The position numbers were made by a program, and so were the translations under genes. From NCBI GenBank assembly GCA_910585045.1, contig CAJUCD010000003.1:42779-106778 (forward strand): a stretch of DNA of 64,000 bases. Direction: 5' to 3'. The stretch comes from an uncultured Bacilli bacterium (GTDB lineage Bacteria > Bacillota_I > Bacilli_A > RF39 > UBA660). Under the pieces are notes generated by a model, which was not told the DNA's origin, searched no databases, and worked only from the letters and a program-made list of their open reading frames with translations. Of this stretch, positions 1 to 64,000 are shown piece by piece; positions within the stretch are counted from its first letter, which is position 1; every line of letters starts with the position of its first letter.

Positions 1-238
1 TTTCTTCTCTTAGGAATAAACTTTCATTATCAATATTAATGTAATCTTCAGCGATATCTTTAAAATGAGCTAAAGCTTCATTAAAATTAAAATAATATTT
101 TTTTCTTTCTTTTATACTAATTATTTCTAAGAGTGTGTAAAAAGCGTTTTTTAAATTTTTAAGAGGAAGTGGGTTAGAATTATTTTTGAAATAAAGTTTT
201 ATTATTTCTAGAAAAAGAATTTCAGAATGTAGTGTCAT
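1..238 (-). CDS. partial hypothetical protein (5' end; start near 238, runs off the window edge). Its N-terminus (MTLHSEILFLEIIKLYF...) is paralogous to the N-terminus of the 507..1784 protein (MPHSDILFIELIRLYV...).
   Basis: Reverse-strand ATG at 236-238 and an open frame to position 1. N-terminal similarity to the neighbouring gene was seen by eye. Confidence 0.4.
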   Translation of the reverse strand, partial: MTLHSEILFLEIIKLYFKNNSNPLPLKNLKNAFYTLLEIISIKERKKYYFNFNEALAHFKDIAEDYINIDNESLFLREE

Positions 239-506
239 TATGATTTCTCCCTTGTAAATTAAAAGTTATTATAGCAAATAAAAAAAGATAATGCAATAGC
301 TCATAATTCTTAGATTTTAAGCGTCATTATCATATTTTTAGATTACTCATGGAATTAAAATGTTTTTCTAAATTAGAAAATTAATAATATTAATCAGGGG
401 TGAGGTTTGTTAATCCTTCTTAATATTATTTAAGGTTGTGAAAAATGTTTTTTTAATCCCCTTATGATATTTTTATTATAACATAGGTTGAATTAAAAAA
501 ATAGGT

Positions 507-1784
507 CTATCTTATTAAATCTAAATTATCATTAAAAATAATGCTGTCTATAATGTCTGTAGAAATTTCATAACCAGGATTTTTATAATAGTTTGGGTTT
601 GCAATTTTATTATTTAGTTGGTCTTTTAAATGGTTATTTCTAGCTATTTTTAAGAAAGTTTTAATAAATATAGCCTTAGTTATGATGTCACTATAAATTT
701 TAGGATTTTTGTCTAGCCTTTGGTTAGAAATATGGATTTCGGGAATAATCTTTTTACAAGTTTGGTATAATTCGTTTTCATAATCTTCTTCAATTTGTTC
801 AGGTAGAATAGGCAAAGGCATATTATCAAGAGTTTTATTATTTAGAAAATATTCTAAACTTTCACCTAATTCAGGAAGAGATAATAGTAAGTATTTTTTT
901 ATTATAATTGTATCTTTTCCCGGAATATTTCCAGTAATTTTAAGAAATTTATTAAGGTATATAATGAATATTGTTAGAAATACTTCAATGATATTTAAAG
1001 TAATTTTTGGTTCTTCTGAAGGTTCATAGTCTTCAAAGAAATCGTTAAGTATCATTTCATTTTTACTACTTTGAGATTCAAAAATTTCATTAGCATAACT
1101 AGCTATAGTACTATAAGTTATGGTTTGCCATTTTTCACTACTGTTAGAAAAAATGATAATCATCCAAGGATAATCCTCAGTATCATTAACTTCTGGCATA
1201 TGTTCTAAATCATACAAATGGGTAATGATATTTATTTTAGTTAAAGTAGCATTATCTATATTATTAAATAAATCTATTAAATAGTCGCGAATTCTTTCTA
1301 AATTCTCTATTAAATCGCTTGAATCATAATTATTTGATTCATTAGAAGCTATAGCTGTTAAAACACTTAAAAGTCTTTTATTAGCATCTAAATATGGAGC
1401 AATAATTGACCTTGGAATATTAATATTTAAAGCTTTGTAAATATCAGTATTGTAAATTAATCTAGATATGTCAAAGTCGATAGTGTTTGGCTTAAGAGAT
1501 TTTAAAATAGTTTCATAAATAATTTCAATATCTTCTGTTATAGTAATATCCTTAGTAGATTCATTAAAAAAATCAGAGTATTTATCTAAAAACTCATTTA
1601 ATTCTTCTTCAAAATCGTAATAAATATCAGAATTTGTTTCTTCTTCTACTATCTCAATTAGAATTGCTAAAGCATTTTCTAAAGCATTTTTGGAAATAGT
1701 ATTTGTGTCATTACTTAAAACATATAATCTTATTAATTCGATAAATAAAATATCGGAATGAGGCATTTCAAATGTCATAAACAA
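507..1784 (-). CDS. hypothetical acidic protein (425 aa); no domain recognised
   Basis: Long ORF with a very acidic, Asn/Ile-rich composition. Tandem paralog of the partial ORF at 1..238. Confidence 0.5.
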   Translation of the reverse strand: MFMTFEMPHSDILFIELIRLYVLSNDTNTISKNALENALAILIEIVEEETNSDIYYDFEEELNEFLDKYSDFFNESTKDITITEDIEIIYETILKSLKPNTIDFDISRLIYNTDIYKALNINIPRSIIAPYLDANKRLLSVLTAIASNESNNYDSSDLIENLERIRDYLIDLFNNIDNATLTKINIITHLYDLEHMPEVNDTEDYPWMIIIFSNSSEKWQTITYSTIASYANEIFESQSSKNEMILNDFFEDYEPSEEPKITLNIIEVFLTIFIIYLNKFLKITGNIPGKDTIIIKKYLLLSLPELGESLEYFLNNKTLDNMPLPILPEQIEEDYENELYQTCKKIIPEIHISNQRLDKNPKIYSDIITKAIFIKTFLKIARNNHLKDQLNNKIANPNYYKNPGYEISTDIIDSIIFNDNLDLIR

Positions 1785-1879
1785 TTCCTTTCTAAATGTT
1801 ACTTATTATATACAATTGTAAAAGATATTGCAATATGATTTGGTCTTATGATATATTTAAAAAGTTAGGAGTAGAAAGT

Positions 1880-4033
1880 ATGGATCAAAATATTATAAAA
1901 AATATATGTTTAGAATTAAGTGTTAAAGAATTTCAGGTAAATAATACCCTTAATTTATTAAGTGAAGGAGCAACGATTCCTTTTATTGCAAGATATAGAA
2001 AGGAAGCGACAGGTAATTTAGATGAAAATCAAATTAGTAAGATTAATGAAGTATATACTTATCAAGTTAATTTATTAAAAAGAAAAGAAGATGTAATTCG
2101 TTTAATAGATGAAAAAGGTTTACTGACTGATGAATTAAGAGAAAGTATTATGGCTGCTTCTAAATTAGTAGAAATAGAAGATTTATATAGACCTTTTAAA
2201 GAAAAAAAGAAAACAAAAGCTACAGAAGCAATTAAGTTAGGTTTAGAACCATTAGCTAAAGAAATTTTTAGAGAAAATAAAAATATTAGAGAAGAAGCGA
2301 AAAAGTATTTAAATGATAAAGTATTAGATATAGATTTTGCTTTGGAACAAGCTAATTATATTGTGGCAGAAAGCATAAGTGATAATGCTAATTTTAGAAA
2401 GTATATTAGAGCTAATACTTTTAAGTTTGGAATATTAAAAACTAGTAAAAAGAAAAAAGCAGAAGATGAAAATCAAGTTTATGAGATGTATTATGATTAT
2501 AGTGAACCAGTTAAGAATGTTAAGCAGCATAGAGTTTTAGCTATTAATCGAGGAGAGAAAGAAGGCGTATTATCTGTTAGTATAGATACTAATAATGAGT
2601 ATTTAGAAAATTATTTAAAAGGAAAATTGATTCATAAAAATAATGAAGATACAACTAAATTATTAGAGTTAGCTATTAAGGATGCTTTAAAAAGATTGAT
2701 TCTTCCAAGTGTGGAAAGAGAAATTAGAAGTGAATTAACAGAAAATGCAGAAGTTTCTGCGATAAGTAATTTTAGTAAGAATTTATATAATTTGCTGATG
2801 CAACCGCCAATTAAAAGTAAAACTGTTTTAGGATTTGATCCAGCATTTAGAACAGGCTGTAAATTAGCTGTAATATCTGGAACAGGTGAAATGGAACATA
2901 TAGATGTTATTTATCCTCATGAACCTAAGAATGAGATAGAGAAATCTAAAGCTAAAATTTTAGATTTAATAAGTAAATATAATGTTGATATAATTGCTAT
3001 TGGAAATGGAACTGCTTCTAGAGAAAGTGAAGCATTTGTAGCTAAAGTTATAAAAGAAGCTACAAGACCAGTTTCTTATATTATTGTAAATGAAGCAGGG
3101 GCTAGTGTTTATTCTGCTAGTAAATTAGCTCAAACAGAATTTCCTACTTTACATGTGGAGGAACGTAGTGCTGTATCAATTGCAAGACGTCTTATTGATC
3201 CATTATCTGAACTAGTTAAAATTGAACCTAAAAGTATTGGTGTAGGTATGTATCAACATGATGTTTCTGAAAAAAAGCTTGACGAAGAATTGACATTTGT
3301 AGTATCTACTGCAGTTAACAGTGTTGGAGTAAATGTAAATACAGCATCTAGAGAGTTGTTAAATTATATTTCTGGAATGAATAAAAAGATGATTGATAAA
3401 TTAATGGAATATAAGAAAAGCTGTGGTAAAATTTTGGAAAGAAAAGAGTTATCTAAAGTTTTTAGTGCAAAAGTTTATGAGCAAGCAATTGGTTTTTTAA
3501 GAATTCCTGATGGTAGTAATATTCTGGATAAAACAGCAATACATCCTGAAAGTTATAATATTGCTTTACAGATTTTAAATTTGTTTAGTTTATCTTTAAG
3601 TGATATAGGAGGTGAAAAGATAGGTAAAGTTTTAGCATCAGTTGATTGTGAAGATTTAGCAAATAAACTTAATTCAGATCCTTATACTGTCGAAGATATT
3701 ATTAAATGTTTTATTTCGCCACTTAGAGATCCACGCGATTCTATAAAAGCTCCAATTTTAAAAAGTGATATTTTAACGTTAGAAGATTTGAGTATTGGAA
3801 TGGAACTCGAAGGAGTAGTTAGAAATGTTATTGATTTTGGAGCATTTATAGATATAGGCCTTAAAAATGATGGTTTAGTGCATATTTCGCAAATAAGTGA
3901 GGATTATATAAAGCATCCTAATGAAGTGTTAAATGTAGGGGATATAGTAAAATGTTATGTTTTAGATATCAATACAGAAAAAAAGAAGGTTGCCTTAACA
4001 CTTATTGCCAATAATGTTAAAATAATAAAATAA
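1880..4033 (+). CDS. tex: transcription accessory protein Tex (YqgF/RNase H-like, HhH and C-terminal S1 domains)
   Basis: Conserved Tex N-terminus (IPFIARYRKEATGNLDE) and a C-terminal S1 domain (GMELEGVVRNVIDFGAFIDIG...DGLVHISQI). The likely true start is the ATG at 1880 preceded by AGGAG; the track start at 1796 is a leader extension. Confidence 0.9.
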   Translation: MDQNIIKNICLELSVKEFQVNNTLNLLSEGATIPFIARYRKEATGNLDENQISKINEVYTYQVNLLKRKEDVIRLIDEKGLLTDELRESIMAASKLVEIEDLYRPFKEKKKTKATEAIKLGLEPLAKEIFRENKNIREEAKKYLNDKVLDIDFALEQANYIVAESISDNANFRKYIRANTFKFGILKTSKKKKAEDENQVYEMYYDYSEPVKNVKQHRVLAINRGEKEGVLSVSIDTNNEYLENYLKGKLIHKNNEDTTKLLELAIKDALKRLILPSVEREIRSELTENAEVSAISNFSKNLYNLLMQPPIKSKTVLGFDPAFRTGCKLAVISGTGEMEHIDVIYPHEPKNEIEKSKAKILDLISKYNVDIIAIGNGTASRESEAFVAKVIKEATRPVSYIIVNEAGASVYSASKLAQTEFPTLHVEERSAVSIARRLIDPLSELVKIEPKSIGVGMYQHDVSEKKLDEELTFVVSTAVNSVGVNVNTASRELLNYISGMNKKMIDKLMEYKKSCGKILERKELSKVFSAKVYEQAIGFLRIPDGSNILDKTAIHPESYNIALQILNLFSLSLSDIGGEKIGKVLASVDCEDLANKLNSDPYTVEDIIKCFISPLRDPRDSIKAPILKSDILTLEDLSIGMELEGVVRNVIDFGAFIDIGLKNDGLVHISQISEDYIKHPNEVLNVGDIVKCYVLDINTEKKKVALTLIANNVKIIK

Positions 4034-4048
4034 ATTGTATAAAAAGTG

Positions 4049-4077
4049 TTGCATAAACCTTTTTTTTCTGATATGAT
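4049..4077 (+). promoter_or_regulatory. sigma-A-like promoter for the tasA-like operon: TTGCAT, 17-nt spacer, TATGAT
   Basis: -35 TTGCAT at 4049-4054, 17-nt spacer, -10 TATGAT at 4072-4077. It sits about 25 nt upstream of the RBS AAAGGAGG. Confidence 0.35.
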
Positions 4078-4101
4078 TTTTACAGTAAAGGAGGTCAAAC
4101 C

Positions 4102-4791
4102 ATGGAAAAGAAAAATACAGTTCTATTAACAGTTATTGCAGTAGCAACATTATTAGTTGCAGTAGTAGGAGCTACATTTGCGTACTTTACTGCTACAAAT
4201 GGTACAACAGGTGATGCAACTGGTACTACTGATGTAAAAACTGCTGAATCTGTTGCTGGTGTAACATTAAATTTTGGTAAAGTTAATCCTAGTTCTAATG
4301 TTGTTTATCCAGGTACTATGAATTATATTGGAGCTACAGTTGCTGCAGAATTAGAAGCTGGAAAAACAGGAACTTATAATTCAACTTATACTTTAAACGG
4401 AAGTGTAACTTTATCTGAAGCTTTTGTTTTTGAAGTTAATTATAGTTTATATGAAACTTCTACTCCATTAGCTGAAGGACAAACACCAGTTACTTGTGAT
4501 CCAGTTGCCAATAAAGGTACTGCTACAGAGATTAAATATTCTCAATCTTGTACAGTTAATGCTGGTTTAGGAACTAAGATTGATTCTGCTAGTGGTACAA
4601 TAGCTGCTGGTGATACTACTGCTACAATTGCTTTTAGTGGCAATGTAAATACTGGTTCGACTAAGTATTATTATTTAGTAGTAGAGTATCCAGAAAAAGA
4701 TGTAGATCAAAATGCTGATGCTGGTAATAAAACTATTACTCTAGCTATTGATTCTGTTGTTCCAGTTGGAAGTACTCCTGTTAATCAATAA
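4102..4791 (+). CDS. TasA/camelysin-like secreted fibre protein with SipW-cognate signal peptide
   Basis: N-terminus MEKKNTVLLTVIAVATLLVAVVGATFAYFTATNG matches the SipW-cognate signal class (hydrophobic stretch followed by AYF[ST]). Strong RBS AAAGGAGG. Thr/Gly-rich beta-type composition. Shares the motif TKYYYLVVEYPEKDVDQ with the protein at 14523. Confidence 0.7.
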   Translation: MEKKNTVLLTVIAVATLLVAVVGATFAYFTATNGTTGDATGTTDVKTAESVAGVTLNFGKVNPSSNVVYPGTMNYIGATVAAELEAGKTGTYNSTYTLNGSVTLSEAFVFEVNYSLYETSTPLAEGQTPVTCDPVANKGTATEIKYSQSCTVNAGLGTKIDSASGTIAAGDTTATIAFSGNVNTGSTKYYYLVVEYPEKDVDQNADAGNKTITLAIDSVVPVGSTPVNQ

Positions 4792-4812
4792 GATATTGAA
4801 TAGCAAAATTGA

Positions 4813-4839
4813 AAATCTATCAAATGATAGATTTTTTTT
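4813..4839 (+). terminator. rho-independent terminator (AAATCTATC-aaat-GATAGATTT + T-run)
   Basis: Perfect 9-bp stem followed by TTTTT, seen directly after the stop codon. Confidence 0.5.
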
Positions 4840-4926
4840 GTAGAACTAATACTAAATATCTTGAAATATGTCGAATTGTTTGGTAATATAAAAGTATAGT
4901 ATATATAATAGTTGTGGAGGCGTATT

Positions 4927-5526
4927 ATGAAGTTACATTCTAGTGAGAAGACAATTTTGTTAGCGATTGTTGTGTGTGTGTTGTTAATTTCTGGGGGATA
5001 TTCTTTTGCGTATTTTGTTAGTAATGGAGCTAATGTTACAGGTGAAGGAGGATCAACTAATATAAGTACTGCTAAGCTTATTAATGTTAAGTATGATGCT
5101 GGTTCTAGTAGTATTTCACTTGCAAATGCTTTACCAGGAGTAAAGTCAAGTAAGAATTTTAATATTACAGTAACTCCTATTGAGTCACAAAATACTGCTA
5201 ATTATACAATTAAATTGGTTATTAATTCTAATACTTTTGTTAAATGTACAGATGCTAATTATAATGCTAATAGTAATGCTTGTGTTAAAGATAGTGAAGA
5301 ACTTGTTTATACTTTGACTGATAGTGAAGGTGGAGTTTTTACAGGAGATATTACAGGAAAAACTGGTGAGATAGTATTGTTAAATGAAAGAAAAACAACT
5401 GCAGTAGAAGAAGTTTATAATTATACTTTAGAAGTAAGTTATAAGAATACAGGTGCGGATCAAAATCATAATTTTAATAAGACTTTAGAAGCTTTATTAA
5501 AAGTAGAACCTACAAAGGAAAATTAG
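4927..5526 (+). CDS. second SipW-cognate secreted protein (TasA-like paralog, about 200 aa)
   Basis: N-terminal TM segment followed by GGYSFAYFVSNGANVTGEGG, the same signal class. RBS GGAGG at 4916-4920. Start chosen at the ATG at 4927 (MKLHSSEK). Confidence 0.6.
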   Translation: MKLHSSEKTILLAIVVCVLLISGGYSFAYFVSNGANVTGEGGSTNISTAKLINVKYDAGSSSISLANALPGVKSSKNFNITVTPIESQNTANYTIKLVINSNTFVKCTDANYNANSNACVKDSEELVYTLTDSEGGVFTGDITGKTGEIVLLNERKTTAVEEVYNYTLEVSYKNTGADQNHNFNKTLEALLKVEPTKEN

Positions 5527-5634
5527 AAGCGATTATTTTCGCTTTTTTTATTTATTTGGAAGATATTTTACTATTTTATTATTGCGAATAAGAGCGCATT
5601 GTGTTATACTTTTTAATAGTAGGGAGTGTCAGTT

Positions 5635-8400
5635 ATGGATGATATGAATTTACAAGAACAGTATGCAATACTAGAAAAAGAAAGGGAAGAAGATAAAAGA
5701 AAAACTATTATAATTATAATTTTATGTATTTTAATTATATTAATTACCCTATTAGGATTGTATTTTGCTTATTCTAATGTTGGTAAAACTTGTACTTTGA
5801 ATTGTGATACCAATGGTGATGGAATTCCTGATACTAACTTAGATATTGATGGTGATGGAATTTGTGATATTAATTGCTTGGTTACTGGTAAAGATGGCAA
5901 GGAATATATGATAAATATTGATTACAATGGTGATAGAAAAGCACATTTTAATGTTGATACTGATGGTGATGGAATTCCTGATGTTAACTTAGTTAATAAA
6001 GATATTAATGGTGATGGAATTTGTGATTTTAACTGTGATATTGATGGTGATGGAAGGCCAGATATTAATATTGATTTAGATAACACTAATACATGTGATT
6101 TAAATTGCGATACCAATGGTGATGGCAAACCAGATATTAATATTGATACTAATGGAGATGGTAAATGCGATCTTAACTGTGATACTACGGGAGATGGAAG
6201 ACCAAATATAAACATTGATACCAATGGTGATGGAAAATGTGATCTTAACTGTGATACTAATGGAGATGGCAAACCAGATATTAATATTGATATTGATGGT
6301 GATAAAAAACCAGATATTAATATTGATATCAATGGAGATGGTAAACCAGACATAAATATTGATACTGATGGTGATGGCAAACCAGATATAAATATTGATT
6401 ATGATGGTGATGGAAAATGTGATTTCAACTGCGATACTAATGGTGATGGCAAACCAGATGATAATCTTATGAATCAAGATACCAATGGCGATGGTAAATG
6501 CGATCTTAACTGTGATACAAATGGCAATGGTAAACCAGATATTAATATTGATACTAATGGTGATGGCAAACCAGACATAAATGTTGATACTAATGGTGAT
6601 GGTAAACCAGATATAAATATTGATGTTGATAAAGATAAAAAACCAGATATAAATGTTGATACCAATGGCGATGGTAAACCAGATGATAATCTTATGAATC
6701 AAGACACAAACGGTGATGGAAAATGTGATTTCAACTGCGATACTAATGGAGATGGTTTCCCAGATATAAATATTGATATTGATGGTGATGGCAAATGCGA
6801 CCTTAACTGTGACACAGATGGTGATGGCAAATGTGATGTTAACTGCGATACTAATGGCGATGGTAAACCAGATATTAATATAGATGAAACTGGCGATGGC
6901 AAATGTGACATCAATTGTGATACTAATGGTGATGGCAAATGTGATGTTAACTGTGATACAGATAGTGATGGCAAATGTGATGTTAATTGTGACACCAATG
7001 GCGATGGTAAACCAGATATAAATATTGATACCAATGGTGATGGCAAATGTGATTTCAACTGCGACACAGATGGTGATGGTAAACCAGATGATAATCTTAT
7101 GAATCAAGATACAGATGGTGATGGTAAATGTGATCTTAACTGTGATACTAATGGAGATGGAAAGCCAGATATAAATATTGATAATAACGGTGACGGAAAG
7201 CCAGATACTAATATTGATACTAATGGTGATGGCAAACCAGATATTAATATTGATGTTGATAAAGATGGTAGACCAGATGTTAATATAGACACAGATGGTG
7301 ATAAAAAACCAGATGATAATCTTATGAATCAAGATACCAATGGCGATGGCAAATGTGATCTTAACTGTGACACAGATGGTGATGGGTTCCCAGATATAAA
7401 TATTGATATAGATGGCGATAAAGTTTGCGATTTAAATTGCGATAATGATGGCGATGGAAAATGTGATCTTAACTGTGATACAGATGGTGATGGCAAACCA
7501 GATACTAATATTGATACAGATGGCGATGGAAAGCCAGATAAAGATATAGATAAAGATGGTGACGGCAAACCAGATACTAATGTGGATAAAGATGGCGATG
7601 GTAATTGTGATTTAAATTGTGATGTTGATAAAGATGGTGTATGTGATTATAATTGTGACACCAATGGTGATGGAATTTGTGATTATAATTGTACAACTAC
7701 TTTTGAAAAGAATGCTAATTTAAAATCATTAACTATAAATAATTATGCTTTAAGTCCAGTATTTAATGAAAACATTACTAGCTATACAATAAGAGTTGGT
7801 TATAATACAAATAAAGTTAATATTAAAGCTGTTCCTGCTAATCCTAAAGCTACAGTGACTGGTGATGGAGAAGTAGTTCTTACAGGTAGTACAACATATA
7901 CTTCAGTAGTTGTAACTGCAGAGGATGGTACTAAGAAAACATATAATATAACAATTATTAAGAGTGATAAACCTGGTACTTCTGAGGGTGGAGACGATAA
8001 TGATAAAGTTGAAATTGAAAATGGTTCTTTAATTGTTAATTATACAAAAGATATTAATGTTAATAATATTTATCCAAAATGGAGAGGTTCTCAAACATTT
8101 ACAATAACTAATAAATCTAAGTCAACTGTAACTTATAATATTAATTTGAAAAATGTTATAAATACATTTAATAGTGATGACTTTAAATATACTTTATTTA
8201 AGGATAATGTGGTTTTAGTTAAACAAACTCCTGCTCCTAGAAAAGATGGCTCTATATATCAAAACTTAGTTCTTGCAGCTGGTGAATCTGCTACATTTGA
8301 ATTAAGATTTGAGTTTGTAGAAACTGGAAAGCCACAAGATGCTGATATAGGAGTACGTTATTCTTCTAAAGTAGAAATTAGTATTGTGTCTGTAAATTAA
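5635..8400 (+). CDS. large secreted repeat protein. It has a SipW-type signal anchor, about 45 tandem acidic Ca-binding-type repeats (DxNGDGKPDINID / CDLNCD, resembling thrombospondin type-3 repeats), and a C-terminal cadherin-like Ig/beta-sandwich region.
   Basis: Protein reads ...LLGLYFAYSNVGKTCTLNCDTNGDGIPD..., then dozens of DTNGDGKPDINID and CDLNCD units, ending in ...NANLKSLTINNYALSPVFNENITSYTIRVGYNT... (cadherin-like). RBS AGGGAG at 5621-5626. The ATG at 5635 is the likely start; the track used a GTG at 5626. Confidence 0.8.
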   Translation: MDDMNLQEQYAILEKEREEDKRKTIIIIILCILIILITLLGLYFAYSNVGKTCTLNCDTNGDGIPDTNLDIDGDGICDINCLVTGKDGKEYMINIDYNGDRKAHFNVDTDGDGIPDVNLVNKDINGDGICDFNCDIDGDGRPDINIDLDNTNTCDLNCDTNGDGKPDINIDTNGDGKCDLNCDTTGDGRPNINIDTNGDGKCDLNCDTNGDGKPDINIDIDGDKKPDINIDINGDGKPDINIDTDGDGKPDINIDYDGDGKCDFNCDTNGDGKPDDNLMNQDTNGDGKCDLNCDTNGNGKPDINIDTNGDGKPDINVDTNGDGKPDINIDVDKDKKPDINVDTNGDGKPDDNLMNQDTNGDGKCDFNCDTNGDGFPDINIDIDGDGKCDLNCDTDGDGKCDVNCDTNGDGKPDINIDETGDGKCDINCDTNGDGKCDVNCDTDSDGKCDVNCDTNGDGKPDINIDTNGDGKCDFNCDTDGDGKPDDNLMNQDTDGDGKCDLNCDTNGDGKPDINIDNNGDGKPDTNIDTNGDGKPDINIDVDKDGRPDVNIDTDGDKKPDDNLMNQDTNGDGKCDLNCDTDGDGFPDINIDIDGDKVCDLNCDNDGDGKCDLNCDTDGDGKPDTNIDTDGDGKPDKDIDKDGDGKPDTNVDKDGDGNCDLNCDVDKDGVCDYNCDTNGDGICDYNCTTTFEKNANLKSLTINNYALSPVFNENITSYTIRVGYNTNKVNIKAVPANPKATVTGDGEVVLTGSTTYTSVVVTAEDGTKKTYNITIIKSDKPGTSEGGDDNDKVEIENGSLIVNYTKDINVNNIYPKWRGSQTFTITNKSKSTVTYNINLKNVINTFNSDDFKYTLFKDNVVLVKQTPAPRKDGSIYQNLVLAAGESATFELRFEFVETGKPQDADIGVRYSSKVEISIVSVN
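5790..7700 (+). repeat. in-frame coding tandem repeats (39-54 nt units) encoding D-x-[ND]-G-D-G-K-[PC]-D loops
   Basis: Highly periodic ggtgatgg(c/t)aaaccagat / tgtgat(c/t)ttaactgtgat units are visible in the DNA. Confidence 0.8.
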
Positions 8401-8422
8401 GCTACTACAAGTAGCTTTTTTT
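8400..8422 (+). terminator. rho-independent terminator (AGCTACT-aca-AGTAGCT + T7)
   Basis: Perfect 7-bp stem immediately after the stop codon. Confidence 0.5.
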
Positions 8423-8499
8423 CATTTAGAAAATCACTAAATTTACTTGTAATTTGTCTAGTTATAAGCTATAATATTTGTAGAATAGGAGGGGCCTTT

Positions 8500-9255
8500 G
8501 TGAAAGCACAAAGTAGTTTGTCAGCTAATAAATTTTTGAAAGTGTTTGGAAAAATTGTTTCTTGGGCCCTTTTCATTGTACTTGTAGTAGCGGCTGTCTT
8601 TTTATTATATTATTATATTGCTACAAAAATATATACCGCTAAAGGTCCAGGTTATGAGCCTAAATTTTCTATTTATACAATAATAAGTGGATCTATGGAG
8701 CCTAATATAAAGGTTTATGATACTGTAATTAATGAACGTATTGACAATCCTAATGATATTGTTGTAGGTGATGTTATAACTTTTATATCTACAAGTTTAT
8801 TGTCGCCTGGGACGACTATAACGCACCGTGTTATTGCTCTTACAACAGATGAAAATGGTAATATTTGTTATCAAACTAAAGGAGATAATAATGCAGTGGC
8901 AGATCAAGCTTGCGCTAAATTTCATAACGTTTTAGGTAAGGTTATTCTTAAAATACCACAATTAGGTAGGGTTCAATTCTTTTTGGCCTCAAAAGCTGGA
9001 TGGTTATTATGTATTTTAATTCCTGCTTTAATTATTATTGGTAGAGATATTATGCGAATTACTAAATTGACTGCAATTAAGAAAACTACTCAAAAAATTA
9101 ATGATAAAGAGAAAAAAGATCCTAAAAAGATAGTTTTTGAACAGGGTAGAAAAGAAAATTTAAAAAGAAAATTGTTAAATGATGTTAATGAGTCTAAATA
9201 TTATTATGAAGATCCAAAAGTGATTGAAATTGATAGACAAAAGAAAAGGAAATAG
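8500..9255 (+). CDS. sipW: signal peptidase I, SipW/archaeal-eukaryal S26 type, with a Lys-rich C-terminal tail
   Basis: N-terminal TM segment, the catalytic box IISGSMEPNIKVYDTVI (SGSMEP), and a second conserved block GDNNAVADQ. GTG start after AGGAGG. Confidence 0.75.
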   Translation: MKAQSSLSANKFLKVFGKIVSWALFIVLVVAAVFLLYYYIATKIYTAKGPGYEPKFSIYTIISGSMEPNIKVYDTVINERIDNPNDIVVGDVITFISTSLLSPGTTITHRVIALTTDENGNICYQTKGDNNAVADQACAKFHNVLGKVILKIPQLGRVQFFLASKAGWLLCILIPALIIIGRDIMRITKLTAIKKTTQKINDKEKKDPKKIVFEQGRKENLKRKLLNDVNESKYYYEDPKVIEIDRQKKRK

Positions 9256-10494
9256 TTATTTATTTCCTTTTTTGTTAAACTCTTTAGCTAAATAGCCACT
9301 GCGTTTTAATTTATTGTAGCTGTGTTCATTTATAATGAGGTCAAATTCGCCAATAAATTCATAAATATGGGGATTAAATCCAATTTTGAAATCATTTAAG
9401 CCTTTAAATGGGTTAGTTTTGGAGAAGTCTCCAGTTAAACCGTTTAAGTCTAAGAATTTAAAGTCATTTTTATAATATTCAATAATTCTATTATGTAAAT
9501 AATAATTAGCATTAAAATGTTTATAGGTTCTATCTATGCCACTTATTACAATATTAACGCGATTTTGATATTTAATGACAAATGCTCCTGCAACGTAAGT
9601 TGATAAATTGTCACGTAGTCCTTTAGTGGCTATTTCAATATCATTTTTGTAAGATAATAGGGCTTTATCAGAATTTAATTTTTGATTAATATTTATTTCA
9701 CTAGCATCATTAATTACTTTCTCGCTTAAGGTATTATTTAAAATTAATTCTTTATCGTATAATTCTTTAACGCTTAAAAGATATTTTTCATAATTTATTT
9801 TTACTAAAAATATATCACATGAATTATCTTTTTCAAAAATGTTATAATAGTTTTTATAATAATATTCGTTTATATTTCTTTGCTTTTTTATAAATTCATA
9901 AAGAATATCTAATCCTTCACGATCAGATTTTTCTAAGATTAAACCTTTTTTTTCGGCTTTGCGTATTTTATTTTTTGTGTTTTTACTTAAATTTTCAAAT
10001 CTATATTCATCTAAATTTATAATTCCATTGAATCTAGGGAATAGTGCCTCAAAATAAAGGTTATCTTTTAATTTGTTATAATTAAATTCTTTTAAATAAT
10101 CTCGAATAATTATATTTTGATTATAATTTGTTAGTTTAGAGTATTTGTTAATTTCACCAATAGCTATTTCAGGATTAATTTTAATAAAAGCAAGTTTTTT
10201 ATTATAGTATTTTTTTAAGGCTATAGTAAAATTTTTTAATAAATCATAATCGAAGTAGTCAATTAAAAATCCTTTAGGAGAGTAGCCATATTTTAAAGAA
10301 ATAGTTATTTTTTTAATTAGTATTAATGCTGCTGCTTTTATTATGCCTAATTCATCAACATATCCAATTAGTTCATAATCATAGTTGCTTTCAGCCATAA
10401 GAAGGGCATAATTGGAACTTTGATGATAAGAGCCTAAAGGACTTGTTTTGGCAAAAGCATCAAATTCAGCAATAGTTAATTCTTTTAAATGCAT
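9256..10494 (-). CDS. FemAB-family peptidoglycan interpeptide-bridge aminoacyltransferase (412 aa)
   Basis: Size matches the family, and the N-terminal pattern (...FAKTSPLGSYHQSSNYALLMAESNYDYELIGY...) is typical of FemX/MurM-like proteins. Assignment by recollection only. Confidence 0.5.
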   Translation of the reverse strand: MHLKELTIAEFDAFAKTSPLGSYHQSSNYALLMAESNYDYELIGYVDELGIIKAAALILIKKITISLKYGYSPKGFLIDYFDYDLLKNFTIALKKYYNKKLAFIKINPEIAIGEINKYSKLTNYNQNIIIRDYLKEFNYNKLKDNLYFEALFPRFNGIINLDEYRFENLSKNTKNKIRKAEKKGLILEKSDREGLDILYEFIKKQRNINEYYYKNYYNIFEKDNSCDIFLVKINYEKYLLSVKELYDKELILNNTLSEKVINDASEININQKLNSDKALLSYKNDIEIATKGLRDNLSTYVAGAFVIKYQNRVNIVISGIDRTYKHFNANYYLHNRIIEYYKNDFKFLDLNGLTGDFSKTNPFKGLNDFKIGFNPHIYEFIGEFDLIINEHSYNKLKRSGYLAKEFNKKGNK

Positions 10495-10609
10495 TGTTAA
10501 ATTCTCCCCTCTTTTTTATAGGTGGATATTATAGCATAAATGAAATATTTTGTCTAGCTAACTTGACTAGATAAAAATTTTTAGTATAATATAATTAGGA
10601 GGATAAAAT

Positions 10610-11209
10610 ATGAAGAAAAAAGAAGAGAAAAAGGAGTCATTTTTAAATAGAATAGCTTTAGATTTTAAGAAAAATTTGTTTGTAAGTATTATACTTAATA
10701 GCTTGTTTTTGGTATTTGGAATCTATATATATTTAAATCCAGTTCTAGCTGAGGAAGTTACAGGGATTATAATTGGTTTGTTTTTAATTGTTTTTGGTAT
10801 TTTTGATGCTTTTGAGTTTTTGACTAGAGGAAATAATTCATTATTTACTTTAAAAATATTTGTAGCTATTTTAGCTATTATTTTAGGAGTTTTTGTTATT
10901 GTTAATCCTTTTAGTATTGTGAAGATTTTATCATTTACTTTAGGAATATATTTAATTATTTTATCTATTTTTAAAGGTGTATTGTCATTTATTTTAAAGA
11001 AATATAAATTTGATGGATGGTTATTAGTTTTAGTAGTAAGTCTTATACTTTTAGTGTTTGGCATATTTATTACTATTAATCCTATGTCTTCTATATATAT
11101 AGTCGAGGCAGTAGCACTCTTTATTATTCTTTCTAGTATTTTAGAATTATGTAGTTTATTAATGCTTTATTCTAAGGCTAATGAAATAATAAAACTTTTA
11201 GAGAAGTAA
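10610..11209 (+). CDS. small multi-pass membrane protein, HdeD/DUF308-like
   Basis: Six hydrophobic helices with repeated G-x-x-x-I/L-x-x-G-I/L-F patterns and NP motifs. Confidence 0.35.
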   Translation: MKKKEEKKESFLNRIALDFKKNLFVSIILNSLFLVFGIYIYLNPVLAEEVTGIIIGLFLIVFGIFDAFEFLTRGNNSLFTLKIFVAILAIILGVFVIVNPFSIVKILSFTLGIYLIILSIFKGVLSFILKKYKFDGWLLVLVVSLILLVFGIFITINPMSSIYIVEAVALFIILSSILELCSLLMLYSKANEIIKLLEK

Positions 11210-11320
11210 GCGTAAGCTTCTTTTTTTATAAAATAATATTAATATTAAAGTGTAATTATGGTAAATTAACGTAAGATTTGATATAATTTTGACATATTTA
11301 TTATTTAAAGGAGTTTTGAT

Positions 11321-12187
11321 ATGATAAAAAAAGAGAATTTGTATAAGATTGGTATTGGTACTTGGAAAATAGATTATGAACATTTTGAAAATGATATTGA
11401 TGCTTTAGTTTATTCACATAATAAAGGAGAGAATTATTTATCTTTGTATATGTTATACAATAATGGTGAAGTTGTAAAGCAAATGAGAAAATTTTTAGAT
11501 AAAATTGATAGAGAAAAAGTATTTATAAATGTTAATCTTGAACCTACTATCAAAGAGATTGAAGATATTGAAAAGCAACTTGATGAATATTTAAAAATAT
11601 TAGATATAAAATATGTAGATAACTTGCAAATACATGGTTCATTTGTTTCAGAAATTCCTTTAGTTGAAGTTTATAAAGAAATTAAAAGGCTAGTGGATAT
11701 TGGAAAAGTTAGATATATTGGAATTAGTAATGTTAATTTAGAACAATTAAAAGAAATAAGTAGTTTAGTAAGAATAGATTTTTTTGAAGGTGTTTATAAT
11801 CTTGAATGTAAATTATATGAAGATATAGGTGTATTAAATTATTGTAAAGAAAATGATATTAAATTTATTTGTTATCAACCTTTAAGAAGAAATAGAACTG
11901 CAAGAAGAAATTATCCTTTGTTAGTGGAATTAGCTTTAAAATATAATAAAACACAAAATCAAATAATTTTAAATTGGATTATAAATAGAAAGAATATTAT
12001 GCCTTTAATAAAGTCTACTAATATTGAACGGATTGATGAGAATAATGAGTCAATTAATTTTAAAATGAGTGATGATGATTATAATAAATTAGATGATTTT
12101 AGAAATACAGAATTTGATAATGTTAAAATAGATTGGGACTGTAATGGTGGAGTAACTATTGATCAACTAGCAAATCAATTTGAATAG
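11321..12187 (+). CDS. aldo/keto reductase family oxidoreductase
   Basis: The IGIGTWKI motif matches the AKR GxGTW signature; length is about 290 aa. Confidence 0.55.
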   Translation: MIKKENLYKIGIGTWKIDYEHFENDIDALVYSHNKGENYLSLYMLYNNGEVVKQMRKFLDKIDREKVFINVNLEPTIKEIEDIEKQLDEYLKILDIKYVDNLQIHGSFVSEIPLVEVYKEIKRLVDIGKVRYIGISNVNLEQLKEISSLVRIDFFEGVYNLECKLYEDIGVLNYCKENDIKFICYQPLRRNRTARRNYPLLVELALKYNKTQNQIILNWIINRKNIMPLIKSTNIERIDENNESINFKMSDDDYNKLDDFRNTEFDNVKIDWDCNGGVTIDQLANQFE

Positions 12188-12253
12188 ATAAGTAAAATTA
12201 ATTTTAACAAATATTATGTTTTTTGGCATATTATTTTAAAGAGTAATTTGTGG

Positions 12254-12282
12254 TTTACAAAGTTTGAAATATAAGATATAAT
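12254..12282 (+). promoter_or_regulatory. putative sigma-A promoter of the rpsF-ssb-rpsR operon (TTTACA-17-TATAAT) with a 14-bp perfect palindrome ATACTCATGAGTAT overlapping the -10/+1
   Basis: Hexamers and spacing read directly; the palindrome lies at 12281-12294. Confidence 0.35.
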
Positions 12283-12356
12283 ACTCATGAGTATTAAATT
12301 ACTCCTTGCTTTAAAGTTTATTTAAAGCCGTATTAAGACCATGAGGAGGTGGAAAA

Positions 12357-12647
12357 ATGACTAATTATGAAATAATGTTCATTGTAAAAACAACTATGGA
12401 ATCTGATAAGATTAAAAAGACAATTGATACTATGAAGAAAATTGTTACTGATGGAAAAGGTAAAATAGTTGAAACAAAAGAGATGGGCGAGAAAAAGTTA
12501 GCATATCCAATTAAGAAGGAATTAAATGGATATTACTATGTATTAAAAATTGAAGCTACTCCAGAAGTAGTTAAAGAATTTGATCGTCGTGCTTTAATCG
12601 ATGAATCAATTTTAAGACATTTAATTATTAAATTAGATGAGGAGTAG
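12357..12647 (+). CDS. rpsF: 30S ribosomal protein S6
   Basis: MTNYEIMFIV... is a typical S6 N-terminus. Canonical rpsF-ssb-rpsR gene order. Confidence 0.9.
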   Translation: MTNYEIMFIVKTTMESDKIKKTIDTMKKIVTDGKGKIVETKEMGEKKLAYPIKKELNGYYYVLKIEATPEVVKEFDRRALIDESILRHLIIKLDEE

Positions 12648-12650
12648 AAT

Positions 12651-13142
12651 ATGAATAAAGTAATTTTAATTGGAAGGTTAGCTCGTGATCCAGAACTTAG
12701 AACAACACCATCGAATTTAAGTGTTGCAACATTTTCTATTGCAGTTTCTCGACCTTTTACACCACAGTCTGGACAACAAGAAACAGATTTTATTAATTGT
12801 GTTGTTTGGCGAAGACAAGCAGAAAACTTGGCAAAATATTGTCGTAAAGGAAGTCAAATTGCTATAGAAGGAAGAATTCAAACGAGAAATTATAGTGCAC
12901 AGGACGGCTCAAAGCGATATGTTACAGAAGTTATGTGTGATAATATTACCTTCCTAGGATCAAAAGCAGATAATCAAGGTGGACAGTCATATGGTGATAA
13001 TAATTATTCTAATAATAATGATATGATTAATTTCTCTCCTAGTGATATGGGAGCACCTATTCCAACAACTGATATATCTGAGGATCCATTTAAAGATTTT
13101 GGTGAAGAAATTACATTAAGTGATGATGATTTACCATTCTAA
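12651..13142 (+). CDS. ssb: single-stranded DNA-binding protein
   Basis: MNKVILIGRLARDPELR OB-fold N-terminus; Gly/Asn-rich linker; acidic tail DDDLPF. Confidence 0.9.
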   Translation: MNKVILIGRLARDPELRTTPSNLSVATFSIAVSRPFTPQSGQQETDFINCVVWRRQAENLAKYCRKGSQIAIEGRIQTRNYSAQDGSKRYVTEVMCDNITFLGSKADNQGGQSYGDNNYSNNNDMINFSPSDMGAPIPTTDISEDPFKDFGEEITLSDDDLPF

Positions 13143-13160
13143 ATGAAGGAGGAATAAATA

Positions 13161-13376
13161 ATGGCAGAATTCTATCGTAAGAAAAAGAAAATATGTCAAA
13201 TGTGTGCAGGTAAAAGCGTAGACTATAAAGATGTTATGATTATTAATAAATATATTAATGATAAAGGCAAGATTATGCCTAGAAGAATGACTGGAGCTTG
13301 CGCTAAGCATCAAAGACATATTGCAAATCAAGTAAAATATGCAAGATTAATGGCTTTAGTACCATTTGTTAAATAA
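13161..13376 (+). CDS. rpsR: 30S ribosomal protein S18
   Basis: Conserved S18 features: a C-x-x-C element and ...ITGACAKHQRHIANQVKYARLMALVPF. Confidence 0.9.
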   Translation: MAEFYRKKKKICQMCAGKSVDYKDVMIINKYINDKGKIMPRRMTGACAKHQRHIANQVKYARLMALVPFVK

Positions 13377-13396
13377 GCACTTTGTGCTTTTTTTGT
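13375..13396 (+). terminator. rho-independent terminator (AAGCAC-ttt-GTGCTT + T7)
   Basis: Hairpin plus T-run directly after the rpsR stop. Confidence 0.5.
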
Positions 13397-13494
13397 TTAT
13401 TATAAAAACTTTTAAGAATTCATAAAAAAAGATTCAAAAATTAAATTGTTATGAGTCTGGATATCAAATTTATTATTATTTTTTATAATACTTT

Positions 13495-13791
13495 TTGGAT
13501 AAGGACTTCTTTCATTTGTTTAATATAGGAAATATATTGTATTCAGTAAGTTTTTTCTGGAAGGTTTGTATCCTCAATTTCATAGTACCTTCTATCAAAT
13601 GTGAATTTCGCGACTTATATAATCTAAAAATTGATTTAGTCATTGCTAATGAAATTATACATGTGGGTTTAGAAAATGATACTAATAAGAATTTTTATTT
13701 ATATAATGGCGAAAATTATTGGGATGGTATTAATAAGTGGGCTTGCTGGTCGACTAAATGGTGTTCATTCAATGGTGAGCAGTCTTGTTAA
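13495..13791 (+). pseudogene. possible relic of the secreted-protein family at 14523/28456 (has FYLYNGENYWDGINKW; compare KQYYLYNGQHYWTMSPYW)
   Basis: Short ORF with no RBS. Its C-terminal 25 aa resemble the conserved module of the two large paralogs. Weak. Confidence 0.2.
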
Positions 13792-13830
13792 ACTAATGAT
13801 ATATATTTTCTCATAAAAGTAAAGATAAAG

Positions 13831-14283
13831 TTATTTGTAGTATTTGGGACTATCGGTTTTTCCTAATAAATAATCTGCTGAAATTAAATAAGTCTTACAA
13901 ATTTCATATAAAAAAGGAGTTGCTATTATATTTGTTCCACGTTCATATTCTGTTATTGTAGTTCTAGATATGTTTAGTTGTTTGGCAAGTTGTTCTTGCG
14001 TGATTTTGTTGTCTTTGCGTAATTCTTTAAGACGTTTTTTAGATATTTCTTTATTAATACTTTTGGCATTTTTATAATTTGGAATATCACTAAAACTGAA
14101 TATGTAGTCTATTGAAACATTAAAATAGTTACAAAGAGTACTTAAATGTTTAATTGGTATAATAATATATTCTCTTTCATATTCATTATATACGCCTTTA
14201 TAAATACCTATTACGTCGGCTATTTCATATTGTTTTTTATTTTTATTTTCTCTTAGCTCAGTTAGCCTTTCATTATATAGCAT
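13831..14283 (-). CDS. transcriptional regulator with two tandem XRE-type HTH domains
   Basis: Two HTH_3-like segments (QYEIADVIGIYKGVYNEYERE... and ITQEQLAKQLNISRTTITEYERG...). Paralog of 27725..28183, and divergent from the gene at 14523. Confidence 0.75.
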   Translation of the reverse strand: MLYNERLTELRENKNKKQYEIADVIGIYKGVYNEYEREYIIIPIKHLSTLCNYFNVSIDYIFSFSDIPNYKNAKSINKEISKKRLKELRKDNKITQEQLAKQLNISRTTITEYERGTNIIATPFLYEICKTYLISADYLLGKTDSPKYYK

Positions 14284-14353
14284 ATAATCACCATACTAAT
14301 TTTCTCATAGATTATTTATTATAGAATTATGTCCTAAAATAATGACATTTTTC

Positions 14354-14382
14354 TTGACAAATATTATAGAAAATATTAAAAT
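14354..14382 (+). promoter_or_regulatory. putative promoter TTGACA-17-TAAAAT for the gene at 14523
   Basis: Consensus -35, 17-nt spacer, AT-rich -10, lying in the divergent intergenic region. Confidence 0.3.
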
Positions 14383-14522
14383 GAATATATAAAGTAGAAA
14401 TTTCTGATTTATAAAATTATAAAACAAATTATAGGAATAAAGATATTTTTTAATATGCCTTAATATATGAAGTAAGACATCTTATAATTTGCTTGATTGT
14501 GTAATTAGAAAGTAGGAAAGAA

Positions 14523-16328
14523 ATGAAACGAAAGAATAAAAAATTAATAGTAATAGTAAGCTGTCTACTATTAGTAATAAGTGTATCTTTAGCGTATTAT
14601 ATTGGCCAAATATTAATAAATGGCGAAGGAGCTAAAGGAAATGCAACAACAGCTAAAATAAAAGGAGCGACTCTAACAGTAGAAGGGAAGTTAGAGTTTA
14701 ATGATTCAGATATATTACCAGGTTATAAGACTATATCAAGTATAAAGGTAACAGCAACAGGAAATAATGAGTTAATACCATATAATTTAATCTGGAAGGG
14801 AACAAATGGCATAAGTAAAATAAATTATACAGTATATAAAACAAGTAGTGAGATAAATGTAAGTGCTAGTTGTGAGAAGAAGGCAACAGTCCAAAATGGA
14901 GTGCAAATATTGAATGAGGAATGCTCAATAACTAACTTAGATAATTTAGGTTCCTTTATAGCAAGTGGCTCAATAATTAAGAATAGCACTAAAGAAATAC
15001 TAACAAGTGATGAATTTATAACTGCAACTAATGATGGAGATACAAAGTATTATTATGTGATATTAGAGTATCCAAATTTAGATGAAGATCAGAGTAGTGA
15101 TATGGATGCAACATTTGAAGGCATTGTCACCGTAGAAGAGAGCAATGCCACATCTGATATTAATATCATGGCTGTATATCTAGGTGATGAAGTAGGAAAC
15201 TATACCGAAACAACTGATATACCAGGGAGTGGTTATATACTCAGTGAGAAGAGTACATGTAGTAATAATGCGGTTCCTGTATGGGATTATAATAATAGTG
15301 GGTTACTAACTAAAAATCTTACTAAAAGTGGAACCAGTTGTTATTTATATTTTAATAAATTAAAAACAGTAAATACAATACTAGGAAATATTGAGGTTAA
15401 TCCTGAGGTTAAAACAATATTTGATAAAGCAGCTATAGCTGATGAAGGTGTACAATCTGGAATTGATGAAGATGGAACTACTTATTATTGGCGAGGAGCA
15501 GCGACCACCAACTATTTAAAGTTTGCAGGCTATTGTTGGCGAATAGTTAGAATAAATGGTAGCGGAACGATAAGATTGATTTATAGTGGAAATACTTGTC
15601 AACCTAATACGGCTATACTGAAAGATGCTGTTATTTCTGTTAGCGCCTTTAATAGCATAAGCCTAGATAATGCTTATGTAGGATATATGTATGGAACTAC
15701 TGATAGTAATACATATGAAGAGACGCATGCAAATATAAATAATAGTACAATAAAAGAAGTTCTAGATGAGTGGTATAAGACTAATATTTTAGAAAAGGGT
15801 TATGATGGTTATGTTGCTAAAGAAGATGGTTTTTGTAATGATAGAACTATAATTAAGACTGCTGAAACTGGTTATGTGGGTGATGGGTATAATAAATTGC
15901 CAACTAGCTATGGTCCATTTGGAAGATTTGTTTTAGATAATGATTTTATTAAAAAAAATATGAATCCTACTTTTTTGTGTAGTCAAGTAAATGATTTGTT
16001 TACATATAACTTAGCAACAAAAGGAAATAAAATGTTAAGTTATCCTGTAGGGCTTATAACAGTTGATGAAGTTATTTTTGCTGGGGGTTATTCTCAGGTG
16101 GCTAATGCTAATTATTATCTTAATATTGGAGTGCCATTTTGGACTATGTCTCCTTATCATTATCATGTAGAATATTATGCAGTACAATTTGGTGTATATG
16201 CTGATGGGCGATTACAATGGCTCTTAGGTAATGAAATAGAACATGGAGTAAGGCCTGTCATAAATCTTCGCTCTGATATTCAAATTTTAGATGGTGATGG
16301 TACTATTGATAATCCATATGTAGTTTAG
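14523..16328 (+). CDS. secreted protein: SipW-type signal, then a TasA/camelysin-like domain of about 200 aa, then a conserved C-terminal module of about 400 aa with unknown function
   Basis: N-terminus KKLIVIVSCLLLVISVSLAYYIGQ. Motif TKYYYVILEYPNLDEDQ shared with the TasA-like 4102 protein. C-terminal module (NTILGNIEVN...YYWRGAATTNYLKFAGYCWRIVRINGSGTIRLIYSG...RPVINLRSDIQILDGDGTIDNPYVV) nearly identical in blocks to the 28456 protein. Confidence 0.7.
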   Translation: MKRKNKKLIVIVSCLLLVISVSLAYYIGQILINGEGAKGNATTAKIKGATLTVEGKLEFNDSDILPGYKTISSIKVTATGNNELIPYNLIWKGTNGISKINYTVYKTSSEINVSASCEKKATVQNGVQILNEECSITNLDNLGSFIASGSIIKNSTKEILTSDEFITATNDGDTKYYYVILEYPNLDEDQSSDMDATFEGIVTVEESNATSDINIMAVYLGDEVGNYTETTDIPGSGYILSEKSTCSNNAVPVWDYNNSGLLTKNLTKSGTSCYLYFNKLKTVNTILGNIEVNPEVKTIFDKAAIADEGVQSGIDEDGTTYYWRGAATTNYLKFAGYCWRIVRINGSGTIRLIYSGNTCQPNTAILKDAVISVSAFNSISLDNAYVGYMYGTTDSNTYEETHANINNSTIKEVLDEWYKTNILEKGYDGYVAKEDGFCNDRTIIKTAETGYVGDGYNKLPTSYGPFGRFVLDNDFIKKNMNPTFLCSQVNDLFTYNLATKGNKMLSYPVGLITVDEVIFAGGYSQVANANYYLNIGVPFWTMSPYHYHVEYYAVQFGVYADGRLQWLLGNEIEHGVRPVINLRSDIQILDGDGTIDNPYVV

Positions 16329-16458
16329 GTGTTAATAAATTTAAGTTTATTGACATTTTTTCTTTACAGGGATATTTAGGGAGATTTTGATAACCTTTGT
16401 CGAACGTGTTTAAAATTATATTTATTTGTTCTATATTTAAGTAGCAAGGTGATAAATT

Positions 16459-16791
16459 ATGTTAAAAGTTGATATGGAATATGAGAAAGGTATTTTATAT
16501 GTTAGATTGAAAGGAATATTAGATAGAAAGAATTGTTATAAGATTAATAATTATATTGTGCCCGTTGTTTTAAAGCATAAAATAAGATATTTAGTTTTTA
16601 ATTTATTTGAATTAAGAGATATTGATGAATCTGGTTTAGATTCGCTTCTTAATACAAAATGTGCAATTAGAACTAATAAGGGTAAAATTTGCTTGTGTGA
16701 AGTAAGTGATGATTTAAGATTAAAAATAAAGAGATTGAGAATGAAAGTAGCTTCTAATGAACTTGCTGCTAATAGGTTAATAAATATATAA
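16459..16791 (+). CDS. STAS-domain anti-sigma-factor antagonist (SpoIIAA/RsbV-like)
   Basis: 110 aa; DIDESGLDSLLN aligns with the DSSGLG phospho-serine loop of SpoIIAA. Stop overlaps the start of the sigma gene. Confidence 0.55.
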   Translation: MLKVDMEYEKGILYVRLKGILDRKNCYKINNYIVPVVLKHKIRYLVFNLFELRDIDESGLDSLLNTKCAIRTNKGKICLCEVSDDLRLKIKRLRMKVASNELAANRLINI

Positions 16792-17432
16792 TGACAACTA
16801 ATGAACTTATAGCGGCCCATATGGGTTTGATTAAAAATATTGCAGGCAAATTTTATAATTGTGAAAAAGAAGATTTAATTCAGGTGGGAGTTATTGGTTT
16901 ATTAAAAGCTTATCAAAATTTTAATGATACAGGAGAAACACAATTTAGTACATATGCATATACATATATATTTGGTGAAATGTATGCTTTAGCAAATCAA
17001 GCAAGAAATATTAAAATTAGTAAAGATTTGTTAAGACTTTATCGAGAAGTAGAAAAAGTTAGATATGATTTAGCTCAAAAATATAATAGATTAGTTTCTT
17101 ATGAAGAAGTGGCTTTATTTTTAGAGCAAGATGTCAATAAAGTGTATGATGCTGTAAATAGTGCGCAAGCTATGATTTCTCTTGATGATGAAGCTAATGC
17201 ACTTAATTTGCATGAAGTTATTCCTGATAGAAATAGAGATAATCCAGATTTAAAAATAGATTTGGATAATAGTTTTAGTGTTCTTAATAGTGAAGAACAA
17301 GAAATTATTAAATCGCGTTATTTTGAGGATTTGACACAATCTGAAGTAGCACATAAACTTAATATGACTCAAGTAATGGTATCAAGATATGAAAAGAAAA
17401 GCTTAGAGAAGATGCGAGCGGTTATGATGTAG
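16791..17432 (+). CDS. RNA polymerase sigma factor, SigF/SigG/SigB subfamily
   Basis: Region 2 (DLIQVGVIGLLKAYQNFN...FSTYAYTYIFGEM) and region 4 (LTQSEVAHKLNMTQVMVSRYEKKSLEKMR). Confidence 0.8.
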   Translation: MTTNELIAAHMGLIKNIAGKFYNCEKEDLIQVGVIGLLKAYQNFNDTGETQFSTYAYTYIFGEMYALANQARNIKISKDLLRLYREVEKVRYDLAQKYNRLVSYEEVALFLEQDVNKVYDAVNSAQAMISLDDEANALNLHEVIPDRNRDNPDLKIDLDNSFSVLNSEEQEIIKSRYFEDLTQSEVAHKLNMTQVMVSRYEKKSLEKMRAVMM

Positions 17433-17487
17433 CACTTTAGTTTGTCTAAAGTGTTTTTGTATGTTAGAATATTTATAAGGTGATAAG

Positions 17488-18444
17488 ATGGAACTTTTTG
17501 GTATTAAAGATTTGGGTTTATATGTAAATATTAATAATATTCCAGAGGATTGGATTGTTTATGATGGTGAAGCTAGAAAAAGCTTTAAAAAAGAATGGTT
17601 AGATGTAGATTTTGAAGAAATACTTGATTTTTATGAATTAGATGATAATTTTAAAGAATCTTTTTATAAAGAATTAGAAATAGTAAAGCATGATATTAAT
17701 TTAAATTATTTAGTTTATTTATGGTATTTTATTATTTTTTTAACTAAAGATACTTTTAATATTCTTAGATGGGAAACTAAGTTTGATTATTTTCGTGATA
17801 ATGGTTCGTTTATGTTGCCAGTTTTAGCTTTGTTAATGGGTTATAATTTACATAAACAAATGATGGAAACTAATAATTATGATTTAGAACAAATTAATTA
17901 TCATAAGGAAAATGTAAGGTTATCTTTAATAAGTGATGGGTATAGAATGGGAATTAAAGGAATTAGATTTAGTCAGATGATTTGGGGTTCTAGATTTATG
18001 AAAGGGCATATTATTCAAGTTGGATCTTTACAGTATGAATTGAAAGTAGATTTTTGGAATGGTGAAGATGTGATATTTATACATATACCAAGAAATACAG
18101 CTTTAGATCCGGTTTCGATTGATTATTCTTTAAATAATGCAGCTAAATTAATAAAAAAATATTTAAAAGTAGAAAATTTGAAATGTATGACAGAATCTTG
18201 GCTTTTAAGTCCAGAATTAAAGAGTATTTTAAATGAAAATAGTAATATTATAAATTTTCAGAAAAAATTTAGTATTGTAGAAATAAAAGAAAATGTTAAA
18301 GATTTTTTAAATTTTGTATTCAATGATCCTTTATTTAATGGGGATTATGATGAGTTGTGTGCGAATACTACTTTGCAAAAGGAAATTAAGAAGAAATTAC
18401 TTGCTGGAGAAATACTGCACATTGGTATTGGCATATTAAAATAA
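17488..18444 (+). CDS. hypothetical protein (318 aa), possibly a GNAT-like acyltransferase-fold protein
   Basis: ORF with RBS. Only a vague resemblance to N-acyltransferase-type proteins; no firm motif. Confidence 0.4.
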   Translation: MELFGIKDLGLYVNINNIPEDWIVYDGEARKSFKKEWLDVDFEEILDFYELDDNFKESFYKELEIVKHDINLNYLVYLWYFIIFLTKDTFNILRWETKFDYFRDNGSFMLPVLALLMGYNLHKQMMETNNYDLEQINYHKENVRLSLISDGYRMGIKGIRFSQMIWGSRFMKGHIIQVGSLQYELKVDFWNGEDVIFIHIPRNTALDPVSIDYSLNNAAKLIKKYLKVENLKCMTESWLLSPELKSILNENSNIINFQKKFSIVEIKENVKDFLNFVFNDPLFNGDYDELCANTTLQKEIKKKLLAGEILHIGIGILK

Positions 18445-18465
18445 TATGTTATAATTATAGTGTTT

Positions 18466-18541
18466 GCTGAAATAGCTCAGTCGGTAGAGCAACGCACTCG
18501 TAATGCGTAGGTCGCAAGTTCGATTCTTGTTTTCAGCACCA
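18466..18541 (+). tRNA. tRNA-Thr (anticodon CGU)
   Basis: Cloverleaf readable: acceptor GCTGAAA/TTTCAGC, D-arm AGCTCAGTCGGTAGAGC, anticodon stem ACGCA/TGCGT with loop CTCGTAA, T-arm GGTCGCAAGTTCGATTC, 3' ACCA. Confidence 0.9.
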
Positions 18542-18577
18542 GATTTAAGGATAACTCAAACATTTGAGCAATGATAG

Positions 18578-18604
18578 AAAGCGACTTGTCAAAAAGTCGC
18601 TTTT
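18578..18604 (+). terminator. rho-independent terminator after tRNA-Thr (AAAGCGACTT-gtcaaa-AAGTCGCTTT + T)
   Basis: 10-bp perfect stem followed by TTTT. Confidence 0.5.
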
Positions 18605-19291
18605 ATGCTATGATGAATATGTCAAGGGAACTTGCATAAAATAAAAAAGGGAAATATTCAGTTCGCAAAGTTGAATGTCTACCCCAATTTAATGTGTAGA
18701 GACACTTATTCTAGCGAATGAGTGTCACTTTTTTATTACGATAATCATTATGATTAGGAGTAATAAAATGATAGAAAGATGTCTAAGAACCTTTATAACA
18801 AAAATTCTCTTCTTCATTTTTATCAAACCTCCTCTCTTAGTGAGATTTGGTAGACACTCAACAACTGATATTTCCTGTATAAATTATACTAGACAATTAA
18901 GTCTATTACAATAAATTTAACTATATTTTGTTAATTTAATGAATACAATTGTATATTGTCAAAAACAAATATAGTATAACGAAGATTTTATATGAGGTTT
19001 AAAATTAAAAATAGAACTTATTATAATAGTTTGAGATAAATCATTTCAAAGAAATTTTATTTAGATATTATTATTGTGTTGACTTTGGATGTGATTATTT
19101 TTTGTTTATGCTAATTTTTTTAATAAGTATAATAATGTAAAAATACTAATTATAAAAGTTTAGCAATTATAATGGCTAATATCTTTAAAATTGATATAAT
19201 ATAGATATATTAAGATTATGTAGAAATAGAATGTCTGCATGTAATTAATATTTTTTAATTAAATAGATAATATAAGGTTTGGAGGAAAAAT

Positions 19292-19486
19292 ATGTATAAA
19301 AAAATATCAAAAAATGAAAAAATAACTAGGAAGATTAGTGAAGTACACTCCGCAGATAATTATTTGACAAAAGAAACAACAGAAAATGTAAGTTTAGCGA
19401 TTACTAGATTAAACGGGAAATTGGATTCTAGTATGCTAACAAATGAAAGAGTTTATTACTTTATTAATGCTGATGTTGATTTATAA
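19292..19486 (+). CDS. small hypothetical ORF (64 aa) in an AT-rich non-coding gap; an out-of-frame cupin-like peptide follows
   Basis: Good RBS GGAGG, but short and of unknown function. Downstream out-of-frame peptide IHCETGDVLYLDKDTSYSARGYFEAITINVPAFGVIK hints at a decayed gene. Confidence 0.2.
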   Translation: MYKKISKNEKITRKISEVHSADNYLTKETTENVSLAITRLNGKLDSSMLTNERVYYFINADVDL

Positions 19487-20002
19487 TAGATAATGAAAAA
19501 ATTCATTGTGAAACAGGTGATGTATTATATTTAGATAAAGACACTTCATATTCTGCTAGAGGATATTTTGAAGCAATTACTATAAATGTACCTGCATTTG
19601 GCGTTATAAAATAGTATTTATGAAAATTATAATTGCAAAAAAACTATGTAATTATTGAAATTTTTATCAGTTTCTATTTTACATTGTTTAAAAGATTGTA
19701 GAATTTTGAGCATAAAGTTATTTTATATAGAATTATTAAATATCATCAAATTGGTTCATATAGTTATGTTGGTTATAAAAAATGCCACATTATCCAATGA
19801 TTAAATCTTAAATATTTGTGTGGTTAAGATAATATTGTTTGCTAGTGTTGATAATGAATTTAATAAATCATAATAATGTGATTAGAGATAAAAATATTTT
19901 ATATTTCTTTTGTAGTTCAAATTAACTTGAACTTTTTTTAATTTTTTATTTAAATTTGTATTTGTTAATGTTATAATAGTTGACAAAACTTAAGGTGATA
20001 TT

Positions 20003-20668
20003 ATGGAAAAATATTTTTATGCTAATTATATGGATCAAAGAATTATGATTCCAAAGTGCAATGTGGAATTTGAAAATGGATTTGGTAAAGTGGGAGCTTT
20101 CGTTTATCTTTATTCAATAGATGGTGATTTATTAATGATGCCAATATTGGGGGTTGTTGATAAAAACTTTAATGTTGTATTAGATTATAAATTTGCTAGT
20201 TTTTATTCTAATATAAATTTTCTCCCTGGAGGATCAATATTATATGTTATAGATGTAAATGAAGATTTTTATGCACATAATTATAATGTTGCTCTTAGAA
20301 AACCAAATGGGGAAGTAAAGTATTTGGATGCTAGTGATTATAAAATAGTTGATGATGAATTAATTGTGCTTGAATGTGAAGTTGGAGGGCGAAAAAGATA
20401 TTGTTTATCTAATGTAGCTATGGAAGAAACAGCTGATAATCTTTATGATTATATTGATGATTTTGTTTACAAAGAAGAATTTGGATGTGAAGTAGCAGAA
20501 GTAGGAATTTTTGTGGTTGAAGGTTCCGATTCTGTAAATTTTGAAGTATTGACATTTTTTATAAATAAAAATGATGAACAAGTTTCTTCTTATGTGTTTA
20601 ATGGACAAGTTTTTGATAATATGCCTTTAGCAGAAGTAATGGCATTAATTAATAGATGTAGAATTTAG
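20003..20668 (+). CDS. hypothetical protein (221 aa)
   Basis: ORF with RBS AAGGTGA. First gene of a tight four-gene unit of unknown function. Confidence 0.5.
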   Translation: MEKYFYANYMDQRIMIPKCNVEFENGFGKVGAFVYLYSIDGDLLMMPILGVVDKNFNVVLDYKFASFYSNINFLPGGSILYVIDVNEDFYAHNYNVALRKPNGEVKYLDASDYKIVDDELIVLECEVGGRKRYCLSNVAMEETADNLYDYIDDFVYKEEFGCEVAEVGIFVVEGSDSVNFEVLTFFINKNDEQVSSYVFNGQVFDNMPLAEVMALINRCRI

Positions 20669-20703
20669 TATTTTAGAATAATATTTATTAAGTAGGTGGG
20701 TTT

Positions 20704-21663
20704 ATGGAAGTAATAATGAAAACTTTAGATGACTGGGCAAAACTTTTAACTAAAATAGATGAGCTTAGAAAAGATTATGGTTATAGTATTTTTAGCGATG
20801 CTAAGCGTGTTGCTTATGAGTGTAGTAAAGGTAATGCTTGTGTTAGTAAAGGGATTCTTTTAGTTAATTTATTGTATAATAGTGGAATTAGAGATTTTTT
20901 AGTTATTGCTAATTTTATTGATAGTATTAAATGTTTTAGTAATTTTGAAGGTATAGTAAATCAAATTCCTAAATTAGCAGAATTATATGGTGTTAATAAA
21001 TTAGCTTTTATTAACAATTTTGAAAGTGAAAATATTAAAATTGGAACATATGTTAAGGGTTCAAAATACCGAAAAGTATATACGCCTAGATATGCTCAAG
21101 ATATTGTGACATTTTTAGATGTTAATTTAAAAACTAATAGAGATGATGTTATTAAAATAAATAATTTTGATCCTTTTATAGTTGTTGAGGGAGATTTGGA
21201 AAGTTCTCAAGATAGTGAGAAGATTTATTTTACAGGGAATTTTAATTTTAGATGTGCAACACTCCCTTTAAAAGAGGAAATGAATATTGCTAGTTTAGAA
21301 GATGAGAGAGAGTTTATTTTTGAAAATCTGGTAAGTTATTTACAATATTTACAAATACCTGTAAAATTAGAGATAAGAAATCCTAATCAAGAATATATGA
21401 ATGAAAATAGTTTTACTATTAGAAGTGATGGTAATTTATTTAGTTCAAAAGGGGATTTGTTACTAACTTCAGATATTCTAGAAAATGGTAAGGCGGTTTT
21501 AGTAAAAAATGCTAGTTTTGTATTGTTAGCAGATATTAAAGATGGTGATATCTCTTCAGTTTATTTGATAGTAGATCAGGAATTTTATAATAATATTAAA
21601 AATTCTAATATTAGAGAAATGTTAAAAGCTTTGGTAGCTTTAGAAGATAAAGGTAGAAGATAA
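20704..21663 (+). CDS. hypothetical protein (319 aa)
   Basis: ORF with RBS AGGTGGG. Confidence 0.5.
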   Translation: MEVIMKTLDDWAKLLTKIDELRKDYGYSIFSDAKRVAYECSKGNACVSKGILLVNLLYNSGIRDFLVIANFIDSIKCFSNFEGIVNQIPKLAELYGVNKLAFINNFESENIKIGTYVKGSKYRKVYTPRYAQDIVTFLDVNLKTNRDDVIKINNFDPFIVVEGDLESSQDSEKIYFTGNFNFRCATLPLKEEMNIASLEDEREFIFENLVSYLQYLQIPVKLEIRNPNQEYMNENSFTIRSDGNLFSSKGDLLLTSDILENGKAVLVKNASFVLLADIKDGDISSVYLIVDQEFYNNIKNSNIREMLKALVALEDKGRR

Positions 21664-21730
21664 GCAAGTGTGATTCTTGCTTTTTTTAGTGTTTTGATAT
21701 ATAATATGCTACTAAAGCAAGGGGTTTTTA

Positions 21731-22347
21731 TGAGTTTTAATGATTTTAAGAATGGTTTAAAAGATTATTTGAATCAAAAATATGAATTGTTAGGCAATGA
21801 AGCAAGAATTTTAGAAGCAAAAATTGTTGATGTGTTATTGTTGCCAGTTAATTCTATTAGATACCAAGATAGTTTGAATTGTCTTAATAGTGATTATAAA
21901 TTAAATGCAAGAGATGATAGTGAGATTTTAAATAGCTTTAGAAACTTAATTAGAGCTACTTTAGAAGAAAGAGAAAAACTAATTTCAATTAGACATAGTT
22001 TAGACTTTGATTTTAGGATTGGTATTTCTGATATTCCTTTATTCTTGAAGGAAATGATTGTAGCTTTTAAAGGCGAAGAAATAAATATTGCAAAAATTTT
22101 TAAAATGTTATTATTTAATAAAAGCGATAATTCTTTGTTTCCTTTAATTGAGGAAGAGATGCGTGAAAGATATCGAAATGGTGATTTTGAAAATTTTAAA
22201 GAATTAGCTTTAAGCTATTTAGCTACATATTTTGGTGTTTTAAGTGATAAAGATTTAGAGATTTTTCAAAGAATAATAGAGATTTTATGGGGGTTAGAGG
22301 AGAGAATATCTTCTAAAAATGGTGATAATAATGAATTCTTTAGATAG
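21731..22347 (+). CDS. hypothetical protein (about 205 aa)
   Basis: Start taken at the ATG at 21731 (MSFNDFKNG) after AAGGGG; the track's GTG at 21670 is unlikely to be real. Confidence 0.45.
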
Positions 22348-23011
22348 TATTAAAAGACATGTAAAACTAATGGTATTTTTGCAAAAATATGGTGAAGGAT
22401 ATGGCGAGGAATTTGCTTCAATTATAAAAAGTGAATATAAATATTATTTAAGAAATTTGAGATTTGCCAGTGTTTATTTCTATCAGATTTTTAGTTATTT
22501 AGATTTTTTTAAAGATAATAAGGATGTTTATCGAGCTTTATTAGGTAAACTTCAAGATTACTTTTCTTTAGAAAGTAAAATATTAGAAATTGGATGTGGA
22601 AGTATTCCAGCTTTTGCAAGACTTATAGATGAGGAACAACAAAGTTTAGGTAGTGGCACTATTACAGCTTGTGATGATGCATTAATTACAGATAGTTTAG
22701 GAAATATAGAGCTATATAAAAAGAAGTTAACAGATGAAGATGTTAGTAGATTTGATTTGTTAGTGTCAACTTTTTCTTGTAATGCAACAGATAAGGTTTT
22801 AGCAGTCGCAAGAGAAAATAAATTACCTTATTTTATGCATCTTTGTTCTTGTAATCATGGATTTTCTAGTATGACAGATTGGCATAATAATATTTATCAT
22901 CAAGCAAAAATGGATCTTGATCCTGGAGCGGTTTTAGATTTAGATTCTGTTAACTTAGCTGGAAAAAGTTTTGATTATCCAATTTTAATTAAAACTTATA
23001 GGGGTAGGTAA
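22331..23011 (+). CDS. hypothetical protein, possibly a Rossmann/SAM-MTase-like fold (LEIGCGSIPAFA)
   Basis: ILEIGCGSIP resembles methyltransferase motif I. Weak. Confidence 0.4.
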   Translation: MNSLDSIKRHVKLMVFLQKYGEGYGEEFASIIKSEYKYYLRNLRFASVYFYQIFSYLDFFKDNKDVYRALLGKLQDYFSLESKILEIGCGSIPAFARLIDEEQQSLGSGTITACDDALITDSLGNIELYKKKLTDEDVSRFDLLVSTFSCNATDKVLAVARENKLPYFMHLCSCNHGFSSMTDWHNNIYHQAKMDLDPGAVLDLDSVNLAGKSFDYPILIKTYRGR

Positions 23012-23137
23012 TTAAAAGTTGTTGATTTTTAGTAATTTATATAATATAATGTTAATGAAGTTTATATCTCAGTTTAAATTTGCTCCTGAAATTTTTACTT
23101 AGATTAAACCGATTATAAATTAAGAGGAGGATTAAAC

Positions 23138-23407
23138 ATGGCTGTTACAAAAGAGATGCGTGCTAAATTAGTTAAAGAATTTGGTAAGAATGATAAAGAT
23201 TGTGGTTCTACAGAAGTACAAATTGCTATTCTTACAGCAGAAATTAATGATTTAACAGAGCATTTAAAAGTACATAAACATGACTTTCATTCTAATCGTG
23301 GACTTTTAATGAAAGTTGGTAAAAGAAGAAAATTACTAGCTTATTTAAAGGAAAATGATGTTGTTAGTTATAGAAATGTAATTAGTAAATTGAATTTAAG
23401 AAAATAA
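23138..23407 (+). CDS. rpsO: 30S ribosomal protein S15
   Basis: 89 aa; ...[29 protein letters not shown]... is characteristic of S15. Confidence 0.95.
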
Positions 23408-23434
23408 GGCACTAAGATTTTTAGTGTCTTTTTT
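23408..23434 (+). terminator. rho-independent terminator/attenuator between rpsO and pnp
   Basis: GGCACTAA-gattt-TTAGTGTC followed by TTTTTT. Confidence 0.5.
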
Positions 23435-23452
23435 AAATAGAAGGGACAATAT

Positions 23453-25624
23453 ATGAAGAAAGTTTTTAAGTTAGATTTTTTAGGAAGAGACTTAGTTGTA
23501 GAAACAGGTGAACTTGCTAAACAGACAGATGGTGCAGTTTTAGTTCGTTATGGAGATACTGTTGTATTATCTGTTTGTGTAATGGGTAAAGAAGTAGTTG
23601 GTCAAGATTTTTTCCCTTTACAAGTTTTATATCAAGAAAAATTATATTCGGTTGGTAAGATTCCAGGAGGATTTATTAAAAGAGAGGGTAGACCTAGTGA
23701 TGCTGCTACTTTAGCTGCTAGATTAATAGATAGACCTATTAGACCAATGTTTGATGAGGCTTTACGTCAAGAAATACAAGTGGTTAACACTGTATTGTCA
23801 GTTGATCCAGATAATTCTCCAGAAATGGCTGCTTTATTCGGAACAAGTCTTTGTCTTGGCATTTCTAAAATTCCTTTTGATGGGCCTGTATCAGGGGTTA
23901 TAGTAGGTAAGGTTGGTAAGGAATTAGTTATTAATCCAACAGCAGAACAAGTTGATGCTAGTAATTTATCACTTACAGTAGCAGGAACAGAAGATGCTAT
24001 TTGTATGGTAGAAGCTGGAGCTCAAGAGTTAAGTGAAAAAGATATGTTAGAAGCATTAATGTTTGGACATGAACAAATAAAGAAATTATGTCAATTTCAA
24101 AAGGATATTATTGCTGAAATAGGAGAAGAAAAAGTAGAATTGCCTAAAGCAGAATTTGATCCAGAAATTAAAAAAGCTGTTGAAGATTTTGCCACTAAAG
24201 ATATGCTTGCAGCTATTCAAATTAAAGATAAATTAGAGAAGTATGCAGCAATTGATGAGGTTAAATTAAGAACAGTAGAGAATTTTACAGAAATTTATGC
24301 TGAAGATGAAAATGCTGCTGATAAGATTAAACAAGTAGAAAAAATAGTTAATCTAATTGAAGCTGAAGAAGTTCGTAAATTGATAACTGATAAAAAAGTT
24401 AGACCAGATGGAAGAGCGATGGATGAAATACGACCTTTATCTTGCGAAATAGATTTACTTCCAAGAACTCATGGTTCAGCAGTATTTACAAGAGGCGAAA
24501 CACAATCTCTTGCTACAACAACATTGGGTGCTATTGGAGAACATCAAATTTTAGATGGCTTAGGATTAGAAGATACTAAAAGATTTATGTTACATTATAA
24601 CTTCCCTGCTTTTTCAGTTGGAGAAACTGGAAGATATGGTGCTCCAGGAAGAAGAGAAATTGGTCATGGCGCTTTAGGAGAAAGAGCTCTTGCTCAGGTT
24701 ATTCCGAGTGAAGAAGAATTTCCTTATACTATTCGTGTAGTAAGTGAAATATTAGAATCTAATGGAAGTAGTAGTCAAGCTACTATATGTGCAGGATGTC
24801 TTAGTTTAATGGCGGCAGGTGTTCCTATTAAAGCTCCTGTTGCAGGTATTGCTATGGGCTTAATTCAAAATGGTAAAAAATATACTATATTAACAGATAT
24901 TCAAGGTTTAGAAGACCACATGGGAGATATGGACTTTAAAGTTGCTGGAACTAGAAAAGGTATTTGTGCTTTACAAATGGATATTAAAATTAAAGGTGTG
25001 ACAGAAGAAATACTAAAAGAAGCTTTAGCTCAAGCTAAGAAAGCTCGTATGGAAATACTTGATGTAATGGAAAATTGTATTTCAGAACCACGTAAGAGTT
25101 TATCTAAATATGCCCCAAAAATTGATACATTTATGATTAATCCTGAAAAAATTAAAGATGTTATTGGTCGTGGTGGAGAAATGATTACAAAAATTATTTT
25201 AGAAGCTAGTAATGTTAAAACTGTTAATGATAAAGATGCAGTTAAAGTAGATTTAGAAGATGATGGAAGAGTCATAATTTATCATACTGATGCTAGTATT
25301 ATTGCTAAAACAAGGAAAATGATTGAAGAAGTAATTAGAGAAGTAGAAGTAAATGCTATTTATACTGGTAAAGTTGTTAAAGTTGAAGATTTTGGCTGTT
25401 TTGTGGAATTATGGCCAGGATGTGAAGGTTTAGTTCATGTATCAGAACTTGATTATAAAAGGGTAGAAAAAACTAAAGATTTAGTAAGTGTTGGCGATAA
25501 AATTATGGTTAAAGCAATGGGCTATGATAATCGTGGGCGTCTAAATCTTTCTCGTAAACAAGCTCTACCAAAGCCAGAAATAAAAGAAGATAAAAAAAAG
25601 TCTAATAAAAAAGTAGATGAATAA
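23453..25624 (+). CDS. pnp: polynucleotide phosphorylase (PNPase)
   Basis: Two RNase PH domains, then KH and S1 domains ([15 protein letters not shown]...GLVHVSEL). Canonical rpsO-pnp arrangement. Confidence 0.95.
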
Positions 25625-25710
25625 GAAAAGGTATTTTAAAAAGAATCTTTTCTTTTTTTATTTTTAATAATAATATTTTAAGTATTTTAAAAGAAGAATT
25701 TTAGTTCTTC

Positions 25711-26898
25711 TTATTTGTTAGAGTTTTTTGCTCTCTTTAATGCATTTTGATAAACTTTTAAAACATTTTTAGCAAAAACCTCTTTAGAATACTTATATAT
25801 ACTTTTCATAGCATTATTAGATATTTCTTTATATAATTTTTGATCTTTTATAATTTTATTTACTAAATCTTGAAATTCAGATTCTGTCTTAAATAAATAG
25901 CCATTATAACCATATGTAACCATAGATTTAAAACTATCATCTTCTATACATATTATAGGAAGTGAAGCTGATAGTCCTTCAATAATTGTTAATCCTTGAG
26001 TTTCCGTAGTTGAAAATGAAGTCATTATATTAAATAAATTATAATAATATGGAATTAAATTATATAATACTTTACCTGTAAAAATAATATTTTTTGAAAT
26101 ACCTAATTCTTTACTTAACTTTTTTAAATTTTCTAATTCAGGACCATCGCCAATAATAATTAATTTGATATTTTTATTATCATTAATTAGTTTTTTACTT
26201 GCTTTAATTAGTTTATCAAAACTTTTTTCTTTAGCAATGCGACCTACGGCTCCAATTATAAAGTCATTAGTTGATATATTATATTGTTTTTTTAATTTAT
26301 TTACTTCATTTTGAATTTCTTTGGTTAAGGCAAATTTTTTTGTATCAATTCCAGTTGGAATAACATTAATTTTTTTAGTGATAGCATATTTATTTTGAAA
26401 TATGTCTTTAATTTTGGTGGTTGGAACAATTAATTCGTCACAGTTTTTATTAAAGTAACGTTTATTAATTTTAATTAAAGTTTTTTTGACAATGCTAGTA
26501 AAATGACCTTTAAAGACGTAGTGAGCATAATCTTCATATAAAGTATGATATGTATGAATAACAGGGATGTTTAGTTTTTTAGCAATTTTATGTGAGAAAG
26601 TTCCCATTGTAAGTTCAGTTTGAGTGTGAATTATATCAAGGTTCCAACTCTTTATAATCTTAAAAGCTTTTTTAGAAAAAGTATTAGTTAATCGAATAAA
26701 AAGTATTCCCGTTTTTATGCCTGGTATGTATATTATTTTATTTTCTTTATCATATTTAAATTTAAATTCTGCTAAGTTTGTAGTAACAATATAGACAGTA
26801 TGACCTTCATTTTCCAAAGCGGTTTTTAGCATGTTTATACTTGTAGTTACACCACTGATATGGGGTTCATATGCATCTGTAAAAATTCCTATTTTCAT
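25711..26898 (-). CDS. glycosyltransferase, GT4 (GT-B) family
   Basis: N-terminus MKIGIFTDAYEPHISGV and C-terminal EGLSASLPIICIED, matching the E-x7-E region of GT4 enzymes. Confidence 0.7.
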   Translation of the reverse strand: MKIGIFTDAYEPHISGVTTSINMLKTALENEGHTVYIVTTNLAEFKFKYDKENKIIYIPGIKTGILFIRLTNTFSKKAFKIIKSWNLDIIHTQTELTMGTFSHKIAKKLNIPVIHTYHTLYEDYAHYVFKGHFTSIVKKTLIKINKRYFNKNCDELIVPTTKIKDIFQNKYAITKKINVIPTGIDTKKFALTKEIQNEVNKLKKQYNISTNDFIIGAVGRIAKEKSFDKLIKASKKLINDNKNIKLIIIGDGPELENLKKLSKELGISKNIIFTGKVLYNLIPYYYNLFNIMTSFSTTETQGLTIIEGLSASLPIICIEDDSFKSMVTYGYNGYLFKTESEFQDLVNKIIKDQKLYKEISNNAMKSIYKYSKEVFAKNVLKVYQNALKRAKNSNK

Positions 26899-26988
26899 AT
26901 TTTACCTCTTAGTTTTATTATACATTATATTTTCAAATATTAAAACTTTTTTTGAATTAAATGATATAATATTATTGAGGCGATTATT

Positions 26989-27717
26989 ATGATTGGTATA
27001 TTTGATTCTGGAATAGGCGGAGTAACAGTATTTAAAGAAATATTAAAAAGTTTACCTAACTATCAATATTTGTATTATAGTGATTCTATTAATAATCCAT
27101 ATGGCGACAAAAATAATGAAGAATTAATTAGCATTACAAGAGAAATAGTTAAGTATTTAATTAAACGTGGAGCAAAAATAATAGTTATTGCTTGTAATAC
27201 TGCTAGTGCAATATGCAAAGATGACTTAAGAATAGAGTTTGATATACCAATTATTGCAATAGAACCAGCGATAAAATTAGCTTATGATTTGTCATATGAT
27301 AAGAAAACTTTAGTGCTTGCAACAAAAGGAACTTTGGAATCAAATAAGTTTAGAGAATTATATCAGAAATATAATAATTATAATATGACTATTTATGAAT
27401 GTGTAGGGTTAGCAGATTTAATAGAGAAAAATGAAGAAGATAAAATTAATGAATATTTAATTAATAATATAAAAAAATTTAGGGGAGTAAATAATGTTGT
27501 TTTAGGTTGTACACATTATCCTATTATAAAAGATAAAATAAAAAGTGCTTTAGGTCAAGTTGATTTTTATGATGGTAGTTTAGGGGTAGTTAAACAGCTG
27601 AAAAAAGTTATTATAGCAAATAACTTGGAAGAAACTAAACTAGATATTAAGTTTATAGATAGTAGTAATAGTAAAATAAAAGAAGATAGATTTTATGAAA
27701 TATTAAAAGAGGATTAA
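26989..27717 (+). CDS. murI: glutamate racemase
   Basis: IGIFDSGIGGVTV, the IACNTAS catalytic Cys block, and GCTHYP. Confidence 0.85.
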   Translation: MIGIFDSGIGGVTVFKEILKSLPNYQYLYYSDSINNPYGDKNNEELISITREIVKYLIKRGAKIIVIACNTASAICKDDLRIEFDIPIIAIEPAIKLAYDLSYDKKTLVLATKGTLESNKFRELYQKYNNYNMTIYECVGLADLIEKNEEDKINEYLINNIKKFRGVNNVVLGCTHYPIIKDKIKSALGQVDFYDGSLGVVKQLKKVIIANNLEETKLDIKFIDSSNSKIKEDRFYEILKED

Positions 27718-27724
27718 TTAAGGA

Positions 27725-28183
27725 TTAATTAGAAATTAATTCTTTTAATTTGACTTTTTCGTCTATTCTTCCCATGATATAATCAGCAGAAATATTAAAT
27801 TCTTTAGCATAAGCTTTTAAAAAAGAAGTTAAAATTAGTGTTTGACCATTTTCATAGCGAGATATAACACCATTGTCTGTGTTTAGGATTTTAGCAATTT
27901 TATCTTGGGTATATTTATTAGTTTTACGAATACTTTTTAACCTTTCACGATGAGTATTATAATCTATTTCTTTTTGGATATTTTGGTAAGTTTTTTCATT
28001 AGTAAGACCTAATGCATAATCTAGCGATATATTAAAATGATTGCAAAAGTCAATAAGTCTATTTAAAGGAATTATATTAATTTCTGCTTCCCAAACGGAA
28101 TAAGTACTACGGGTTACTCCCAGTATACTTGCAATATCATTTTGAGAAAGTTCATATTCTTCTCTTATGTACTTTAAATTCAT
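27725..28183 (-). CDS. transcriptional regulator with two tandem XRE-type HTH domains (paralog of 13831..14283)
   Basis: LSQNDIASILGVTRSTYSVWE... and YTQDKIAKILNTDNGVISRYENG.... Divergent from the gene at 28456. Confidence 0.75.
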   Translation of the reverse strand: MNLKYIREEYELSQNDIASILGVTRSTYSVWEAEINIIPLNRLIDFCNHFNISLDYALGLTNEKTYQNIQKEIDYNTHRERLKSIRKTNKYTQDKIAKILNTDNGVISRYENGQTLILTSFLKAYAKEFNISADYIMGRIDEKVKLKELISN

Positions 28184-28455
28184 TTTTTTCGCTCCAAACT
28201 CTTAATAATTAAATTGTATCGAAAAAAGCATATAACAAAATATTTAGCTGCAATATAACATAAAAATATTGAATTTCACTCAATAATATTGTATACTAGA
28301 AATATATCATAGAAAGTGGCAATTAATTTTTTTGTTAGCTATATTTGAGCTTATTTGTGTAAATGATGATTGTTGACAAGTTTTGATAAGTTTTGTCGAA
28401 GCTAATGAAAGTTAAGAAAATAGTAATTATAATAATTGTGAAAGGGTAGGATATT

Positions 28456-29739
28456 ATGAAATTTGAGGTTATAGAAAAAAGTAAAAAGAAGAGATGGATA
28501 ATAGGAAGTATAGCTGTAATAGGGTTAATATCAATAGGAATATATGCGGGTAGTTATGCTAAGTATCAGAATATAGAAGATATAAAACTAGTAGAAGGAA
28601 ATATAAATTATAAACCATATGATTTTAAAATGATGGCAATGTATAAGAGTGATGATGGAACAAATTATACAGAGATAGATAAAACTCCCAGATCTAATTA
28701 TAAAATTAATGAAGAAAAAAGTTACTGTACTCTAAATAATGTAGATAAAGATAATTCAGCAAGAATTTATACAGATAGATTTGGTCATCATGTATTTAAT
28801 AACCTTTCTAAGAATAGTAAGTGTTATATTTGGTTTGATAAAAATACGGAAGTAGTAAATACAGTATTAGGGAATATCGAAGTAAATAACTATATCCCAG
28901 ACTTTAGTGAGGCTGCTACAACAGATGAAGGAATCCAACAAGTGAGTGATGGAATGTATGGAGGGACATCATATTATTGGCGAGGAGCAGCCACAACAAA
29001 CTACTTAAAATTTGGTGGATATTGTTGGCGCATCATCAGAATCAATGGAGATGGAACTATAAGATTAATTTATGATGGAACAACTTGTCATGCAAATGGC
29101 GAAGAAACGACAGATAGTATAGCAGTAGAAAATGTAGTATATAATTCAAGCTATAACAAGAGCGAATATGTAGGCTGGACATACACAGAAGGCTTACAAA
29201 GACCAGTAAATAATAATGAAGGCACATCATCAAATGCGAAAACAAAATTAGAAGAATGGTATAATACAAATTTAAAGAGTCAAGAATCAAAAATAGCAGA
29301 TGGAAAATACTGTAATGATCGAAATGTAGAAAGTGGACAAAGTTGGTCAAGTACACCAAGCAGTATGTTTCTCTATACAGGATATAAGAGAATATATACA
29401 GATTATGCACCAACACTAAATTGTGGGTCATTAGATACATACACATTAAAAGTAGGACTCATAACAGCAGATGAAGTAGAATTTGCAGGCGGCAAAAACG
29501 CAGATAACAAGCAATATTACCTATATAACGGTCAGCATTACTGGACAATGTCTCCGTACTGGAGCCAAAGTGATGGTGAAATTGTTATGTTCGCTGTGCG
29601 TGGCGACAATAGCGGCTGGTTGGGCCACGGTTATGTTAAATGGACTGATCTTGATATACGTCCAGTAATAAATTTACGTTCAGATATTACAATATCAAGC
29701 GGAAATGGCACTTTAGAAAATCCTTATATTGTGGCTTAA
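28456..29739 (+). CDS. secreted protein carrying the conserved unknown module (paralog of the C-terminal 400 aa of 14523..16328)
   Basis: N-terminal TM/signal ...IGIYAGSYAKYQN. Shared blocks NTVLGNIEVN, YYWRGAATTNYLKFGGYCWRIIRINGDGTIRLIYDG, RPVINLRSDITISSGNGTLENPYIVA. Confidence 0.7.
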   Translation: MKFEVIEKSKKKRWIIGSIAVIGLISIGIYAGSYAKYQNIEDIKLVEGNINYKPYDFKMMAMYKSDDGTNYTEIDKTPRSNYKINEEKSYCTLNNVDKDNSARIYTDRFGHHVFNNLSKNSKCYIWFDKNTEVVNTVLGNIEVNNYIPDFSEAATTDEGIQQVSDGMYGGTSYYWRGAATTNYLKFGGYCWRIIRINGDGTIRLIYDGTTCHANGEETTDSIAVENVVYNSSYNKSEYVGWTYTEGLQRPVNNNEGTSSNAKTKLEEWYNTNLKSQESKIADGKYCNDRNVESGQSWSSTPSSMFLYTGYKRIYTDYAPTLNCGSLDTYTLKVGLITADEVEFAGGKNADNKQYYLYNGQHYWTMSPYWSQSDGEIVMFAVRGDNSGWLGHGYVKWTDLDIRPVINLRSDITISSGNGTLENPYIVA

Positions 29740-29821
29740 AAAATAAATTAGTAACTTGTGTAAAGTTGCTTTTTTTAATGATTTCTTTTTGGTATAATTT
29801 TATTAGTTAGGTGGTAGTAAG

Positions 29822-32800
29822 ATGTTTGATAAATTAAATGATAGACAAGAGGAAGCTGTTCGTCATGTAGATGGTCCATGTTTAGTTATAGCGGGAGCAG
29901 GTTCAGGGAAAACTAAAGTGCTTACGACAAGAATTGCTTATTTGATTGATCAGGGAATAAGTGATTATAATATTTTAGCTATAACATTTACCAATAAGGC
30001 AGCTAAGGAGATGCGTGAAAGACTTAGTCATTTAGTACCTGATAATCATGTTTTTGTAGGAACTTTTCACTCTTTTGGCTTAAAGATTATTAGAGAAAAT
30101 GTAGCCGAACTAGGAATGGATAAAAATTTTACAATTATTGATAGTGATGATGTATTGAGTTTAATTAAAAGAATTATGAAAGATTTAAATTTGGATCCAA
30201 AAGAGTTAAGTCCTTATTTTGTAAGAAGTAAGATAAGTTTTATTAAAAATGAATTATTAACAGATGGAGATTTGGATAAGTTTTTTAATACACCTGCTGA
30301 GAAAAGTGTAATAAATGTATATCATGAGTATGATAAAATATTAAGAAGAAATAATTCAGTAGATTTTGATGATTTATTAGCTTTACCAGTAAAGTTATTT
30401 CGAAATAATAAAGATATTTTAGATAAATATCAAGAACATTATAAATATATTTTAATTGATGAGTATCAAGATACAAATGAAGTGCAGTATAAATTGAGTA
30501 GATTAATTGGTGCAAAGTATAAAAATATTTTCGTTGTAGGTGATGCCAATCAATGTGTCGTAAAGGGTTCTAAAATTAAAACTAAATTGGGAGAAAAAAA
30601 TATTGAGGATATAAAAGAAAATGATGAAGTTTTGACTGCTGTTGGTTATGGAGGAGTGGATTATCAACTTGTTGAAAAAATAATTCCTACCAAATATGAA
30701 GGTAAAATAGTTAAGATTACAACTGAATCAGGACTTATATTAGAATGTACTCCAGATCATACAATGTTTTATAAATTGCCTATTGAAGATAGTAAATATT
30801 ATGTATATTTAATGTATAAAAATAATTTAGGTTTTAGAATTGGGCAAACTAGGTCATATAGAAGTGATGGTAGAAAAATTGTTAATGGTTTAATGCAAAG
30901 ACTTAATCAAGAACATGCAGATAGAATTTGGCTTTTAAAACAATGTGATAGCCAGATGGAAGCTAGTTATTATGAACAGTTTTATGCCGCAAAGTATGGT
31001 ATTCCGCAAATGTGTTTTCATGTGATAGGAAGAAAAATGCTTTTTACTCAAGATTATATAAATAAATTATTTGCTAATATAGATACTGATCTTAGAGCAG
31101 CTATGTTAATGAATGAAGAAATGCTTTCTTTTGATTATCCACATTATATGAAAAGTGGATTTGTACATAAAAGTGTTTCAAATCGAGTAGTAAATATTAG
31201 TTATTTAAGTTGTGAGAAAGCTAAAAAGAGGAATTATTGCGCTCAAAGAATTAGTTTTAATACGACATCTTCAGAATATCGTTTAATGTTAGAAAATGCT
31301 GGGTTTAATGTAAGAAATGGAAAAAATAAAGATTTTAGAATTGAAACTGAGAGAATTACAATGAATGAAGCTTATGATTTTGCTAATAGAATAGCTTTTT
31401 TCATTCCAGATGTTTCGATAGTTGAAAAGATACGTTTAACAAAAGAATTATCTTTTAAGTTTCTTCCAGCTGGATCTTTAAGAAGCGGTATGGTTGTAGC
31501 AGTATTAAAAAATGGTGAATTGGTAGAAGAAAAAATTATAAAAATAGATAAATTAGATTATAATGATTATGTTTATGATTTATCTATTCCTACTACGAGA
31601 AATTTTATTGTTAATGACATTTGTGTTCATAATTGTATATATGGTTTTAGAGGTTCAAATTTTAGAAATATTCTTAATTTTGAAAAAGATTATGGGGATG
31701 CTAAAGTTGTTGCCTTAGAACAAAATTATCGTAGTACAAAGAATATTTTAGATGCTGCTAATTCAGTTATTAAAAATAATAAAGAACGTAAAGATATGGA
31801 GTTATTTAGTAATTTAGGTGATGGTGTTAAAGTTAAGTATTTGCGTAGTTATGATGAAAAACATGAAGTAACTTTGATTGTTGATGAAATAAAAAGATTA
31901 ATTAGTGATGGATATAAATATAGTGATATAGCAATTTTTTATAGAACAAATGCTCAATCAAGAAATGTTGAAGAAGTTATGCTTAAAAATAATTTTCCTT
32001 ATAAAGTTTTTGGTAGTTTTTATTTCTATAGTCGTAAAGAAATTAAAGATTTGCTATGTTATTTGAGACTTATTAATAATCCTAATGATGATATAAGTCT
32101 TAGAAGAGTAATAAATGTGCCTAAGAGAAAGATTGGTAATAAAAGTGTAGAAGACTTGGCTGGAATGGCTGAGAGACTTAATACTTCAATGTTTGAAGCA
32201 ATTGATGGAGGTAAAGAAGGAGAATTTAAAAATCTGATTATTGAACTTCAGAATGATGCTTTAAATCTTTCATTAACAGAATTAATAGATATAGTATTAG
32301 AAAAAAGTGGATTAAAGAAAGAATTAGAAACTGAGAAAACTTTAGATAGTGAACTTAGATTAGAAAACTTAATGGAGTTTAAGAGTATTACAGCTTCTTT
32401 TGAGGCAAGAACTGGTTCAGTTAATTTAGGAGATTTTCTTGATGAAATAAGTTTAGTCGCTGATATAAGTGAGCATGAAGATAATGATGATGTTATAACT
32501 TTAATGACACTTCATAGTGCTAAAGGTTTGGAATTTCCAATTGTGTTTATAACAGGAATGGAAGAAGGTATTTTTCCTCATCAAAATGCTTTTTTAGAAG
32601 GGGATGAAGGTATAGAAGAGGAAAGGAGACTTTGTTATGTTGGATTTACAAGAGCTAAAGAGAGATTATATTTAACTAATGCTAAAAAAAGAATGCTCTA
32701 TGGTAAAACAACTGTTAATGCACCTTCAAGATTTATTAGTGAAATTCGTGATGATGTTATGGAAGCTAGTAATTTAAGTATTAAAGAAGAAAAAGTTATT

Positions 32801-32983
32801 AACAAAAATGAAATGTATAATGAAGAATCAACAGAATATAATAAGGGAGATATTGTTATGTCTACTATATATGGTAGAGGTGTGGTAATAGATATTGATG
32901 ATAGATTTGTAACCGTTGCTTTTGCACGTAATTTTGGAGTTAGAAAACTTATGAAAAATCATAAGAGTTTAAAGAAAATTTAG
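29822..32983 (+). CDS. pcrA: ATP-dependent DNA helicase PcrA/UvrD, interrupted in helicase motif III by a 360-aa intein
   Basis: Walker A AGAGSGKT and the motif TFTNKAAKEM. The intein is inserted as VGDANQ | C...VHN | CIYGFRGS. C-terminal UvrD motifs LMTLHSAKGLEF and YVGFTRAKERLY. Confidence 0.9.
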   Translation: MFDKLNDRQEEAVRHVDGPCLVIAGAGSGKTKVLTTRIAYLIDQGISDYNILAITFTNKAAKEMRERLSHLVPDNHVFVGTFHSFGLKIIRENVAELGMDKNFTIIDSDDVLSLIKRIMKDLNLDPKELSPYFVRSKISFIKNELLTDGDLDKFFNTPAEKSVINVYHEYDKILRRNNSVDFDDLLALPVKLFRNNKDILDKYQEHYKYILIDEYQDTNEVQYKLSRLIGAKYKNIFVVGDANQCVVKGSKIKTKLGEKNIEDIKENDEVLTAVGYGGVDYQLVEKIIPTKYEGKIVKITTESGLILECTPDHTMFYKLPIEDSKYYVYLMYKNNLGFRIGQTRSYRSDGRKIVNGLMQRLNQEHADRIWLLKQCDSQMEASYYEQFYAAKYGIPQMCFHVIGRKMLFTQDYINKLFANIDTDLRAAMLMNEEMLSFDYPHYMKSGFVHKSVSNRVVNISYLSCEKAKKRNYCAQRISFNTTSSEYRLMLENAGFNVRNGKNKDFRIETERITMNEAYDFANRIAFFIPDVSIVEKIRLTKELSFKFLPAGSLRSGMVVAVLKNGELVEEKIIKIDKLDYNDYVYDLSIPTTRNFIVNDICVHNCIYGFRGSNFRNILNFEKDYGDAKVVALEQNYRSTKNILDAANSVIKNNKERKDMELFSNLGDGVKVKYLRSYDEKHEVTLIVDEIKRLISDGYKYSDIAIFYRTNAQSRNVEEVMLKNNFPYKVFGSFYFYSRKEIKDLLCYLRLINNPNDDISLRRVINVPKRKIGNKSVEDLAGMAERLNTSMFEAIDGGKEGEFKNLIIELQNDALNLSLTELIDIVLEKSGLKKELETEKTLDSELRLENLMEFKSITASFEARTGSVNLGDFLDEISLVADISEHEDNDDVITLMTLHSAKGLEFPIVFITGMEEGIFPHQNAFLEGDEGIEEERRLCYVGFTRAKERLYLTNAKKRMLYGKTTVNAPSRFISEIRDDVMEASNLSIKEEKVINKNEMYNEESTEYNKGDIVMSTIYGRGVVIDIDDRFVTVAFARNFGVRKLMKNHKSLKKI
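30554..31633 (+). other. intein (1080 nt / 360 aa) inside pcrA
   Basis: Begins with Cys (tgt at 30554), has block B TPDHTMF, ends ...NDICVHN, and is followed by Cys+1 (tgt at 31634). Removing it restores the uninterrupted motif VGDANQ-CIYGFRGS. Confidence 0.8.
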
Positions 32984-32993
32984 GAGATAATTT

Positions 32994-33641
32994 ATGAAAA
33001 TAAGAAAGTATCCTCAGTCTTGTTTCTTGATTGAGGCTAATAATAAAATAATATTAGTAGATCCAGGAATGTTGAAGTTTCAAAGTGAATTTATTGATGA
33101 TTGGTGTAGGGCAGATATGATTTTAATTACTCATAAACATTCTGATCATATAAATGCTCAAGTAATTAAAGATTTAAATATTCCTATATATGCTACAAAA
33201 GAAGTACAAGATACTTATCCAGATATAAAGTTTAATATTGTAGAAGATGGTAATAATTTAGTTTTTGATACTTTAAAAATAGAAGTAGTTAAAGCTGTAC
33301 ATGGTTATAATCCTAAACTAAAAGGTAAAGGTGAAGTTTTATTTAATGTGGGTTATATAATTGATGATGGTAAAGTAAGATTTTATATAACTAGTGATAC
33401 AATTTGTTTTAATAATGATTATAAAGCAGATATAGTAGCTTTACCTGTAACTGGGTATGGACTTACAATGTCATCTTATGAGGCTTCTTTGTTTGCAATA
33501 GATTTAAAAGCGAAGTTAGTGTTGCCAAGTCATATGGATAATAGTGTTTATCCAACTGATTTAAAGTATATGGAAAAGAATTTTAAAGAGTTTAATATTA
33601 ATTATAAAGTATTAGATATTTTAGAAGACATAGAAGTTTAG
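32994..33641 (+). CDS. metallo-beta-lactamase-fold hydrolase
   Basis: THKHSDH, an HxHxDH metal-binding motif. Confidence 0.7.
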   Translation: MKIRKYPQSCFLIEANNKIILVDPGMLKFQSEFIDDWCRADMILITHKHSDHINAQVIKDLNIPIYATKEVQDTYPDIKFNIVEDGNNLVFDTLKIEVVKAVHGYNPKLKGKGEVLFNVGYIIDDGKVRFYITSDTICFNNDYKADIVALPVTGYGLTMSSYEASLFAIDLKAKLVLPSHMDNSVYPTDLKYMEKNFKEFNINYKVLDILEDIEV

Positions 33642-33731
33642 GCTTTTATGTTTTTTTTATACTTATTTTAGTTTAGACTATTCATTGTAATTATTAAATG
33701 GTATAATTGAGTTAGATGATGGAGGTTATTT

Positions 33732-36627
<2,896 letters not shown>

Positions 36628-36722
36628 GTTATTTACATTTTTTTGTGTAAATTTTTGTAAAATAATTATAAATTGCGGGATTTTGTAATAAATGTTATAA
36701 TAGAAGAACATAGAGGTGAATT

Positions 36723-37214
36723 ATGAAAAAGTTGAAAAAAATATGGCAAGAAAATAGTGTTTTGTTAGTATTGTTTCTAATTTTAATTGCATGTCTAGTT
36801 GCAATGTCTATAGTAGTTGTAACATATTTTGTTGGAGATGGAAGTTCAAAGTATGGCGATAGACTAGAAGATGCTTCAAAATATCCTTTTCAAGAGGATA
36901 AACAAAAGGAAATTGTTTCTAAATTAGAGGAAGAAGAACTAATTGAGAAAGCAAGTATTAGAACTTCAGGAAAGAGAATTATTGTTACAATAAAGTTTGT
37001 GCCTAAAACAACTTTAGTTGAAGCTCAAAGTAAAGCTTTAGCCTCAGTAGAATATTTTAGTGAAGAGATACTTGGATTTTATGATATTGAGTATATGATA
37101 AAAGCTGATTCCACAGAAGAAAGTGAAGGATTCCAAATTATAGGAAGCCATAATGTTAGTGGAACTGGTGGAATAGTTTGGAATAATAATACAGCGATAG
37201 ATAAAGAAAAGTAG
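36723..37214 (+). CDS. hypothetical membrane-anchored protein (163 aa)
   Basis: N-terminal signal-anchor; no motif recognised. Confidence 0.4.
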   Translation: MKKLKKIWQENSVLLVLFLILIACLVAMSIVVVTYFVGDGSSKYGDRLEDASKYPFQEDKQKEIVSKLEEEELIEKASIRTSGKRIIVTIKFVPKTTLVEAQSKALASVEYFSEEILGFYDIEYMIKADSTEESEGFQIIGSHNVSGTGGIVWNNNTAIDKEK

Positions 37215-37221
37215 GTTAATT

Positions 37222-39267
37222 ATGAAAAATAAAAAAAGTGTAATTATTGCAATGATTGTTATTTTTATTATTGCAATAATTGGGTTAGTAACTTATAGTA
37301 TTTTAAGTGATAATAATAAGCTTACAGCTTTAGAAAAGAAGTGGATTAATAATAATATTAATACAATTCAAAATATAAATGTAGTTAATGATGTTAATAT
37401 TTTTGGTAATACAGGTAGTGGAATATTTTATGATTTTATTAAAGATTTGGAATTAGAGCATAAATTACAACTTAATCCTGTTACTTTTAATTATGGTGAG
37501 GTAACAATGGGAGTTACTTTGGGAGTTAAAAATAATTTACAAAGTAATGATAATGTCTTTTATGAAGACCATTATGTTTTAGTAAGTAAAAAAGATGAGA
37601 TTGTACCTAGTTATATAGATTTTAGAGGTAAAAAAATAGGTGTTTTTAATAATGATTTATCTTATATTAGTGGGTATTTAAGTGATATTAGTAATATTAC
37701 TTTGTCTCAATATAGTAGTCGTAAAGAATTATTAGAGGCAATGAATGAGAATAAAGATATTCAATATATGATTGTGCCTTTAACACTATATTTAGATGAA
37801 ATTTTAAAGAATGATTATTTTATTATTAATCATTTATCTGATGTTAAGTTTTATTATACTATATCTGGTTCTAGTGTTAATGAGAATGAAACTAATTTAA
37901 CAAGTGTGCTTAATAAGTTTTTTAATAGTTGGAAAACAGATAATTTAGACGAATATTTTAAAAGAGAAGAATTTAATTTATTTGTTAATTCACTTGGAAT
38001 AACAGAAACTGAAGTAGATGCAATGCAAAGTATAACTTATAATTATGGGTTTATTAATAATAGTCCATATGAGGTTATTATGAGTGGTAATTATGGGGGG
38101 ATAGTTGCTATGTATTTGTATGACTTTGGAGCATTTGGAAAAATTGAGTTTAATTATACTAAATATAGAAATTTAAAGAAATTTAAGAAAGCAATAGATA
38201 ATAAAGAAGTAGATTTGTATTTTAACTACTATAATTTAAAAGATGAATATCATAATGTTAATTCAAAAATTTTGGTAGAATATAGTGTAGTTGCTAGTAA
38301 AAATAATGGTTTGGTAGTTAATTCTGTTAACAGTTTGGTTGGAAATACAGTATATGTTGAAGAAAATAGTTTAATTGCAAGTTATTTAGCTTCGATTAAA
38401 GGAATTGATATTAAAACATATAAGGATGATAAAGAACTTAAAAAGTTAAATAAAGAAGATGCTATAATAGTTATTGATAGAAATATTTTTAATCTTTATT
38501 CAAGTAAAGAATTAACTAATTATACTGAGAGGTTTAATGATACTTTAAATAGTACTTATAATTTTAGGTCAAGAGTTGATAGTGCATTTTATAAATTATT
38601 TAGTAAGTATGTTATGACTAAAGATAATAAAGAGATGGTTTATAAAGGAATGTATTCTCATAGTATGACTGTTAAAACTGGTAGTGTGCTAAGCACTATT
38701 GCGAAATATATTTTAATTACTTTAACTGTTTTTGGAGTTATATTTATTATATTCTATAAGAGTAGTAAAAAGATTAAAGTTGCTAAAAAGATAAAGAAGG
38801 AGAATAAACTTAAGTTTATTGATCAGCTTACAACTTTAAAAAATCGTAATTATTTGAGTGAATATATTAATAGTTGGAATAATAATACTATTTATCCTCA
38901 AACTATGATTGTAATTGATTTGAATAATATTCAATTTATAAATGATACTTTAGGATATGAAGAAGGGGATAAACAAATTAAATCTGCTGCTAATATTCTT
39001 ATTAAAACACAGTTAGATAATAGTGATATTATGAGAACTGATGGTAATGAATTTTTAATTTATTTAATTGGTTATACTCAAAAACAAGTCACTAATTATA
39101 TTCATAAGTTAAATAAAGAATTTAAAAAATTGCCTTATGAATATGGAGCAGAATTTGGTTATTCCATGATAAATGATAGTATAAAAACGATTGAAGATGC
39201 CATAATAGAAGCAACAGATGAAATGAAGAAACAAAAGAAGAAAGCGGAAGATGAAGGAAATGCGTGA
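37222..39267 (+). CDS. membrane sensor protein with an extracytoplasmic domain and a C-terminal GGDEF-like domain carrying a degenerate DGNEF site
   Basis: Two TM segments. C-terminus ...KNRNYLSEYINSW...GYEEGDKQIKSAA...RTDGNEFLIYL resembles a diguanylate cyclase fold, but GG[DE]EF is replaced by DGNEF. Confidence 0.5.
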   Translation: MKNKKSVIIAMIVIFIIAIIGLVTYSILSDNNKLTALEKKWINNNINTIQNINVVNDVNIFGNTGSGIFYDFIKDLELEHKLQLNPVTFNYGEVTMGVTLGVKNNLQSNDNVFYEDHYVLVSKKDEIVPSYIDFRGKKIGVFNNDLSYISGYLSDISNITLSQYSSRKELLEAMNENKDIQYMIVPLTLYLDEILKNDYFIINHLSDVKFYYTISGSSVNENETNLTSVLNKFFNSWKTDNLDEYFKREEFNLFVNSLGITETEVDAMQSITYNYGFINNSPYEVIMSGNYGGIVAMYLYDFGAFGKIEFNYTKYRNLKKFKKAIDNKEVDLYFNYYNLKDEYHNVNSKILVEYSVVASKNNGLVVNSVNSLVGNTVYVEENSLIASYLASIKGIDIKTYKDDKELKKLNKEDAIIVIDRNIFNLYSSKELTNYTERFNDTLNSTYNFRSRVDSAFYKLFSKYVMTKDNKEMVYKGMYSHSMTVKTGSVLSTIAKYILITLTVFGVIFIIFYKSSKKIKVAKKIKKENKLKFIDQLTTLKNRNYLSEYINSWNNNTIYPQTMIVIDLNNIQFINDTLGYEEGDKQIKSAANILIKTQLDNSDIMRTDGNEFLIYLIGYTQKQVTNYIHKLNKEFKKLPYEYGAEFGYSMINDSIKTIEDAIIEATDEMKKQKKKAEDEGNA

Positions 39268-40111
39268 GAAATTAAAAAGGGGGATTAACAACTTTTTAAA
39301 GACTATTACAAGACCAGAAATGGAAATATTGCCTGGTCACTTGGCATTTTCTTTTTTTCTTTCAATAGTTCCAACTCTAACTATTTTAACTTATATAGCA
39401 TCAGCTTTTAATGTTTCTTTGGATTTTATATCAGATTTTATTTCACAGGCTTTTAGTCAAGATTTTGCTAATATGCTTTTAGGTGTAAATATGATTATTA
39501 AAGCAGATTTAAATTTTTTTATCACTTTAATAGTTGGTTATATTATTGCTAGTAATGGTGCAGCTTCAATTATAGTTAGTTCAAATACTATATATGGTAT
39601 AAAAAATTCTAATTTTTTCAAAAGAAGACTTAAAGCATTTATTATGATTTTTATTATAATTTTGTTGTTTGTTTTCTTACTTATTTTTGGGGTTTTTGGT
39701 AATAAAATAATTGAGATGTTACAAATAATGGATATAAGCGAAAAAATAATAACTAATATTACATTAGTTATAAGTGTGCTTAAAGGACCTATTTCATGGT
39801 TTATTATATTTATATTTATTAAAGTTATTTTTACAATGGCCCCCGATAAAAAAATACCTAGTCATGGAGTTAATAAAGGGGCAATATTTACTACTGTAGG
39901 GTTTATTGTTATTACATATATTTATAGTTTATATACAACTAGTTTTGCACGATATGATGTTTTTTATGGTAATTTAGCAAGTATTGTTGTTCTCATGATT
40001 TGGTTTTATTTGTTATCTTATATATTTACAATTGGTTTAGCACTTAATTATCGCGAAGAAGTTATAACTTTAGAGAAAACTGCTAAATTAGATGTGGTAA
40101 GCGAAGAATAG
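39260..40111 (+). CDS. YihY/BrkB-family membrane protein
   Basis: N-terminus ...LKTITRPEMEILPGHLAFSFFLSIVPTL plus six TM helices. Confidence 0.55.
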   Translation: MREKLKRGINNFLKTITRPEMEILPGHLAFSFFLSIVPTLTILTYIASAFNVSLDFISDFISQAFSQDFANMLLGVNMIIKADLNFFITLIVGYIIASNGAASIIVSSNTIYGIKNSNFFKRRLKAFIMIFIIILLFVFLLIFGVFGNKIIEMLQIMDISEKIITNITLVISVLKGPISWFIIFIFIKVIFTMAPDKKIPSHGVNKGAIFTTVGFIVITYIYSLYTTSFARYDVFYGNLASIVVLMIWFYLLSYIFTIGLALNYREEVITLEKTAKLDVVSEE

Positions 40112-40219
40112 AAATATTCTTCTTTTTAGTTCTTTAATTATTTTATGTTTAAATTTAAAGAGTTGCATTTTTAGTAGCTTTAAGTTATAATTAATTTATA
40201 ATAAAGGGGCTGTATAGTT

Positions 40220-41725
40220 ATGAATAATAATGATAATAACAATGATGGGTTAAATGCGATATCTTTAGGAAGTGTAGATACAGGTAGTAATAATTCCAAT
40301 ACTAGTAGTATTCCAACTATAACACCTACAATTCAAGAACCTAAAAATGAAGAACTTAGCGTGCCAGAGCCTATAAGCGCAGATACTTCTAAAGTTGCAC
40401 TTGCAAATGATACTTCAACGTCGCTTGAGCCTGTAGCTCCAATTCCAATGGAAGAAATTCCTAAAGTGGATGGTATTCCCACGGGAGAAGTTTCTAATTC
40501 AGTTATAGAAGAACCAAAAACGACAGCAGATCAAAATTTAATGGCTTCGATTGATGCAATAAACGGAGATATTGGAAGTATGCCGCCAATTGGAGGAGAT
40601 ATGCCACCAGTGCCACCACTTGAACCTATAGCTCCAGTGCCTAAAGCAGAGGTTAAAGAAGAAGTTTTGGAACCAGTGGATCCTGTAGAATTTGATGTGC
40701 CTGAGACTATTAATAATTTTAATCCCTCAATCAATGAAATAGGAACTGTACCACCAATTCCTAATATTCCTATTATTGAGACTCCTACAGGAAGTCAGGT
40801 AGTTAAGAAAAAAAATAATAATAAAATCCTTTTTGTATTAATTATTGTCTTAGCTTTAGCAGCAGTGGCAGTTGGAGTTTATATTCTTTTACATATGACT
40901 CAGCCTAAAGCTGGTGTACAAGTTAAAAATGTAAAAATAGAAATTAATTCTAAAGTTTCAACAGATATAAAAGATTATGCTACATTTAATGGGATTGACC
41001 CTAGTTTGTGTTCTTTAGATACAACAGAGATTCCAAATGAACTTAATAAGATAAATGAGGAATATACATTTAAAATAAATTGTAATGAAACTACATATAC
41101 AGGTAAAGCTAAAGTTGTAGATACTACAGCACCAGAAGTTAAATTAAAGGAACTTACAGTACCAATAGATGGAAGTGTAAAACCTGAGGACTTTATCCAA
41201 GAATGTGTTGATGCTACAGAATGTTCTTATAGTTTTAAGGATGAAGAAAAGCTTAAAGAACAATTAAAAGAAGCAGCTTCTTATCATGTAGAAATTGTTG
41301 TAAGTGATACATCTGGTAATAAAAAGGAAGTTACAGCAACATTAATTGTAAGTGAGAAAGTATTTAAAGAAGCAGAATTGTATCTTACAGTTAATGCAAG
41401 TATTAATGGTCAATCTGTTATTTATAAATTAGGAATTGAAAATGGTAATTTTAATGAGTCAGCATTAAAAACTTATGTATTTAAAATTACTAATGATGAA
41501 GATTATAATAAATTAAAAAGTGATAGTGCTGGGAAATCAGAGATTGCTTATAATAATGTTACAGGATCTCCAACATTTAGTGATGTTGACAAGAGTGTAT
41601 CTATTTCACAAATTCTTGATTATAACGATTTGAATAAAGAAGAAAATACTACTTTGCCATTAACGATAGGTGATTTAAGAGCATATTATGAGAGTAAAGG
41701 TTATAGTTGTAGCTTAGGATTTTAA
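40220..41725 (+). CDS. hypothetical membrane-anchored protein: low-complexity Pro/Asn-rich N-terminal half, one TM, structured C-terminal domain
   Basis: Composition and hydrophobic segment VLIIVLALAAVAVGVYILL. Confidence 0.45.
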   Translation: MNNNDNNNDGLNAISLGSVDTGSNNSNTSSIPTITPTIQEPKNEELSVPEPISADTSKVALANDTSTSLEPVAPIPMEEIPKVDGIPTGEVSNSVIEEPKTTADQNLMASIDAINGDIGSMPPIGGDMPPVPPLEPIAPVPKAEVKEEVLEPVDPVEFDVPETINNFNPSINEIGTVPPIPNIPIIETPTGSQVVKKKNNNKILFVLIIVLALAAVAVGVYILLHMTQPKAGVQVKNVKIEINSKVSTDIKDYATFNGIDPSLCSLDTTEIPNELNKINEEYTFKINCNETTYTGKAKVVDTTAPEVKLKELTVPIDGSVKPEDFIQECVDATECSYSFKDEEKLKEQLKEAASYHVEIVVSDTSGNKKEVTATLIVSEKVFKEAELYLTVNASINGQSVIYKLGIENGNFNESALKTYVFKITNDEDYNKLKSDSAGKSEIAYNNVTGSPTFSDVDKSVSISQILDYNDLNKEENTTLPLTIGDLRAYYESKGYSCSLGF

Positions 41726-41746
41726 AAAAGCAGAAATGCTTTTTTT
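41726..41746 (+). terminator. rho-independent terminator (AAAAGCA-gaaa-TGCTTTT + T-run)
   Basis: Hairpin plus T-run immediately after the stop. Confidence 0.5.
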
Positions 41747-41794
41747 CATATATTTTTCACAAATTTGTTATAATATGTTTTAAGAGGTGATTAA

Positions 41795-42463
41795 ATGCAA
41801 ATTTTAGTATGTGATGATGAATCATTAATAAGGGATGTTATAAAAGAGTATTTATTAATTGAAAAATTTCAAGTTTTTGAGGCTTCAAATGGATTAGAAG
41901 CTATAGAAGTAGTTGCTAATAAAGATATTGATTTAGTAATAATGGATATTATGATGCCTAAAATGGATGGATATCAAGCTATAAAAGAAATAAAAAAGAT
42001 AAAAGATATTCCTTTTATTATGTTAACAGCACGTAGTGAAGAATTTGATAAATTGTTAGGTTTTGATATTGGAGCAGATGATTATGTTACAAAACCATTT
42101 TCACCTAAAGAATTAGTAGCTAGAGTAAAGGCTGTAACAAAAAGATTTCAAAATGAAGAAATTAGTTTTGTTTATGAAGATTTAGTTTTAGATGATTTAG
42201 CTCATGAGGTTAAAGTAGATGGAGAAATTATTGATTTGACACCAAAAGAATATGAGCTTTTAAAATATTTTATGCAAAATAAAAATATTGCTTTATCAAG
42301 AGATACTATTTTATCAAATATTTGGGGTTATGATTTTTATGGTGATGAGAGAACAGTTGATACACATGTTAAAACACTTAGAAATAATTTAGGAAAATAT
42401 CGTGATAATATTAAAACTGTTCGAGGAATGGGGTATAAGTTTGAAGTTAAAGAGAAAAACTAA
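41795..42463 (+). CDS. OmpR/PhoB-family response regulator
   Basis: Receiver domain (VCDDE, DLVIMDIMMPKMDG, phospho-Asp) and a winged-helix C-terminus. Confidence 0.9.
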   Translation: MQILVCDDESLIRDVIKEYLLIEKFQVFEASNGLEAIEVVANKDIDLVIMDIMMPKMDGYQAIKEIKKIKDIPFIMLTARSEEFDKLLGFDIGADDYVTKPFSPKELVARVKAVTKRFQNEEISFVYEDLVLDDLAHEVKVDGEIIDLTPKEYELLKYFMQNKNIALSRDTILSNIWGYDFYGDERTVDTHVKTLRNNLGKYRDNIKTVRGMGYKFEVKEKN

Positions 42464-43829
42464 TAGTATTAATTTTAAAACGTTAGTTTATTTAGTAGCT
42501 TTTAGTGTTACGATATTACTTTTTTTAATATTTTCTCAAAGTATTTTATTAAAATATTCTTATGAAAGATATCAAACTGATAAGATTAAGAAAATTGTAA
42601 AGTCAGTACAGGATTATGATGCAGATGATATTTTTCATAATTTAGAAACGTTAGTTTATGATAATAGTGTATGTGCGCAATATATTTTTGATGGTGGAAA
42701 TAATATTTCTTATAATACTTTAATGGTTGGCTGTGGGCTTAATAAAAATAATACACAAATTGTTGAACTAATGAATAATATTATGTCTGATAATAAGGAT
42801 GTACAATATATAAAATTGATAAATAAAAAAACAGATACAAAAGCTATTTTAACTGGTATTAAGGTAGATAAAGGGTATTTATTTATATATTCTCCTTTAG
42901 AAGATTTAGCAGGGGCTAATATTGTTCTTAGAAGTCAAGTTATTTTTATTACTTGTATAGTAATAATTCTTGCTTGTTTTATATCTTATTTTTTATCTAA
43001 TAAAATTACAGACCCAATAATGAAAATTACTCGTAAGGCTAAGGAATTAGGTGAAGGAAATTATAATATTGAGTTTGATTCTAGTGATGTATTAGAAATT
43101 GATGAACTGGCTAATACTTTAAATCATGTAAGTAGAGATTTATCAAAGATAGATGAACTTAGACGAGACTTGATGGCTAATGTATCTCATGATTTAAAAA
43201 CTCCTTTAACTATGATTAGAGCTTATGCTGAAATGATAAGAGATATCTCTTATAAAGATAAAGTAAAAATGGATAAAGATTTAAGTGTTATAATAGAGGA
43301 AACAGAGAGACTAAATGTATTAGTTAATGATATTTTAGATTTGTCTAAGATGCAAGCGGATGCAGATAGTCTTAACATTGAGCAGTTTGATTTATGTGAG
43401 CTTATTAAGGAAGTTATGAGAAGATATGATATTTTAAAAACAACAGAAGATTATAATTTTATTATGGAACTTCCTGATAATGCTAAAGTTAGTGCAGATA
43501 AGCAAAAGATGATGCAAGTTATTTATAATTTAATTAATAATGCTATAAATTATACTGGTGATGATAAAAAGGTATTTATAAAAGTTAGTAAAGTTAAAAA
43601 AGAATATTTAGTGGAAATTAAAGATACTGGAAAAGGAATAAAAAAAGAAGAAATTCCATATATATGGGATAAATATTATAAAAAAGATAAGAAACATCAA
43701 AGAAATGTAGTTTCGACAGGAATTGGCTTATCGATTGTAAAAGAAATTCTTACTAAGCATAAATTTGATTATGGTGTAAAGAGTGTTCCTAAGAAAGGTA
43801 CAACATTTTATTTTAAAATTAAGAAGTAG
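42441..43829 (+). CDS. sensor histidine kinase (HAMP, HisKA, HATPase_c)
   Basis: H-box ANVSHDLKTPLTMI and N/G boxes (NLINNAINYT, DTGKGI, STGIGLSIV). The start is uncertain: TTG at 42441 or ATG at 42402. Both overlap the regulator gene. Confidence 0.8.
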   Translation: MKLKRKTNSINFKTLVYLVAFSVTILLFLIFSQSILLKYSYERYQTDKIKKIVKSVQDYDADDIFHNLETLVYDNSVCAQYIFDGGNNISYNTLMVGCGLNKNNTQIVELMNNIMSDNKDVQYIKLINKKTDTKAILTGIKVDKGYLFIYSPLEDLAGANIVLRSQVIFITCIVIILACFISYFLSNKITDPIMKITRKAKELGEGNYNIEFDSSDVLEIDELANTLNHVSRDLSKIDELRRDLMANVSHDLKTPLTMIRAYAEMIRDISYKDKVKMDKDLSVIIEETERLNVLVNDILDLSKMQADADSLNIEQFDLCELIKEVMRRYDILKTTEDYNFIMELPDNAKVSADKQKMMQVIYNLINNAINYTGDDKKVFIKVSKVKKEYLVEIKDTGKGIKKEEIPYIWDKYYKKDKKHQRNVVSTGIGLSIVKEILTKHKFDYGVKSVPKKGTTFYFKIKK

Positions 43830-43886
43830 TAATGTGTAAAGCTTTAAAGTTTCATATAAATAACACAATTTGCACACAATAGAGTG

Positions 43887-44215
43887 GTATACTTATAAAC
43901 ATGAAAGGAGAAGTGATATTTAATAGACATACACACTTTATAAACCTAAAATAAAGAAAAATAACATATAAACTCAAACTCACACTTTTTAAGAGAAGGA
44001 TATAATCTTCTCTTTTGTTTTTATTGTAAATCATAATAGTTTCACTATTAGTTCACAAATATTTCACATTGATAAAGTATACTTATAAACATGAGAGGAG
44101 AAGTGATATTCAATAGACATACACACTTTATAAACCTATACAAAAAAAATAACATATAAACTCAAACTCACACTTTTTAAGAGAAGGATATAGTCTTCTC
44201 TTTTGTTTTTGATTT
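43887..44215 (+). repeat. tandem direct duplication (2 copies, period about 191 bp, about 93 % identical), each copy ending in an intrinsic terminator
   Basis: Copy 1 tatacttataaacatgaaaggagaagtgatatttaatagacatacacactttataaacc...aagagaaggatataatcttctcttttg. Copy 2 is the same with a few substitutions. Terminator hairpins at 43991-44022 and 44179-44210. Confidence 0.7.
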
Positions 44216-44264
44216 TTTAAATTATTTGTGGTATTATTGTTTATAAAAGAAAGAAGTGTGGTTT

Positions 44265-45884
44265 ATGCAAACATTTATTTTTGGACATCGTAATCCTGAT
44301 ACTGATAGTGTTTGTTCAAGTATTGCTTTGTCTTATTTGATGAATGAAGATGGGGCTAATACAGTACCTAAAGTGTTAGGGCATTTGAATGCTGAAACAA
44401 AATTTGTTTTAGATTATTTTAAAGTAAAAACTCCTGATTATTTAAATGATACAAAAATTCAGATTAAAGATATAAAATATAATAAAAAAGCAGTTATAAA
44501 TGAAAGTAAATCTATTAATGATGCTTTTGCTTTAATGCAAAAAGAAAATGTTACTGCTTTACCAATAATTGATTTAAAAAAAGTATTAAAAGGTTTTGTT
44601 ACTTTAAAGGAAATAGCTAAATATTTGATTAGTGAAGAAAAGGATCTTGTTGATACAAGTTATGATAATGTTTTAAACAGTCTTGATGGTAGAGCTATTG
44701 TTAGAGCAAATGATGATGTTAAAGGTAAAATTTTGGTTGCTTCTTATAAAAGTAAGACTTTTTTTGAGGAAGTAACTCTAACTCATAATGATATTTTAAT
44801 TGTGGGTGATAGATATGGGATTATTGATTATGCTATTGATTCTAAGGTGAAATTGATTGTTCTTACTGGTAATCATGAAATTCCTAAGAAGCTTATTAAA
44901 AAAGCAGAAAAAAATGGTGTTAATATTATTGTTAGTAAGTATGATAGTTTTGAGAGTACTAATAAAGTAATGCTTAGTAATAAAGTTATTTCCATTAATA
45001 TTAATGTAAAACCTGTAACTATTAATTATAAAGCTTTTAGAACTGATTTTCTTAGTTTAGCTCAGAAATCTAATCACACTCATTATCCTGTTATTAATAA
45101 TAAAAATGAATGTTTAGGATTACTTAAAATAACTAGCGTTGATAATTTCCAAAAACAAAAAGTGGTTATGGTGGACCATAATAGTTTTGCTCAAAGTGCT
45201 ATTGGTATAGAAGAAGCGGAAGTTATTGAAATTATTGACCATCATAATTTAAGTGCTATTGGTACTAATGTGCCTATTAACTTTAGAAGTATGCCTGTTG
45301 GTTGTACTTGTACTATTATTTATAATATGTTTGTAGAAAAAAAGATTGCCATACCAAAATATATTGCAGGTTTAATGCTTAGTGCAATTTTGTCTGATAC
45401 TTTGGTTTTTAAATCGCCTACAACAACTAATGAAGATATTTTTGCAGCAAGTAAATTAGCAAAATTGGCTAAAATAGATATTGATAATTATGGATATCAA
45501 ATGTTTAAAGCTGCTTCAAGTGTAAAAGGTATTAGTGTTAATGATTTAATTAATCAAGATTTTAAGTCTTATAATGTGGGTAATTATCAAATTGGTATTA
45601 GTCAAGTTATGACTATGGATTTTAATGAAATTGAAGAAAAAATTGATGAATATATTGAGAGATTAAATGATATTAAAAATGGTAGTTATTTGTGTGTAGT
45701 TTTATTTATTACAGATGTTTATAAGAATGGCTCTTATGTAATTTATAATAATGATGCAGAGGATATTATTTTAGATGCATTTGATTTAAAAGATGTAAAA
45801 GAAGGTATTTATATTCCTGATTTAGTTTCAAGAAAGAAACAGATGCTTCCAGCTTTGTTAGAGGTAATAGAAAAGCGTGTATAG
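44265..45884 (+). CDS. ppaC: manganese-dependent inorganic pyrophosphatase, CBS-domain-containing family II (DHH, CBS pair, DHHA2)
   Basis: N-terminus IFGHRNPDTDSVCSSIA (DHH motif I); CBS region in the middle; DHHA2 C-terminus. Confidence 0.8.
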   Translation: MQTFIFGHRNPDTDSVCSSIALSYLMNEDGANTVPKVLGHLNAETKFVLDYFKVKTPDYLNDTKIQIKDIKYNKKAVINESKSINDAFALMQKENVTALPIIDLKKVLKGFVTLKEIAKYLISEEKDLVDTSYDNVLNSLDGRAIVRANDDVKGKILVASYKSKTFFEEVTLTHNDILIVGDRYGIIDYAIDSKVKLIVLTGNHEIPKKLIKKAEKNGVNIIVSKYDSFESTNKVMLSNKVISININVKPVTINYKAFRTDFLSLAQKSNHTHYPVINNKNECLGLLKITSVDNFQKQKVVMVDHNSFAQSAIGIEEAEVIEIIDHHNLSAIGTNVPINFRSMPVGCTCTIIYNMFVEKKIAIPKYIAGLMLSAILSDTLVFKSPTTTNEDIFAASKLAKLAKIDIDNYGYQMFKAASSVKGISVNDLINQDFKSYNVGNYQIGISQVMTMDFNEIEEKIDEYIERLNDIKNGSYLCVVLFITDVYKNGSYVIYNNDAEDIILDAFDLKDVKEGIYIPDLVSRKKQMLPALLEVIEKRV

Positions 45885-45924
45885 TTAATAAAAATTTTCA
45901 GAATATATATAAAGAGGTGGTTTA

Positions 45925-46677
45925 ATGTTAGCACTTATTACAGGAGCTTCTAGTGGTATGGGTAAAGATATGGCAAAAATATTAGCTGATAGAGGCTATG
46001 ATTTGATTTTGGTTGCTAGAAGACGAGATAGATTAGAAGATTTGGCTAATAGTTTAAGTGTTAATGTTAATATTGTAGACTTAGATTTAAGTATAGAAAA
46101 AAATGTATTTAAAATATATGAGAAATTTAAGGATAAAGATATAGATTTGCTAATTAATAATGCTGGGTTTGGCCTTTTTGGTGAGTTTGTAGCAACTGAT
46201 TTGAATACTGAATTAAAAATGATAGATGTTAATATAAAAGCTTATCATATTTTAACTAAGTTGTTTTTACAAGATTTTGTAAAAAAAGATAAAGGTTATA
46301 TTTTAAATGTTTGCTCTAGTGCTGGCTTTATGGCAGGACCAAGATTATCCACTTATTATGCTACTAAGAATTATATTACGAAACTTACTATGGCGATTAA
46401 TGAGGAATTAAGAGTAAAAAAGAGCAAAGTTGTAATAAGTGCTTTATGTCCAGGGCCTGTAGCAACTGAATTTAATAAAGTAGCTCATGGAACTTTTAGC
46501 ATTAGAGAAGCAGATTCTTTTAATGTCTCAAAATATGCTATAGATAAATTATTTAAGGGGAAAATGCTTATAGTACCAACATTTATGATGAAATTTACTT
46601 TATTTCTAAATAGATTTGCTCCTCATAGATTGTCTTTAATTATCGCACATAATATTCAAAAAAGAAAAAGTAGATAG
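45925..46677 (+). CDS. short-chain dehydrogenase/reductase (SDR)
   Basis: LITGASSGMGKD (TGxxxGxG) and the YATKNY catalytic Y-x3-K. Confidence 0.85.
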   Translation: MLALITGASSGMGKDMAKILADRGYDLILVARRRDRLEDLANSLSVNVNIVDLDLSIEKNVFKIYEKFKDKDIDLLINNAGFGLFGEFVATDLNTELKMIDVNIKAYHILTKLFLQDFVKKDKGYILNVCSSAGFMAGPRLSTYYATKNYITKLTMAINEELRVKKSKVVISALCPGPVATEFNKVAHGTFSIREADSFNVSKYAIDKLFKGKMLIVPTFMMKFTLFLNRFAPHRLSLIIAHNIQKRKSR

Positions 46678-46751
46678 TATGGCTGTTGACGCTAATTTGA
46701 CAATTCAGGGGATTTATGCTATAATAGTTCACAAGAAAAGGGGTTTTGATT

Positions 46752-47384
46752 ATGAATTATAGTTTTATTGCGTCTGATGGCGATATTGAAATGAATACTG
46801 TAAGGAATTTTATTAAAAATAGTTATAATACAGAGAATATTCCACTAGAATGGATGCTTCTTACAGCTTTTTATAAATGGGAAATTGTTAAAAATAGTGA
46901 ATTATCAAGTGTTTTTATTGAGTTTGTAAAAACTTTTTATCCAGATTATTATAAGTTTTTTGGTAATGGTCTTGATAGTAGTAAAATGGTTAGTCAAATG
47001 TGCTTTTTTGTGAATAATTGGTTTTTGAAAATGTATGCTTATGGAATGACTGGGGACATAGTTTTGGAAGATGGTAGTGTTTTAAAATCAACTCCAAGAG
47101 AACAAGAGCAAAGGAATAGAGCAATAGATTTTGGAGCAATTGTTTATGATTTCTTAGTACGATATCTTGGTTATGTAATAGTAAATAAAGATAATAAAAC
47201 AATTCTTAGTGTTAATGACGATACTGATGGTAGAATATTACCTTTACTTAATGATGGTTATGATTTATATAAAACTCAAGGTCTAGATTATATTAGAACT
47301 TCTGATAATCCTTTAGCTAGAAGAGAATTTGTTGCAGTAACTGAAAATAAAGCTGTATTACCAAAATCAAATATGTGTTTATAG
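46752..47384 (+). CDS. hypothetical protein
   Basis: ORF with RBS AAAGGGG; no domain recognised. Confidence 0.4.
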   Translation: MNYSFIASDGDIEMNTVRNFIKNSYNTENIPLEWMLLTAFYKWEIVKNSELSSVFIEFVKTFYPDYYKFFGNGLDSSKMVSQMCFFVNNWFLKMYAYGMTGDIVLEDGSVLKSTPREQEQRNRAIDFGAIVYDFLVRYLGYVIVNKDNKTILSVNDDTDGRILPLLNDGYDLYKTQGLDYIRTSDNPLARREFVAVTENKAVLPKSNMCL

Positions 47385-47473
47385 AGATTAATAATCTCTT
47401 TTTTTGTAAATATATTGTTAAGTATATGATAATGTTTATAAAATTTTCGTAAAATGGTTTACAATATTATTAG

Positions 47474-47758
47474 GTGATATCTATGTATTGTAAGAAGTGT
47501 GGGGCAGCTTTGCCTAGTAGAGGTTTTATTTGTAAGTCATGTGGAATGATGATGGATGTTAATCAGATTAAAGAACAAAAAAATTTTTTAAAAGAGAATA
47601 AGAGTAACATGGAAGTAAATTTGTTGTCTGATAAGTATAGTAGTGAACCTATAAATCGTGATTATAGTAAAATAAAAGAAAATAAATATTTAGGTGCTTT
47701 ACTAATCGTTTTAGTTGTTATAGTTTTGATAATAATAGCAATTTTAAAGGTTATGTAA
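47474..47758 (+). CDS. small zinc-ribbon protein with a C-terminal TM anchor
   Basis: CKKCGAALPSRGFICKSCG, plus a hydrophobic tail. Confidence 0.4.
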   Translation: MISMYCKKCGAALPSRGFICKSCGMMMDVNQIKEQKNFLKENKSNMEVNLLSDKYSSEPINRDYSKIKENKYLGALLIVLVVIVLIIIAILKVM

Positions 47759-47793
47759 ATTATTTTTATGAGCATAATATAAAAGGTGATATT

Positions 47794-48300
47794 ATGCTTT
47801 TTGTTTGTTTAGAAATCTTTTTAGCTAGAATAGTTGATGTTTCAATATCCACTTTTAGAACAATGATAATGGTAAGAAAAAGAAGTTTTGTTATTCCTAT
47901 ATTGGCTTTTTTTGAAGTTTTTGTATGGTTTATGGCAGCGAGAAAGGCTTTAAATACAGAAATAGATAGTTTAATGATTCCAATTTGTTATAGTTTAGGT
48001 TATGCTACTGGAACTTATATAGGTGGTCTTTTATCAAAAAGATTTATTAAAGATGTAAATAGTATTGAAGTTACAACTAAAAAAAACAATTATAAGTTAA
48101 TTGATACTCTAAGAAATGAAGGTTATGCAGTCTCTGTTCTAGCTTTAAAAGATAATTATAAAGATCAAAAAGATTTATTAATAATAAGTGTTAAAAGTAA
48201 AAATACTAATGAAGTTATTAAACTTATAAAAAATGTTGATAATAAAGCTTTTATTGTAGTAAAAGATACAAGATTAGTGCATAATGGGTATATAAAATAA
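47794..48300 (+). CDS. UPF0316/DUF2179-family membrane protein (YebE-like)
   Basis: N-terminus FLARIVDVSISTFRTMIMVRKRS resembles the B. subtilis YebE family; two TM helices plus a C-terminal soluble domain. Confidence 0.55.
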   Translation: MLFVCLEIFLARIVDVSISTFRTMIMVRKRSFVIPILAFFEVFVWFMAARKALNTEIDSLMIPICYSLGYATGTYIGGLLSKRFIKDVNSIEVTTKKNNYKLIDTLRNEGYAVSVLALKDNYKDQKDLLIISVKSKNTNEVIKLIKNVDNKAFIVVKDTRLVHNGYIK

Positions 48301-48340
48301 ACTTTTAATAACAATAATAGTGGTGATGCTTATGTACTAT

Positions 48341-48823
48341 ATTAATATATTTTTTATTTATTCTTTTTTAGGTTTTTTATTTGAAAGTATTTTTACGATG
48401 ATTATGGGTACTAATTTTAATAGTGGAATATTGTATGGTCCTTGGACATTTATTTATGCTTTTGGAATATTTGGTATTATGCTTTTTAATAAGTTTTTAA
48501 ATAAGTTTGATTTAAAAAAATGGTTAGAAGTTTTTATATTTTTTATTGGTTCAGCATTTATGATGTCTGTTATTGAATTAAGTGGCGGTTTTTTAATAGA
48601 AAAATTGTTTCATGTTGTATATTGGGATTATTCTTATATGACTTTTAATATAGGTAGTTATATTTGCTTGGAAGCAGCTTTATTTTGGGGTTTATTTGCA
48701 ACTTTAGTTAATTATTTTGTAGCACCAAAATTAGATAACTTGGCTAAAAAAGTTCCTGTTTATATTACAGTTATTTTCATGGCTTTATTTGTAGTTGATA
48801 TAGTGGCTACTATTATATATTAA
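48341..48823 (+). CDS. hypothetical polytopic membrane protein
   Basis: Four to five TM helices; no confident family. Confidence 0.4.
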   Translation: MNIFFIYSFLGFLFESIFTMIMGTNFNSGILYGPWTFIYAFGIFGIMLFNKFLNKFDLKKWLEVFIFFIGSAFMMSVIELSGGFLIEKLFHVVYWDYSYMTFNIGSYICLEAALFWGLFATLVNYFVAPKLDNLAKKVPVYITVIFMALFVVDIVATIIY

Positions 48824-48868
48824 AAAATAAAAACTTACAAACCAAATGGTATGTAAGTTGTTTTTAAA

Positions 48869-48942
48869 TGGAGGGGCCTACCGGATTTGAACCGGTGCTC
48901 AGGGAGTTGCAGTCCCTTGCCTTACCGCTTGGCTAAAGCCCC
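48869..48942 (-). tRNA. tRNA-Cys (anticodon GCA)
   Basis: Reverse complement GGGGCTTTAGCCAAGCGGTAAGGCAAGGGACTGCAACTCCCTGAGCACCGGTTCAAATCCGGTAGGCCCCTCCA: anticodon loop CTGCAAC, T-arm GGTTCAAATCC, 3' CCA. Confidence 0.85.
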
Positions 48943-49062
48943 ATTAATATATATTATGCAATCTTTCTTTGCAATATTATTGTATTATAATTCTTTAGAT
49001 TTGTCAATTAAGATATATTGATTTTTCAAGTTAGGTATTATATACTAATGTTAGTGATTGTT

Positions 49063-50454
49063 ATGAGAAGTAAATTGAGTGCAACTATAGGTGGAAAATG
49101 GCAAATTTTAGATTATAATTTAGATGGTGAATTAACATGTATTCCAGATACAGGCGAAATCACTTTAGTGATTCATTATGTTGATTATTTTCCCTTTAAA
49201 AAGTTTCAAAAATTTAATAAAGTTTCAGATATAAAAGAAATTTGGGGTGTTACCTCTTTTAGGCAAAAATGTGTACTTTTAGAATGTCAATTTATTAGTG
49301 ATTATTCTTTTAATGCCGATCATGAATTAACAATTAAAGCTAAATATTTAATATGGGATATGACTAAAGTAAAAGATGAAGAAATTAAATTTAATAAAAT
49401 GTCTTTTAGATTAACTAATAGTTTATTATGGTCGGGAATGCAATGTTATAATTCTTTTAAAAAAGATGATAAATATTTAATATCTTGTGATTTTGGTGAG
49501 AAAATAATTAAAAGTGATTTAAAAACAGAAATAAAGTTTTGTGCAACTATAAATAGCATTGATGGATTTATGCGAGCAGAAAAAATAGAGTTATATCAAT
49601 ATTTGGAAGTAATAATAAAGAAGAGTGAATTAACTCATTATACTGAGTTTTTAGAAGATATAAAGAAAGTGATAAATTTGATTAAATTAGCTACCAATGA
49701 AGAAGTTAATATTAATGAAATTTGTGGTTATAGAAATGATAAAACTTATGTGTGTGGAGATAAAAAGTATTATTATGAATTTTGTATGGTAACTAATGAG
49801 ATGCGAAATAATATTTTAAGTTATTGTGATGATACAAATTATTTATATAGTCTTCCTAATATGATAAGTGAAGGTAAAATAGAGGTATGGTTCAAAACAT
49901 ATAATGATTATAAAAATGTATATGAATTATATTTATTGTCTTATAAAGATGAAGTTTCCTCAGAGATTAGTTTTATTTATTTAGTTCAGGCTTTAGAACT
50001 TTTGCATCGAATTAAATTTAAAAATAAGAATAAGTTTATGAAATATTTAAAAAATAAATTGCAAGATAAGAAAGAGTTATGGGATAATATTAGAGAAAAT
50101 AGTGATCAAGAAGATTCTAGATATATAATTCTACGTAGTAGATTGATTGATATGATAGATTGTGATTTTGAAATTAAAAATGATTTTAAAGAAGAAACAA
50201 TTATAAAATTAGCAGATATAATTACTAATAGTAGAAATTATTATACACATTTTAGTGAATCTAAAAAAGAGAAATGTGTTAGAAAGAAAAGTCTTTCATA
50301 TGTTATGGAAATTTTAAGATATTTTATTAAATGTTATGCTCTAAAAGAATTAGGATTTGATATTAACTATATTAATGAGAAAACAGAATCAAGTTTGGAA
50401 TACATTAGATATTATAATATGATAGAAAAAATATTAAGTGAAAATGGAGATTAA
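49063..50454 (+). CDS. hypothetical protein (463 aa) with a C-terminal HEPN-like R-N-x-x-x-H motif
   Basis: ADIITNSRNYYTHFSE (R at 50233) fits the HEPN Rx4-6H signature, with a following aromatic. The N-terminal 380 aa are unrecognised. Stop is 2 nt before the start of the next gene. Confidence 0.5.
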   Translation: MRSKLSATIGGKWQILDYNLDGELTCIPDTGEITLVIHYVDYFPFKKFQKFNKVSDIKEIWGVTSFRQKCVLLECQFISDYSFNADHELTIKAKYLIWDMTKVKDEEIKFNKMSFRLTNSLLWSGMQCYNSFKKDDKYLISCDFGEKIIKSDLKTEIKFCATINSIDGFMRAEKIELYQYLEVIIKKSELTHYTEFLEDIKKVINLIKLATNEEVNINEICGYRNDKTYVCGDKKYYYEFCMVTNEMRNNILSYCDDTNYLYSLPNMISEGKIEVWFKTYNDYKNVYELYLLSYKDEVSSEISFIYLVQALELLHRIKFKNKNKFMKYLKNKLQDKKELWDNIRENSDQEDSRYIILRSRLIDMIDCDFEIKNDFKEETIIKLADIITNSRNYYTHFSESKKEKCVRKKSLSYVMEILRYFIKCYALKELGFDINYINEKTESSLEYIRYYNMIEKILSENGD

Positions 50455-50456
50455 TA

Positions 50457-51155
50457 ATGATAGAAGAAGTTAAAAGGTATACTTTAGAGTTTTTAGAAGA
50501 AGAAAAGTCTGGTCATGGTATGGATCATGCTTTAAGAGTTTTTGATTTAGCTTCAAAATTTGCATTAGTTGAAGGAGCAGATATACAAGTTGTAGGAATT
50601 GCAGCACTAATTCATGATGTTGATGATTATAAAATTGTGGGAGATGCTAAATCTTTAGATTTGCTGAATGCCAAAAAAATAATGGATAAAGCAGAAGTTC
50701 CTATGCAAATACAAGAAATGGTTTTAAATATTATTAAAAATATGGGTTATAAAAATTATTTAAAAGGTATTAGACCTAAAACGCTAGAAGGAATGATAGT
50801 TTCAGATGCGGATATGTGTGAAGCAATAGGTGCGCATGGAATAATACGATCAGTTGTGTATGCTGTTAGTGATAAAGGTTCAGGGGTTATTTTTGATAAA
50901 AATGTTTGGCCTAATGTTAATATGACTTTTGATGATTATAATAAAAATGGAACTACTTATGATACTGATAATGCTATTAATTATTGTTTTGAAAAAATGT
51001 TAAAGTTAAAAGATTTAATGTTATGTAAGAGTGGTAAATTTGAAGCAGAGAAGAGACATCAGTTTATTATTGATTTTTTAAAACAGTTTTTTATGGAAGA
51101 ACAAGAATTAGATTGGCTCAATTATTTAGATAATTATTTGGAAGAATTAAATTAG
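50457..51155 (+). CDS. HD-domain metal-dependent phosphohydrolase
   Basis: H...HD signature: GHGMDHALRV ... IAALIHDVDDYK ... D. Confidence 0.75.
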   Translation: MIEEVKRYTLEFLEEEKSGHGMDHALRVFDLASKFALVEGADIQVVGIAALIHDVDDYKIVGDAKSLDLLNAKKIMDKAEVPMQIQEMVLNIIKNMGYKNYLKGIRPKTLEGMIVSDADMCEAIGAHGIIRSVVYAVSDKGSGVIFDKNVWPNVNMTFDDYNKNGTTYDTDNAINYCFEKMLKLKDLMLCKSGKFEAEKRHQFIIDFLKQFFMEEQELDWLNYLDNYLEELN

Positions 51156-51213
51156 TTATGCAAAAAATGTATAACTTTTTTTTATGTACTCATAATAAGA
51201 ATGGAGGTCTATT

Positions 51214-51651
51214 ATGAATAAGGATGAATATCAAAAGCTAGTAAAAAAATATGAGCCAAGAGAAGATAAACTTCATAATACTATTTATGCTTTTCTAATT
51301 GGGGGAACTGTAGGTTTTATTGTAGAAGGTTTAATTGTAGTATTGATGAATTTATATAATCTTAGTCGAGTTGTAGCAAGTACTTGGACTTGCTTAGTTG
51401 TAATATTTATGGCTTCTTTATTTACAGCACTTAATTTTTTTGATAATTGGATGACAAAAGCCAAGGCAGGGTTATTACTACCAACTACAGGTTTTGCTCA
51501 TTCTGTTACTAGTAGTGCACTTGATTATAAAAAAGAGGGTTTAATAACAGGACTAGGTTCAAATTTCTTTAAATTAGCTGGAAGTGTAATTTTATATGGA
51601 ATTTTAGCGGCATTTGTAATGGTGATTGTGAAGGTGATAATTCATGGCTAG
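51214..51651 (+). CDS. spoVAC: stage V sporulation protein AC
   Basis: 145-aa four-TM protein (AFLIGGTVGFIVEG ... GFAHSVTSSALDY), immediately upstream of a spoVAD-like gene. Confidence 0.65.
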   Translation: MNKDEYQKLVKKYEPREDKLHNTIYAFLIGGTVGFIVEGLIVVLMNLYNLSRVVASTWTCLVVIFMASLFTALNFFDNWMTKAKAGLLLPTTGFAHSVTSSALDYKKEGLITGLGSNFFKLAGSVILYGILAAFVMVIVKVIIHG

Positions 51652-52618
51652 TAAAAGATTTAATAATGTGTATATTAAAGATAATTTTTCAGTAGTAGGT
51701 CCATTAGAAAAAGATGGTTTACTTAAAAATTATGATTTAGTTATGGATGATTATTATTATGGCGAAAAAACTTTTGAACAAGCAGAAATAAAAATGCAAA
51801 AAGTTGTAGTAGATAATTTGCTTGCACATAATAAGTTGACTGATAGTAAAATCGATGCTTTAATAGGTGGAGATTTAGTAAACCAAATAAGTATTTCTAG
51901 TTATAATGCTGCTAAATATAGAATACCTTATTTGGGTGTTTATAGCGCTTGTGCAAGTTATGCTGAAGAATTAATTATTGGAGCAGCATTAATAAGTGGA
52001 AAATTAGCTAAAAATATAGTTTGTGTTACTAGTAGTCATAACTTAAATGCGGAACGTCAATTTAGATATCCAGTAGAGTATGGAGCTGTAAAAAAACATA
52101 CGACAACGTTTACTACTACTGCAGCTATAGCAACTTTACTTACTAGTGATATGACAAGTATTAAACTTGAAAGTGCAACTATTGGTAAAGTTATTGATAT
52201 GGGAGTAAAAGATACAAATAATATGGGAGCGGTAATGGCTCCAGCAGCTGCAGATGTGCTTAATACTCATTTGTTGGAAATGAAAAGAAATATTAATTAT
52301 TATGATATTATTTTAACTGGGGATTTAGGTAGAGTAGGAAAAGAAATATTTACAGAAATGTTAGATAAAGTATATAATTTAAGAATAAAAAAATATATGG
52401 ATGCAGGTTGTGAGATTTATACTAATAATCAAGAAACATATGCAGGAGCAAGTGGACCTGTTGCGTTACCATTAGTTTTATTTGAAAAAGTACTATCTTG
52501 TAAAAAATATAAGAAAATATTAGTTATTGCTACAGGTTCATTACAATCAGTTCAACTAGCTAATCAAAAGTTAGGTATACCTGGTATAGCACATGCAATA
52601 AGTTTGGAGGTTATGTAA
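51644..52618 (+). CDS. spoVAD: stage V sporulation protein AD (thiolase/KAS-III-like fold)
   Basis: About 324 aa; N-terminus ...FNNVYIKDNFSVVGPLEKDG... and the GVYSACAS active-site-like Cys region typical of SpoVAD. Confidence 0.7.
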   Translation: MASKRFNNVYIKDNFSVVGPLEKDGLLKNYDLVMDDYYYGEKTFEQAEIKMQKVVVDNLLAHNKLTDSKIDALIGGDLVNQISISSYNAAKYRIPYLGVYSACASYAEELIIGAALISGKLAKNIVCVTSSHNLNAERQFRYPVEYGAVKKHTTTFTTTAAIATLLTSDMTSIKLESATIGKVIDMGVKDTNNMGAVMAPAAADVLNTHLLEMKRNINYYDIILTGDLGRVGKEIFTEMLDKVYNLRIKKYMDAGCEIYTNNQETYAGASGPVALPLVLFEKVLSCKKYKKILVIATGSLQSVQLANQKLGIPGIAHAISLEVM

Positions 52619-52619
52619 T

Positions 52620-52970
52620 ATGACATTTATTTGGGCTTTTATTGTAGCTGGATTATTTTGTGTAGTAGGTCAGATTATACTGGATAATACAAAATTAACA
52701 CCAGGTCATGTTACGACAATTTTTACAGTTTTAGGAGCAATTTTAGGTTTTTTTGGGATTTATGATAAACTGATAGAACTTGCTGGTGGTGGAGCTTCAA
52801 CTATTATTTCTAATTTTGGTTATTTATTGTATACGGGGGCTTATGAAGGTTATCAAAGTGCTGGCATACTTGGAATATTTACTGGAATGCTAACTAAAGG
52901 AGGAGCTGCTATAGTAGGAGCTATAGTATTTGCAGCTTTCTTAACATTATTTTTTAAACCAAAGGACTAA
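52620..52970 (+). CDS. spoVAEB: stage V sporulation protein AEB
   Basis: 116-aa membrane protein at the third position of the spoVAC-spoVAD-spoVAE arrangement seen in Clostridia. Confidence 0.6.
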   Translation: MTFIWAFIVAGLFCVVGQIILDNTKLTPGHVTTIFTVLGAILGFFGIYDKLIELAGGGASTIISNFGYLLYTGAYEGYQSAGILGIFTGMLTKGGAAIVGAIVFAAFLTLFFKPKD

Positions 52971-53028
52971 AAGTCCTTTTTATTTTGTTTAAATTTTGAT
53001 ATAATCATAATAAGTAAGAAGGGATATC

Positions 53029-53988
53029 ATGGCTAAGAATAAAATAAAAATTAAAAATATGAAATTGGAACAAAATGAACTTTCAGCAACAACTATAGGA
53101 GTATTTGAAAACCGAAAAAAAAGTTCTATAGGAGTTTTTGTTTTGTTAGGAATATTTGTAGCAGTAGTTTTTTATTTGCCAGAAGTTACAGAGTTTATAG
53201 ATGCTTATTTGAATCCAGTGATTGCAACACCGCCAAGTACTTCTAAACCAAATGAACCAGTACTTCCGCCTTCAACTGATGATGAACCAAATTATAATAA
53301 TGAGTTTTATACTTTAAGCGCTGATTTGAAGATTGAACGTGAAGATATTGTTGTAAGTCAGTTTGTGGTAGATAATCTTACAAATAAAATAAATTTTGTT
53401 GTAACTAATGCCCTTAATAAACATCAATCTATGGAAGCTCTTAATTATTATTTGGAACTTTATAGTGAAGAACAAACATTATTGGAACGTGTTAAAATAA
53501 CTGGTGATAAATTGCTCGCTAGTGGTGCTTTTGTAAGTTATACTAAAAATATTTTAGCTAATTCTGCTAGTAGTGTTACTAAAGTTGCTTTAGTAAAAAA
53601 GAATTTAACTGATTATCCTGCTTTTGATTTAAAAAGTGATGATACAGGTATGGGTACTTTGGTATGTTCTAATAATCATGAGAAAGTTACTTATAAATTT
53701 AAAGATAGTTTATTGAAAGAGGTTGTTAGTGAGGTTTCTTATTTGAGTACAGATGCCAATTATATGGATAATTTTTTAGAAAATAAAAATTTGTCTAATT
53801 CTTATAATAATCAAGATGGAATTGTTTCTATTTATATGGATTATGAAAGTGGATATAAAGTTACTACCAATGTTAATTTAAGTGAAGCAGGAAGGCTATA
53901 TATTTATAGTGCAGATACATTTAAATTAGATACAGCACCTAATGTGGTTAATTTTGAAATGGAAGCTCAAGGATTTAGTTGCGAATAA
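53029..53988 (+). CDS. hypothetical membrane-anchored or secreted protein (319 aa)
   Basis: Signal-anchor VFVLLGIFVAVVFYL, Pro-rich linker, C-terminal domain. Confidence 0.45.
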   Translation: MAKNKIKIKNMKLEQNELSATTIGVFENRKKSSIGVFVLLGIFVAVVFYLPEVTEFIDAYLNPVIATPPSTSKPNEPVLPPSTDDEPNYNNEFYTLSADLKIEREDIVVSQFVVDNLTNKINFVVTNALNKHQSMEALNYYLELYSEEQTLLERVKITGDKLLASGAFVSYTKNILANSASSVTKVALVKKNLTDYPAFDLKSDDTGMGTLVCSNNHEKVTYKFKDSLLKEVVSEVSYLSTDANYMDNFLENKNLSNSYNNQDGIVSIYMDYESGYKVTTNVNLSEAGRLYIYSADTFKLDTAPNVVNFEMEAQGFSCE

Positions 53989-54017
53989 AGAAGTACAAGA
54001 AGTGAGGAAGTGATTTC

Positions 54018-54755
54018 ATGGAAGACTATAAATTTTGTATAAATGATTTTGAAGGTCCTTTAGACCTTCTTTTGCATCTTGTTAAAACATCAAAGATGGA
54101 TATTTATGAAATTGATATTAGAATTATTATTGAAGAATATTTGAGTTTTATTGAAAGCGAGAAGAATAAAAATATTGATATTGCTAGCTCTTATTTAGTG
54201 ATGGCTGCAGAATTAATTCATTTAAAAAGTAAGATGCTTATTAATGATAAAGAAGTGGATGAAAGTAATAATGATGAGTTCCATATTGATTCAGAAGAAG
54301 ATTTAAAAAGAAAAATAATTGAATATGAGAAGTATAAGAAAATATCTGAAACTTTAGAAGAATTGGAAAGTAAAAGAAATAATTTTTATACTAAAAGTCC
54401 TATGAAATTAGATGATTTGGCTGAAAAACAAAAAATAAACTTTGGAGAGTTATCTTTGGATGATTTGGTTAAGGCTTTACAAAATTTTAAAGCGAGAGAA
54501 AAATATCTCAAACCTTTAAGTACAAAGGTTACTAAAAGAGAATATAGTATTGAAAAAAGAATTGATGATATTAGAAAAATTTTGCAAGTTAGAGATAAAT
54601 TAGAATTTTTAGAATTATTTAATGAAGAAAATAAAGATTTTTTAATAGTTACATTTTTATCAGTGCTTACTATGAGTAAAACTGGAGAAATAGAGCTTAG
54701 TCAGGAAGAAAATTTTAAACCTATTATGATTGAAAGGAGGAATATTAGTGAATAA
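54018..54755 (+). CDS. scpA: segregation and condensation protein A
   Basis: N-terminus FEGPLDLLLHLVKTSKMDIYEIDI is the kleisin ScpA signature. Confidence 0.85.
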   Translation: MEDYKFCINDFEGPLDLLLHLVKTSKMDIYEIDIRIIIEEYLSFIESEKNKNIDIASSYLVMAAELIHLKSKMLINDKEVDESNNDEFHIDSEEDLKRKIIEYEKYKKISETLEELESKRNNFYTKSPMKLDDLAEKQKINFGELSLDDLVKALQNFKAREKYLKPLSTKVTKREYSIEKRIDDIRKILQVRDKLEFLELFNEENKDFLIVTFLSVLTMSKTGEIELSQEENFKPIMIERRNISE

Positions 54756-55323
54756 ATTAGGAGTATTAGAAGGTATTTTATTTGTAGTAGGAGATGAAGG
54801 AATAACTTTAAATAATTTGTGTGAAATTTTAGAAATAGAAATGGAAGAAGCAAAAGAACTACTATTGGAATTAAAAAATAGTTATGAAAGTGATAATCGA
54901 GGCATTAGGATAAGCTATTTAGGGGATGCTTTTAAACTTACAACTAAAGAAGAACATAAAGAATATTATCAGAAACTTATTGAAAATCCAGAAACTAATA
55001 CTTTGTCGCCGTCTACTTTAGAAGTTTTAGCAATTATTGCTTATAATCAGCCTTTAACTAGAGTAGAAATTGATGAAATGCGTGGTGTAAGTAGTTCACA
55101 TATTATTAGAAAACTAGTGGCAAAAGGGCTTGTTAAAGAAGCAGGAAAGTCAAAAATGCCTGGAAGACCAAATTTATATAGAACAACACATGAGTTTTTA
55201 GATGCTTTTGGATTAGCTAGTTTAAGTGAATTGCCAGAATTGGAAGAAAATACAACTGTTGAAGAAGAAACAGAGTTATTTACTTCTATTTATAAAGAGG
55301 ATAGTAATGAAGTGGGAATTTAG
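54748..55323 (+). CDS. scpB: segregation and condensation protein B
   Basis: LGVLEGILFVVGDEGITLNNLCEIL, and a second winged helix ...LEVLAIIAYNQPLTRVEIDEMRGV. GTG start after AAAGGAGG. Confidence 0.85.
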   Translation: MNKLGVLEGILFVVGDEGITLNNLCEILEIEMEEAKELLLELKNSYESDNRGIRISYLGDAFKLTTKEEHKEYYQKLIENPETNTLSPSTLEVLAIIAYNQPLTRVEIDEMRGVSSSHIIRKLVAKGLVKEAGKSKMPGRPNLYRTTHEFLDAFGLASLSELPELEENTTVEEETELFTSIYKEDSNEVGI

Positions 55324-55924
55324 TAGAGATTTGGTAAAAGGGAATTTTAATGATTATGAAGATATTTCTTTAACTAATGTAATGTTTTTTAAAGAAGAGG
55401 TTGCTAATAAAACAGTGAAGTTTGAAACATTTAGAGAAGTATGTTTTAAAAACTGTAAATTTAGTAAGGTTTCATTTGATAATAATTTTATGGGAAAAGT
55501 GCAATTTCTTAATTGTGAATTTATTGGTGTTAGTTTTGTAGAATCTAATTTAAGTAAAGTAATGTTTAGTAATTGTAAATTTACAGATGTTAGTTTTTTT
55601 GAATCTACGTTAAGCGATATAGAAATAATAGAATCTTTAATGCAATATTCTAAGATTGAGAATTCTACGTTAAAAGATGCTAAGTTAGATGATGTAAGAT
55701 TAAATGAGAATATTCATAGACATAATAAATATCATAATGTTATTTTTTATAAATGCGAACTTGTAGCTGAAAATTTTATTGATACTAAATTTGGTGATTG
55801 TGATTTAAAAACTAGTTCATTTAAAGGAGTAAATATTAATTTGGATGATTTAATAACTTCAAAATTATCTATGTTAAATATTATTGAAATTTTAAGTGAT
55901 AAGGGTATATTAATTGAAGACTAA
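55307..55924 (+). CDS. pentapeptide-repeat protein
   Basis: Repeated A(D/N)LxxA-type pentapeptides: NCKFSKVSFDNNFMGKVQFLNCEFIGVSFVESNLSKVMFSNCKFTDVSF.... Confidence 0.7.
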   Translation: MKWEFSRDLVKGNFNDYEDISLTNVMFFKEEVANKTVKFETFREVCFKNCKFSKVSFDNNFMGKVQFLNCEFIGVSFVESNLSKVMFSNCKFTDVSFFESTLSDIEIIESLMQYSKIENSTLKDAKLDDVRLNENIHRHNKYHNVIFYKCELVAENFIDTKFGDCDLKTSSFKGVNINLDDLITSKLSMLNIIEILSDKGILIED

Positions 55925-55977
55925 TTAAAAAAATATTTTAAGATGTTAAAAAATGTGTTATAATATTTTTGTTAGTT

Positions 55978-56063
55978 GCTTGTGTGGCGGAATGGTAGAC
56001 GCACCAGACTCAAAATCTGGCGAGGTCAAACTCGTGTGGGTTCAAGTCCCACCACAAGCACCA
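55978..56063 (+). tRNA. tRNA-Leu (anticodon CAA), class II with a long variable arm
   Basis: GCTTGTGTGGCGGAATGGTAGACGCACCAGACTCAAAATCTGGCGAGGTCAAACTCGTGTGGGTTCAAGTCCCACCACAAGCACCA. Anticodon loop CTCAAAA, T-loop GGTTCAAGTCC, 3' CCA. Confidence 0.9.
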
Positions 56064-56147
56064 GATTGATATGAAATGGCTTCGAAAAGTTAGAAAAAGA
56101 ATGTATAATAAAAATATATTCTTAAACTTGGAAGGAGTCATTTTTTA

Positions 56148-57235
56148 ATGAAAAAAACGATAGAAGAAAAACTTGAAATGTGTAAAGAACATGTAGTAGA
56201 GGGAAAGTCATTATCACACATATGTGAATTACACAATACAAGAAACATAGATGATTTAAAATATCTAGTTAATTTATATAAAAGATATGGAGAAGAACCA
56301 TTTTTAAACAGAGAAAGAATGATATATAGAAGAGCAACAAAACTATTAACTATAAGCAGAATAAAAAATGGAGACAAGTAAGTTTGGATATCGGATTAAT
56401 AAATTATAAAACGGCATTAGATTGGGTAAAAAAGTATGATACAGAAGGAGAACAATCAATACAAGATACTTATCCTAGAAAAAACTATTTAAATGAAGAT
56501 GAACGATATAAAAAGATGATAGATAAGAAATTAATGGAAGAAAATGAAAGATTAAAAGCAGAGATTGATTTCTTAAAAAAATCGCAGTCCTTAGCAAAAA
56601 AACTAGAATAACTAACAACAAAAGAAAAAGTAAAAGTTGTCAATGAGCTAAGGATAAAGTATGAATTAAAAGTTCTTCTAGAAATGGCAGATATTCCATT
56701 GTCAGTATATTATTATCAGTTAAATGCAATAAAAAATAAAGTCAACTATAGAAGATATAATTCTTATAAAGGTGATTTAGGAGGAGTAAAGGAAAATGTT
56801 TTAAATCAAGATTTCAAGGCAACAAAACCTTATGAAAAAGCAGGAACAGATGCAAAATTAGAAAAAGTATTAAACATGATAAAGAAATTAAAAGAAAATC
56901 ATCAGGAAAATATAAAAGGTATGATAATACAATCAGATCAAGGTGTACAATACCAAAACTCTAGATATTCAGAATTGTTAAATGAATATGAAATAATCCA
57001 ATCAATGAACAGAAAAGGAAATTGTTTAGATAACTCTCCGACAGAAAATTTTTTTGGAAGACTAAAAGAAGAAATATGGTATAATAAAGAATATAAATAT
57101 GAAAACTCTGTGGAATTAATAAAAGAAATTCATAATTATATAAAATATTATAATGAAATACGGATAGTGACTAAATTAAAAACAACTCCAATTGATTTTA
57201 GGAAAAAATGCTTAAGTGAACTGGGAGTTGCATAA
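56148..57235 (+). mobile_element. decayed IS3-family (IS150-like) insertion sequence: OrfA split into two pieces and a truncated OrfB (rve) C-terminal part; non-functional
   Basis: OrfA-like ...YLVNLYKRYGEEPF plus a leucine-zipper piece ...LMEENERLKAEIDFLKK. OrfB piece ...IIQSDQGVQYQNSRYSELL...QSMNRKGNCLDNSPTENFFGRLKEE matches the integrase-core C-terminus. No intact DDE region. Confidence 0.7.
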
Positions 57236-57362
57236 ATTTTTTTCTAACTTTTTGAAGTCGTTTCAAAAATGGATTTTATTTAAAAATGAAACGGAAATTA
57301 TTCAAAAGTTATTTCACCTATGATATAATTAATTCAGATACAATGAAGGGGGAATTTATCAT

Positions 57363-58255
57363 ATGAAAAATAATTTAATCAAAACAGAAATAGATGTTAT
57401 TAATAATAAAATAAGTGTAATGAGAATAGACGGCATAGATTATATATCTCTTACAGATTTAGCAAAATATACAAATCCTGAAGATCCATCTGGAGTAATT
57501 AGAAATTGGATGTCTAATAAAAATTCTTTTGAATATTATAGTCTTTGGGAAGAGATTAATAATAGAGATTTTAATTCCGTGGAATCTCACAGAATTAAAA
57601 TTAATGAAGTTGGGTATAATCGATTTACTATGACACCAAATCGTTGGAAAAGAGATTTTAATGCAATCGGTATAATACCAAGCAGTGGTAATATAGTCAA
57701 GGAACTTTTGCCCACCCAGATATAGCATTCGAATTCGCTAGTTGGTTAAGCCCAGAGTTCAAATTGTATTTAATAAAAGAATTCGAAAGATTAAAGAAAA
57801 ATGAGGCTTATCAGGAAAAAATAGAATGGCGTGCTAATAGGTTATTATCTAAAGCAAATTATATAGTTCATACTGATGCTGTTAAAAATTATATTGTTCC
57901 AACATTAACAGAACAGCAAAAGAAGTTTATATATGCAGAAGAAGCTGATGTGTTAAATGTAGCTTTATTTGGAATGACAGCTAAAGAGTGGAGGAAAAAG
58001 AATCCAAAACTTGCTGAAGATGGTAATATAAGAGATTATACAGATTTATTACATTTAATAATATTAAACAATTTAGAGAATTCTAATGCTGAATTTATAA
58101 AATTGGGGATTGTTCAAAGAGAGAGGCTAATAAAATTAAATGAATCTGCTCGAAATCAAATGGAAATCTTAAAAAACAATAACGGAATAAAAGAATTAGA
58201 AATGTTACAAAATCAAATAAATAATAGTGGGTATTTAATCGATAATAAAAATTGA
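57363..58255 (+). pseudogene. KilA-N domain protein (phage antirepressor-type) disrupted by a frameshift near 57700
   Basis: Frame 1 gives the KilA-N N-terminal part (...ISVMRIDGIDYISLTDLAKY...NWMSNKNSFEYYSLWEEINNRDFNS...) and stops at 57725. The conserved continuation GTFAHPDIAFEFASWLSPEFKLYLIKEFERLK is in a different frame from about 57703 and runs into the 57764..58255 ORF. Confidence 0.6.
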
Positions 58256-58689
58256 TTTTACTATAATAAATTGAAATAAAAGTTACTAGTGGAAATGAAA
58301 CGGAAATTATTCGGAAGTTGAAATTTTGATATAGAATTTTGAAAATAAAGAATTAAAGGAAAATCAATAATCAATTATAAACACAAATATTATAACACCT
58401 TATAAAACCTAAAGACTTACGTTAATAATTTAAAAATTAGCAAGAAATTATCCAAACTTAAATCGGAAGTTATTCAAAAATTTCTAAAATGAGAAAATAT
58501 GATATGGCTATTTAGAGTGACTTTTGATATAATGAAAATGCCAATGGGGAGAGTTCAAATAAGAGCCTTATAACACACCAGATTGATAGTAAACTCGAAC
58601 TTTTATGTTTCGAGTTTTAATATGCTTTAAATTATTGTATAATGTATTTGTAGTAATCAAACTAATTTATTTATTGGGAAGTTTAATTA

Positions 58690-58796
58690 ACAAAAAAATA
58701 TTTAAATTAGAAATTAATGAAAATGATAACAAAATAAAAGTAATAAGAATAGGATCTAAGGAATATATATCTGTAACTGATTTAGTACAGTTTTAA
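58690..58796 (+). pseudogene. second short KilA-N N-terminal fragment (KIFKLEINENDNKIKVIRIGSKEYISVTDL)
   Basis: Resembles LIKTEIDVINNKISVMRIDGIDYISLTDL of the upstream KilA-N gene; truncated after about 35 aa. Confidence 0.3.
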
Positions 58797-59352
58797 AACA
58801 TTTACTAATTTTATTTAGAAAACACTAATGTTGAACTTATTAACGATTGAAATACAAAGGTAAAAAATTACGCCAAAAAAACTATATTTTTTTAATATAG
58901 CTTTATAATTAACGTAATCATTTTTTAAAATGGTTAACTATTTTAGAGATTAGTTAAAGTAAATAAAACATGGAATATTATATTTATTCTTTCTCTATAT
59001 ATACTTAAGTTTGTTACTTCTTCAATAAAGTCTTTATATTAATCGTTTTTAATATTCCTATGGTTAGACATATTACGATTATTATTACTATTATTAGTAT
59101 TTTCTTCTTTTGCATCATTACTATTTTCCCTTTATTTTATACTCGATAATAAATTTAATTCAATTTTATCATAATATTAGAGTATTGATAATTTTTTTTA
59201 TTAAAAATAAAAAATTGAAAAAATATTATTTATAAAATAAGATTAAATAAAAGAATATTTTATTGTTATAAATGCTGAATGTTAATAATCATTGCTTGTA
59301 GCAACGAGCTACTTTGCATATAATAGGCAGTAAAGAAAGGAGTTGTTCTAAA

Positions 59353-59862
59353 ATGCTTAAAGAAAACATTAAAACAATAAGGAAATCAAGAGGTCTTTCT
59401 CAAGAGGAGCTTGCTATTAAAGTAAATGTAGTAAGACAAACTATTTCTAAGTGGGAGCAAGGATTATCTGTTCCTGATTCAGAAATGTTAATTAGAATAT
59501 CAGAAGTTCTTGAAATACCAGTAAGTACTTTGCTGGGAGAGAATATTTCTGAATTTAAAAAAGATGATTTAAAAGTAATTTCTGATAAATTAGAGATTAT
59601 AAATTTACAACTTTTACAAAGAAAACTTGCAAGAAGAAAAATAATTCATTTGACATTAATTTTTATATGTATAAGTGTAATAGTGATTGGCTGTTGTTTA
59701 TTTTTGTTACATAGTTCTTATTTAAATTGGAATTATGATGATCCTGAAAAGAGTGTTTTGGGAGTGTTTTTTCATTCGTTTGAATGGCTATTTGTAAGAA
59801 TAGCACCTATAATTGTTATCATATCATTAGTGGGAATAATGTTGACTCGAAATAAAGATTAG
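59353..59862 (+). CDS. membrane-anchored XRE-family HTH regulator (N-terminal HTH_3 plus two C-terminal TM helices)
   Basis: IRKSRGLSQEELAIKVNVVRQTISKWEQG, then LTLIFICISVIVIGCCLFLL and APIIVIISLVGIML. RBS AAAGGAG; ATG at 59353. Confidence 0.6.
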   Translation: MLKENIKTIRKSRGLSQEELAIKVNVVRQTISKWEQGLSVPDSEMLIRISEVLEIPVSTLLGENISEFKKDDLKVISDKLEIINLQLLQRKLARRKIIHLTLIFICISVIVIGCCLFLLHSSYLNWNYDDPEKSVLGVFFHSFEWLFVRIAPIIVIISLVGIMLTRNKD

Positions 59863-59934
59863 TTTTAAAAATGTTATTTATGTTTTATAATTTGTGCTAT
59901 AATATAAAGGAATTTTTTAGGAGATTATTTTAAT

Positions 59935-61137
59935 ATGATTAAGAATTTATCATTAAATGATTGTACTCAAGAAAATATAATAGAGCACCTTAAAAATACT
60001 GAAAAATTATTGAAAACAGTTGCAACTAAGTTATCAAAAGAGGAAAAAGATGCCAAAATATATGTAATGCCTGATTTAGGAATTGCTCAAAATGCAACAA
60101 GAATGTTAGGAGGATTTTATACAGGAGCTTGTTATACGTGGGATACAGATGTTCCGTTTATTCCAGTTGATGCTACAGTAAATGTTTGTGGAACGGCAAT
60201 TTATAAATTAAATAAAAGTATTAGTAATGAAGAATTTATTAATAGACTTAATAATATATTAAATGATAGAAAATCTTATTTAGACTTTGCTAATAAGCAT
60301 TTACCATTAGAAGTTTTAAAAACTATTGATATTAATGATGCTTCAAAATATTATTGGAATTATACTAATGGTAATCATTTTATTATTTTTGCTGAGTCTG
60401 ATGGAGAATATGGACTGGAAAAAGGTCAGTATATGATTGTTCATGCTTCTGCGATAGAATTTAAAAAAGATAATTTGGAATTTGGATTATATCCTGTAAA
60501 AGGAAATTGGTATTATGATGATATAAAAACAGAATATGATGAAGATTCTAAAAGATATTTACGATATATAACAGGTGAAAAAGCTAAAAGATTTTATGAT
60601 ATAGCTACCTATTTAAAAGATTTTAATAAAATTAGAAATAGTTATTTTTGTAAGGCTGTTTTAGGTGATTTATTACAAAAAGAAGTTATTAATATAAGCC
60701 ATTATGGAATGCCAACAAATAATTCTATATGTATTGGCTCTCAGTGGGAACAACTTGATTATGCATTATTGACAGCACCTGGAAATGCTATTTATTTGGT
60801 ACATCCTAAATTAAATTTAAACAATACTTTTGCACTAGATAATATAAATATTACTTTGACTCCTCATGGTTGTGGTGTAAAAATGAATAATAGTGCAGAT
60901 AAAATAGAATATCTCGATAAAAACACATTAAAAGTTGGTAATAATATTTTTAGTTTAGGTAATAGTGTAAATATTGGCATAGATGTTTCAGTAAGAACAA
61001 ATGGTATGAATGAAGAAGAATTAGATACATACATATTAAATATTCTAAAGCAATGTCCTGGAACTGTTTATGGTAAATTAAAGCAACGCTATGCTAAAAC
61101 AAAATCTGGAGATTTTGAATTTATTAAAGAAAATTAA
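59935..61137 (+). CDS. hypothetical protein (400 aa), function unknown
   Basis: ORF with RBS TAGGAG; no motif recognised. Confidence 0.45.
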   Translation: MIKNLSLNDCTQENIIEHLKNTEKLLKTVATKLSKEEKDAKIYVMPDLGIAQNATRMLGGFYTGACYTWDTDVPFIPVDATVNVCGTAIYKLNKSISNEEFINRLNNILNDRKSYLDFANKHLPLEVLKTIDINDASKYYWNYTNGNHFIIFAESDGEYGLEKGQYMIVHASAIEFKKDNLEFGLYPVKGNWYYDDIKTEYDEDSKRYLRYITGEKAKRFYDIATYLKDFNKIRNSYFCKAVLGDLLQKEVINISHYGMPTNNSICIGSQWEQLDYALLTAPGNAIYLVHPKLNLNNTFALDNINITLTPHGCGVKMNNSADKIEYLDKNTLKVGNNIFSLGNSVNIGIDVSVRTNGMNEEELDTYILNILKQCPGTVYGKLKQRYAKTKSGDFEFIKEN

Positions 61138-61231
61138 ATTGTTAGAAACTCGAATTTTATGTTTCGAGTTTTAATATGGATTAATTTATGTTATAATTTT
61201 TTTGATTATATAGTATTGGATGTGATTATTA

Positions 61232-61576
61232 ATGTATTTTAAAATTGCACAATCTTTTTCTGAGACTCCTGGTGGTCGTTATAAAAAAGAAGGACCTTAT
61301 TCAGCTGAAGAATTTAGAGATAATTTTTTAGTACCTTTATATTTAAAGTGCTTAGCGCTATCAGAAAAATTAATGTTAGATTTTGATGGTGGTTATGGTT
61401 ATGCTCCTGGTTTTTTAGAGGAAACTTTTGGGGGAATGATTAGACTTGGTTATTCTGCAACAGAAATGGCTACAGTTATAGAGTTTGTTTCAAATGAAGA
61501 ACCTAATTTAATATCTAATATTGCAAGTTATATTAGTGATGCTGAATGGGTTTTAAATGATAGGAATTTAAATTAA
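61232..61576 (+). CDS. small STAS-like (DUF4325-type) protein
   Basis: ...PGGRYKKEGPYSAEEFRDNFL...KLMLDFDGGYGYAPGFLEETFGGMI resembles the DUF4325 STAS-like pattern (LDFEGV...sSFldE). By recollection only. Confidence 0.4.
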   Translation: MYFKIAQSFSETPGGRYKKEGPYSAEEFRDNFLVPLYLKCLALSEKLMLDFDGGYGYAPGFLEETFGGMIRLGYSATEMATVIEFVSNEEPNLISNIASYISDAEWVLNDRNLN

Positions 61577-61586
61577 GAGGTGTGTT

Positions 61587-63269
61587 ATGGGGTATTCATT
61601 AAAAGTTAGAAACATTGTAAAAGATGTTAAAGTTAAAGGGAAAACTAAAAGGTTATTAGATAATGTATCTTTTGATATTAGTGAGCATGAATTTGTAGCA
61701 TTAGTTGGTGTATCAGGGGCTGGTAAAACAACACTTTTGAATGTTTTAAGTGGTTATGATTCATATTCTAATGGCGAGGTTTATATTAATGATTTAGCAA
61801 TTTCATCTAATATGGACTATTATATGAATAAAATGAGTTATGTACCGCAAAGAGAAGTGTTGCATAATCATTTAACTTTAGAAAGAGCTTTGTATTATAG
61901 TGCTAGTCTTAGAATTGCTAATGCTAGTAGCGAAGAAATAAAGAGAAAAGTAAAAAAAGTAATTAGAGAATTAGACTTGCAAGGAAAAGAAAATACTTTT
62001 ATAAAAAATTTGAGTGGAGGAGAGAGAAAAAGAGCTTCTATAGCTACAGAACTTTTAACTAAGCCAGATATTATGTTTTTAGATGAGCCTACTAGTGGTC
62101 TTGATTCTAATATTGAGAAGAAATTGATGATTACTTTAAGAGAGTTAGCTAATCAAGGTAAAACGGTTGTGATAACAGCACATACTTTAGCTAATTTATA
62201 TTTGTGCGATAAAATAATATTTATGAGTGAAGGGGGAAAAATTTGTTTCATTGGTACTTATGAAGAAAGTTTAAAATATTTTCAAGTTAAAGAGTTTGTT
62301 GATATTTATGAAAAGCTAAAAGATCCTTCTCAAATAGAAAAGTATCAAAAAAAATATAATGAAAAAGAATTGTTAAATATAGAAAAAAGAAGAAAAATTA
62401 ATCATAAGAAGCAAAAAAAAATATCTAGATTAAAAGAAATTTATTTTTTGACAAAAAGATACTCGGAAATAATAATGAATAATAAAGTATTTTGTTTTTT
62501 GCTCTTTTTTCAAGCAATAATTATGGGATTTGCCATTATCATTGTAGCTAAAGATGATTGGTTGAAAGTTTATGATACTGCTAAAATTTTATTGTTTGCA
62601 TTTTCATGTGCAGCAATGTGGCTGGGACTTTTTAATTCTGTTCAAGAAATTGTAAAGGAAAAAGATATTATTAAATTGGAATATTTTAATAATATGCGAT
62701 TGTCTTCTTATGTTGTTTCAAAATTGTTGGTATTTGCATTTTTATCTTTAGTACAAGCTTTGTTGTTTTTAGGTATAATTAGTTTAAAAGTTGGAATGCC
62801 AGTTTCAGGAATAATATTTTCATCAGCTTTTGTAGAATATATTTTTTGTTTCTTTTTAGTCTCTTTTTCTTCTTCAATGCTTGGTATGTTAATATCAGCA
62901 GTAGTTAAAACAACAGAAATCACTCTTATAATTACGCCTATATATATGATGTTTCAATTATTATTTTCAGGAATATTAGTATCTTTACATGGTATCGGCG
63001 ATACTATTTCTCATTTTATAATTGGAAGATATGCGATAGAATCGTTTGGTATTACAACTAACTTGATAGAAGTGCTTAAAAATACTAGTTTGGGTGGAAT
63101 TATTGATCCTATAACAACAACGGGAATGTTTATTGATGAGGCGGAACAATACTACTTGTATACACTTAGTCATATGAATCAAATTATTTTAATATTAGTA
63201 TTTACAATTTGTTTATTTATGGTTCTATCTATTTTGGCAATTAAGTATAATATAAAAAAATCATATTAG
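61587..63269 (+). CDS. ABC transporter with fused ATP-binding domain and ABC-2-type permease
   Basis: Walker A GVSGAGKTTLLNVLSG, signature LSGGERKRASIA, Walker B IMFLDEPTSGLD, followed by six TM helices. Confidence 0.85.
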   Translation: MGYSLKVRNIVKDVKVKGKTKRLLDNVSFDISEHEFVALVGVSGAGKTTLLNVLSGYDSYSNGEVYINDLAISSNMDYYMNKMSYVPQREVLHNHLTLERALYYSASLRIANASSEEIKRKVKKVIRELDLQGKENTFIKNLSGGERKRASIATELLTKPDIMFLDEPTSGLDSNIEKKLMITLRELANQGKTVVITAHTLANLYLCDKIIFMSEGGKICFIGTYEESLKYFQVKEFVDIYEKLKDPSQIEKYQKKYNEKELLNIEKRRKINHKKQKKISRLKEIYFLTKRYSEIIMNNKVFCFLLFFQAIIMGFAIIIVAKDDWLKVYDTAKILLFAFSCAAMWLGLFNSVQEIVKEKDIIKLEYFNNMRLSSYVVSKLLVFAFLSLVQALLFLGIISLKVGMPVSGIIFSSAFVEYIFCFFLVSFSSSMLGMLISAVVKTTEITLIITPIYMMFQLLFSGILVSLHGIGDTISHFIIGRYAIESFGITTNLIEVLKNTSLGGIIDPITTTGMFIDEAEQYYLYTLSHMNQIILILVFTICLFMVLSILAIKYNIKKSY

Positions 63270-63310
63270 AAATTTAATATGAAATTTAATTAGATGATTG
63301 TGGTGATTAA

Positions 63311-63901
63311 ATGATATTTGCTTCTATATTATTATTTTTATTATTTGTTTTATGGTCTTTTAATATGGTTAAAGGGAACTTAGAACATTTAGATAATAAA
63401 GTTTACAGTTATTTACATATAAATAAAGTGTATACGAAGATATTTAAAATTATAACTATTTTAGGAAGTACAAAGTTTTTTGTGCTGCTTTCTTTTTTGT
63501 TGTTAATATTTATGAAGAATAAGATATTGGCAAGTGTAATAGTAGTCTTATTAATTATAAGTAGTGGACTAATAGAAGGATTTAAACGGATGTTTAAAAG
63601 AGAAAGACCTAATATAAAAAGATTAGTTAAAGAAAAAGGTTATAGTTTCCCATCGGGACATACTACTAGTTCCACTTCTTTTTTTGGTTTTCTTATTTTT
63701 TTAGTTAGTATTAGTTATTTAATTATTAGTGTTAAAATTATTTTAATTATGCTTATTTTGGTAATAATTCTTTTGATTGGTCTTAGTAGAATATATTTAG
63801 GAGTGCATTATTTTAGTGATGTAATAGGGGCTTATTTGCTAGCTTCTAGCTATGTACTTTTGTATGTCTACTTTGTGCATGCTCTTTTAAAATTTGTTTG
63901 A
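63311..63901 (+). CDS. PAP2-family phosphatase (undecaprenyl-diphosphatase/PgpB-like)
   Basis: KRMFKRERP (KxxxxxxRP), PSGHT, SRIYLGVHYFSD (SRx5Hx3D). Confidence 0.8.
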   Translation: MIFASILLFLLFVLWSFNMVKGNLEHLDNKVYSYLHINKVYTKIFKIITILGSTKFFVLLSFLLLIFMKNKILASVIVVLLIISSGLIEGFKRMFKRERPNIKRLVKEKGYSFPSGHTTSSTSFFGFLIFLVSISYLIISVKIILIMLILVIILLIGLSRIYLGVHYFSDVIGAYLLASSYVLLYVYFVHALLKFV

Positions 63902-64000
63902 TGTTTAAAATAGTAGTGTTATAATTATAGTATTAAGTAGGTGAAATAGTTTGATTAAAAAAAAGAATAAGGAAAATAAAGGAAAGATTGTACCTTTTTT

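Follow-up and report, generated by a model that had tools for sequence, protein, structure and literature searches.

We wanted to know whether the two genes that lie between tRNA-Cys and the spoVA operon of an uncultured Bacilli bacterium form a common defence module, or whether one of them is a defence gene placed beside a resident gene. The window, that is the whole stretch of DNA that was analysed, is 64,000 nucleotides long. In it, a gene for a HEPN-domain protein of 463 residues is followed by a gene for an HD-domain phosphohydrolase (Table 1), and a preliminary description had read the pair as a two-gene cassette. Its account of the layout was correct: tRNA-Cys adjoins on the opposite strand, the HEPN gene stops (TAA, 50452-50454) 2 nt before the HD start codon (ATG, 50457), and a hairpin with a U-run stands before spoVA. 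The HEPN reading frame has possible starts at 49018, 49048 and 49063 and ends at 50454; the ATG at 49063, giving the 463-aa form, is the start that matches the N-termini of the homologues in the alignment. Upstream of this ATG, a consensus scan detected a putative promoter-like site on the + strand (TTGATT-17-TATACT), and in the same intergenic region a second putative site on the - strand, for tRNA-Cys (TTGACA-17-TACAAT). Rfam matched the tRNA alone and no further RNA element over the intergenic regions. The sequence GGAG is found 8 nt upstream of the HD ATG, placing the ribosome-binding site within the 3' end of the HEPN gene. After the HD gene, a terminator-like hairpin with a 9-bp stem and a 5-nt loop at 51154-51176, then U8 (-9.9 kcal/mol, z = -3.47), overlaps the HD stop codon, with spoVAC downstream; a generic terminator scan did not pick it up because its stem has few G-C pairs. 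Owing to the 2-nt spacing, the HEPN and HD genes are probably one transcription unit ending at this hairpin.

Table 1. Features of the locus, in window positions.
Feature	Position	Strand	Basis or remark
tRNA-Cys(GCA)	48869..48942	-	ARAGORN; Rfam tRNA, 66.7 bits; left landmark of the insertion site
Intergenic region, 120 bp	48943..49062	.	Divergent promoter-like sites, consensus scan only
ApeA_NTD1 + HEPN_Apea protein, 463 aa	49063..50454	+	Pfam, PADLOC, homologue alignment, AF2
N-terminal beta-rich domain ApeA_NTD1, residues 1-245, presumed sensor/regulatory	49063..49797	+	
C-terminal helical HEPN domain, residues 264-463	49852..50451	+	
Rx4H motif R391-N-Y-Y-T-H396 (inside S-R-N-Y-Y-T-H-F), predicted catalytic	50233..50250	+	
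HD-domain phosphohydrolase, YpgQ/YedJ-like, 232 aa	50457..51155	+	Pfam HD; PDB homologues
Intrinsic-terminator-like hairpin + U8	51154..51184	+	RNA fold

To define the HEPN protein, we looked at its domains, its motif and its predicted fold. Its first 380 residues had been said to resemble nothing recognisable, yet residues 18-240 match Pfam ApeA_NTD1 (PF18862), scoring 82.2 bits where 25.5 is the cut-off. The C-terminal part matches HEPN_Apea (PF18739) with 52 bits, far over the cut-off, which bears out the expected HEPN-clan membership, and this match encloses R-N-Y-Y-T-H. R391, N392, Y393, Y394, T395 and H396, as well as E312, are invariant in all 16 aligned homologues. The RNxxxH motif noticed earlier is thus more than a chance occurrence, given this invariance and its place within the significant HEPN_Apea match. 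It is not the end of the protein, as had been stated, since 67 residues follow H396, and the numbering R406/H411 given to it belongs to the 478-aa ORF with a TTG start. The AF2 model of the 463-aa protein (pLDDT 84, pTM 0.83) is beta-rich over residues 1-245. The family profile aligns with the protein from end to end with 617 bits, and the PADLOC PDC-S58 model PDLC05048 matches residues 11-457 over profile positions 8-456 of 461 (1.5e-31). A phage origin of the gene was rejected, PHROG having given no match for the protein. A beta-rich NTD1, a HEPN_Apea domain in which an Rx4-6H motif is conserved, a full-length profile match and a single-gene organization, the features of the ApeA_NTD1-HEPN_Apea/PDC-S58 family, are all found here. 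Judged from its sequence, the product is a stand-alone member of this family and a candidate abortive-infection RNase.

The ApeA_NTD1-HEPN proteins, predicted to be anti-phage RNases, form a very common family that has been catalogued before. The architecture, ApeA-NTD1 fused to HEPN (Apea), was described by Anantharaman et al. 2013, with an ApeA_NTD1 of about 250-300 aa made mainly of beta strands (PMC3710099). At E<=1e-3, 11,174 cluster representatives were matched (clusters at 50% identity), and among the 150 matches listed the proteins are 439-507 aa long and aligned nearly full length. Like the members of this family, our protein has a size of about 460 aa, a beta N-terminal domain with conserved aromatics, an Rx4H motif and a single gene. 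It is 36-40% identical to its nearest relatives and at most 40% identical to anything else found, and it is a divergent branch of its family. For the genomic contexts of the relatives, a search seeded with the Rx4H motif retrieved 75 genomic relatives, which together with 6 from metagenomes gave 81 loci, with flanks fetched up to 6-8 kb. Contexts of the defence type were seen among the relatives, with AbiEii, with a DNA methylase and a transposase, with an integrase, AbiTii and HsdM, or with an XRE-type HTH gene, and no conserved neighbour gene was seen. Relatives stand in R-M or Abi contexts, whereas the divergent copy in the window stands in a core neighbourhood, in a MAG of a low-GC sporulating Firmicute from the mouse gut. 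No tested member was found in the literature on PDC-S58, ApeA_NTD1 (PF18862) or PF18739, searches of which returned only one S. thermophilus genome listing and the 2013 bioinformatic description.

The downstream gene had been described as an HD-domain hydrolase with HGMDH, and this was borne out. Its ORF encodes HGMDH and IHDVDD, and its product matches Pfam HD with 33.5 bits, above the cut-off of 22. Its structural homologues are PDB 3djb (1.4e-31), YpgQ 5dqv (3.4e-19) and YedJ 3gw7 (5e-8). All of 27 sequences keep H20, H24, H53, D54 and D119. The protein shares with YpgQ of B. subtilis, YedJ of E. coli and 3djb the H...HD...D metal ligands and a size of about 230 aa, as in stand-alone members of this type (about 210-240 aa), of which solved ones are homologous to it. 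Its score with the NCBIfam YedJ equivalog (52.6 bits) is far under the cut-off of 286; it is therefore a member of the family and no YedJ orthologue. YpgQ itself acts as a (d)NTP pyrophosphohydrolase and depends on Mn (PMC8177086). More than 450 homologues were found, at 46-68% identity. As a single query against genome contigs the HD protein gave no match, and its contexts were taken from contigs encoding its homologues. No YpgQ-like HD ORF was present within the fetched flanks of any of the 81 loci of HEPN-protein relatives, and in PADLOC the cassette was recognised for its HEPN half and not for its HD half. By these results, the HD gene is a widespread resident housekeeping homologue of YpgQ/YedJ-like hydrolases with no conserved HEPN partner.

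We then compared the locus with sister lineages. In two related contigs (L097 and L098; HD 59% identical), the order is RR-HK-DHH-SDR-DUF5698-CmpB-tRNA-Cys(-)-HD-spoVAC/D/Eb and the HEPN gene is absent. Their tRNA-Cys has the same orientation and stands directly upstream of HD, and the 120-bp intergenic region of the window can be aligned in part with their tRNA-Cys/HD intergenic region. A third contig (L019; HD 61% identical) carries DUF218-HD-spoVA-scpAB, again with no HEPN gene. Overall, the synteny of the sister lineages (CmpB, tRNA-Cys, HD, spoVAC/D/Eb, scpAB) is that of the window minus the HEPN gene, which is a one-gene insertion, polymorphic between lineages, between tRNA-Cys and the resident HD gene that precedes the spoVA operon. 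In L019, DUF218 ends at 1240 and HD starts at 1241, so that HD abuts an unrelated upstream gene just as tightly; the close packing thus belongs to the site of the HD gene. The suggestion that the pair is accessory was right for one half only: the HEPN gene is accessory, and the HD gene next to spoVA is core. All 12 contigs of the same species carry the HEPN gene, with an intact ORF of full family length in 11 and an ORF cut by the contig end in one (L018), but these contigs are near-clonal (>=99.8% identical) and their presence/absence pattern says little.

The adjacency of tRNA-Cys had been taken as a sign of a defence island. This did not stand: tRNA adjacency is no evidence for an island here because the HEPN gene lies 5' of the tRNA, on the promoter side, and the tRNA has its own divergent promoter-like site, and there is no integrase in the neighbourhood and no flanking repeat, the search for direct or inverted repeats having given only short AT-rich matches at chance level. 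A tRNA-integrated genomic island, recognised by an integrase, by duplication of the 3' end of the tRNA and by insertion on the 3' side, was rejected. The tRNA-Cys is no functional part of any HEPN module. The other genes around it have housekeeping roles (two-component system, DHH phosphatase, SDR, spoVA, scpAB), and these surroundings are a core chromosomal neighbourhood, no defence island. A compositional anomaly was also considered, with no clear signal: the GC content of the HEPN gene (22-24%) is only marginally lower than that of its neighbours (22-30%), therefore the insertion is not recent or the donor was similar.

The Pfam names of the two domains raise the question of whether the HEPN protein is an orthologue of the ApeA of Gao et al. 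2020. Such an orthologue would form a doughnut-shaped decamer, cleave tRNA anticodon loops and hold a deoxydinucleotide pocket between its N-terminal and HEPN domains. ApeA of this type forms a decameric or dodecameric ring, is activated by deoxydinucleotides and cleaves the anticodon loop of tRNA (bioRxiv 2026.01.26.701840, 2026.03.20.713152). Besides the name, they share a single-gene organization in which an N-terminal domain precedes a C-terminal HEPN domain with Rx4-6H, and mobile or defence contexts are common to both; they likely share the same logic, with N-terminal sensing and a C-terminal HEPN RNase in one polypeptide and abortive or direct RNA cleavage. However, Ec1ApeA (WP_000706972.1) and Ec2ApeA gave no Pfam ApeA_NTD1 or HEPN_Apea match at E<=1. 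They match the PADLOC 'ApeA' model PDLC02157, which our protein does not at E<=1, and NCBIfam gave no match for our protein either. With hhalign, the family profile reached a probability of 0.1% against Ec1ApeA. The E. coli proteins are about 600 aa long and mainly helical, with catenin-like and PafA-like domains (bioRxiv 2026.01.26.701840, 2026.03.20.713152); Ec1ApeA and Ec2ApeA, of 601 and 583 aa, have helical N-terminal and Mid domains with a ligand pocket, in contrast to the 463 aa and the beta-rich NTD1 of our protein. Bm1ApeA, a 467-aa 'minimal ApeA' that has been tested, might have connected the groups, but over its first 133 aa, the part compared, it has no match to the family profile, and its N-terminus is likewise unrelated. 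We consider this orthology extremely improbable. The name 'ApeA' covers two groups without detectable homology, the Pfam ApeA_NTD1/HEPN_Apea proteins and the Gao-2020 ApeA, and the mechanism of the latter is not simply transferable to our family because the two are not detectably homologous. Other known HEPN systems differ as well. A HEPN-MNT toxin-antitoxin was rejected: the neighbours are tRNA-Cys and HD with no MNT antitoxin, and the protein is too large and has an extra domain, HEPN proteins of these systems being about 140 aa long. Csm6 has a CARF domain and AbiA, with its C-terminal HEPN, a reverse-transcriptase domain, both absent here; unlike in HepT, Csm6 and AbiA, the regulatory domain of our protein would be the family-specific beta-rich NTD1.

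Could the HEPN and HD genes still be a two-gene defence or toxin module, in which the HD protein acts as a second effector or degrades a nucleotide activator as an antitoxin-like buffer? The 2-nt gap, the HD ribosome-binding site inside the HEPN gene and the terminator placed only after HD are what such a module would look like, and the structure of this tight junction, taken by itself, is compatible with a functional interaction of the two genes. There is also a precedent in Ec2ApeA, which is activated by 5'-phosphorylated deoxydinucleotides and whose toxicity is relieved by a co-expressed diDNase (bioRxiv 2026.01.26.701840), and HD enzymes of the YpgQ type act on (d)NTPs (PMC8177086). Against this, HD is found at this site in three related contigs that lack the HEPN gene, in one of them equally tight to DUF218; it accompanies none of the relatives in the fetched flanks and has no PADLOC match, and Ec2ApeA is not detectably homologous to our protein. 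The module, and with it the cassette first proposed, is largely refuted by comparative genomics, and we regard it as highly unlikely. In this lineage the HEPN gene has come to share an operon with the gene of a (d)NTP pyrophosphohydrolase; that this enzyme secondarily tunes the signal or limits autoimmunity is very unlikely. The gene could also be a domesticated or decaying remnant that has lost its defence function and is retained only through its transcription unit with HD. The housekeeping neighbourhood without hallmarks of mobile elements, a composition near that of the host and the low identity to the nearest relatives would fit a remnant, but the ORF is intact and of full family length in all 11 covering contigs, all invariant family residues are kept, including the catalytic motif, and the end-to-end profile score is strong. 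Such a remnant seems unlikely.

Altogether, these results make it probable that the HEPN gene encodes a lone ApeA_NTD1-HEPN candidate defence RNase, inserted singly before a housekeeping HD gene that is a bystander. We infer the RNase activity, the trigger, the target and the defence phenotype of this protein, its most likely mode of action being drawn from the HEPN superfamily in general and not from a tested family member. By analogy, HEPN domains would dimerise to form a composite RNase site, and the N-terminal domain would keep the protein inactive until a cue derived from infection appears. Once activated, the protein would cut RNA of the cell and/or of the phage (tRNA or mRNA), and phage replication would be aborted. 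The shared transcription with HD would be an accident of the insertion site, with no functional pairing.

The value of this locus is mainly corrective: what was described as a protein of no known kind in a cassette with an HD protein becomes a routine PDC-S58 candidate defence gene beside a housekeeping HD hydrolase. For proteins annotated as 'ApeA N-terminal domain 1-containing', the mechanism of the Gao-2020 ApeA (ring assembly, deoxydinucleotide activation, cleavage of the tRNA anticodon) should not be assumed. The family has over 11,000 clusters at 50% identity and no tested member was found in the literature, which makes it worth including when Firmicutes and Bacteroidota are screened for phage defence.

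We located the tRNA-Cys gene, the long ORF, the HD-domain ORF and the hairpin where the preliminary description had placed them. The ORF ending at 50454 has three possible starts (TTG 49018, ATG 49048 and ATG 49063), and ATG 49063, whose N-terminus aligns with that of homologues, is the predicted start of a 463-aa protein, hereafter the HEPN protein. The R-N-Y-Y-T-H motif had been said to end this protein, but it occupies residues 391-396 of 463; likewise, the R406/H411 numbering belongs to the 478-aa ORF starting at TTG and corresponds to R391/H396 in the 463-aa form. Two bases separate the stop codon (TAA, 50452-50454) from the HD ATG, which has a GGAG 8 nt upstream. The hairpin was missed by a generic terminator scan because its stem is AT-rich.

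Coordinates of features in the window
Feature	Position	Strand	Remarks
ORF, 501 aa	40220-41725		upstream housekeeping block; no Pfam match
ORF, 212 aa	46746-47384		upstream housekeeping block; no Pfam match
tRNA-Cys(GCA)	48869-48942	minus	
HEPN-protein ORF, 463-aa form	49063-50454	plus	start by N-terminal alignment with homologues
R-N-Y-Y-T-H motif	50233-50250		
HD-domain ORF, 232 aa	50457-51155	plus	
Hairpin (9-bp) + U8	51154-51184		overlaps HD stop codon; -9.9 kcal/mol, z = -3.5
ORF, 319 aa	53029-53988		no Pfam match
tRNA-Leu(CAA)	55978-56063		
Truncated IS3-type transposase	56684-57235		rve/rve_2
KilA-N domain protein	57363-57725		
XRE-type HTH protein	59314-59862		

The N-terminal part of the HEPN protein had been considered unlike anything recognised. 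Contrarily, residues 18-240 match Pfam ApeA_NTD1 (82 bits, E = 5.5e-23), showing that the protein is no orphan, and residues 307-433 match HEPN_Apea (52 bits, E = 1.5e-13). In PADLOC, the single-gene candidate PDC-S58 is matched over the full length (1.5e-31), and the Cas13-ApeA models match in the HEPN part only. Across 16 aligned family members with identities as low as 17%, R391, N392, Y393, Y394, T395, H396 and E312 are invariant. From this alignment, AlphaFold2 gave a confident model (pLDDT 84, pTM 0.83) in which residues 1-245 are almost all beta-strand and residues 264-463 are helical. The HEPN/ApeA-type call was judged right, and so was reading the gene as a defence candidate. Searched with the family profile, 1.84 billion cluster representatives gave 11,174 matches at E<=1e-3, of which 3,912 reached E<=1e-30; among the 150 matches listed, lengths were 439-507 aa and alignment was nearly end to end. 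Judged by these counts, the ApeA_NTD1 + HEPN_Apea family is very large. Identical copies aside, the closest relatives share 36-40% identity, and by this measure the HEPN protein is a divergent branch. A Bacteroidetes MAG contig (L066) carries two ApeA_NTD1-HEPN-like ORFs (1419-2933 and 5485-6834) about 2.5 kb apart, possibly as paralogues within a single island.

The Pfam names invite identification with the characterised ApeA systems of Gao et al. 2020. According to two 2026 preprints (bioRxiv 2026.01.26.701840 and 2026.03.20.713152), those proteins (Ec1ApeA, Ec2ApeA and others) are about 600 aa long and predominantly helical, assemble into decameric or dodecameric rings and cut tRNAs in their anticodon loops. 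The activators of Ec2ApeA are 5'-phosphorylated deoxydinucleotides (bioRxiv 2026.01.26.701840), and Ec1ApeA also cleaves RNA-phage genomes (2026 preprint work). The full-length E. coli sequences of Ec1ApeA and Ec2ApeA, taken from genomes, gave no Pfam ApeA_NTD1 or HEPN_Apea match at E<=1, and they match the PADLOC 'ApeA' model whereas the HEPN protein does not. Hhalign of the window-family profile against Ec1ApeA returned a probability of 0.1%, and the N-terminal 133 aa of the tested 'minimal' Bm1ApeA (467 aa), the part compared, are unrelated to the window family. We therefore rejected this identification and assign the HEPN protein to the Pfam/PADLOC PDC-S58 family. At the profile level, the shared name is a collision; a functional analogy, as a single-chain sensor with a HEPN RNase, is plausible. 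In their genomic loci, Ec1ApeA (L100:2501-4306) has an IS2 transposase on one side and a MobQ relaxase gene on the other, and Ec2ApeA (L101:2501-4252) lies inside P2-like prophage tail/lysis genes.

The HD protein matched PDB 3djb (1.4e-31), B. subtilis YpgQ 5dqv (3.4e-19) and E. coli YedJ (5e-8), and the H...HD...D ligands are invariant in its family alignment. These similarities place it among the stand-alone HD phosphohydrolases of YpgQ/YedJ type; YpgQ itself acts as a Mn-dependent (d)NTP pyrophosphohydrolase (PMC8177086). Homologues number more than 450, with identities of 46-68%, in Firmicutes and beyond, and PADLOC gave no match for the HD protein. The two genes had been proposed to form a defence cassette, and their tight junction could suggest this. 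In two related contigs, L097 and L098 (HD 59% identical), the order is as in the window, with response regulator, histidine kinase, DHH phosphatase, SDR, small ORF, DUF5698 and CmpB, then tRNA-Cys on the minus strand, HD, spoVAC, spoVAD and spoVAEb; there is no HEPN gene, and HD directly follows the tRNA-Cys intergenic region. A third contig, L019 (HD 61% identical), also lacks the HEPN gene at its locus, DUF218-HD-spoVAC/D/Eb-ORF-scpA-scpB. There, HD has a zero gap to its upstream gene, so tight spacing is a habit of the HD gene and no evidence of partnership. Conversely, six metagenomic contigs with 36-40% relatives of the HEPN protein lack an HD neighbour and carry instead AbiEii; DNA methylase and transposase; integrase, AbiTii and HsdM; or an XRE-type HTH gene. 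An HD-family hmmsearch found no match in any ORF of 75 genomic loci encoding HEPN-protein relatives, with flanks up to 6 kb. HD being kept without the HEPN gene in these three contigs and missing near the HEPN relatives of these 81 loci, we rejected it as a partner, and the cassette is not supported. The core-or-accessory check set out in the preliminary description splits the proposed pair: the HEPN gene stands as an accessory insertion, and HD belongs to the core here. A role of HD in modulating a nucleotide activator has a low probability. The 319-aa ORF between spoVAEb and scpA keeps its synteny in the window, L019 and L098 (316-319 aa), and encodes a lineage-conserved protein that may be linked to sporulation or chromosome segregation.

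The argument for a tRNA island is not supported at tRNA-Cys: the HEPN gene lies 5' of this tRNA, no integrase was found among the surrounding genes, which are housekeeping, and no repeat scar flanks it. The GC dip at the gene is only marginal, and a strong promoter-like site belonging to tRNA-Cys itself (TTGACA-17-TACAAT) faces away. The genome is extremely rich in A+T, with about 22-31% GC over 44-56 kb of the window. Mobile-type genes lie just downstream of tRNA-Leu(CAA), and region 55978-59862 has the look of a tRNA-associated remnant of a mobile element or prophage; gene calls after this tRNA are not the same in the near-clonal contigs L009 and L010. Any tRNA-linked island in the window would be there and not at tRNA-Cys. 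All 12 same-species contigs carry the HEPN gene, complete in 11 and cut by the contig end in the twelfth; with identities to the window of 99.8% or more, these contigs sample an essentially clonal population. Mouse-gut metagenomes and MAGs labelled 'Bacilli bacterium' (GCA_022794375.1 and others) are the source of the identical copies, and exact peptide patterns did not recover the species in the GTDB-representative genome collection.

Through the insertion, the HEPN gene probably came to separate the HD start from the ancestral promoter region of HD, and the resulting two-gene transcript would end at the hairpin. The HEPN domains would dimerise into a composite Rx4H RNase site, with the beta-barrel N-terminal domain holding the protein inactive until an infection cue is sensed. 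RNA cleavage would then halt translation and abort infection, and the HD enzyme would keep a housekeeping nucleotide-cleaning role. Interest is modest and comes mainly from the name collision with characterised ApeA and from the large size of a family for which the literature searched yielded no experimental studies of PDC-S58 or ApeA_NTD1. The HEPN protein adds a new, divergent member to a predicted defence family that is already known and very common, and its genomic setting is unremarkable.

Follow-up and report, generated by a model that had tools for sequence, protein, structure and literature searches.

In the 64-kb window (the whole stretch of DNA that was analysed), an intact tRNA-Leu(CAA) gene is followed by an IS3-family insertion sequence (IS), a broken KilA-N gene and a second KilA-N stub, and a 13-bp sequence at the end of the tRNA recurs downstream. 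The features of the locus, all on the forward (+) strand, are as follows:

55978–56063, +: tRNA-Leu(CAA), intact (ARAGORN; Rfam RF00005, 63 bits; identical in L001–L006); its CCA end is the putative integration target
56059–56071, +: 13-mer copy 1, the putative attL; the terminal 5 nt of the tRNA, then GATTGATA (sequence match)
56072–57265, +: IS3-family IS; left inverted repeat (IRL) 56072–56098, right inverted repeat (IRR) 57239–57265 (rve domains, NF033516)
56148–56381, 56384–56611 and 56684–57235, +: IS transposase fragments (rve/rve_2/HTH_28 matches, Pfam)
57276–57310, +: rep1, promoter-associated repeat (repeat search)
57363–58255, +: KilA-N gene #1, ancestrally 297 aa, a pseudogene here (ORFs 57363–57725 and 57764–58255; PF04383)
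58285–58319, +: rep2, orphan copy of the repeat (repeat search)
58448–58482, +: rep3, weaker third copy of the repeat (repeat search)
58546–58580, +: putative element right end; GGGGAGAGTTCAAATAAGAGCCTTATAACACACCA, a decayed T-arm/acceptor mimic that terminates in CCA
58576–58588, +: 13-mer copy 2, the putative attR; pseudo-CCA end of the element, then the 8 nt that open the displaced older trailer
58581–58650, +: displaced tRNA trailer module; GATTGATAG, terminator hairpin and promoter-like TTGTATAAT (directly behind tRNA-Leu in related species)
58605–58799, +: KilA-N stub #2, remnant of an older L082/L018-type cassette formerly directly behind the module
59314–59862, +: XRE-family HTH/membrane protein, possible cargo of the older unit
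59935–61137, +: 400-aa protein with no family match, possible cargo of the older unit
61138–61204, +: module copy 3 (trailer, terminator and promoter; 85.5% identity with 58582–58650; hairpin of −12 kcal/mol; no CCA ahead)

The 13-bp direct repeat CACCAGATTGATA, claimed in the initial annotation, was found at both positions (56059–56071 and 58576–58588). It has just these 2 exact copies in the 64-kb window, and still 2 when one mismatch is allowed, compared with 0.07 expected by chance; none of 100 shuffles reached 2 or more matches. The 8 nt past the CCA in copy 1 (GATTGATA) are the same 8 nt that open the left-end trailer module in related serine-recombinase elements of the L094 type (described below).

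The insertion sequence and the KilA-N genes

The IS starts immediately past 13-mer copy 1, that is to say, the putative attL is cut 8 nt after the CCA, with the 13-mer present at both ends; the IS probably truncates a direct repeat that was originally longer. Its terminal inverted repeats are 27 nt long (IRL, TGAAATGGCTTCGAAAAGTT), complementary at 24 of 27 positions and bounded by TG...CA, and none are expected by chance. These clear repeats indicate that the IS is a discrete, independent later insertion with its own ends, which corrects the annotation that had recognized the fragmented IS3-type transposase, here recovered as three ORFs with rve/rve_2/HTH_28 domains. Across strains, the IS forms a series of internal deletions (1475 bp in L001, 1301 bp, and 1194 bp in the window). 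In L001, the least decayed copy, the transposase is one continuous 455-aa ORF rather than two overlapping frameshifted ORFs, and matches NF033516 at 279 bits (cut-off, 160), with rve/rve_2/HTH_21/HTH_28 domains in the IS; in the window, a stop codon and deletions account for the split ORFs. The IS thus resembles the IS3 family in its HTH and rve DDE transposase, its NF033516 match and its TG...CA inverted repeats, and differs from it in having a single ORF in L001, with no orfA/orfB frameshift, and no visible target duplication here: the flanks (...GATA and AAAA...; ATA versus AAA) do not match. An IS-associated deletion would fit the missing duplication, as would a point change. BLAST against plasmids for a named IS gave just short 70% matches to IS3-family elements, e.g., ISEnfa3, and hence no name for this IS.

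The same IS left end was found 8–9 nt past a CCA end in two other species. Because the IS stands at the same offset in L013 and L053, from which the KilA-N segment is absent, the IS and the KilA-N segment are separable. The IS3-family members IS1397 and ISKpn1 reportedly target palindromes, and the position of the IS just upstream of a hairpin in three species, based on three decayed copies, suggests an IS1397-like preference for palindromic units.

KilA-N gene #1 is frameshifted, as had been annotated, by a 1-bp deletion at 57689. In other strains, a stop interrupts the gene at position 57582 or 57744, and intact copies occur in a few; there are three independent lesions across strains, and the IS and the KilA-N gene decay independently in different strains. 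The exact C-terminal ORF of the broken allele occurs in 294 indexed assembly blocks, versus about 10 for the intact P0002 allele. The 297-aa protein corresponds over its whole length to a phage transcriptional regulator in PHROGs (phrog_2657, E = 5e-49). Its AlphaFold model has a mean pLDDT of 52, with the C-terminal half mostly below 50, and a PDB sequence search returned just a spurious alpha-catenin match (E = 0.15). Stub #2, which the initial annotation had placed between the repeats, is located downstream of 13-mer copy 2 (ORF 58605–58796; homology 58686–58799) and is part of the older neighbouring cassette, with 86% DNA identity to L082 across 177 nt. Possibly, 59314–61137 is the cargo of this older unit; 58589–61204 as a whole is only a candidate part of the unit, because module copy 3 has no CCA ahead.

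An imperfect 28-bp repeat had been described as bracketing the KilA-N gene. The repeat is real, but it has three copies, one of which had been missed, and is a promoter-associated motif rather than an element boundary. The stretch AAATGAAACGGAAATTATTC is exact at 57284–57303 and 58293–58312, and a promoter-like TTCAAA-17-TATAAT with a TG extension lies at 57301–57329, by rep1. A reading of the motif as a solo IS left end was rejected, the alignment being at background (9–46% of random 49-mers score equally).

Empty sites and related elements

In related species, the tRNA-Leu gene runs uninterrupted through GCACCA into GATTGATAnnAAACTCG-loop-CGAGTTTT. GCACCA followed by GAT(T/A)GA(T/A)A and a hairpin stands directly behind tRNA-Leu in L018, L046, L069, L064, L042, L045 and L067, and a looser trailer variant, AATAGATAGG plus hairpin, in L030. 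The comparison with insert-free genomes that had been proposed as a check is thus provided by diverged species, in which tRNA-Leu is followed directly by GATTGATAnn and a terminator hairpin; therefore, the window has an insertion of about 2.5 kb, which now separates the tRNA from this trailer (2.8 kb in the strain with the least decay). This comparison across species shows the ancestral locus to be tRNA-Leu, GATTGATAnn, terminator hairpin and promoter, with a KilA-N gene next in some species. In the window, a hairpin past 13-mer copy 2 (58591–58617; −9.8 kcal/mol, z = −2.6) is followed by a T-run, and folding of the present tRNA-Leu trailer gave no hairpin.

We infer the insertion from these other, diverged species and not from empty sites in the same species. 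Every assembly read for this species carried the insert, and look-ups of the flanking 400-aa protein or the KilA-N fragment ORF returned no insert-free strain, an indirect argument against current mobility. An exact scan of the GTDB representative genomes gave no match to CCACAAGCACCAGATTGATAGTAAAC, the empty junction that is predicted; the predicted circular attP junction of the window element is ...TTATAACACACCAGATTGATATGAAATGG.

Relatives of the KilA-N gene (about 80% identical) occur in intact 6–10-kb elements with a large serine recombinase. Copies of a 6.1-kb element, 98–99% identical, were found in four contexts: L096 and L097 have it at tRNA-Leu(CAA), L095 at tRNA-Gly, and L094 at a site with no annotation. 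This element encodes (i) a 627-aa recombinase of the Resolvase+Recombinase+Zn_ribbon architecture, whose nearest NCBIfam models are CcrB and XisF, both below cut-off; and (ii) a KilA-N protein 81% identical to that of the window (about 80% at the DNA level), and DNA homology between the element and the window is restricted to this ORF. Its left end reads GCACCA followed by GATTGATAGGAAACTCGGAC..., and its right end reads ...CTTACTGGCACCA, after which the host-specific trailer begins; the predicted attP of the L094-type element is ...CTTACTGGCACCAGATTGATAGGAAACTCGGAC.... In L095, attL has GCTCCA and attR has GCACCA, which places the crossover in the CCA. The intact relatives appear to integrate precisely at CCA ends, those of tRNA-Leu, tRNA-Gly or tmRNA genes, and bring their own GATTGATAGG... 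trailer/terminator.

Large serine recombinases are encoded in L094–L097, L103, L130 and L156. The right-end motif AGTTGT-N(about 20)-CACCA is present in the recombinase-bearing L103 and L130 (tmRNA), and also in recombinase-less mini-elements (L101, L111, L098, L105, L082, L018 and L076). Mini-element cargo included KilA-N, Fic, transglutaminase-like and WDGH genes. A role of the KilA-N protein as the recombinase of the mini-elements is disfavoured: KilA-N is absent from the first element of L018 and from L076, which have the same right-end motif, and the L007 and L013 elements also lack it. For KilA-N cassettes away from tRNA genes, a long target-site duplication by a new transposition mechanism was considered; at least one such "repeat", that in L112, is a repeated promoter-leader that precedes successive genes. 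A literature search found no relevant paper joining KilA-N with a serine recombinase, integration and tRNA.

The right end in the window (GAGTTCAAATAAGAGCCTTATAACACACCA) resembles only that of L007, where it has the same position and a similar pseudo-T-arm form. L007 is one of the two closest species, and its element, which likewise lacks a recombinase, lies behind this tRNA too and shares the rep motif. The subtype of the right end in the window differs from the AGTTGT...CACCA motif. Compared with the 3′ part of the tRNA, CACCA alone is exact, and the preceding 30 nt are weakly aligned (0.5–1.7% of controls equal this alignment). No recombinase-bearing relative with the right-end subtype of the window, GGGGAGAGTTCAAAT..., was found; the serine-recombinase assignment of the window element is therefore by analogy only.

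Nature of the insert

The region 56064–58580 is probably a decayed, recombinase-less (CIME-like) integrative element inserted precisely at the CCA end of tRNA-Leu(CAA), in tandem with an older cassette. The empty sites in related species and the integrase-bearing relatives behind tRNA-Leu support the initial annotation, which had taken the locus for the scar of an integrative element that targets tRNA genes, since eroded and left without an integrase. Indeed, tblastn with the related serine recombinase and Pfam scans of ORFs detected no recombinase gene or remnant in the window, nor did the gene tables for 10 kb on each side. By analogy with the intact relatives, the element may derive from a family with a large serine recombinase.

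In such a family, the crossover by a large serine recombinase would fall inside the CCA of its target, a tRNA or tmRNA gene. The left end of the element would carry its own trailer/terminator, whereby the tRNA would stay terminated, and the right end would mimic the tRNA 3′ end, beyond which the displaced host trailer would lie. In the window, the element trailer (GATTGATA...) would have resembled the resident trailer, which would have given the 13-bp repeat. The IS would then have entered just upstream of the terminator hairpin of the element, and an IS-associated deletion may have taken the rest of the left part, either the recombinase module or the trailer and promoter only. This deletion, proposed only from the absent target duplication, would explain that absence. 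The remnant, having no recombinase, would be immobile or mobilisable only in trans, and would be eroding.

As judged by comparison with the relatives, the 13-mer marks attL and attR, yet is probably no recombination core; the crossover of the relatives maps to the CCA. The element in the window shares 13 bp at its ends, versus the CCA-only crossover in relatives, and the extra 8 nt would be repeated owing to a similarity between the trailer module that the element brought and the host trailer that it displaced.

The window element resembles the CIMEs described in 2017 (PMC5704250) in that (i) tRNA 3′-end junctions flank it; (ii) it has no recombinase; (iii) a tandem remnant lies at the same site; and (iv) it has recombinase-bearing relatives that could act in trans. 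By contrast, CIMEs come from streptococcal tyrosine-integrase ICEs/IMEs with longer true att cores (PMC5704250), whereas the relatives here have large serine recombinases, a crossover of about 3 nt (CCA) and no evident conjugation or mobilisation genes; in addition, most of the window attL was destroyed by the IS, and cis-mobilisation may be lost. The element also resembles Islander-type islands in its tRNA 3′-end target, the intact tRNA, the putative distal tRNA-like fragment and the tandem arrays. Unlike those islands, which have a tyrosine integrase, it has none in the gene tables, and the displaced "fragment" is CACCA plus a weak T-arm mimic, the trailer/terminator having been displaced rather than a part of the tRNA.

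Among the alternatives, a classical tyrosine-integrase island is unlikely. Here, the att core would be the 13-bp repeat, or a longer one cut by the IS, and the IS would have destroyed the integrase. tRNA 3′ ends are typical tyrosine-integrase targets, used by 44.5% of such elements versus 4.9% of serine-integrase elements (PMC7192596), and direct repeats of at least 13 bp are typical (PMC5704250). The IS, moreover, occupies the tRNA-adjacent spot where such integrase genes usually lie. However, no tyrosine integrase was seen in any of the related elements examined at these sites, and all recombinase-bearing relatives recovered via the KilA-N gene have a large serine recombinase. The repeat takes in just 5 nt of the tRNA, and beyond the CCA the repeat of the relatives is an element-borne trailer, with no shared core.

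A reading with no site-specific integration is very unlikely. In it, the resident tRNA-trailer/KilA-N unit would have undergone a tandem duplication, or homologous recombination between short conserved stretches of promoters or terminators would have exchanged it, and the copies would then have diverged. Two KilA-N paralogues stand in tandem, the trailer module occurs three times in the window, and near-identical KilA-N genes elsewhere lie in unrelated flanks with only about 100–200 nt shared upstream, which shows the gene to be shuffled as a module. Against this, the identity between KilA-N #1 and stub #2 is only about 70% across 100 nt, with unrelated upstream regions; the pseudo-tRNA end precedes the left edge of copy 2, the same position as in bona fide elements; and such exchange would not make the ...CACCA junction.

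That the IS itself carried the adjacent DNA, through one-ended or composite transposition with the 13-bp repeat as a by-product, is also very unlikely. The IS does abut 13-mer copy 1 exactly, with no target duplication, and its left end recurs at nearly the same offset in two other species, as described above. IS3-family elements, however, produce target duplications of 3–5 bp; there is a single IS copy, whose right inverted repeat ends at 57265, 1.3 kb ahead of 13-mer copy 2; no second IS end or IR-like sequence was found at 58560–58590; and L013 and L053 have the IS at the same offset with no KilA-N segment. A chance match of the 13-mer in AT-rich DNA is, from the counts given above, effectively refuted. 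The genome is about 25% G+C, so that short repeats are common, and many of the 2-copy families detected are probably due to chance. Copy 2, however, runs on into the very trailer that stands behind the tRNA in other species.

A possible wider family and its implications

The putative relatives of the window element resemble the large-serine-recombinase elements (SCCmec Ccr, Tn4451 TndX, XisF and the phage A118/phiC31 type) in their Resolvase+Recombinase+Zn_ribbon proteins, in sharing very little sequence at the crossover and in having several sites occupied by near-identical copies. Those elements usually enter protein-coding genes, whereas the relatives use the CCA end and supply a replacement tRNA trailer/terminator, and the window copy has no recombinase. 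Serine-integrase elements at t(m)RNA genes make up only 4.9% and were described as previously unreported (PMC7192596).

A broader reading, which we offer tentatively and consider open to real doubt, is that the scar is a decayed member of an essentially undescribed element family of uncultured gut Bacilli, in which (i) integration is by a large serine recombinase and hits precisely the CCA ends of many different tRNA/tmRNA genes; (ii) an element-borne module overwrites the tRNA trailer and terminator; (iii) abundant recombinase-less single-gene mini-elements with the same ends are mobilised in trans; (iv) the tRNA trailers of the clade are largely element-derived; and (v) an IS3-family IS specifically targets the position 8–9 nt past the CCA, just upstream of the hairpin.

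The kind of scar is ordinary; the combination of recombinase and target in the intact relatives is uncommon. For annotation, the interval is non-functional mobile-element debris (an IS pseudogene set and a KilA-N pseudogene) and not a functional operon; the tRNA-Leu gene has lost its own terminator, and the insert is fixed in the species. The relatives, by comparison of copies across sites, appear to be clean examples of large serine recombinases at the CCA ends of tRNA-Leu and tRNA-Gly, with further examples in motif-predicted tmRNA sites and recombinase-less derivatives; earlier work described such a pairing of recombinase and target as rare and not proven (PMC7192596). Should experiments confirm it, the toolbox would gain compact recombinases whose natural targets are universally conserved, and these elements would show how integrating elements can rewrite tRNA 3′ flanks.

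The tRNA-Leu(CAA) locus and its insert-free relatives

The intact tRNA-Leu(CAA) gene of the window (G+C ~25%) lies in a locus flanked by spoVA, scpA, scpB and a pentapeptide-repeat gene; these neighbours point to uncultured low-GC gut Bacilli. The 13-nt direct repeat CACCAGATTGATA reported in the initial annotation is present at both positions, and a search tolerating one mismatch gave no further copy in the window (0.07 expected by chance). The ORFs described between the copies were confirmed as three IS3-type transposase fragments and a split KilA-N gene (gene 1). The second KilA-N gene, a stub that had been placed between the copies, is located outside them, 3′ of copy 2. Both copies of the reported 28-bp repeat, a promoter-associated motif, exist, and a third copy (58448–58482) had been overlooked.

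Features of the tRNA-Leu(CAA) locus (window positions)
55978–56063: tRNA-Leu(CAA), intact (ARAGORN and Rfam)
56059–56071: CACCAGATTGATA, copy 1 (attL), exact match
56072–57265: IS3-family insertion sequence (IS), bounded by a 27-nt inverted repeat with TG...CA ends
57725/57764: split of KilA-N gene 1, window ORFs
58576–58588: CACCAGATTGATA, copy 2 (attR), exact match
58605–58799: KilA-N stub 2, behind the putatively displaced trailer
61138–61204: third copy of the module (tRNA trailer, terminator hairpin and promoter), 85.5% identical, after a 400-aa gene, no CCA in front

A ScpB-based synteny scan gave 80 related loci, the top ScpB identity among GTDB species representatives being 87%. In many of these loci, tRNA-Leu(CAA) is directly followed by the sequence that stands after copy 2 in the window (...GCACCA, then GATTGATAnnAAACTCG(G/A)AC-loop-TTCGAGTTTTAA(T/A)AT; L018, L046, L069, L064, L042, L045 and L067, with single-base variants in the 8-mer, and more loosely L030). 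When folded, this stretch forms a terminator hairpin (−9.8 kcal/mol, z = −2.6) with a T-run behind it. The alignment with insert-free relatives that had been proposed for an eroded insertion at tRNA-Leu thus revealed an uninterrupted tRNA-trailer arrangement in other species; the exact predicted empty junction was not found in GTDB representatives, and neither an excision product nor a same-species empty site was seen among the assemblies read. From the trailer directly behind the tRNA in relatives and its hairpin fold, we infer that the ancestral order was tRNA, 8-nt spacer and terminator, and that ~2.5 kb was interposed in the window species. Five independent assemblies of this species (L001–L005) share the insert and its position, but in differing states of decay; the insert is therefore present in every assembly read and is eroding.

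Erosion of the insertion sequence and of the KilA-N gene

The inverted repeat fixes the ends of the IS, which begins on the base right after copy 1. Its full-length transposase (L001 copy) scores 279 bits against NF033516 (cut-off 160), which assigns it to the IS3 family. Deletions of 1, 10, 96 and 174 bp account for the length differences among strains (1475 bp in L001; 1301 bp in L002 and L004; 1194 bp in the window, L003 and L005). The longest copy (L001, 5856–7330) includes a single uninterrupted 455-aa transposase ORF that needs no frameshift, and such a continuous ORF is unusual for the IS3 family. No target duplication was found (flanks ATA vs AAA), and the DNA right of the IS does not continue any trailer hairpin. 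The simplest account would be that the IS inserted into the left module of the element, and that an IS-associated deletion then took away what remained of the left part, whether a recombinase module or just the trailer and promoter. The present tRNA trailer (56064–56110) is the IS end and forms no hairpin (−1.9 kcal/mol, matched by shuffled sequences). The terminator hairpin of the tRNA-Leu(CAA) gene has been lost, and transcripts of the gene presumably run on into the IS.

The same IS left end is found 8 nt past a pseudo-tRNA CCA in L013 (reverse strand, ~1772–1790 in reverse-complement coordinates; spacer GAGGGAAA) and 9 nt past tRNA-Leu in L053 (~8715–8735; spacer TTGAGCAAT). Across three species, the distances from the (pseudo-)tRNA-Leu CCA are 8, 8 and 9 nt with differing spacers (GATTGATA in the window, 56064–56072), and all three copies are located just upstream of the expected start of the terminator stem. 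This context suggests a target preference, similar to that of palindrome-targeting IS3 members such as IS1397.

KilA-N gene 1, ancestrally 297 aa, is inactivated by independent lesions that differ between strains: a nonsense change at 57582 (GAA>TAA), loss of 1 bp at 57689 and a nonsense change at 57744 (TGG>TAG). These three make up 3 of its 8 variable sites among otherwise nearly identical strains (L001–L005, L182–L186). Intact alleles are rare but do occur (P0001 and P0002); the exact 163-aa ORF fragment that broken alleles leave is indexed in 294 assembly blocks, compared with ~10 for P0002. The repeated knockout could reflect relaxed selection or selection for loss. The KilA-N protein, whose structure model was unusable, belongs to a very large family (>8000 database matches) and is annotated in PHROGs as a transcriptional regulator. 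A role as the recombinase is disfavoured because elements without KilA-N share the same ends.

Serine-recombinase relatives and the reading of the insert

A KilA-N relative (P0014, 81% protein identity) is encoded in a 6.1-kb element, copies of which (98–99% identical) occupy four chromosomal contexts: the 3′ end of tRNA-Leu(CAA) in L096 and L097, that of tRNA-Gly(GCC) in L095, and a site without a tRNA call in L094. The recombinase of this element comprises Resolvase, Recombinase and Zn ribbon domains, and its closest NCBIfam models are CcrB and XisF. At the left junction, the host tRNA body and GCACCA are followed by an element-borne module of two hairpins (GATTGATAGGAAACTCGGAC...TTCGAGTTT); at the right junction, ...CTCCTTACTGGCACCA is followed by a trailer that varies by host. 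As read from these junctions, the element puts its own tRNA trailer and terminator in place of the host's, which it displaces. The tRNA-Gly copy has attL GCTCCA vs attR GCACCA, which places the exchange within or at the CCA. The right-end motif (AGTTGT, ~20 nt, CACCA) is conserved and common to three element groups.

Elements related to the insert
6.1-kb element, gene order: 90-aa ORF, 627-aa large serine recombinase, 47-aa ORF, KilA-N, 634-aa ORF
L103 (~8 kb), L130 (~10 kb): larger recombinase-bearing elements at tmRNA, right ends by motif search
L101, L111, L098, L105, L082: recombinase-less mini-elements of 1.1–2.7 kb at tmRNA, tRNA-Leu, tRNA-Thr and tRNA-Arg
L018 (transglutaminase-like), L076: mini-elements at tRNA-Leu with other cargo and no KilA-N

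Over ~75 nt, L105 and the 6.1-kb element have homologous right ends. In L007, from one of the two closest other species, the same tRNA-Leu is occupied by an element without a recombinase that has the window's promoter-associated repeat in front of its cargo genes; its right end is a similar pseudo-T-arm, beyond which stands the GATTGTTAAG-hairpin trailer. In other species, recombinase-less elements with single cargo genes at this tRNA-Leu (L013, reverse complement, 606–1685; L018, 11453–12490; L007, 11596–13157) encode a protein with a Fic-type HxFx(D/E)GNGRxxR motif (identified by eye), a transglutaminase-like protein and a WDGH-domain protein. In L096, the trailer that the 6.1-kb element displaced (8822–8900; TTGACGAATCTGTTCGAACTATTCGAAC) is identical to the left-end module (1864–1940) of L103, a different recombinase-bearing element at tmRNA.

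In the window, copy 1 would comprise the CACCA of the tRNA and GATTGATA, the first 8 nt of an element-type trailer truncated by the IS. The right end of the element would be GGGGAGAGTTCAAATAAGAGCCTTATAACACACCA, which weakly mimics the tRNA-Leu T-arm and acceptor (0.5–1.7% of controls align as well), and in copy 2 this pseudo-CCA end would run into 8 nt from the start of the displaced resident trailer. The repeat would be 13 bp rather than ~3 bp because the incoming and resident trailers are of the same type, and it would probably be longer had the IS not cut the left copy. By analogy with these relatives, the window element appears to be of serine-recombinase origin, all evidence being comparative. 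A tyrosine-integrase island is a possible alternative, since no recombinase-bearing relative with the window's exact end subtype was found, but all recombinases seen in related elements are serine recombinases. Specific observations contradict each of the other accounts: tandem duplication, IS-mediated transduction and chance.

Lone KilA-N genes with no tRNA nearby (L090–L093, 7850–8963; L129, 5630–7059; L122, 2712–3833; L120, 5734–6806) lack the AGTTGT...CCA end motif and are flanked by locus-specific, hairpin-containing direct repeats of 21–54 bp, for example the bacA 3′ end plus terminator and, at another locus, a 39-bp perfect repeat. Other KilA-N genes are 94–99% mutually identical in non-homologous flanks (L112/L116, L155/L160, L104/L105 and L137/L140), sharing at most ~100–200 nt upstream and 0–60 nt downstream. 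The KilA-N gene and its promoter region seem, from such pairs, to move as a single-gene module.

Tandem array and place among integrative elements

Stub 2, with its promoter, shares 86% DNA identity with the beginning of the KilA-N gene of L082, which is intact and stands directly behind the same module; decayed copies occupy this position in L018 and L030. This shared position behind the displaced trailer argues that the locus is a tandem array with the younger element adjoining the tRNA, which resembles the accretion model for integrative elements (PMC5704250). The third module copy may close an older unit composed of an XRE gene and the 400-aa gene. It is followed by a DUF4325 (STAS-like) gene (61232–61576) that matches the C-terminus of phage family phrog_5816. 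At another tRNA of the window, tRNA-Cys (48869–48942, minus strand), the adjoining genes encode an ApeA-like HEPN-domain protein (PF18862 + PF18739, 468 aa) and an HD-domain protein (~49050–51155, mapped by offset from the L003/L005 gene tables); the two genes may form one more small tRNA-associated island of defence type.

A decayed integrative element or CIME is defined by attL and attR that are kept and recombination genes that are lost (PMC5704250). The window feature, with both sites retained, recombination genes gone and a secondary IS, fits this definition. As such objects are already known, the feature as such is ordinary; its family of apparent origin is less so. Large serine recombinases usually integrate inside protein-coding genes, and t(m)RNA use, computed for just 4.9% of serine-integrase elements, was termed previously unreported and needing proof (PMC7192596). 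The related loci are boundary-resolved at tRNA-Leu and tRNA-Gly, and motif-predicted at tmRNA. In this clade, tRNA trailers may as a rule derive from elements, and the trait shared by the recovered tRNA and tmRNA loci is that the element provides a replacement trailer and terminator.

Follow-up and report, generated by a model that had tools for sequence, protein, structure and literature searches.

The window, by which we mean the whole 64-kb stretch of DNA that was analysed, contains a variable region anchored at the CCA end of a tRNA-Leu(CAA) gene. Within this region lie two copies of a short hairpin-bearing element, here called the junction module. Between the two hairpins are the stub of a KilA-N gene, an AT-rich gap, a gene for an XRE-family protein, and a gene for a 400-aa protein; a DUF4325 gene and an ABC transporter gene follow. 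The features are listed below, with (+) for the forward strand and the basis of each assignment in brackets.

55978..56063 (+): tRNA-Leu(CAA) (ARAGORN; Rfam tRNA model, 63 bits)
56059..56071 (+): repeat CACCAGATTGATA, made up of the final 5 nt of tRNA-Leu and the initial 8 nt of the module spacer
56072..57265 (+): IS3-family insertion sequence (27-nt terminal inverted repeats, 89% complementary; rve/rve_2)
57363..58255 (+): first copy of the KilA-N gene (Pfam KilA-N)
58546..58580 (+): diverged tRNA-3'-end-like relic ending in CACCA (sequence, weak similarity)
58580..58665 (+): module copy 1 (nhmmer E 1.1e-15; fold)
58591-58599 and 58609-58617 (+): stem arms of copy 1, then the T-tract TTTTAATATG
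58638-58643 (+): TATAAT of copy 1
58680..58796 (+): KilA-N N-terminal stub, cargo of module copy 1 (ORF translation)
58797..59352 (no strand): AT-rich non-coding gap, about 18-20% G+C (composition)
59298-59312 (no strand): palindrome GTAGCAACGAGCTAC, inside the AT-rich gap and upstream of the XRE gene
59353..59862 (+): XRE-family HTH protein (HTH_3 E 2.4e-14)
59935..61137 (+): RtcB (RNA-ligase) fold protein of 400 aa, from a divergent family without a Pfam model
61139..61204 (+): module copy 2, 5'-truncated, without CACCA (nhmmer E 3.4e-9; fold; alignment)
61146-61154 and 61163-61171 (+): stem arms of copy 2, then the T-tract
61189-61197 (+): extended -10 box of copy 2, TGTTATAAT
61232..61576 (+): DUF4325 (STAS-like) gene, 31 nt past the nhmmer match of copy 2 (Pfam)
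61587..63269 (+): fused ABC ATPase/ABC-2 permease (Pfam)

Many of these parts had been named in the original prediction and are confirmed here. The 13-nt repeat is real: it stands at the tRNA-Leu end (56059-56071) and again at 58576-58588. The KilA-N stub after copy 1 is borne out by its ORF translation and by comparison with locus L025 of another genome, to which copy 1 and the KilA-N 5' end are 82% identical at the nucleotide level over 208 nt. The XRE protein carries an HTH_3 domain and two C-terminal hydrophobic, transmembrane-like segments (Kyte-Doolittle peaks at 101-119 and 146-164). Downstream, Pfam recovers both predicted neighbors, a DUF4325 protein and a protein with ABC_tran and ABC2_membrane domains.

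The neighboring unit at 56072-58575 is flanked by CACCAGATTGATA, that is, by direct repeats that include the tRNA 3' end. Here the IS3 element is inserted directly 3' of GATTGATA. In this strain the transposase frames are disrupted, and a strain contig, L001, has an intact 455-aa gene call; likewise, the first KilA-N gene is frameshifted here and intact, at 297 aa, in other strains (L049, L050). The relic at 58546..58580 sits where a relic of the form AGTTGTWG...GCACCA stands at inner junctions elsewhere. A search for the canonical AGTTGTWG...CACCA motif gave no match in the window or in L005, and the flank of copy 1 was classed as 'other' in our census. The AT-rich gap has no homology to any fetched locus.

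At the right end, the ABC gene is the first gene of a conserved chromosomal backbone (ABC-PAP2-LytR...). Its synteny, ABC-PAP2-LytR-Metallophos-Rce1-Flg_new, is kept in the related species of L109, where the ABC protein is 70% identical. Upstream of the ABC ortholog, the related species of L109 and L106 have no DUF4325 gene; in the window, this gene is probably the final piece of cargo ahead of the backbone.

Two copies of a conserved junction module

Both hairpins lie where they had been placed, AAACTCGAACTTTTATGTTTCGAGTTTTAATATG at 58591-58624 and AAACTCGAATTTTATGTTTCGAGTTTTAATATG at 61146-61178, and differ by one indel. The 64-kb window contains the 24-mer common to both at exactly these two places, and none of 100 dinucleotide-preserving shuffles contains it. 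Each copy forms a stem of 9-10 bp, with a folding energy of -9.8 kcal/mol for copy 1 and -12.0 kcal/mol for copy 2 (z-scores against shuffles of -2.3 and -3.6). The repeat itself thus stands, but its original length of 33 nt was too short: it extends over about 65 nt (~58584-58650 versus 61139-61204) at 84% identity and comprises an 11-nt spacer, the 9-10-bp stem-loop, TTTTAATATG, and a -10-like box.

We show that a conserved junction module underlies the repeat, each hairpin belonging to one copy of its proximal part. This proximal part consists of the spacer GATTGATAnnA (11 nt), a variable loop enclosed by the stem AACTCGAA(C)/(G)TTCGAGTT, TTTTAATATG, and an extended -10 box of the type TGnTATAAT; in its full form of about 165 nt, the module continues with a palindrome and a second hairpin. 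Copy 1 finds its best match in L025 (91% identity), where the module heads a KilA-N gene. Copy 2 abuts the stop codon of the 400-aa gene, with its hairpin beginning 8 nt past that codon, and its nhmmer match covers profile positions 10-70 only. It lacks the start of the spacer and the CACCA/tRNA-like relic, which precedes nearly every other copy in the census.

Across copies, the cells of the stem are paired in 91.7% of cases; sliding the partners lowers this value to 57% or less. At two stem positions both bases of the pair have changed: at one, G:C is replaced by A:U and by U:A, and at the closing pair C:G is replaced by A:U. G:U wobbles are found in four stem cells. Covariation is thin; 4 of the 10 pairs are invariant. 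The loop varies in length from 3 to 19 nt, on which ground a Xer/dif-like or lox-like core site was rejected for the hairpin. The stem sequence AACTCGAA/TTCGAGTT is far more conserved than the loop; what is conserved may be the sequence of the stem and not its structure alone, which would also fit a protein-binding site. A second hairpin sequence family, GTTCGAAC-TA-TTCGAAC, occupies the same position. Rfam searches of the window region and 18 loci returned tRNA and tmRNA only, and no known RNA family covers the module.

Distribution of the module in other genomes

The exact 24/25-mer was found in 32 stretches from about 28 species-representative genomes (MAGs), with at most 3 copies per genome. 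A scan anchored on another part of the module gave 52 metagenome stretches, about half of them with the hairpin part, and profile searches gave 77 matches. These represent 62-65 distinct copies, a count that varies with the span compared and draws on the roughly 28 reference MAGs and on metagenome contigs. The hosts form a clade of low-GC gut bacteria, with MAG labels of Bacilli, Tenericutes, Mycoplasma, or Clostridium.

The position of the module is nearly constant: almost all hairpins start 11 nt past the CCA of a tRNA gene, a tmRNA gene, or a relic resembling a tRNA 3' end. Genes for tRNA or tmRNA called by ARAGORN precede at least 31 copies and a GCACCA relic precedes at least 17; in all, a tRNA, tmRNA, or CCA relic stands before at least 48 distinct copies. 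Nine tRNA specificities are found before the module (Phe, Leu, Arg, Lys, Ile, Ala, Thr, Val, and Met). At inner junctions the relic has the pattern AGTTGTWG-N~20-GCACCA, and the junction of CACCA with GATTGATA recurs at dozens of other loci. One locus (L043) has a partial tRNA-Leu that is unmistakable, with a variant of the hairpin behind it; at another (L109), junction relics are present and no tRNA gene lies within 14.5 kb of them. The cargo is highly diverse and made of small genes, including those for NUDIX proteins, peptidases, a WYL protein, KilA-N, DUF4325, and others.

Could the module be a REP- or MITE-like intergenic repeat, or a generic tRNA 3' trailer, with no role in cassettes? 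In favor of this, the repeat is short, palindromic, and intergenic and recurs in many genomes, and there are truncated and degenerate forms. Yet its copy number is low (two copies and one degenerate form in the 64-kb window, and no more than three exact copies per reference genome), nearly every copy sits behind a tRNA or tmRNA CCA end or a CCA-ending relic, some tRNA genes have no module, and homology blocks that contain cargo begin at the module. We give this explanation almost no credence. The possibility raised at the outset, of a REP-like element unrelated to cassette boundaries, does not describe a repeat that is low-copy, tRNA-linked, and boundary-associated. In the window, tRNA-Thr (18466-18541) is followed by a module variant and tRNA-Cys by an unrelated, ordinary terminator; the idea of a universal tRNA trailer was rejected on the evidence of the latter.

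A proposed terminator followed by a promoter

The hairpins had been proposed to be either terminators or recombination sites, and each proposal is right in part: the module reads as a terminator followed by a promoter-like element, and in other genomes it stands at the exact left edge of mobile cassettes. The stem-loop and its U-tract would act as an intrinsic terminator or insulator that blocks read-through from the tRNA gene or the upstream cassette, and the -10 box about 20 nt downstream of the hairpin would restart transcription for the cargo. In the window, copy 2 would terminate the RtcB-like gene and promote the DUF4325 gene together with the backbone ABC operon.

A stable stem-loop does lie directly 3' of a gene on the same strand, be it the RtcB-like stop codon or a tRNA-like CCA end. 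The resemblance to Rho-independent terminators extends to the order of parts, a stem-loop and then a T-run just 3' of a tRNA gene, a tmRNA gene, or the RtcB-like ORF. Unlike such terminators, the module has an A+T-rich stem with only 3 G:C pairs (the host genome has about 25% G+C) and a short U-tract of 4 U followed by AAUAU (tail UUUUAAUAU), and a consensus terminator scan of 55900-64000 called neither copy. Unlike ordinary terminators, moreover, it has kept its sequence at non-homologous loci and in different species. If the reading is correct, a compact terminator-promoter unit that shields cargo from strong tRNA transcription is a testable design principle.

A divergent RtcB-fold family

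The 400-aa ORF had been noted as a protein of unknown function, and it has no Pfam match at E up to 0.01. Searches of PDB sequences, whether with the single sequence (phmmer) or with a profile, gave no match, and hhalign against E. coli RtcB gave a probability of 0.4, that is, no sequence-level match. Fold comparison alone identified the protein, as having the fold of RtcB. By inspection, the protein and E. coli RtcB share six collinear motifs: MPD, xCG, GNHF, H(S/A)xS, H, and HGxG. Also by inspection, and as candidates for the metal-binding Cys/His residues and the nucleophilic histidine of RtcB (H337 in E. coli), the motif residues C85, H148, H170, H256, and H311 line up with E. coli C78, H168, H185, H281, and H337. 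The family alignment shows no variation at the motif positions checked, which include C85, H148, H256, and H311 and leave aside H170, the histidine of the fourth motif. Archaeal and human RtcB are somewhat longer than the protein, in which the RtcB motif HGAGR reads HGCGV. Truncation of its C-terminus by module copy 2 was considered and rejected: the conserved domain is complete and only the variable tail differs.

The family has hundreds of members and occurs on mobile elements and in island contexts elsewhere, usually with a His_Phos_1 histidine phosphatase and a metallo-beta-lactamase-fold enzyme, and not with RtcA or archease. Both usual neighbors are missing in the window. Judged from fold and gene neighborhood, the family is a candidate RNA-repair or counter-defence module.

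The segment between the hairpins as a probable composite

The original prediction took 58591-61178 to be one cassette bracketed by its own two sites. The evidence does not support this view, on four grounds. First, copy 1 stands, like the module in L025, at the head of a KilA-N gene, here truncated. Second, copy 2 has no CACCA/tRNA-like relic and abuts the stop codon of the 400-aa gene. Third, the two copies, at 84% identity, are no more alike than each is to copies in other genomes. Fourth, the arrangement is identical in every same-species contig examined.

The strain contigs were collected by exact-protein look-ups of the RtcB-like and DUF4325 proteins. They differ from one another only by frameshifts in the IS3 and KilA-N genes; neither the 2.6-kb unit at another site nor an empty site was seen, and so no mobility was seen within the window's own species. 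Nor is the unit flanked by direct repeats of a tRNA 3' end, copy 2 having no CACCA.

The same observations bear on a related explanation, in which one integrated 2.6-kb element carries the XRE and RtcB-like genes and has the hairpins as its attL and attR sites, or else as a target duplication. It accounts for same-orientation direct repeats that bracket an accessory-type gene pair, one of which belongs to a family found in mobile and island contexts. Yet the copies, at 84% identity, resemble each other no more than they resemble those in other genomes, copy 2 is missing the CACCA core and spacer start that are near-universal elsewhere, and the same-species contigs examined show no presence/absence polymorphism. 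The stub after copy 1 is homologous to the cargo in L025, which indicates that copy 1 heads a different, truncated cassette. Furthermore, the gene upstream of the RtcB-like gene in four other contexts is never an XRE gene, and a module is present in just one of the four (L044, about 1.1 kb upstream). An attL/attR pair is thus very improbable.

The region 56064-61586 downstream of tRNA-Leu is a decayed cassette array. Its first unit, 56064-58575, comprises a module start cut by the IS3 element and the frameshifted KilA-N gene, flanked by the 13-nt repeat. Next stands copy 1 with its KilA-N stub, which a rearrangement has fused to the XRE gene and the RtcB-like gene; the 5'-truncated copy 2 comes after these. 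Such a patchwork of decayed units makes the 2.6 kb between the hairpins a composite. On balance, we think it fairly probable that the hairpins belong to a conserved terminator-promoter junction module of tRNA-linked cassettes and that the DNA between them is not a moving unit.

Cassette mobility elsewhere

In other genomes, cassettes that are 99-100% identical stand behind unrelated upstream DNA, with homology beginning at the CCA. Three loci (L070, L073, and L087) are 98.7-99.6% identical from -17/-20 onward in three different upstream contexts; L027 is 100% identical to L072/L101 over 1204 nt; and L018 and L027 share 95% identity from -17 to the cargo stop codon. Conversely, L020 and L032 have syntenic flanks in common and different cargo. 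Diverged secondary copies of the module lie 0.7-1 kb downstream in L020, L024, and L031, and arrays of single-gene units with such junctions between them also occur. Identical cassettes behind unrelated DNA, with homology from the CCA, argue that the module marks the boundary of a mobile cassette. On the right, the identity between L027 and L101 extends about 77 nt past the following CACCA, and this pair therefore does not fit a simple CCA-to-CCA unit.

Tandem site-specific accretion may have placed the cassettes at tRNA CCA ends, or they may be swapped by recombination between the conserved junctions; in either case the recombinase would act in trans. A tblastn search found no tyrosine integrase or recombinase in the 64-kb window. 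Among 148 ORFs near modules elsewhere there were 2 Phage_integrase matches, 2 large serine recombinases, and 3 Mob_Pre proteins, a census of mixed recombinases beside a minority of modules with no dominant family. No module-bearing contig had terminal overlaps and no circular junction contig was found, as might have revealed excised circles. The viral contigs scanned for the hairpin gave 0 matches and no lead to a phage attP.

The hairpin itself could be the recombination substrate, either as a single-strand site like attC or the ends of IS200/IS605 or as the inverted-repeat core of a tyrosine/Xer double-strand site, with termination incidental. The conservation of the AACTCGAA/TTCGAGTT stem far beyond the loop fits such a role, as do the constant adjacency of hairpin and cassette boundary, the absence of a recombinase from the cassettes (as in integrons), and the presence in the spacer of TTGAT, the target pentanucleotide of ISDra2. 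However, the homology boundary is at the CCA, 11-20 nt upstream of the stem and outside the hairpin. Loops of 3-19 nt are unfit for a fixed overlap region, G:U wobble cells suit RNA better than DNA, and a second hairpin family (GTTCGAAC-TA-TTCGAAC) in the same position points to a positional or structural role and not to a specific binding site. No Y1 transposase family or IntI surfaced; among the 148 ORFs sampled near modules elsewhere, the two generic Phage_integrase matches were the sole tyrosine recombinases, and the window has none. We consider a hairpin substrate improbable, and retain the hairpin as part of a terminator-promoter module.

A broader proposal is that the whole junction (tRNA-like arm and CCA, spacer, hairpin, and promoter) is the recombination site of an undescribed integron-like cassette-capture system in low-GC gut Bacilli, in which tRNA and tmRNA CCA ends serve for docking, a trans-acting recombinase inserts tiny, integrase-less cassettes with their own promoters behind many different tRNA genes and shuffles them, and the hairpins in the window are relics. 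This is possible but doubtful. A true cassette-exchange system would account for the exchange of single accessory genes at tRNA loci, with no integrase in each element, among small-genome, low-GC gut bacteria, which are known mostly from metagenomes; the genes swapped would include those for NUDIX hydrolases, peptidases, WYL regulators, and enzymes resembling RNA-repair proteins. Such a system would also provide an annotation landmark for variable regions in these genomes: a CCA end, 11 nt, and the AACTCGAA hairpin.

Comparison with known systems

Islands built at tRNA or tmRNA genes by tandem site-specific accretion have been described in several bacteria: cis-mobilizable elements (CIMEs) beside ICEs and IMEs (PMC5704250), the tycheposons of Prochlorococcus (bioRxiv 10.1101/2020.12.28.424599), and the ssrA islands of Dehalococcoides (PMC3146451). 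Like these islands, the variable DNA linked to the module starts at tRNA or tmRNA 3' ends, has partial or relic tRNA 3' ends between successive units, and consists of accessory, diverse cargo in which older units are decayed and without integrases. Four features set the module units apart. They are very small, about 0.7-2.6 kb and often with a single gene; a conserved terminator-promoter module, one and the same throughout, stands at their head; this module occurs behind at least nine tRNA specificities and tmRNA, with its boundary exactly at the CCA; and no cognate integrase was found in the window or among the ORFs near modules.

Integron arrays consist of small, mostly single-gene cassettes without recombinases, separated by attC repeats that contain an imperfect palindrome (for example, the Vibrio VCR). 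The module units share this organization: they too are small, mostly single-gene, and without a recombinase of their own, and have palindrome-containing repeats between them. No IntI gene was seen in the 64-kb window or among the 148 ORFs near modules elsewhere, nor was an attI/Pc platform seen. Unlike integron cassettes, the module units have their own promoter, carried by the module at the 5' side of the cargo; and unlike attC, the module leaves the cassette boundary outside the hairpin, anchored at the CCA end of a tRNA.

Hairpin pair in the tRNA-Leu region

Two near-identical hairpins bracket a 2.6-kb segment that the original prediction treated as one cassette. The observation was correct: AAACTCGAACTTTTATGTTTCGAGTTTTAATATG lies at 58591-58624, a version without the C lies at 61146-61178, and the gene content named for the region is confirmed as KilA-N, XRE (HTH_3), a 400-aa ORF without a Pfam family, DUF4325, and a fused ABC gene. 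The scale, though, was misjudged: both hairpins are local remnants of a tRNA-linked junction module found clade-wide. The window contains a 24-mer common to both hairpins at just these two places, and 100 dinucleotide-preserving shuffles never produced it. Each copy has a stem of 9-10 bp (folds of -9.8 and -12.0 kcal/mol; z-scores -2.3 and -3.6). Similarity extends beyond the 33 nt, such that ~58584-58650 and 61139-61204 are 84% identical, a -10-like box included.

Features of the tRNA-Leu region, in window coordinates
55978-56063: tRNA-Leu(CAA)
56059-56071 and again 58576-58588: 13-nt repeat CACCAGATTGATA, the last 5 bases of tRNA-Leu plus the next 8; second copy immediately 5' of hairpin 1
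56072-57265: IS3-family element, abutting the first GATTGATA and bounded by 27-nt inverted repeats
3' of the IS3 element: first KilA-N gene, frameshifted in the window strain, intact (297 aa) in other strains
58591-58624: hairpin 1
First item after hairpin 1: KilA-N stub, 35 codons
Between the stub and the XRE gene: AT-rich gap, ~18-20% G+C
After the gap, before the 400-aa gene: XRE gene (HTH_3), with two strongly hydrophobic C-terminal segments
59935..61137: gene of the 400-aa protein
61146-61178: hairpin 2, 8 nt past the stop codon of the 400-aa gene
After hairpin 2: DUF4325 gene
10 nt after DUF4325: fused ABC ATPase/ABC-2 permease gene
Also in the region: PAP2, supported by Pfam

The comparisons do not support the segment 58591-61178 as a single cassette. 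Copy 1 and the KilA-N stub match, at 82% over 208 nt, a locus with the order tRNA-Leu, module, KilA-N (L025); copy 1 therefore heads a truncated KilA-N cassette. Copy 2 joins the module profile only at position 10, begins at the 400-aa gene's stop codon, and lacks CACCA or any relic (a tRNA-3'-end-like remnant ending in CACCA). The copies resemble each other less (the 84% above) than copy 1 resembles L025 (91%), and their median identities to foreign copies are 81% (copy 1) and 78% (copy 2); they are thus not a fresh duplication. All same-species contigs examined share the identical arrangement. Related species keep the backbone ABC-PAP2-LytR-...-Flg_new, but their DNA 5' of the ABC gene differs and lacks DUF4325, so the variable region runs from the CCA end of tRNA-Leu to DUF4325. 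From these comparisons, the 2.6-kb segment appears to be a composite inside a decayed array, into which a rearrangement would have fused the XRE gene and the 400-aa gene.

The region holds further repeats. On either side of the first KilA-N gene lies a 35-nt repeat (core AAATGAAACGGAAATTATTCAAAAGTT), present in three direct copies that are 74-77% identical, at 57276-57310, 58285-58319, and 58448-58482. A perfect palindrome, GTAGC-AACGA-GCTAC, at 59298-59312 sits between -35-like and -10-like boxes 5' of the XRE gene and is likely its auto-operator. Frameshift patterns in the IS3 element and the first KilA-N gene differ among strain assemblies (L001-L005, L045-L053): the transposase is a 455-aa call in one strain, KilA-N is intact at 297 aa in two, and two strain contigs end at the IS3 element. 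These differences could be true strain variation or assembly homopolymer errors.

Structure and distribution of the module

When one genome per species was scanned for the exact pattern, the 24/25-mer turned up in 32 stretches from ~28 genomes, with at most 3 exact copies per genome. The carriers are all MAGs, labelled Bacilli, Tenericutes, Mycoplasma, or Clostridium, together with some Muribaculaceae contigs that are probably mis-binned. Alignment gives a full module of ~165 nt, composed of a spacer, GATTGATAnnA (or GATTTAAGGAT); the stem-loop; TTTTAATATG; an extended -10 box (TGATAtAAT); a palindrome, AAATTGA-n5-GTCAATTT; and a second hairpin. The window copies comprise only its first 60-85 nt. 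A second scan used the downstream palindrome as its anchor and thus carried no bias toward the hairpin; of the 52 metagenome stretches that it gave, about half have the hairpin part. A profile search gave 77 matches, 62-65 of them distinct according to the span compared.

The distal half of the module (GTCAATTTAGTAAACACACTTGTACATTGACAtaATCAATGAACGTGTG) lies ~60-150 nt past the hairpin in L012-L042 and L054-L104, and is absent from the window copies. It forms the second hairpin, with apparent compensatory changes such as ATTGA/TCAAT to AATGA/TCATT, and also occurs without the tRNA module, 3' of an ORF and terminator, in ~12 metagenome contigs. Rfam returned no match for this half, which may be a 5'-leader RNA or an operator.

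Upstream contexts and cargo

A tRNA or tmRNA gene called by ARAGORN lies a few bases at most 5' of at least 31 distinct module copies; the tRNA specificities are Phe, Leu, Arg, Lys, Ile, Ala, Thr, Val, and Met. At least 17 distinct copies follow a conserved relic, AGTTGTWG-N~20-GCACCA, and the remaining flanks are mostly tRNA genes truncated at a contig end or variant relics. In nearly all copies the module starts directly after CCA. One locus, L043, has a clear partial tRNA-Leu followed, at an equal 11-nt distance, by a second hairpin type, GTTCGAAC-TA-TTCGAAC, which is also found at the closing end of several cassettes. The first ORF 3' of the module is highly varied (NUDIX, peptidase C26, beta-lactamase, ADP-ribosylglycohydrolase, WYL, KilA-N, DUF4325), and many first cargo ORFs have no Pfam family.

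The module is not a universal tRNA trailer: tRNA-Cys in the window carries an unrelated terminator. The window tRNA-Thr (18466-18541) is followed by a module variant (18542-18580) made of the spacer GATTTAAGGAT and a shortened hairpin, AACTCAAAC..TTTGAG. Some 300 nt beyond this variant (18720-18970), a 30-codon hydrophobic ORF on the minus strand (MKKRIFVIKVLRHLSIILLLLIIMIIVIKK) is oriented divergently to a distal palindrome/hairpin part, matched by nhmmer at E 0.005. Loci L015, L058, L062, L074, L076, L102, and L109 share this arrangement, which looks like a type I toxin-antitoxin locus. In a related species (L109, 1780-3020), a small hydrophobic ORF and two junction relics, made of GCACCA and a hairpin variant, precede a T-box-like leader and aminoacyl-tRNA synthetase gene; an ARAGORN search of this 14.5-kb locus found no tRNA gene, so such relics can survive at a distance from any tRNA gene.

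Function of the hairpin

Across 28 aligned sequences, 91.7% of the cells in the stem are paired, compared with no more than 57% when partners are slid; 4 cells are G:U wobbles. Two positions show double changes (at one, G:C becomes A:U and U:A; at the closing pair, C:G becomes A:U), 4 of the 10 pairs are invariant, and the loop ranges from 3 to 19 nt.

The original prediction offered shared terminators or recombination sites. UUUU directly follows the stem-loop, the hairpin is always co-directional with the upstream gene, the 11-nt distance from the CCA end is fixed in two different hairpin sequence families, and a -10 box lies ~20 nt downstream, at 58638-58643 in copy 1 and 61192-61197 in copy 2. 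With these features, the module most likely works as a terminator-promoter unit, in which the stem-loop would act as terminator or insulator and the -10 box as restart promoter. Such a unit would be sensible for cargo sited behind tRNA genes with their high transcription. Support for this role is indirect: the hairpin has an A+T-rich stem and was not called by a consensus terminator scan. The hairpin may instead be a protein-binding or single-strand recombination site, but the homology boundary falls at CCA, outside the loop, which disfavours such a role.

The RtcB-fold protein and its neighbours

Several hundred uncharacterised proteins make up the family of the 400-aa protein. Searches at the sequence level (Pfam, PDB sequences, hhalign against E. 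coli RtcB) gave no match. Its AlphaFold model (pLDDT 85, pTM 0.86) matches RtcB RNA ligases by predicted fold: all 6 Foldseek matches at E < 0.001 are RtcB. Six collinear motifs link it to E. coli RtcB; one of them, HGCG at 311, lies opposite HGAGR at 337, the E. coli motif with the guanylylated histidine.

Homologues of 60-71% identity have an adjacent His_Phos_1 phosphatase and, in 3 of 4 contexts, a metallo-beta-lactamase-fold protein; some of these sets lie within integrase/Mob_Pre elements, and one (L044) lies ~1 kb downstream of a junction module. The window gene stands alone with the XRE protein, a pairing not seen in the other contexts with an examinable upstream gene. Across loci L006-L010, L043, L044, and L112, the RtcB-fold gene is usually beside His_Phos_1 and mostly also a metallo-beta-lactamase-fold protein; in L006-L010 these genes are part of mobilizable elements with integrase and Mob_Pre, beside defence-type genes (ThsB_TIR, KAP NTPase). 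The trio is a candidate mobile RNA-repair or counter-defence set.

Proposed cassette mobility and comparison with known systems

Shared blocks in other genomes begin at CACCA. Three module-bearing loci (L070, L073, L087) are 98.7-99.6% identical from position -17/-20 (CACCA) onward, and upstream of this block lie a tRNA-Leu gene and two different relics. A cassette behind tRNA-Thr (L027) is 100% identical to cassettes behind a relic (L072/L101) over 1204 nt beginning at CACCA, and 95% identical to L018 from -17 to the cargo stop codon. L020 and L032 carry unrelated cargo between homologous flanks (tRNA-Leu plus module; tRNA cluster plus integrase). Second, diverged junctions lie 0.7-1 kb downstream in L020, L024, and L031, bracketing single genes. 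Judged from these alignments, the module marks cassette boundaries.

The 1.2-kb identical block of L027 and L101 runs ~77 nt past its right-hand CACCA (hairpin +1107 to +1184 in L027) and stops where an inverted repeat, CCCCGCAGGTA...TACCTAGGGG, has its foot; at least one cassette thus has a right boundary other than the CCA relic.

The 64-kb window holds no tyrosine integrase, and among 148 module-neighbouring ORFs surveyed with Pfam, hits of this kind were few and scattered (Phage_integrase 2, large serine recombinases 2, Mob_Pre 3, Rep 2). A viral-sequence search for the hairpin gave no matches, and none of the module-bearing contigs checked is circular.

At the family level, the cassettes appear to be a form of tRNA-island accretion that also has features like those of integrons. 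CIMEs (PMC5704250) and tycheposons (bioRxiv 10.1101/2020.12.28.424599) are described cases of tandem accretion at tRNA genes, their decayed units lacking an integrase. Module-headed cassettes show the same pattern; unlike either system, their units are tiny and have one conserved head in common.
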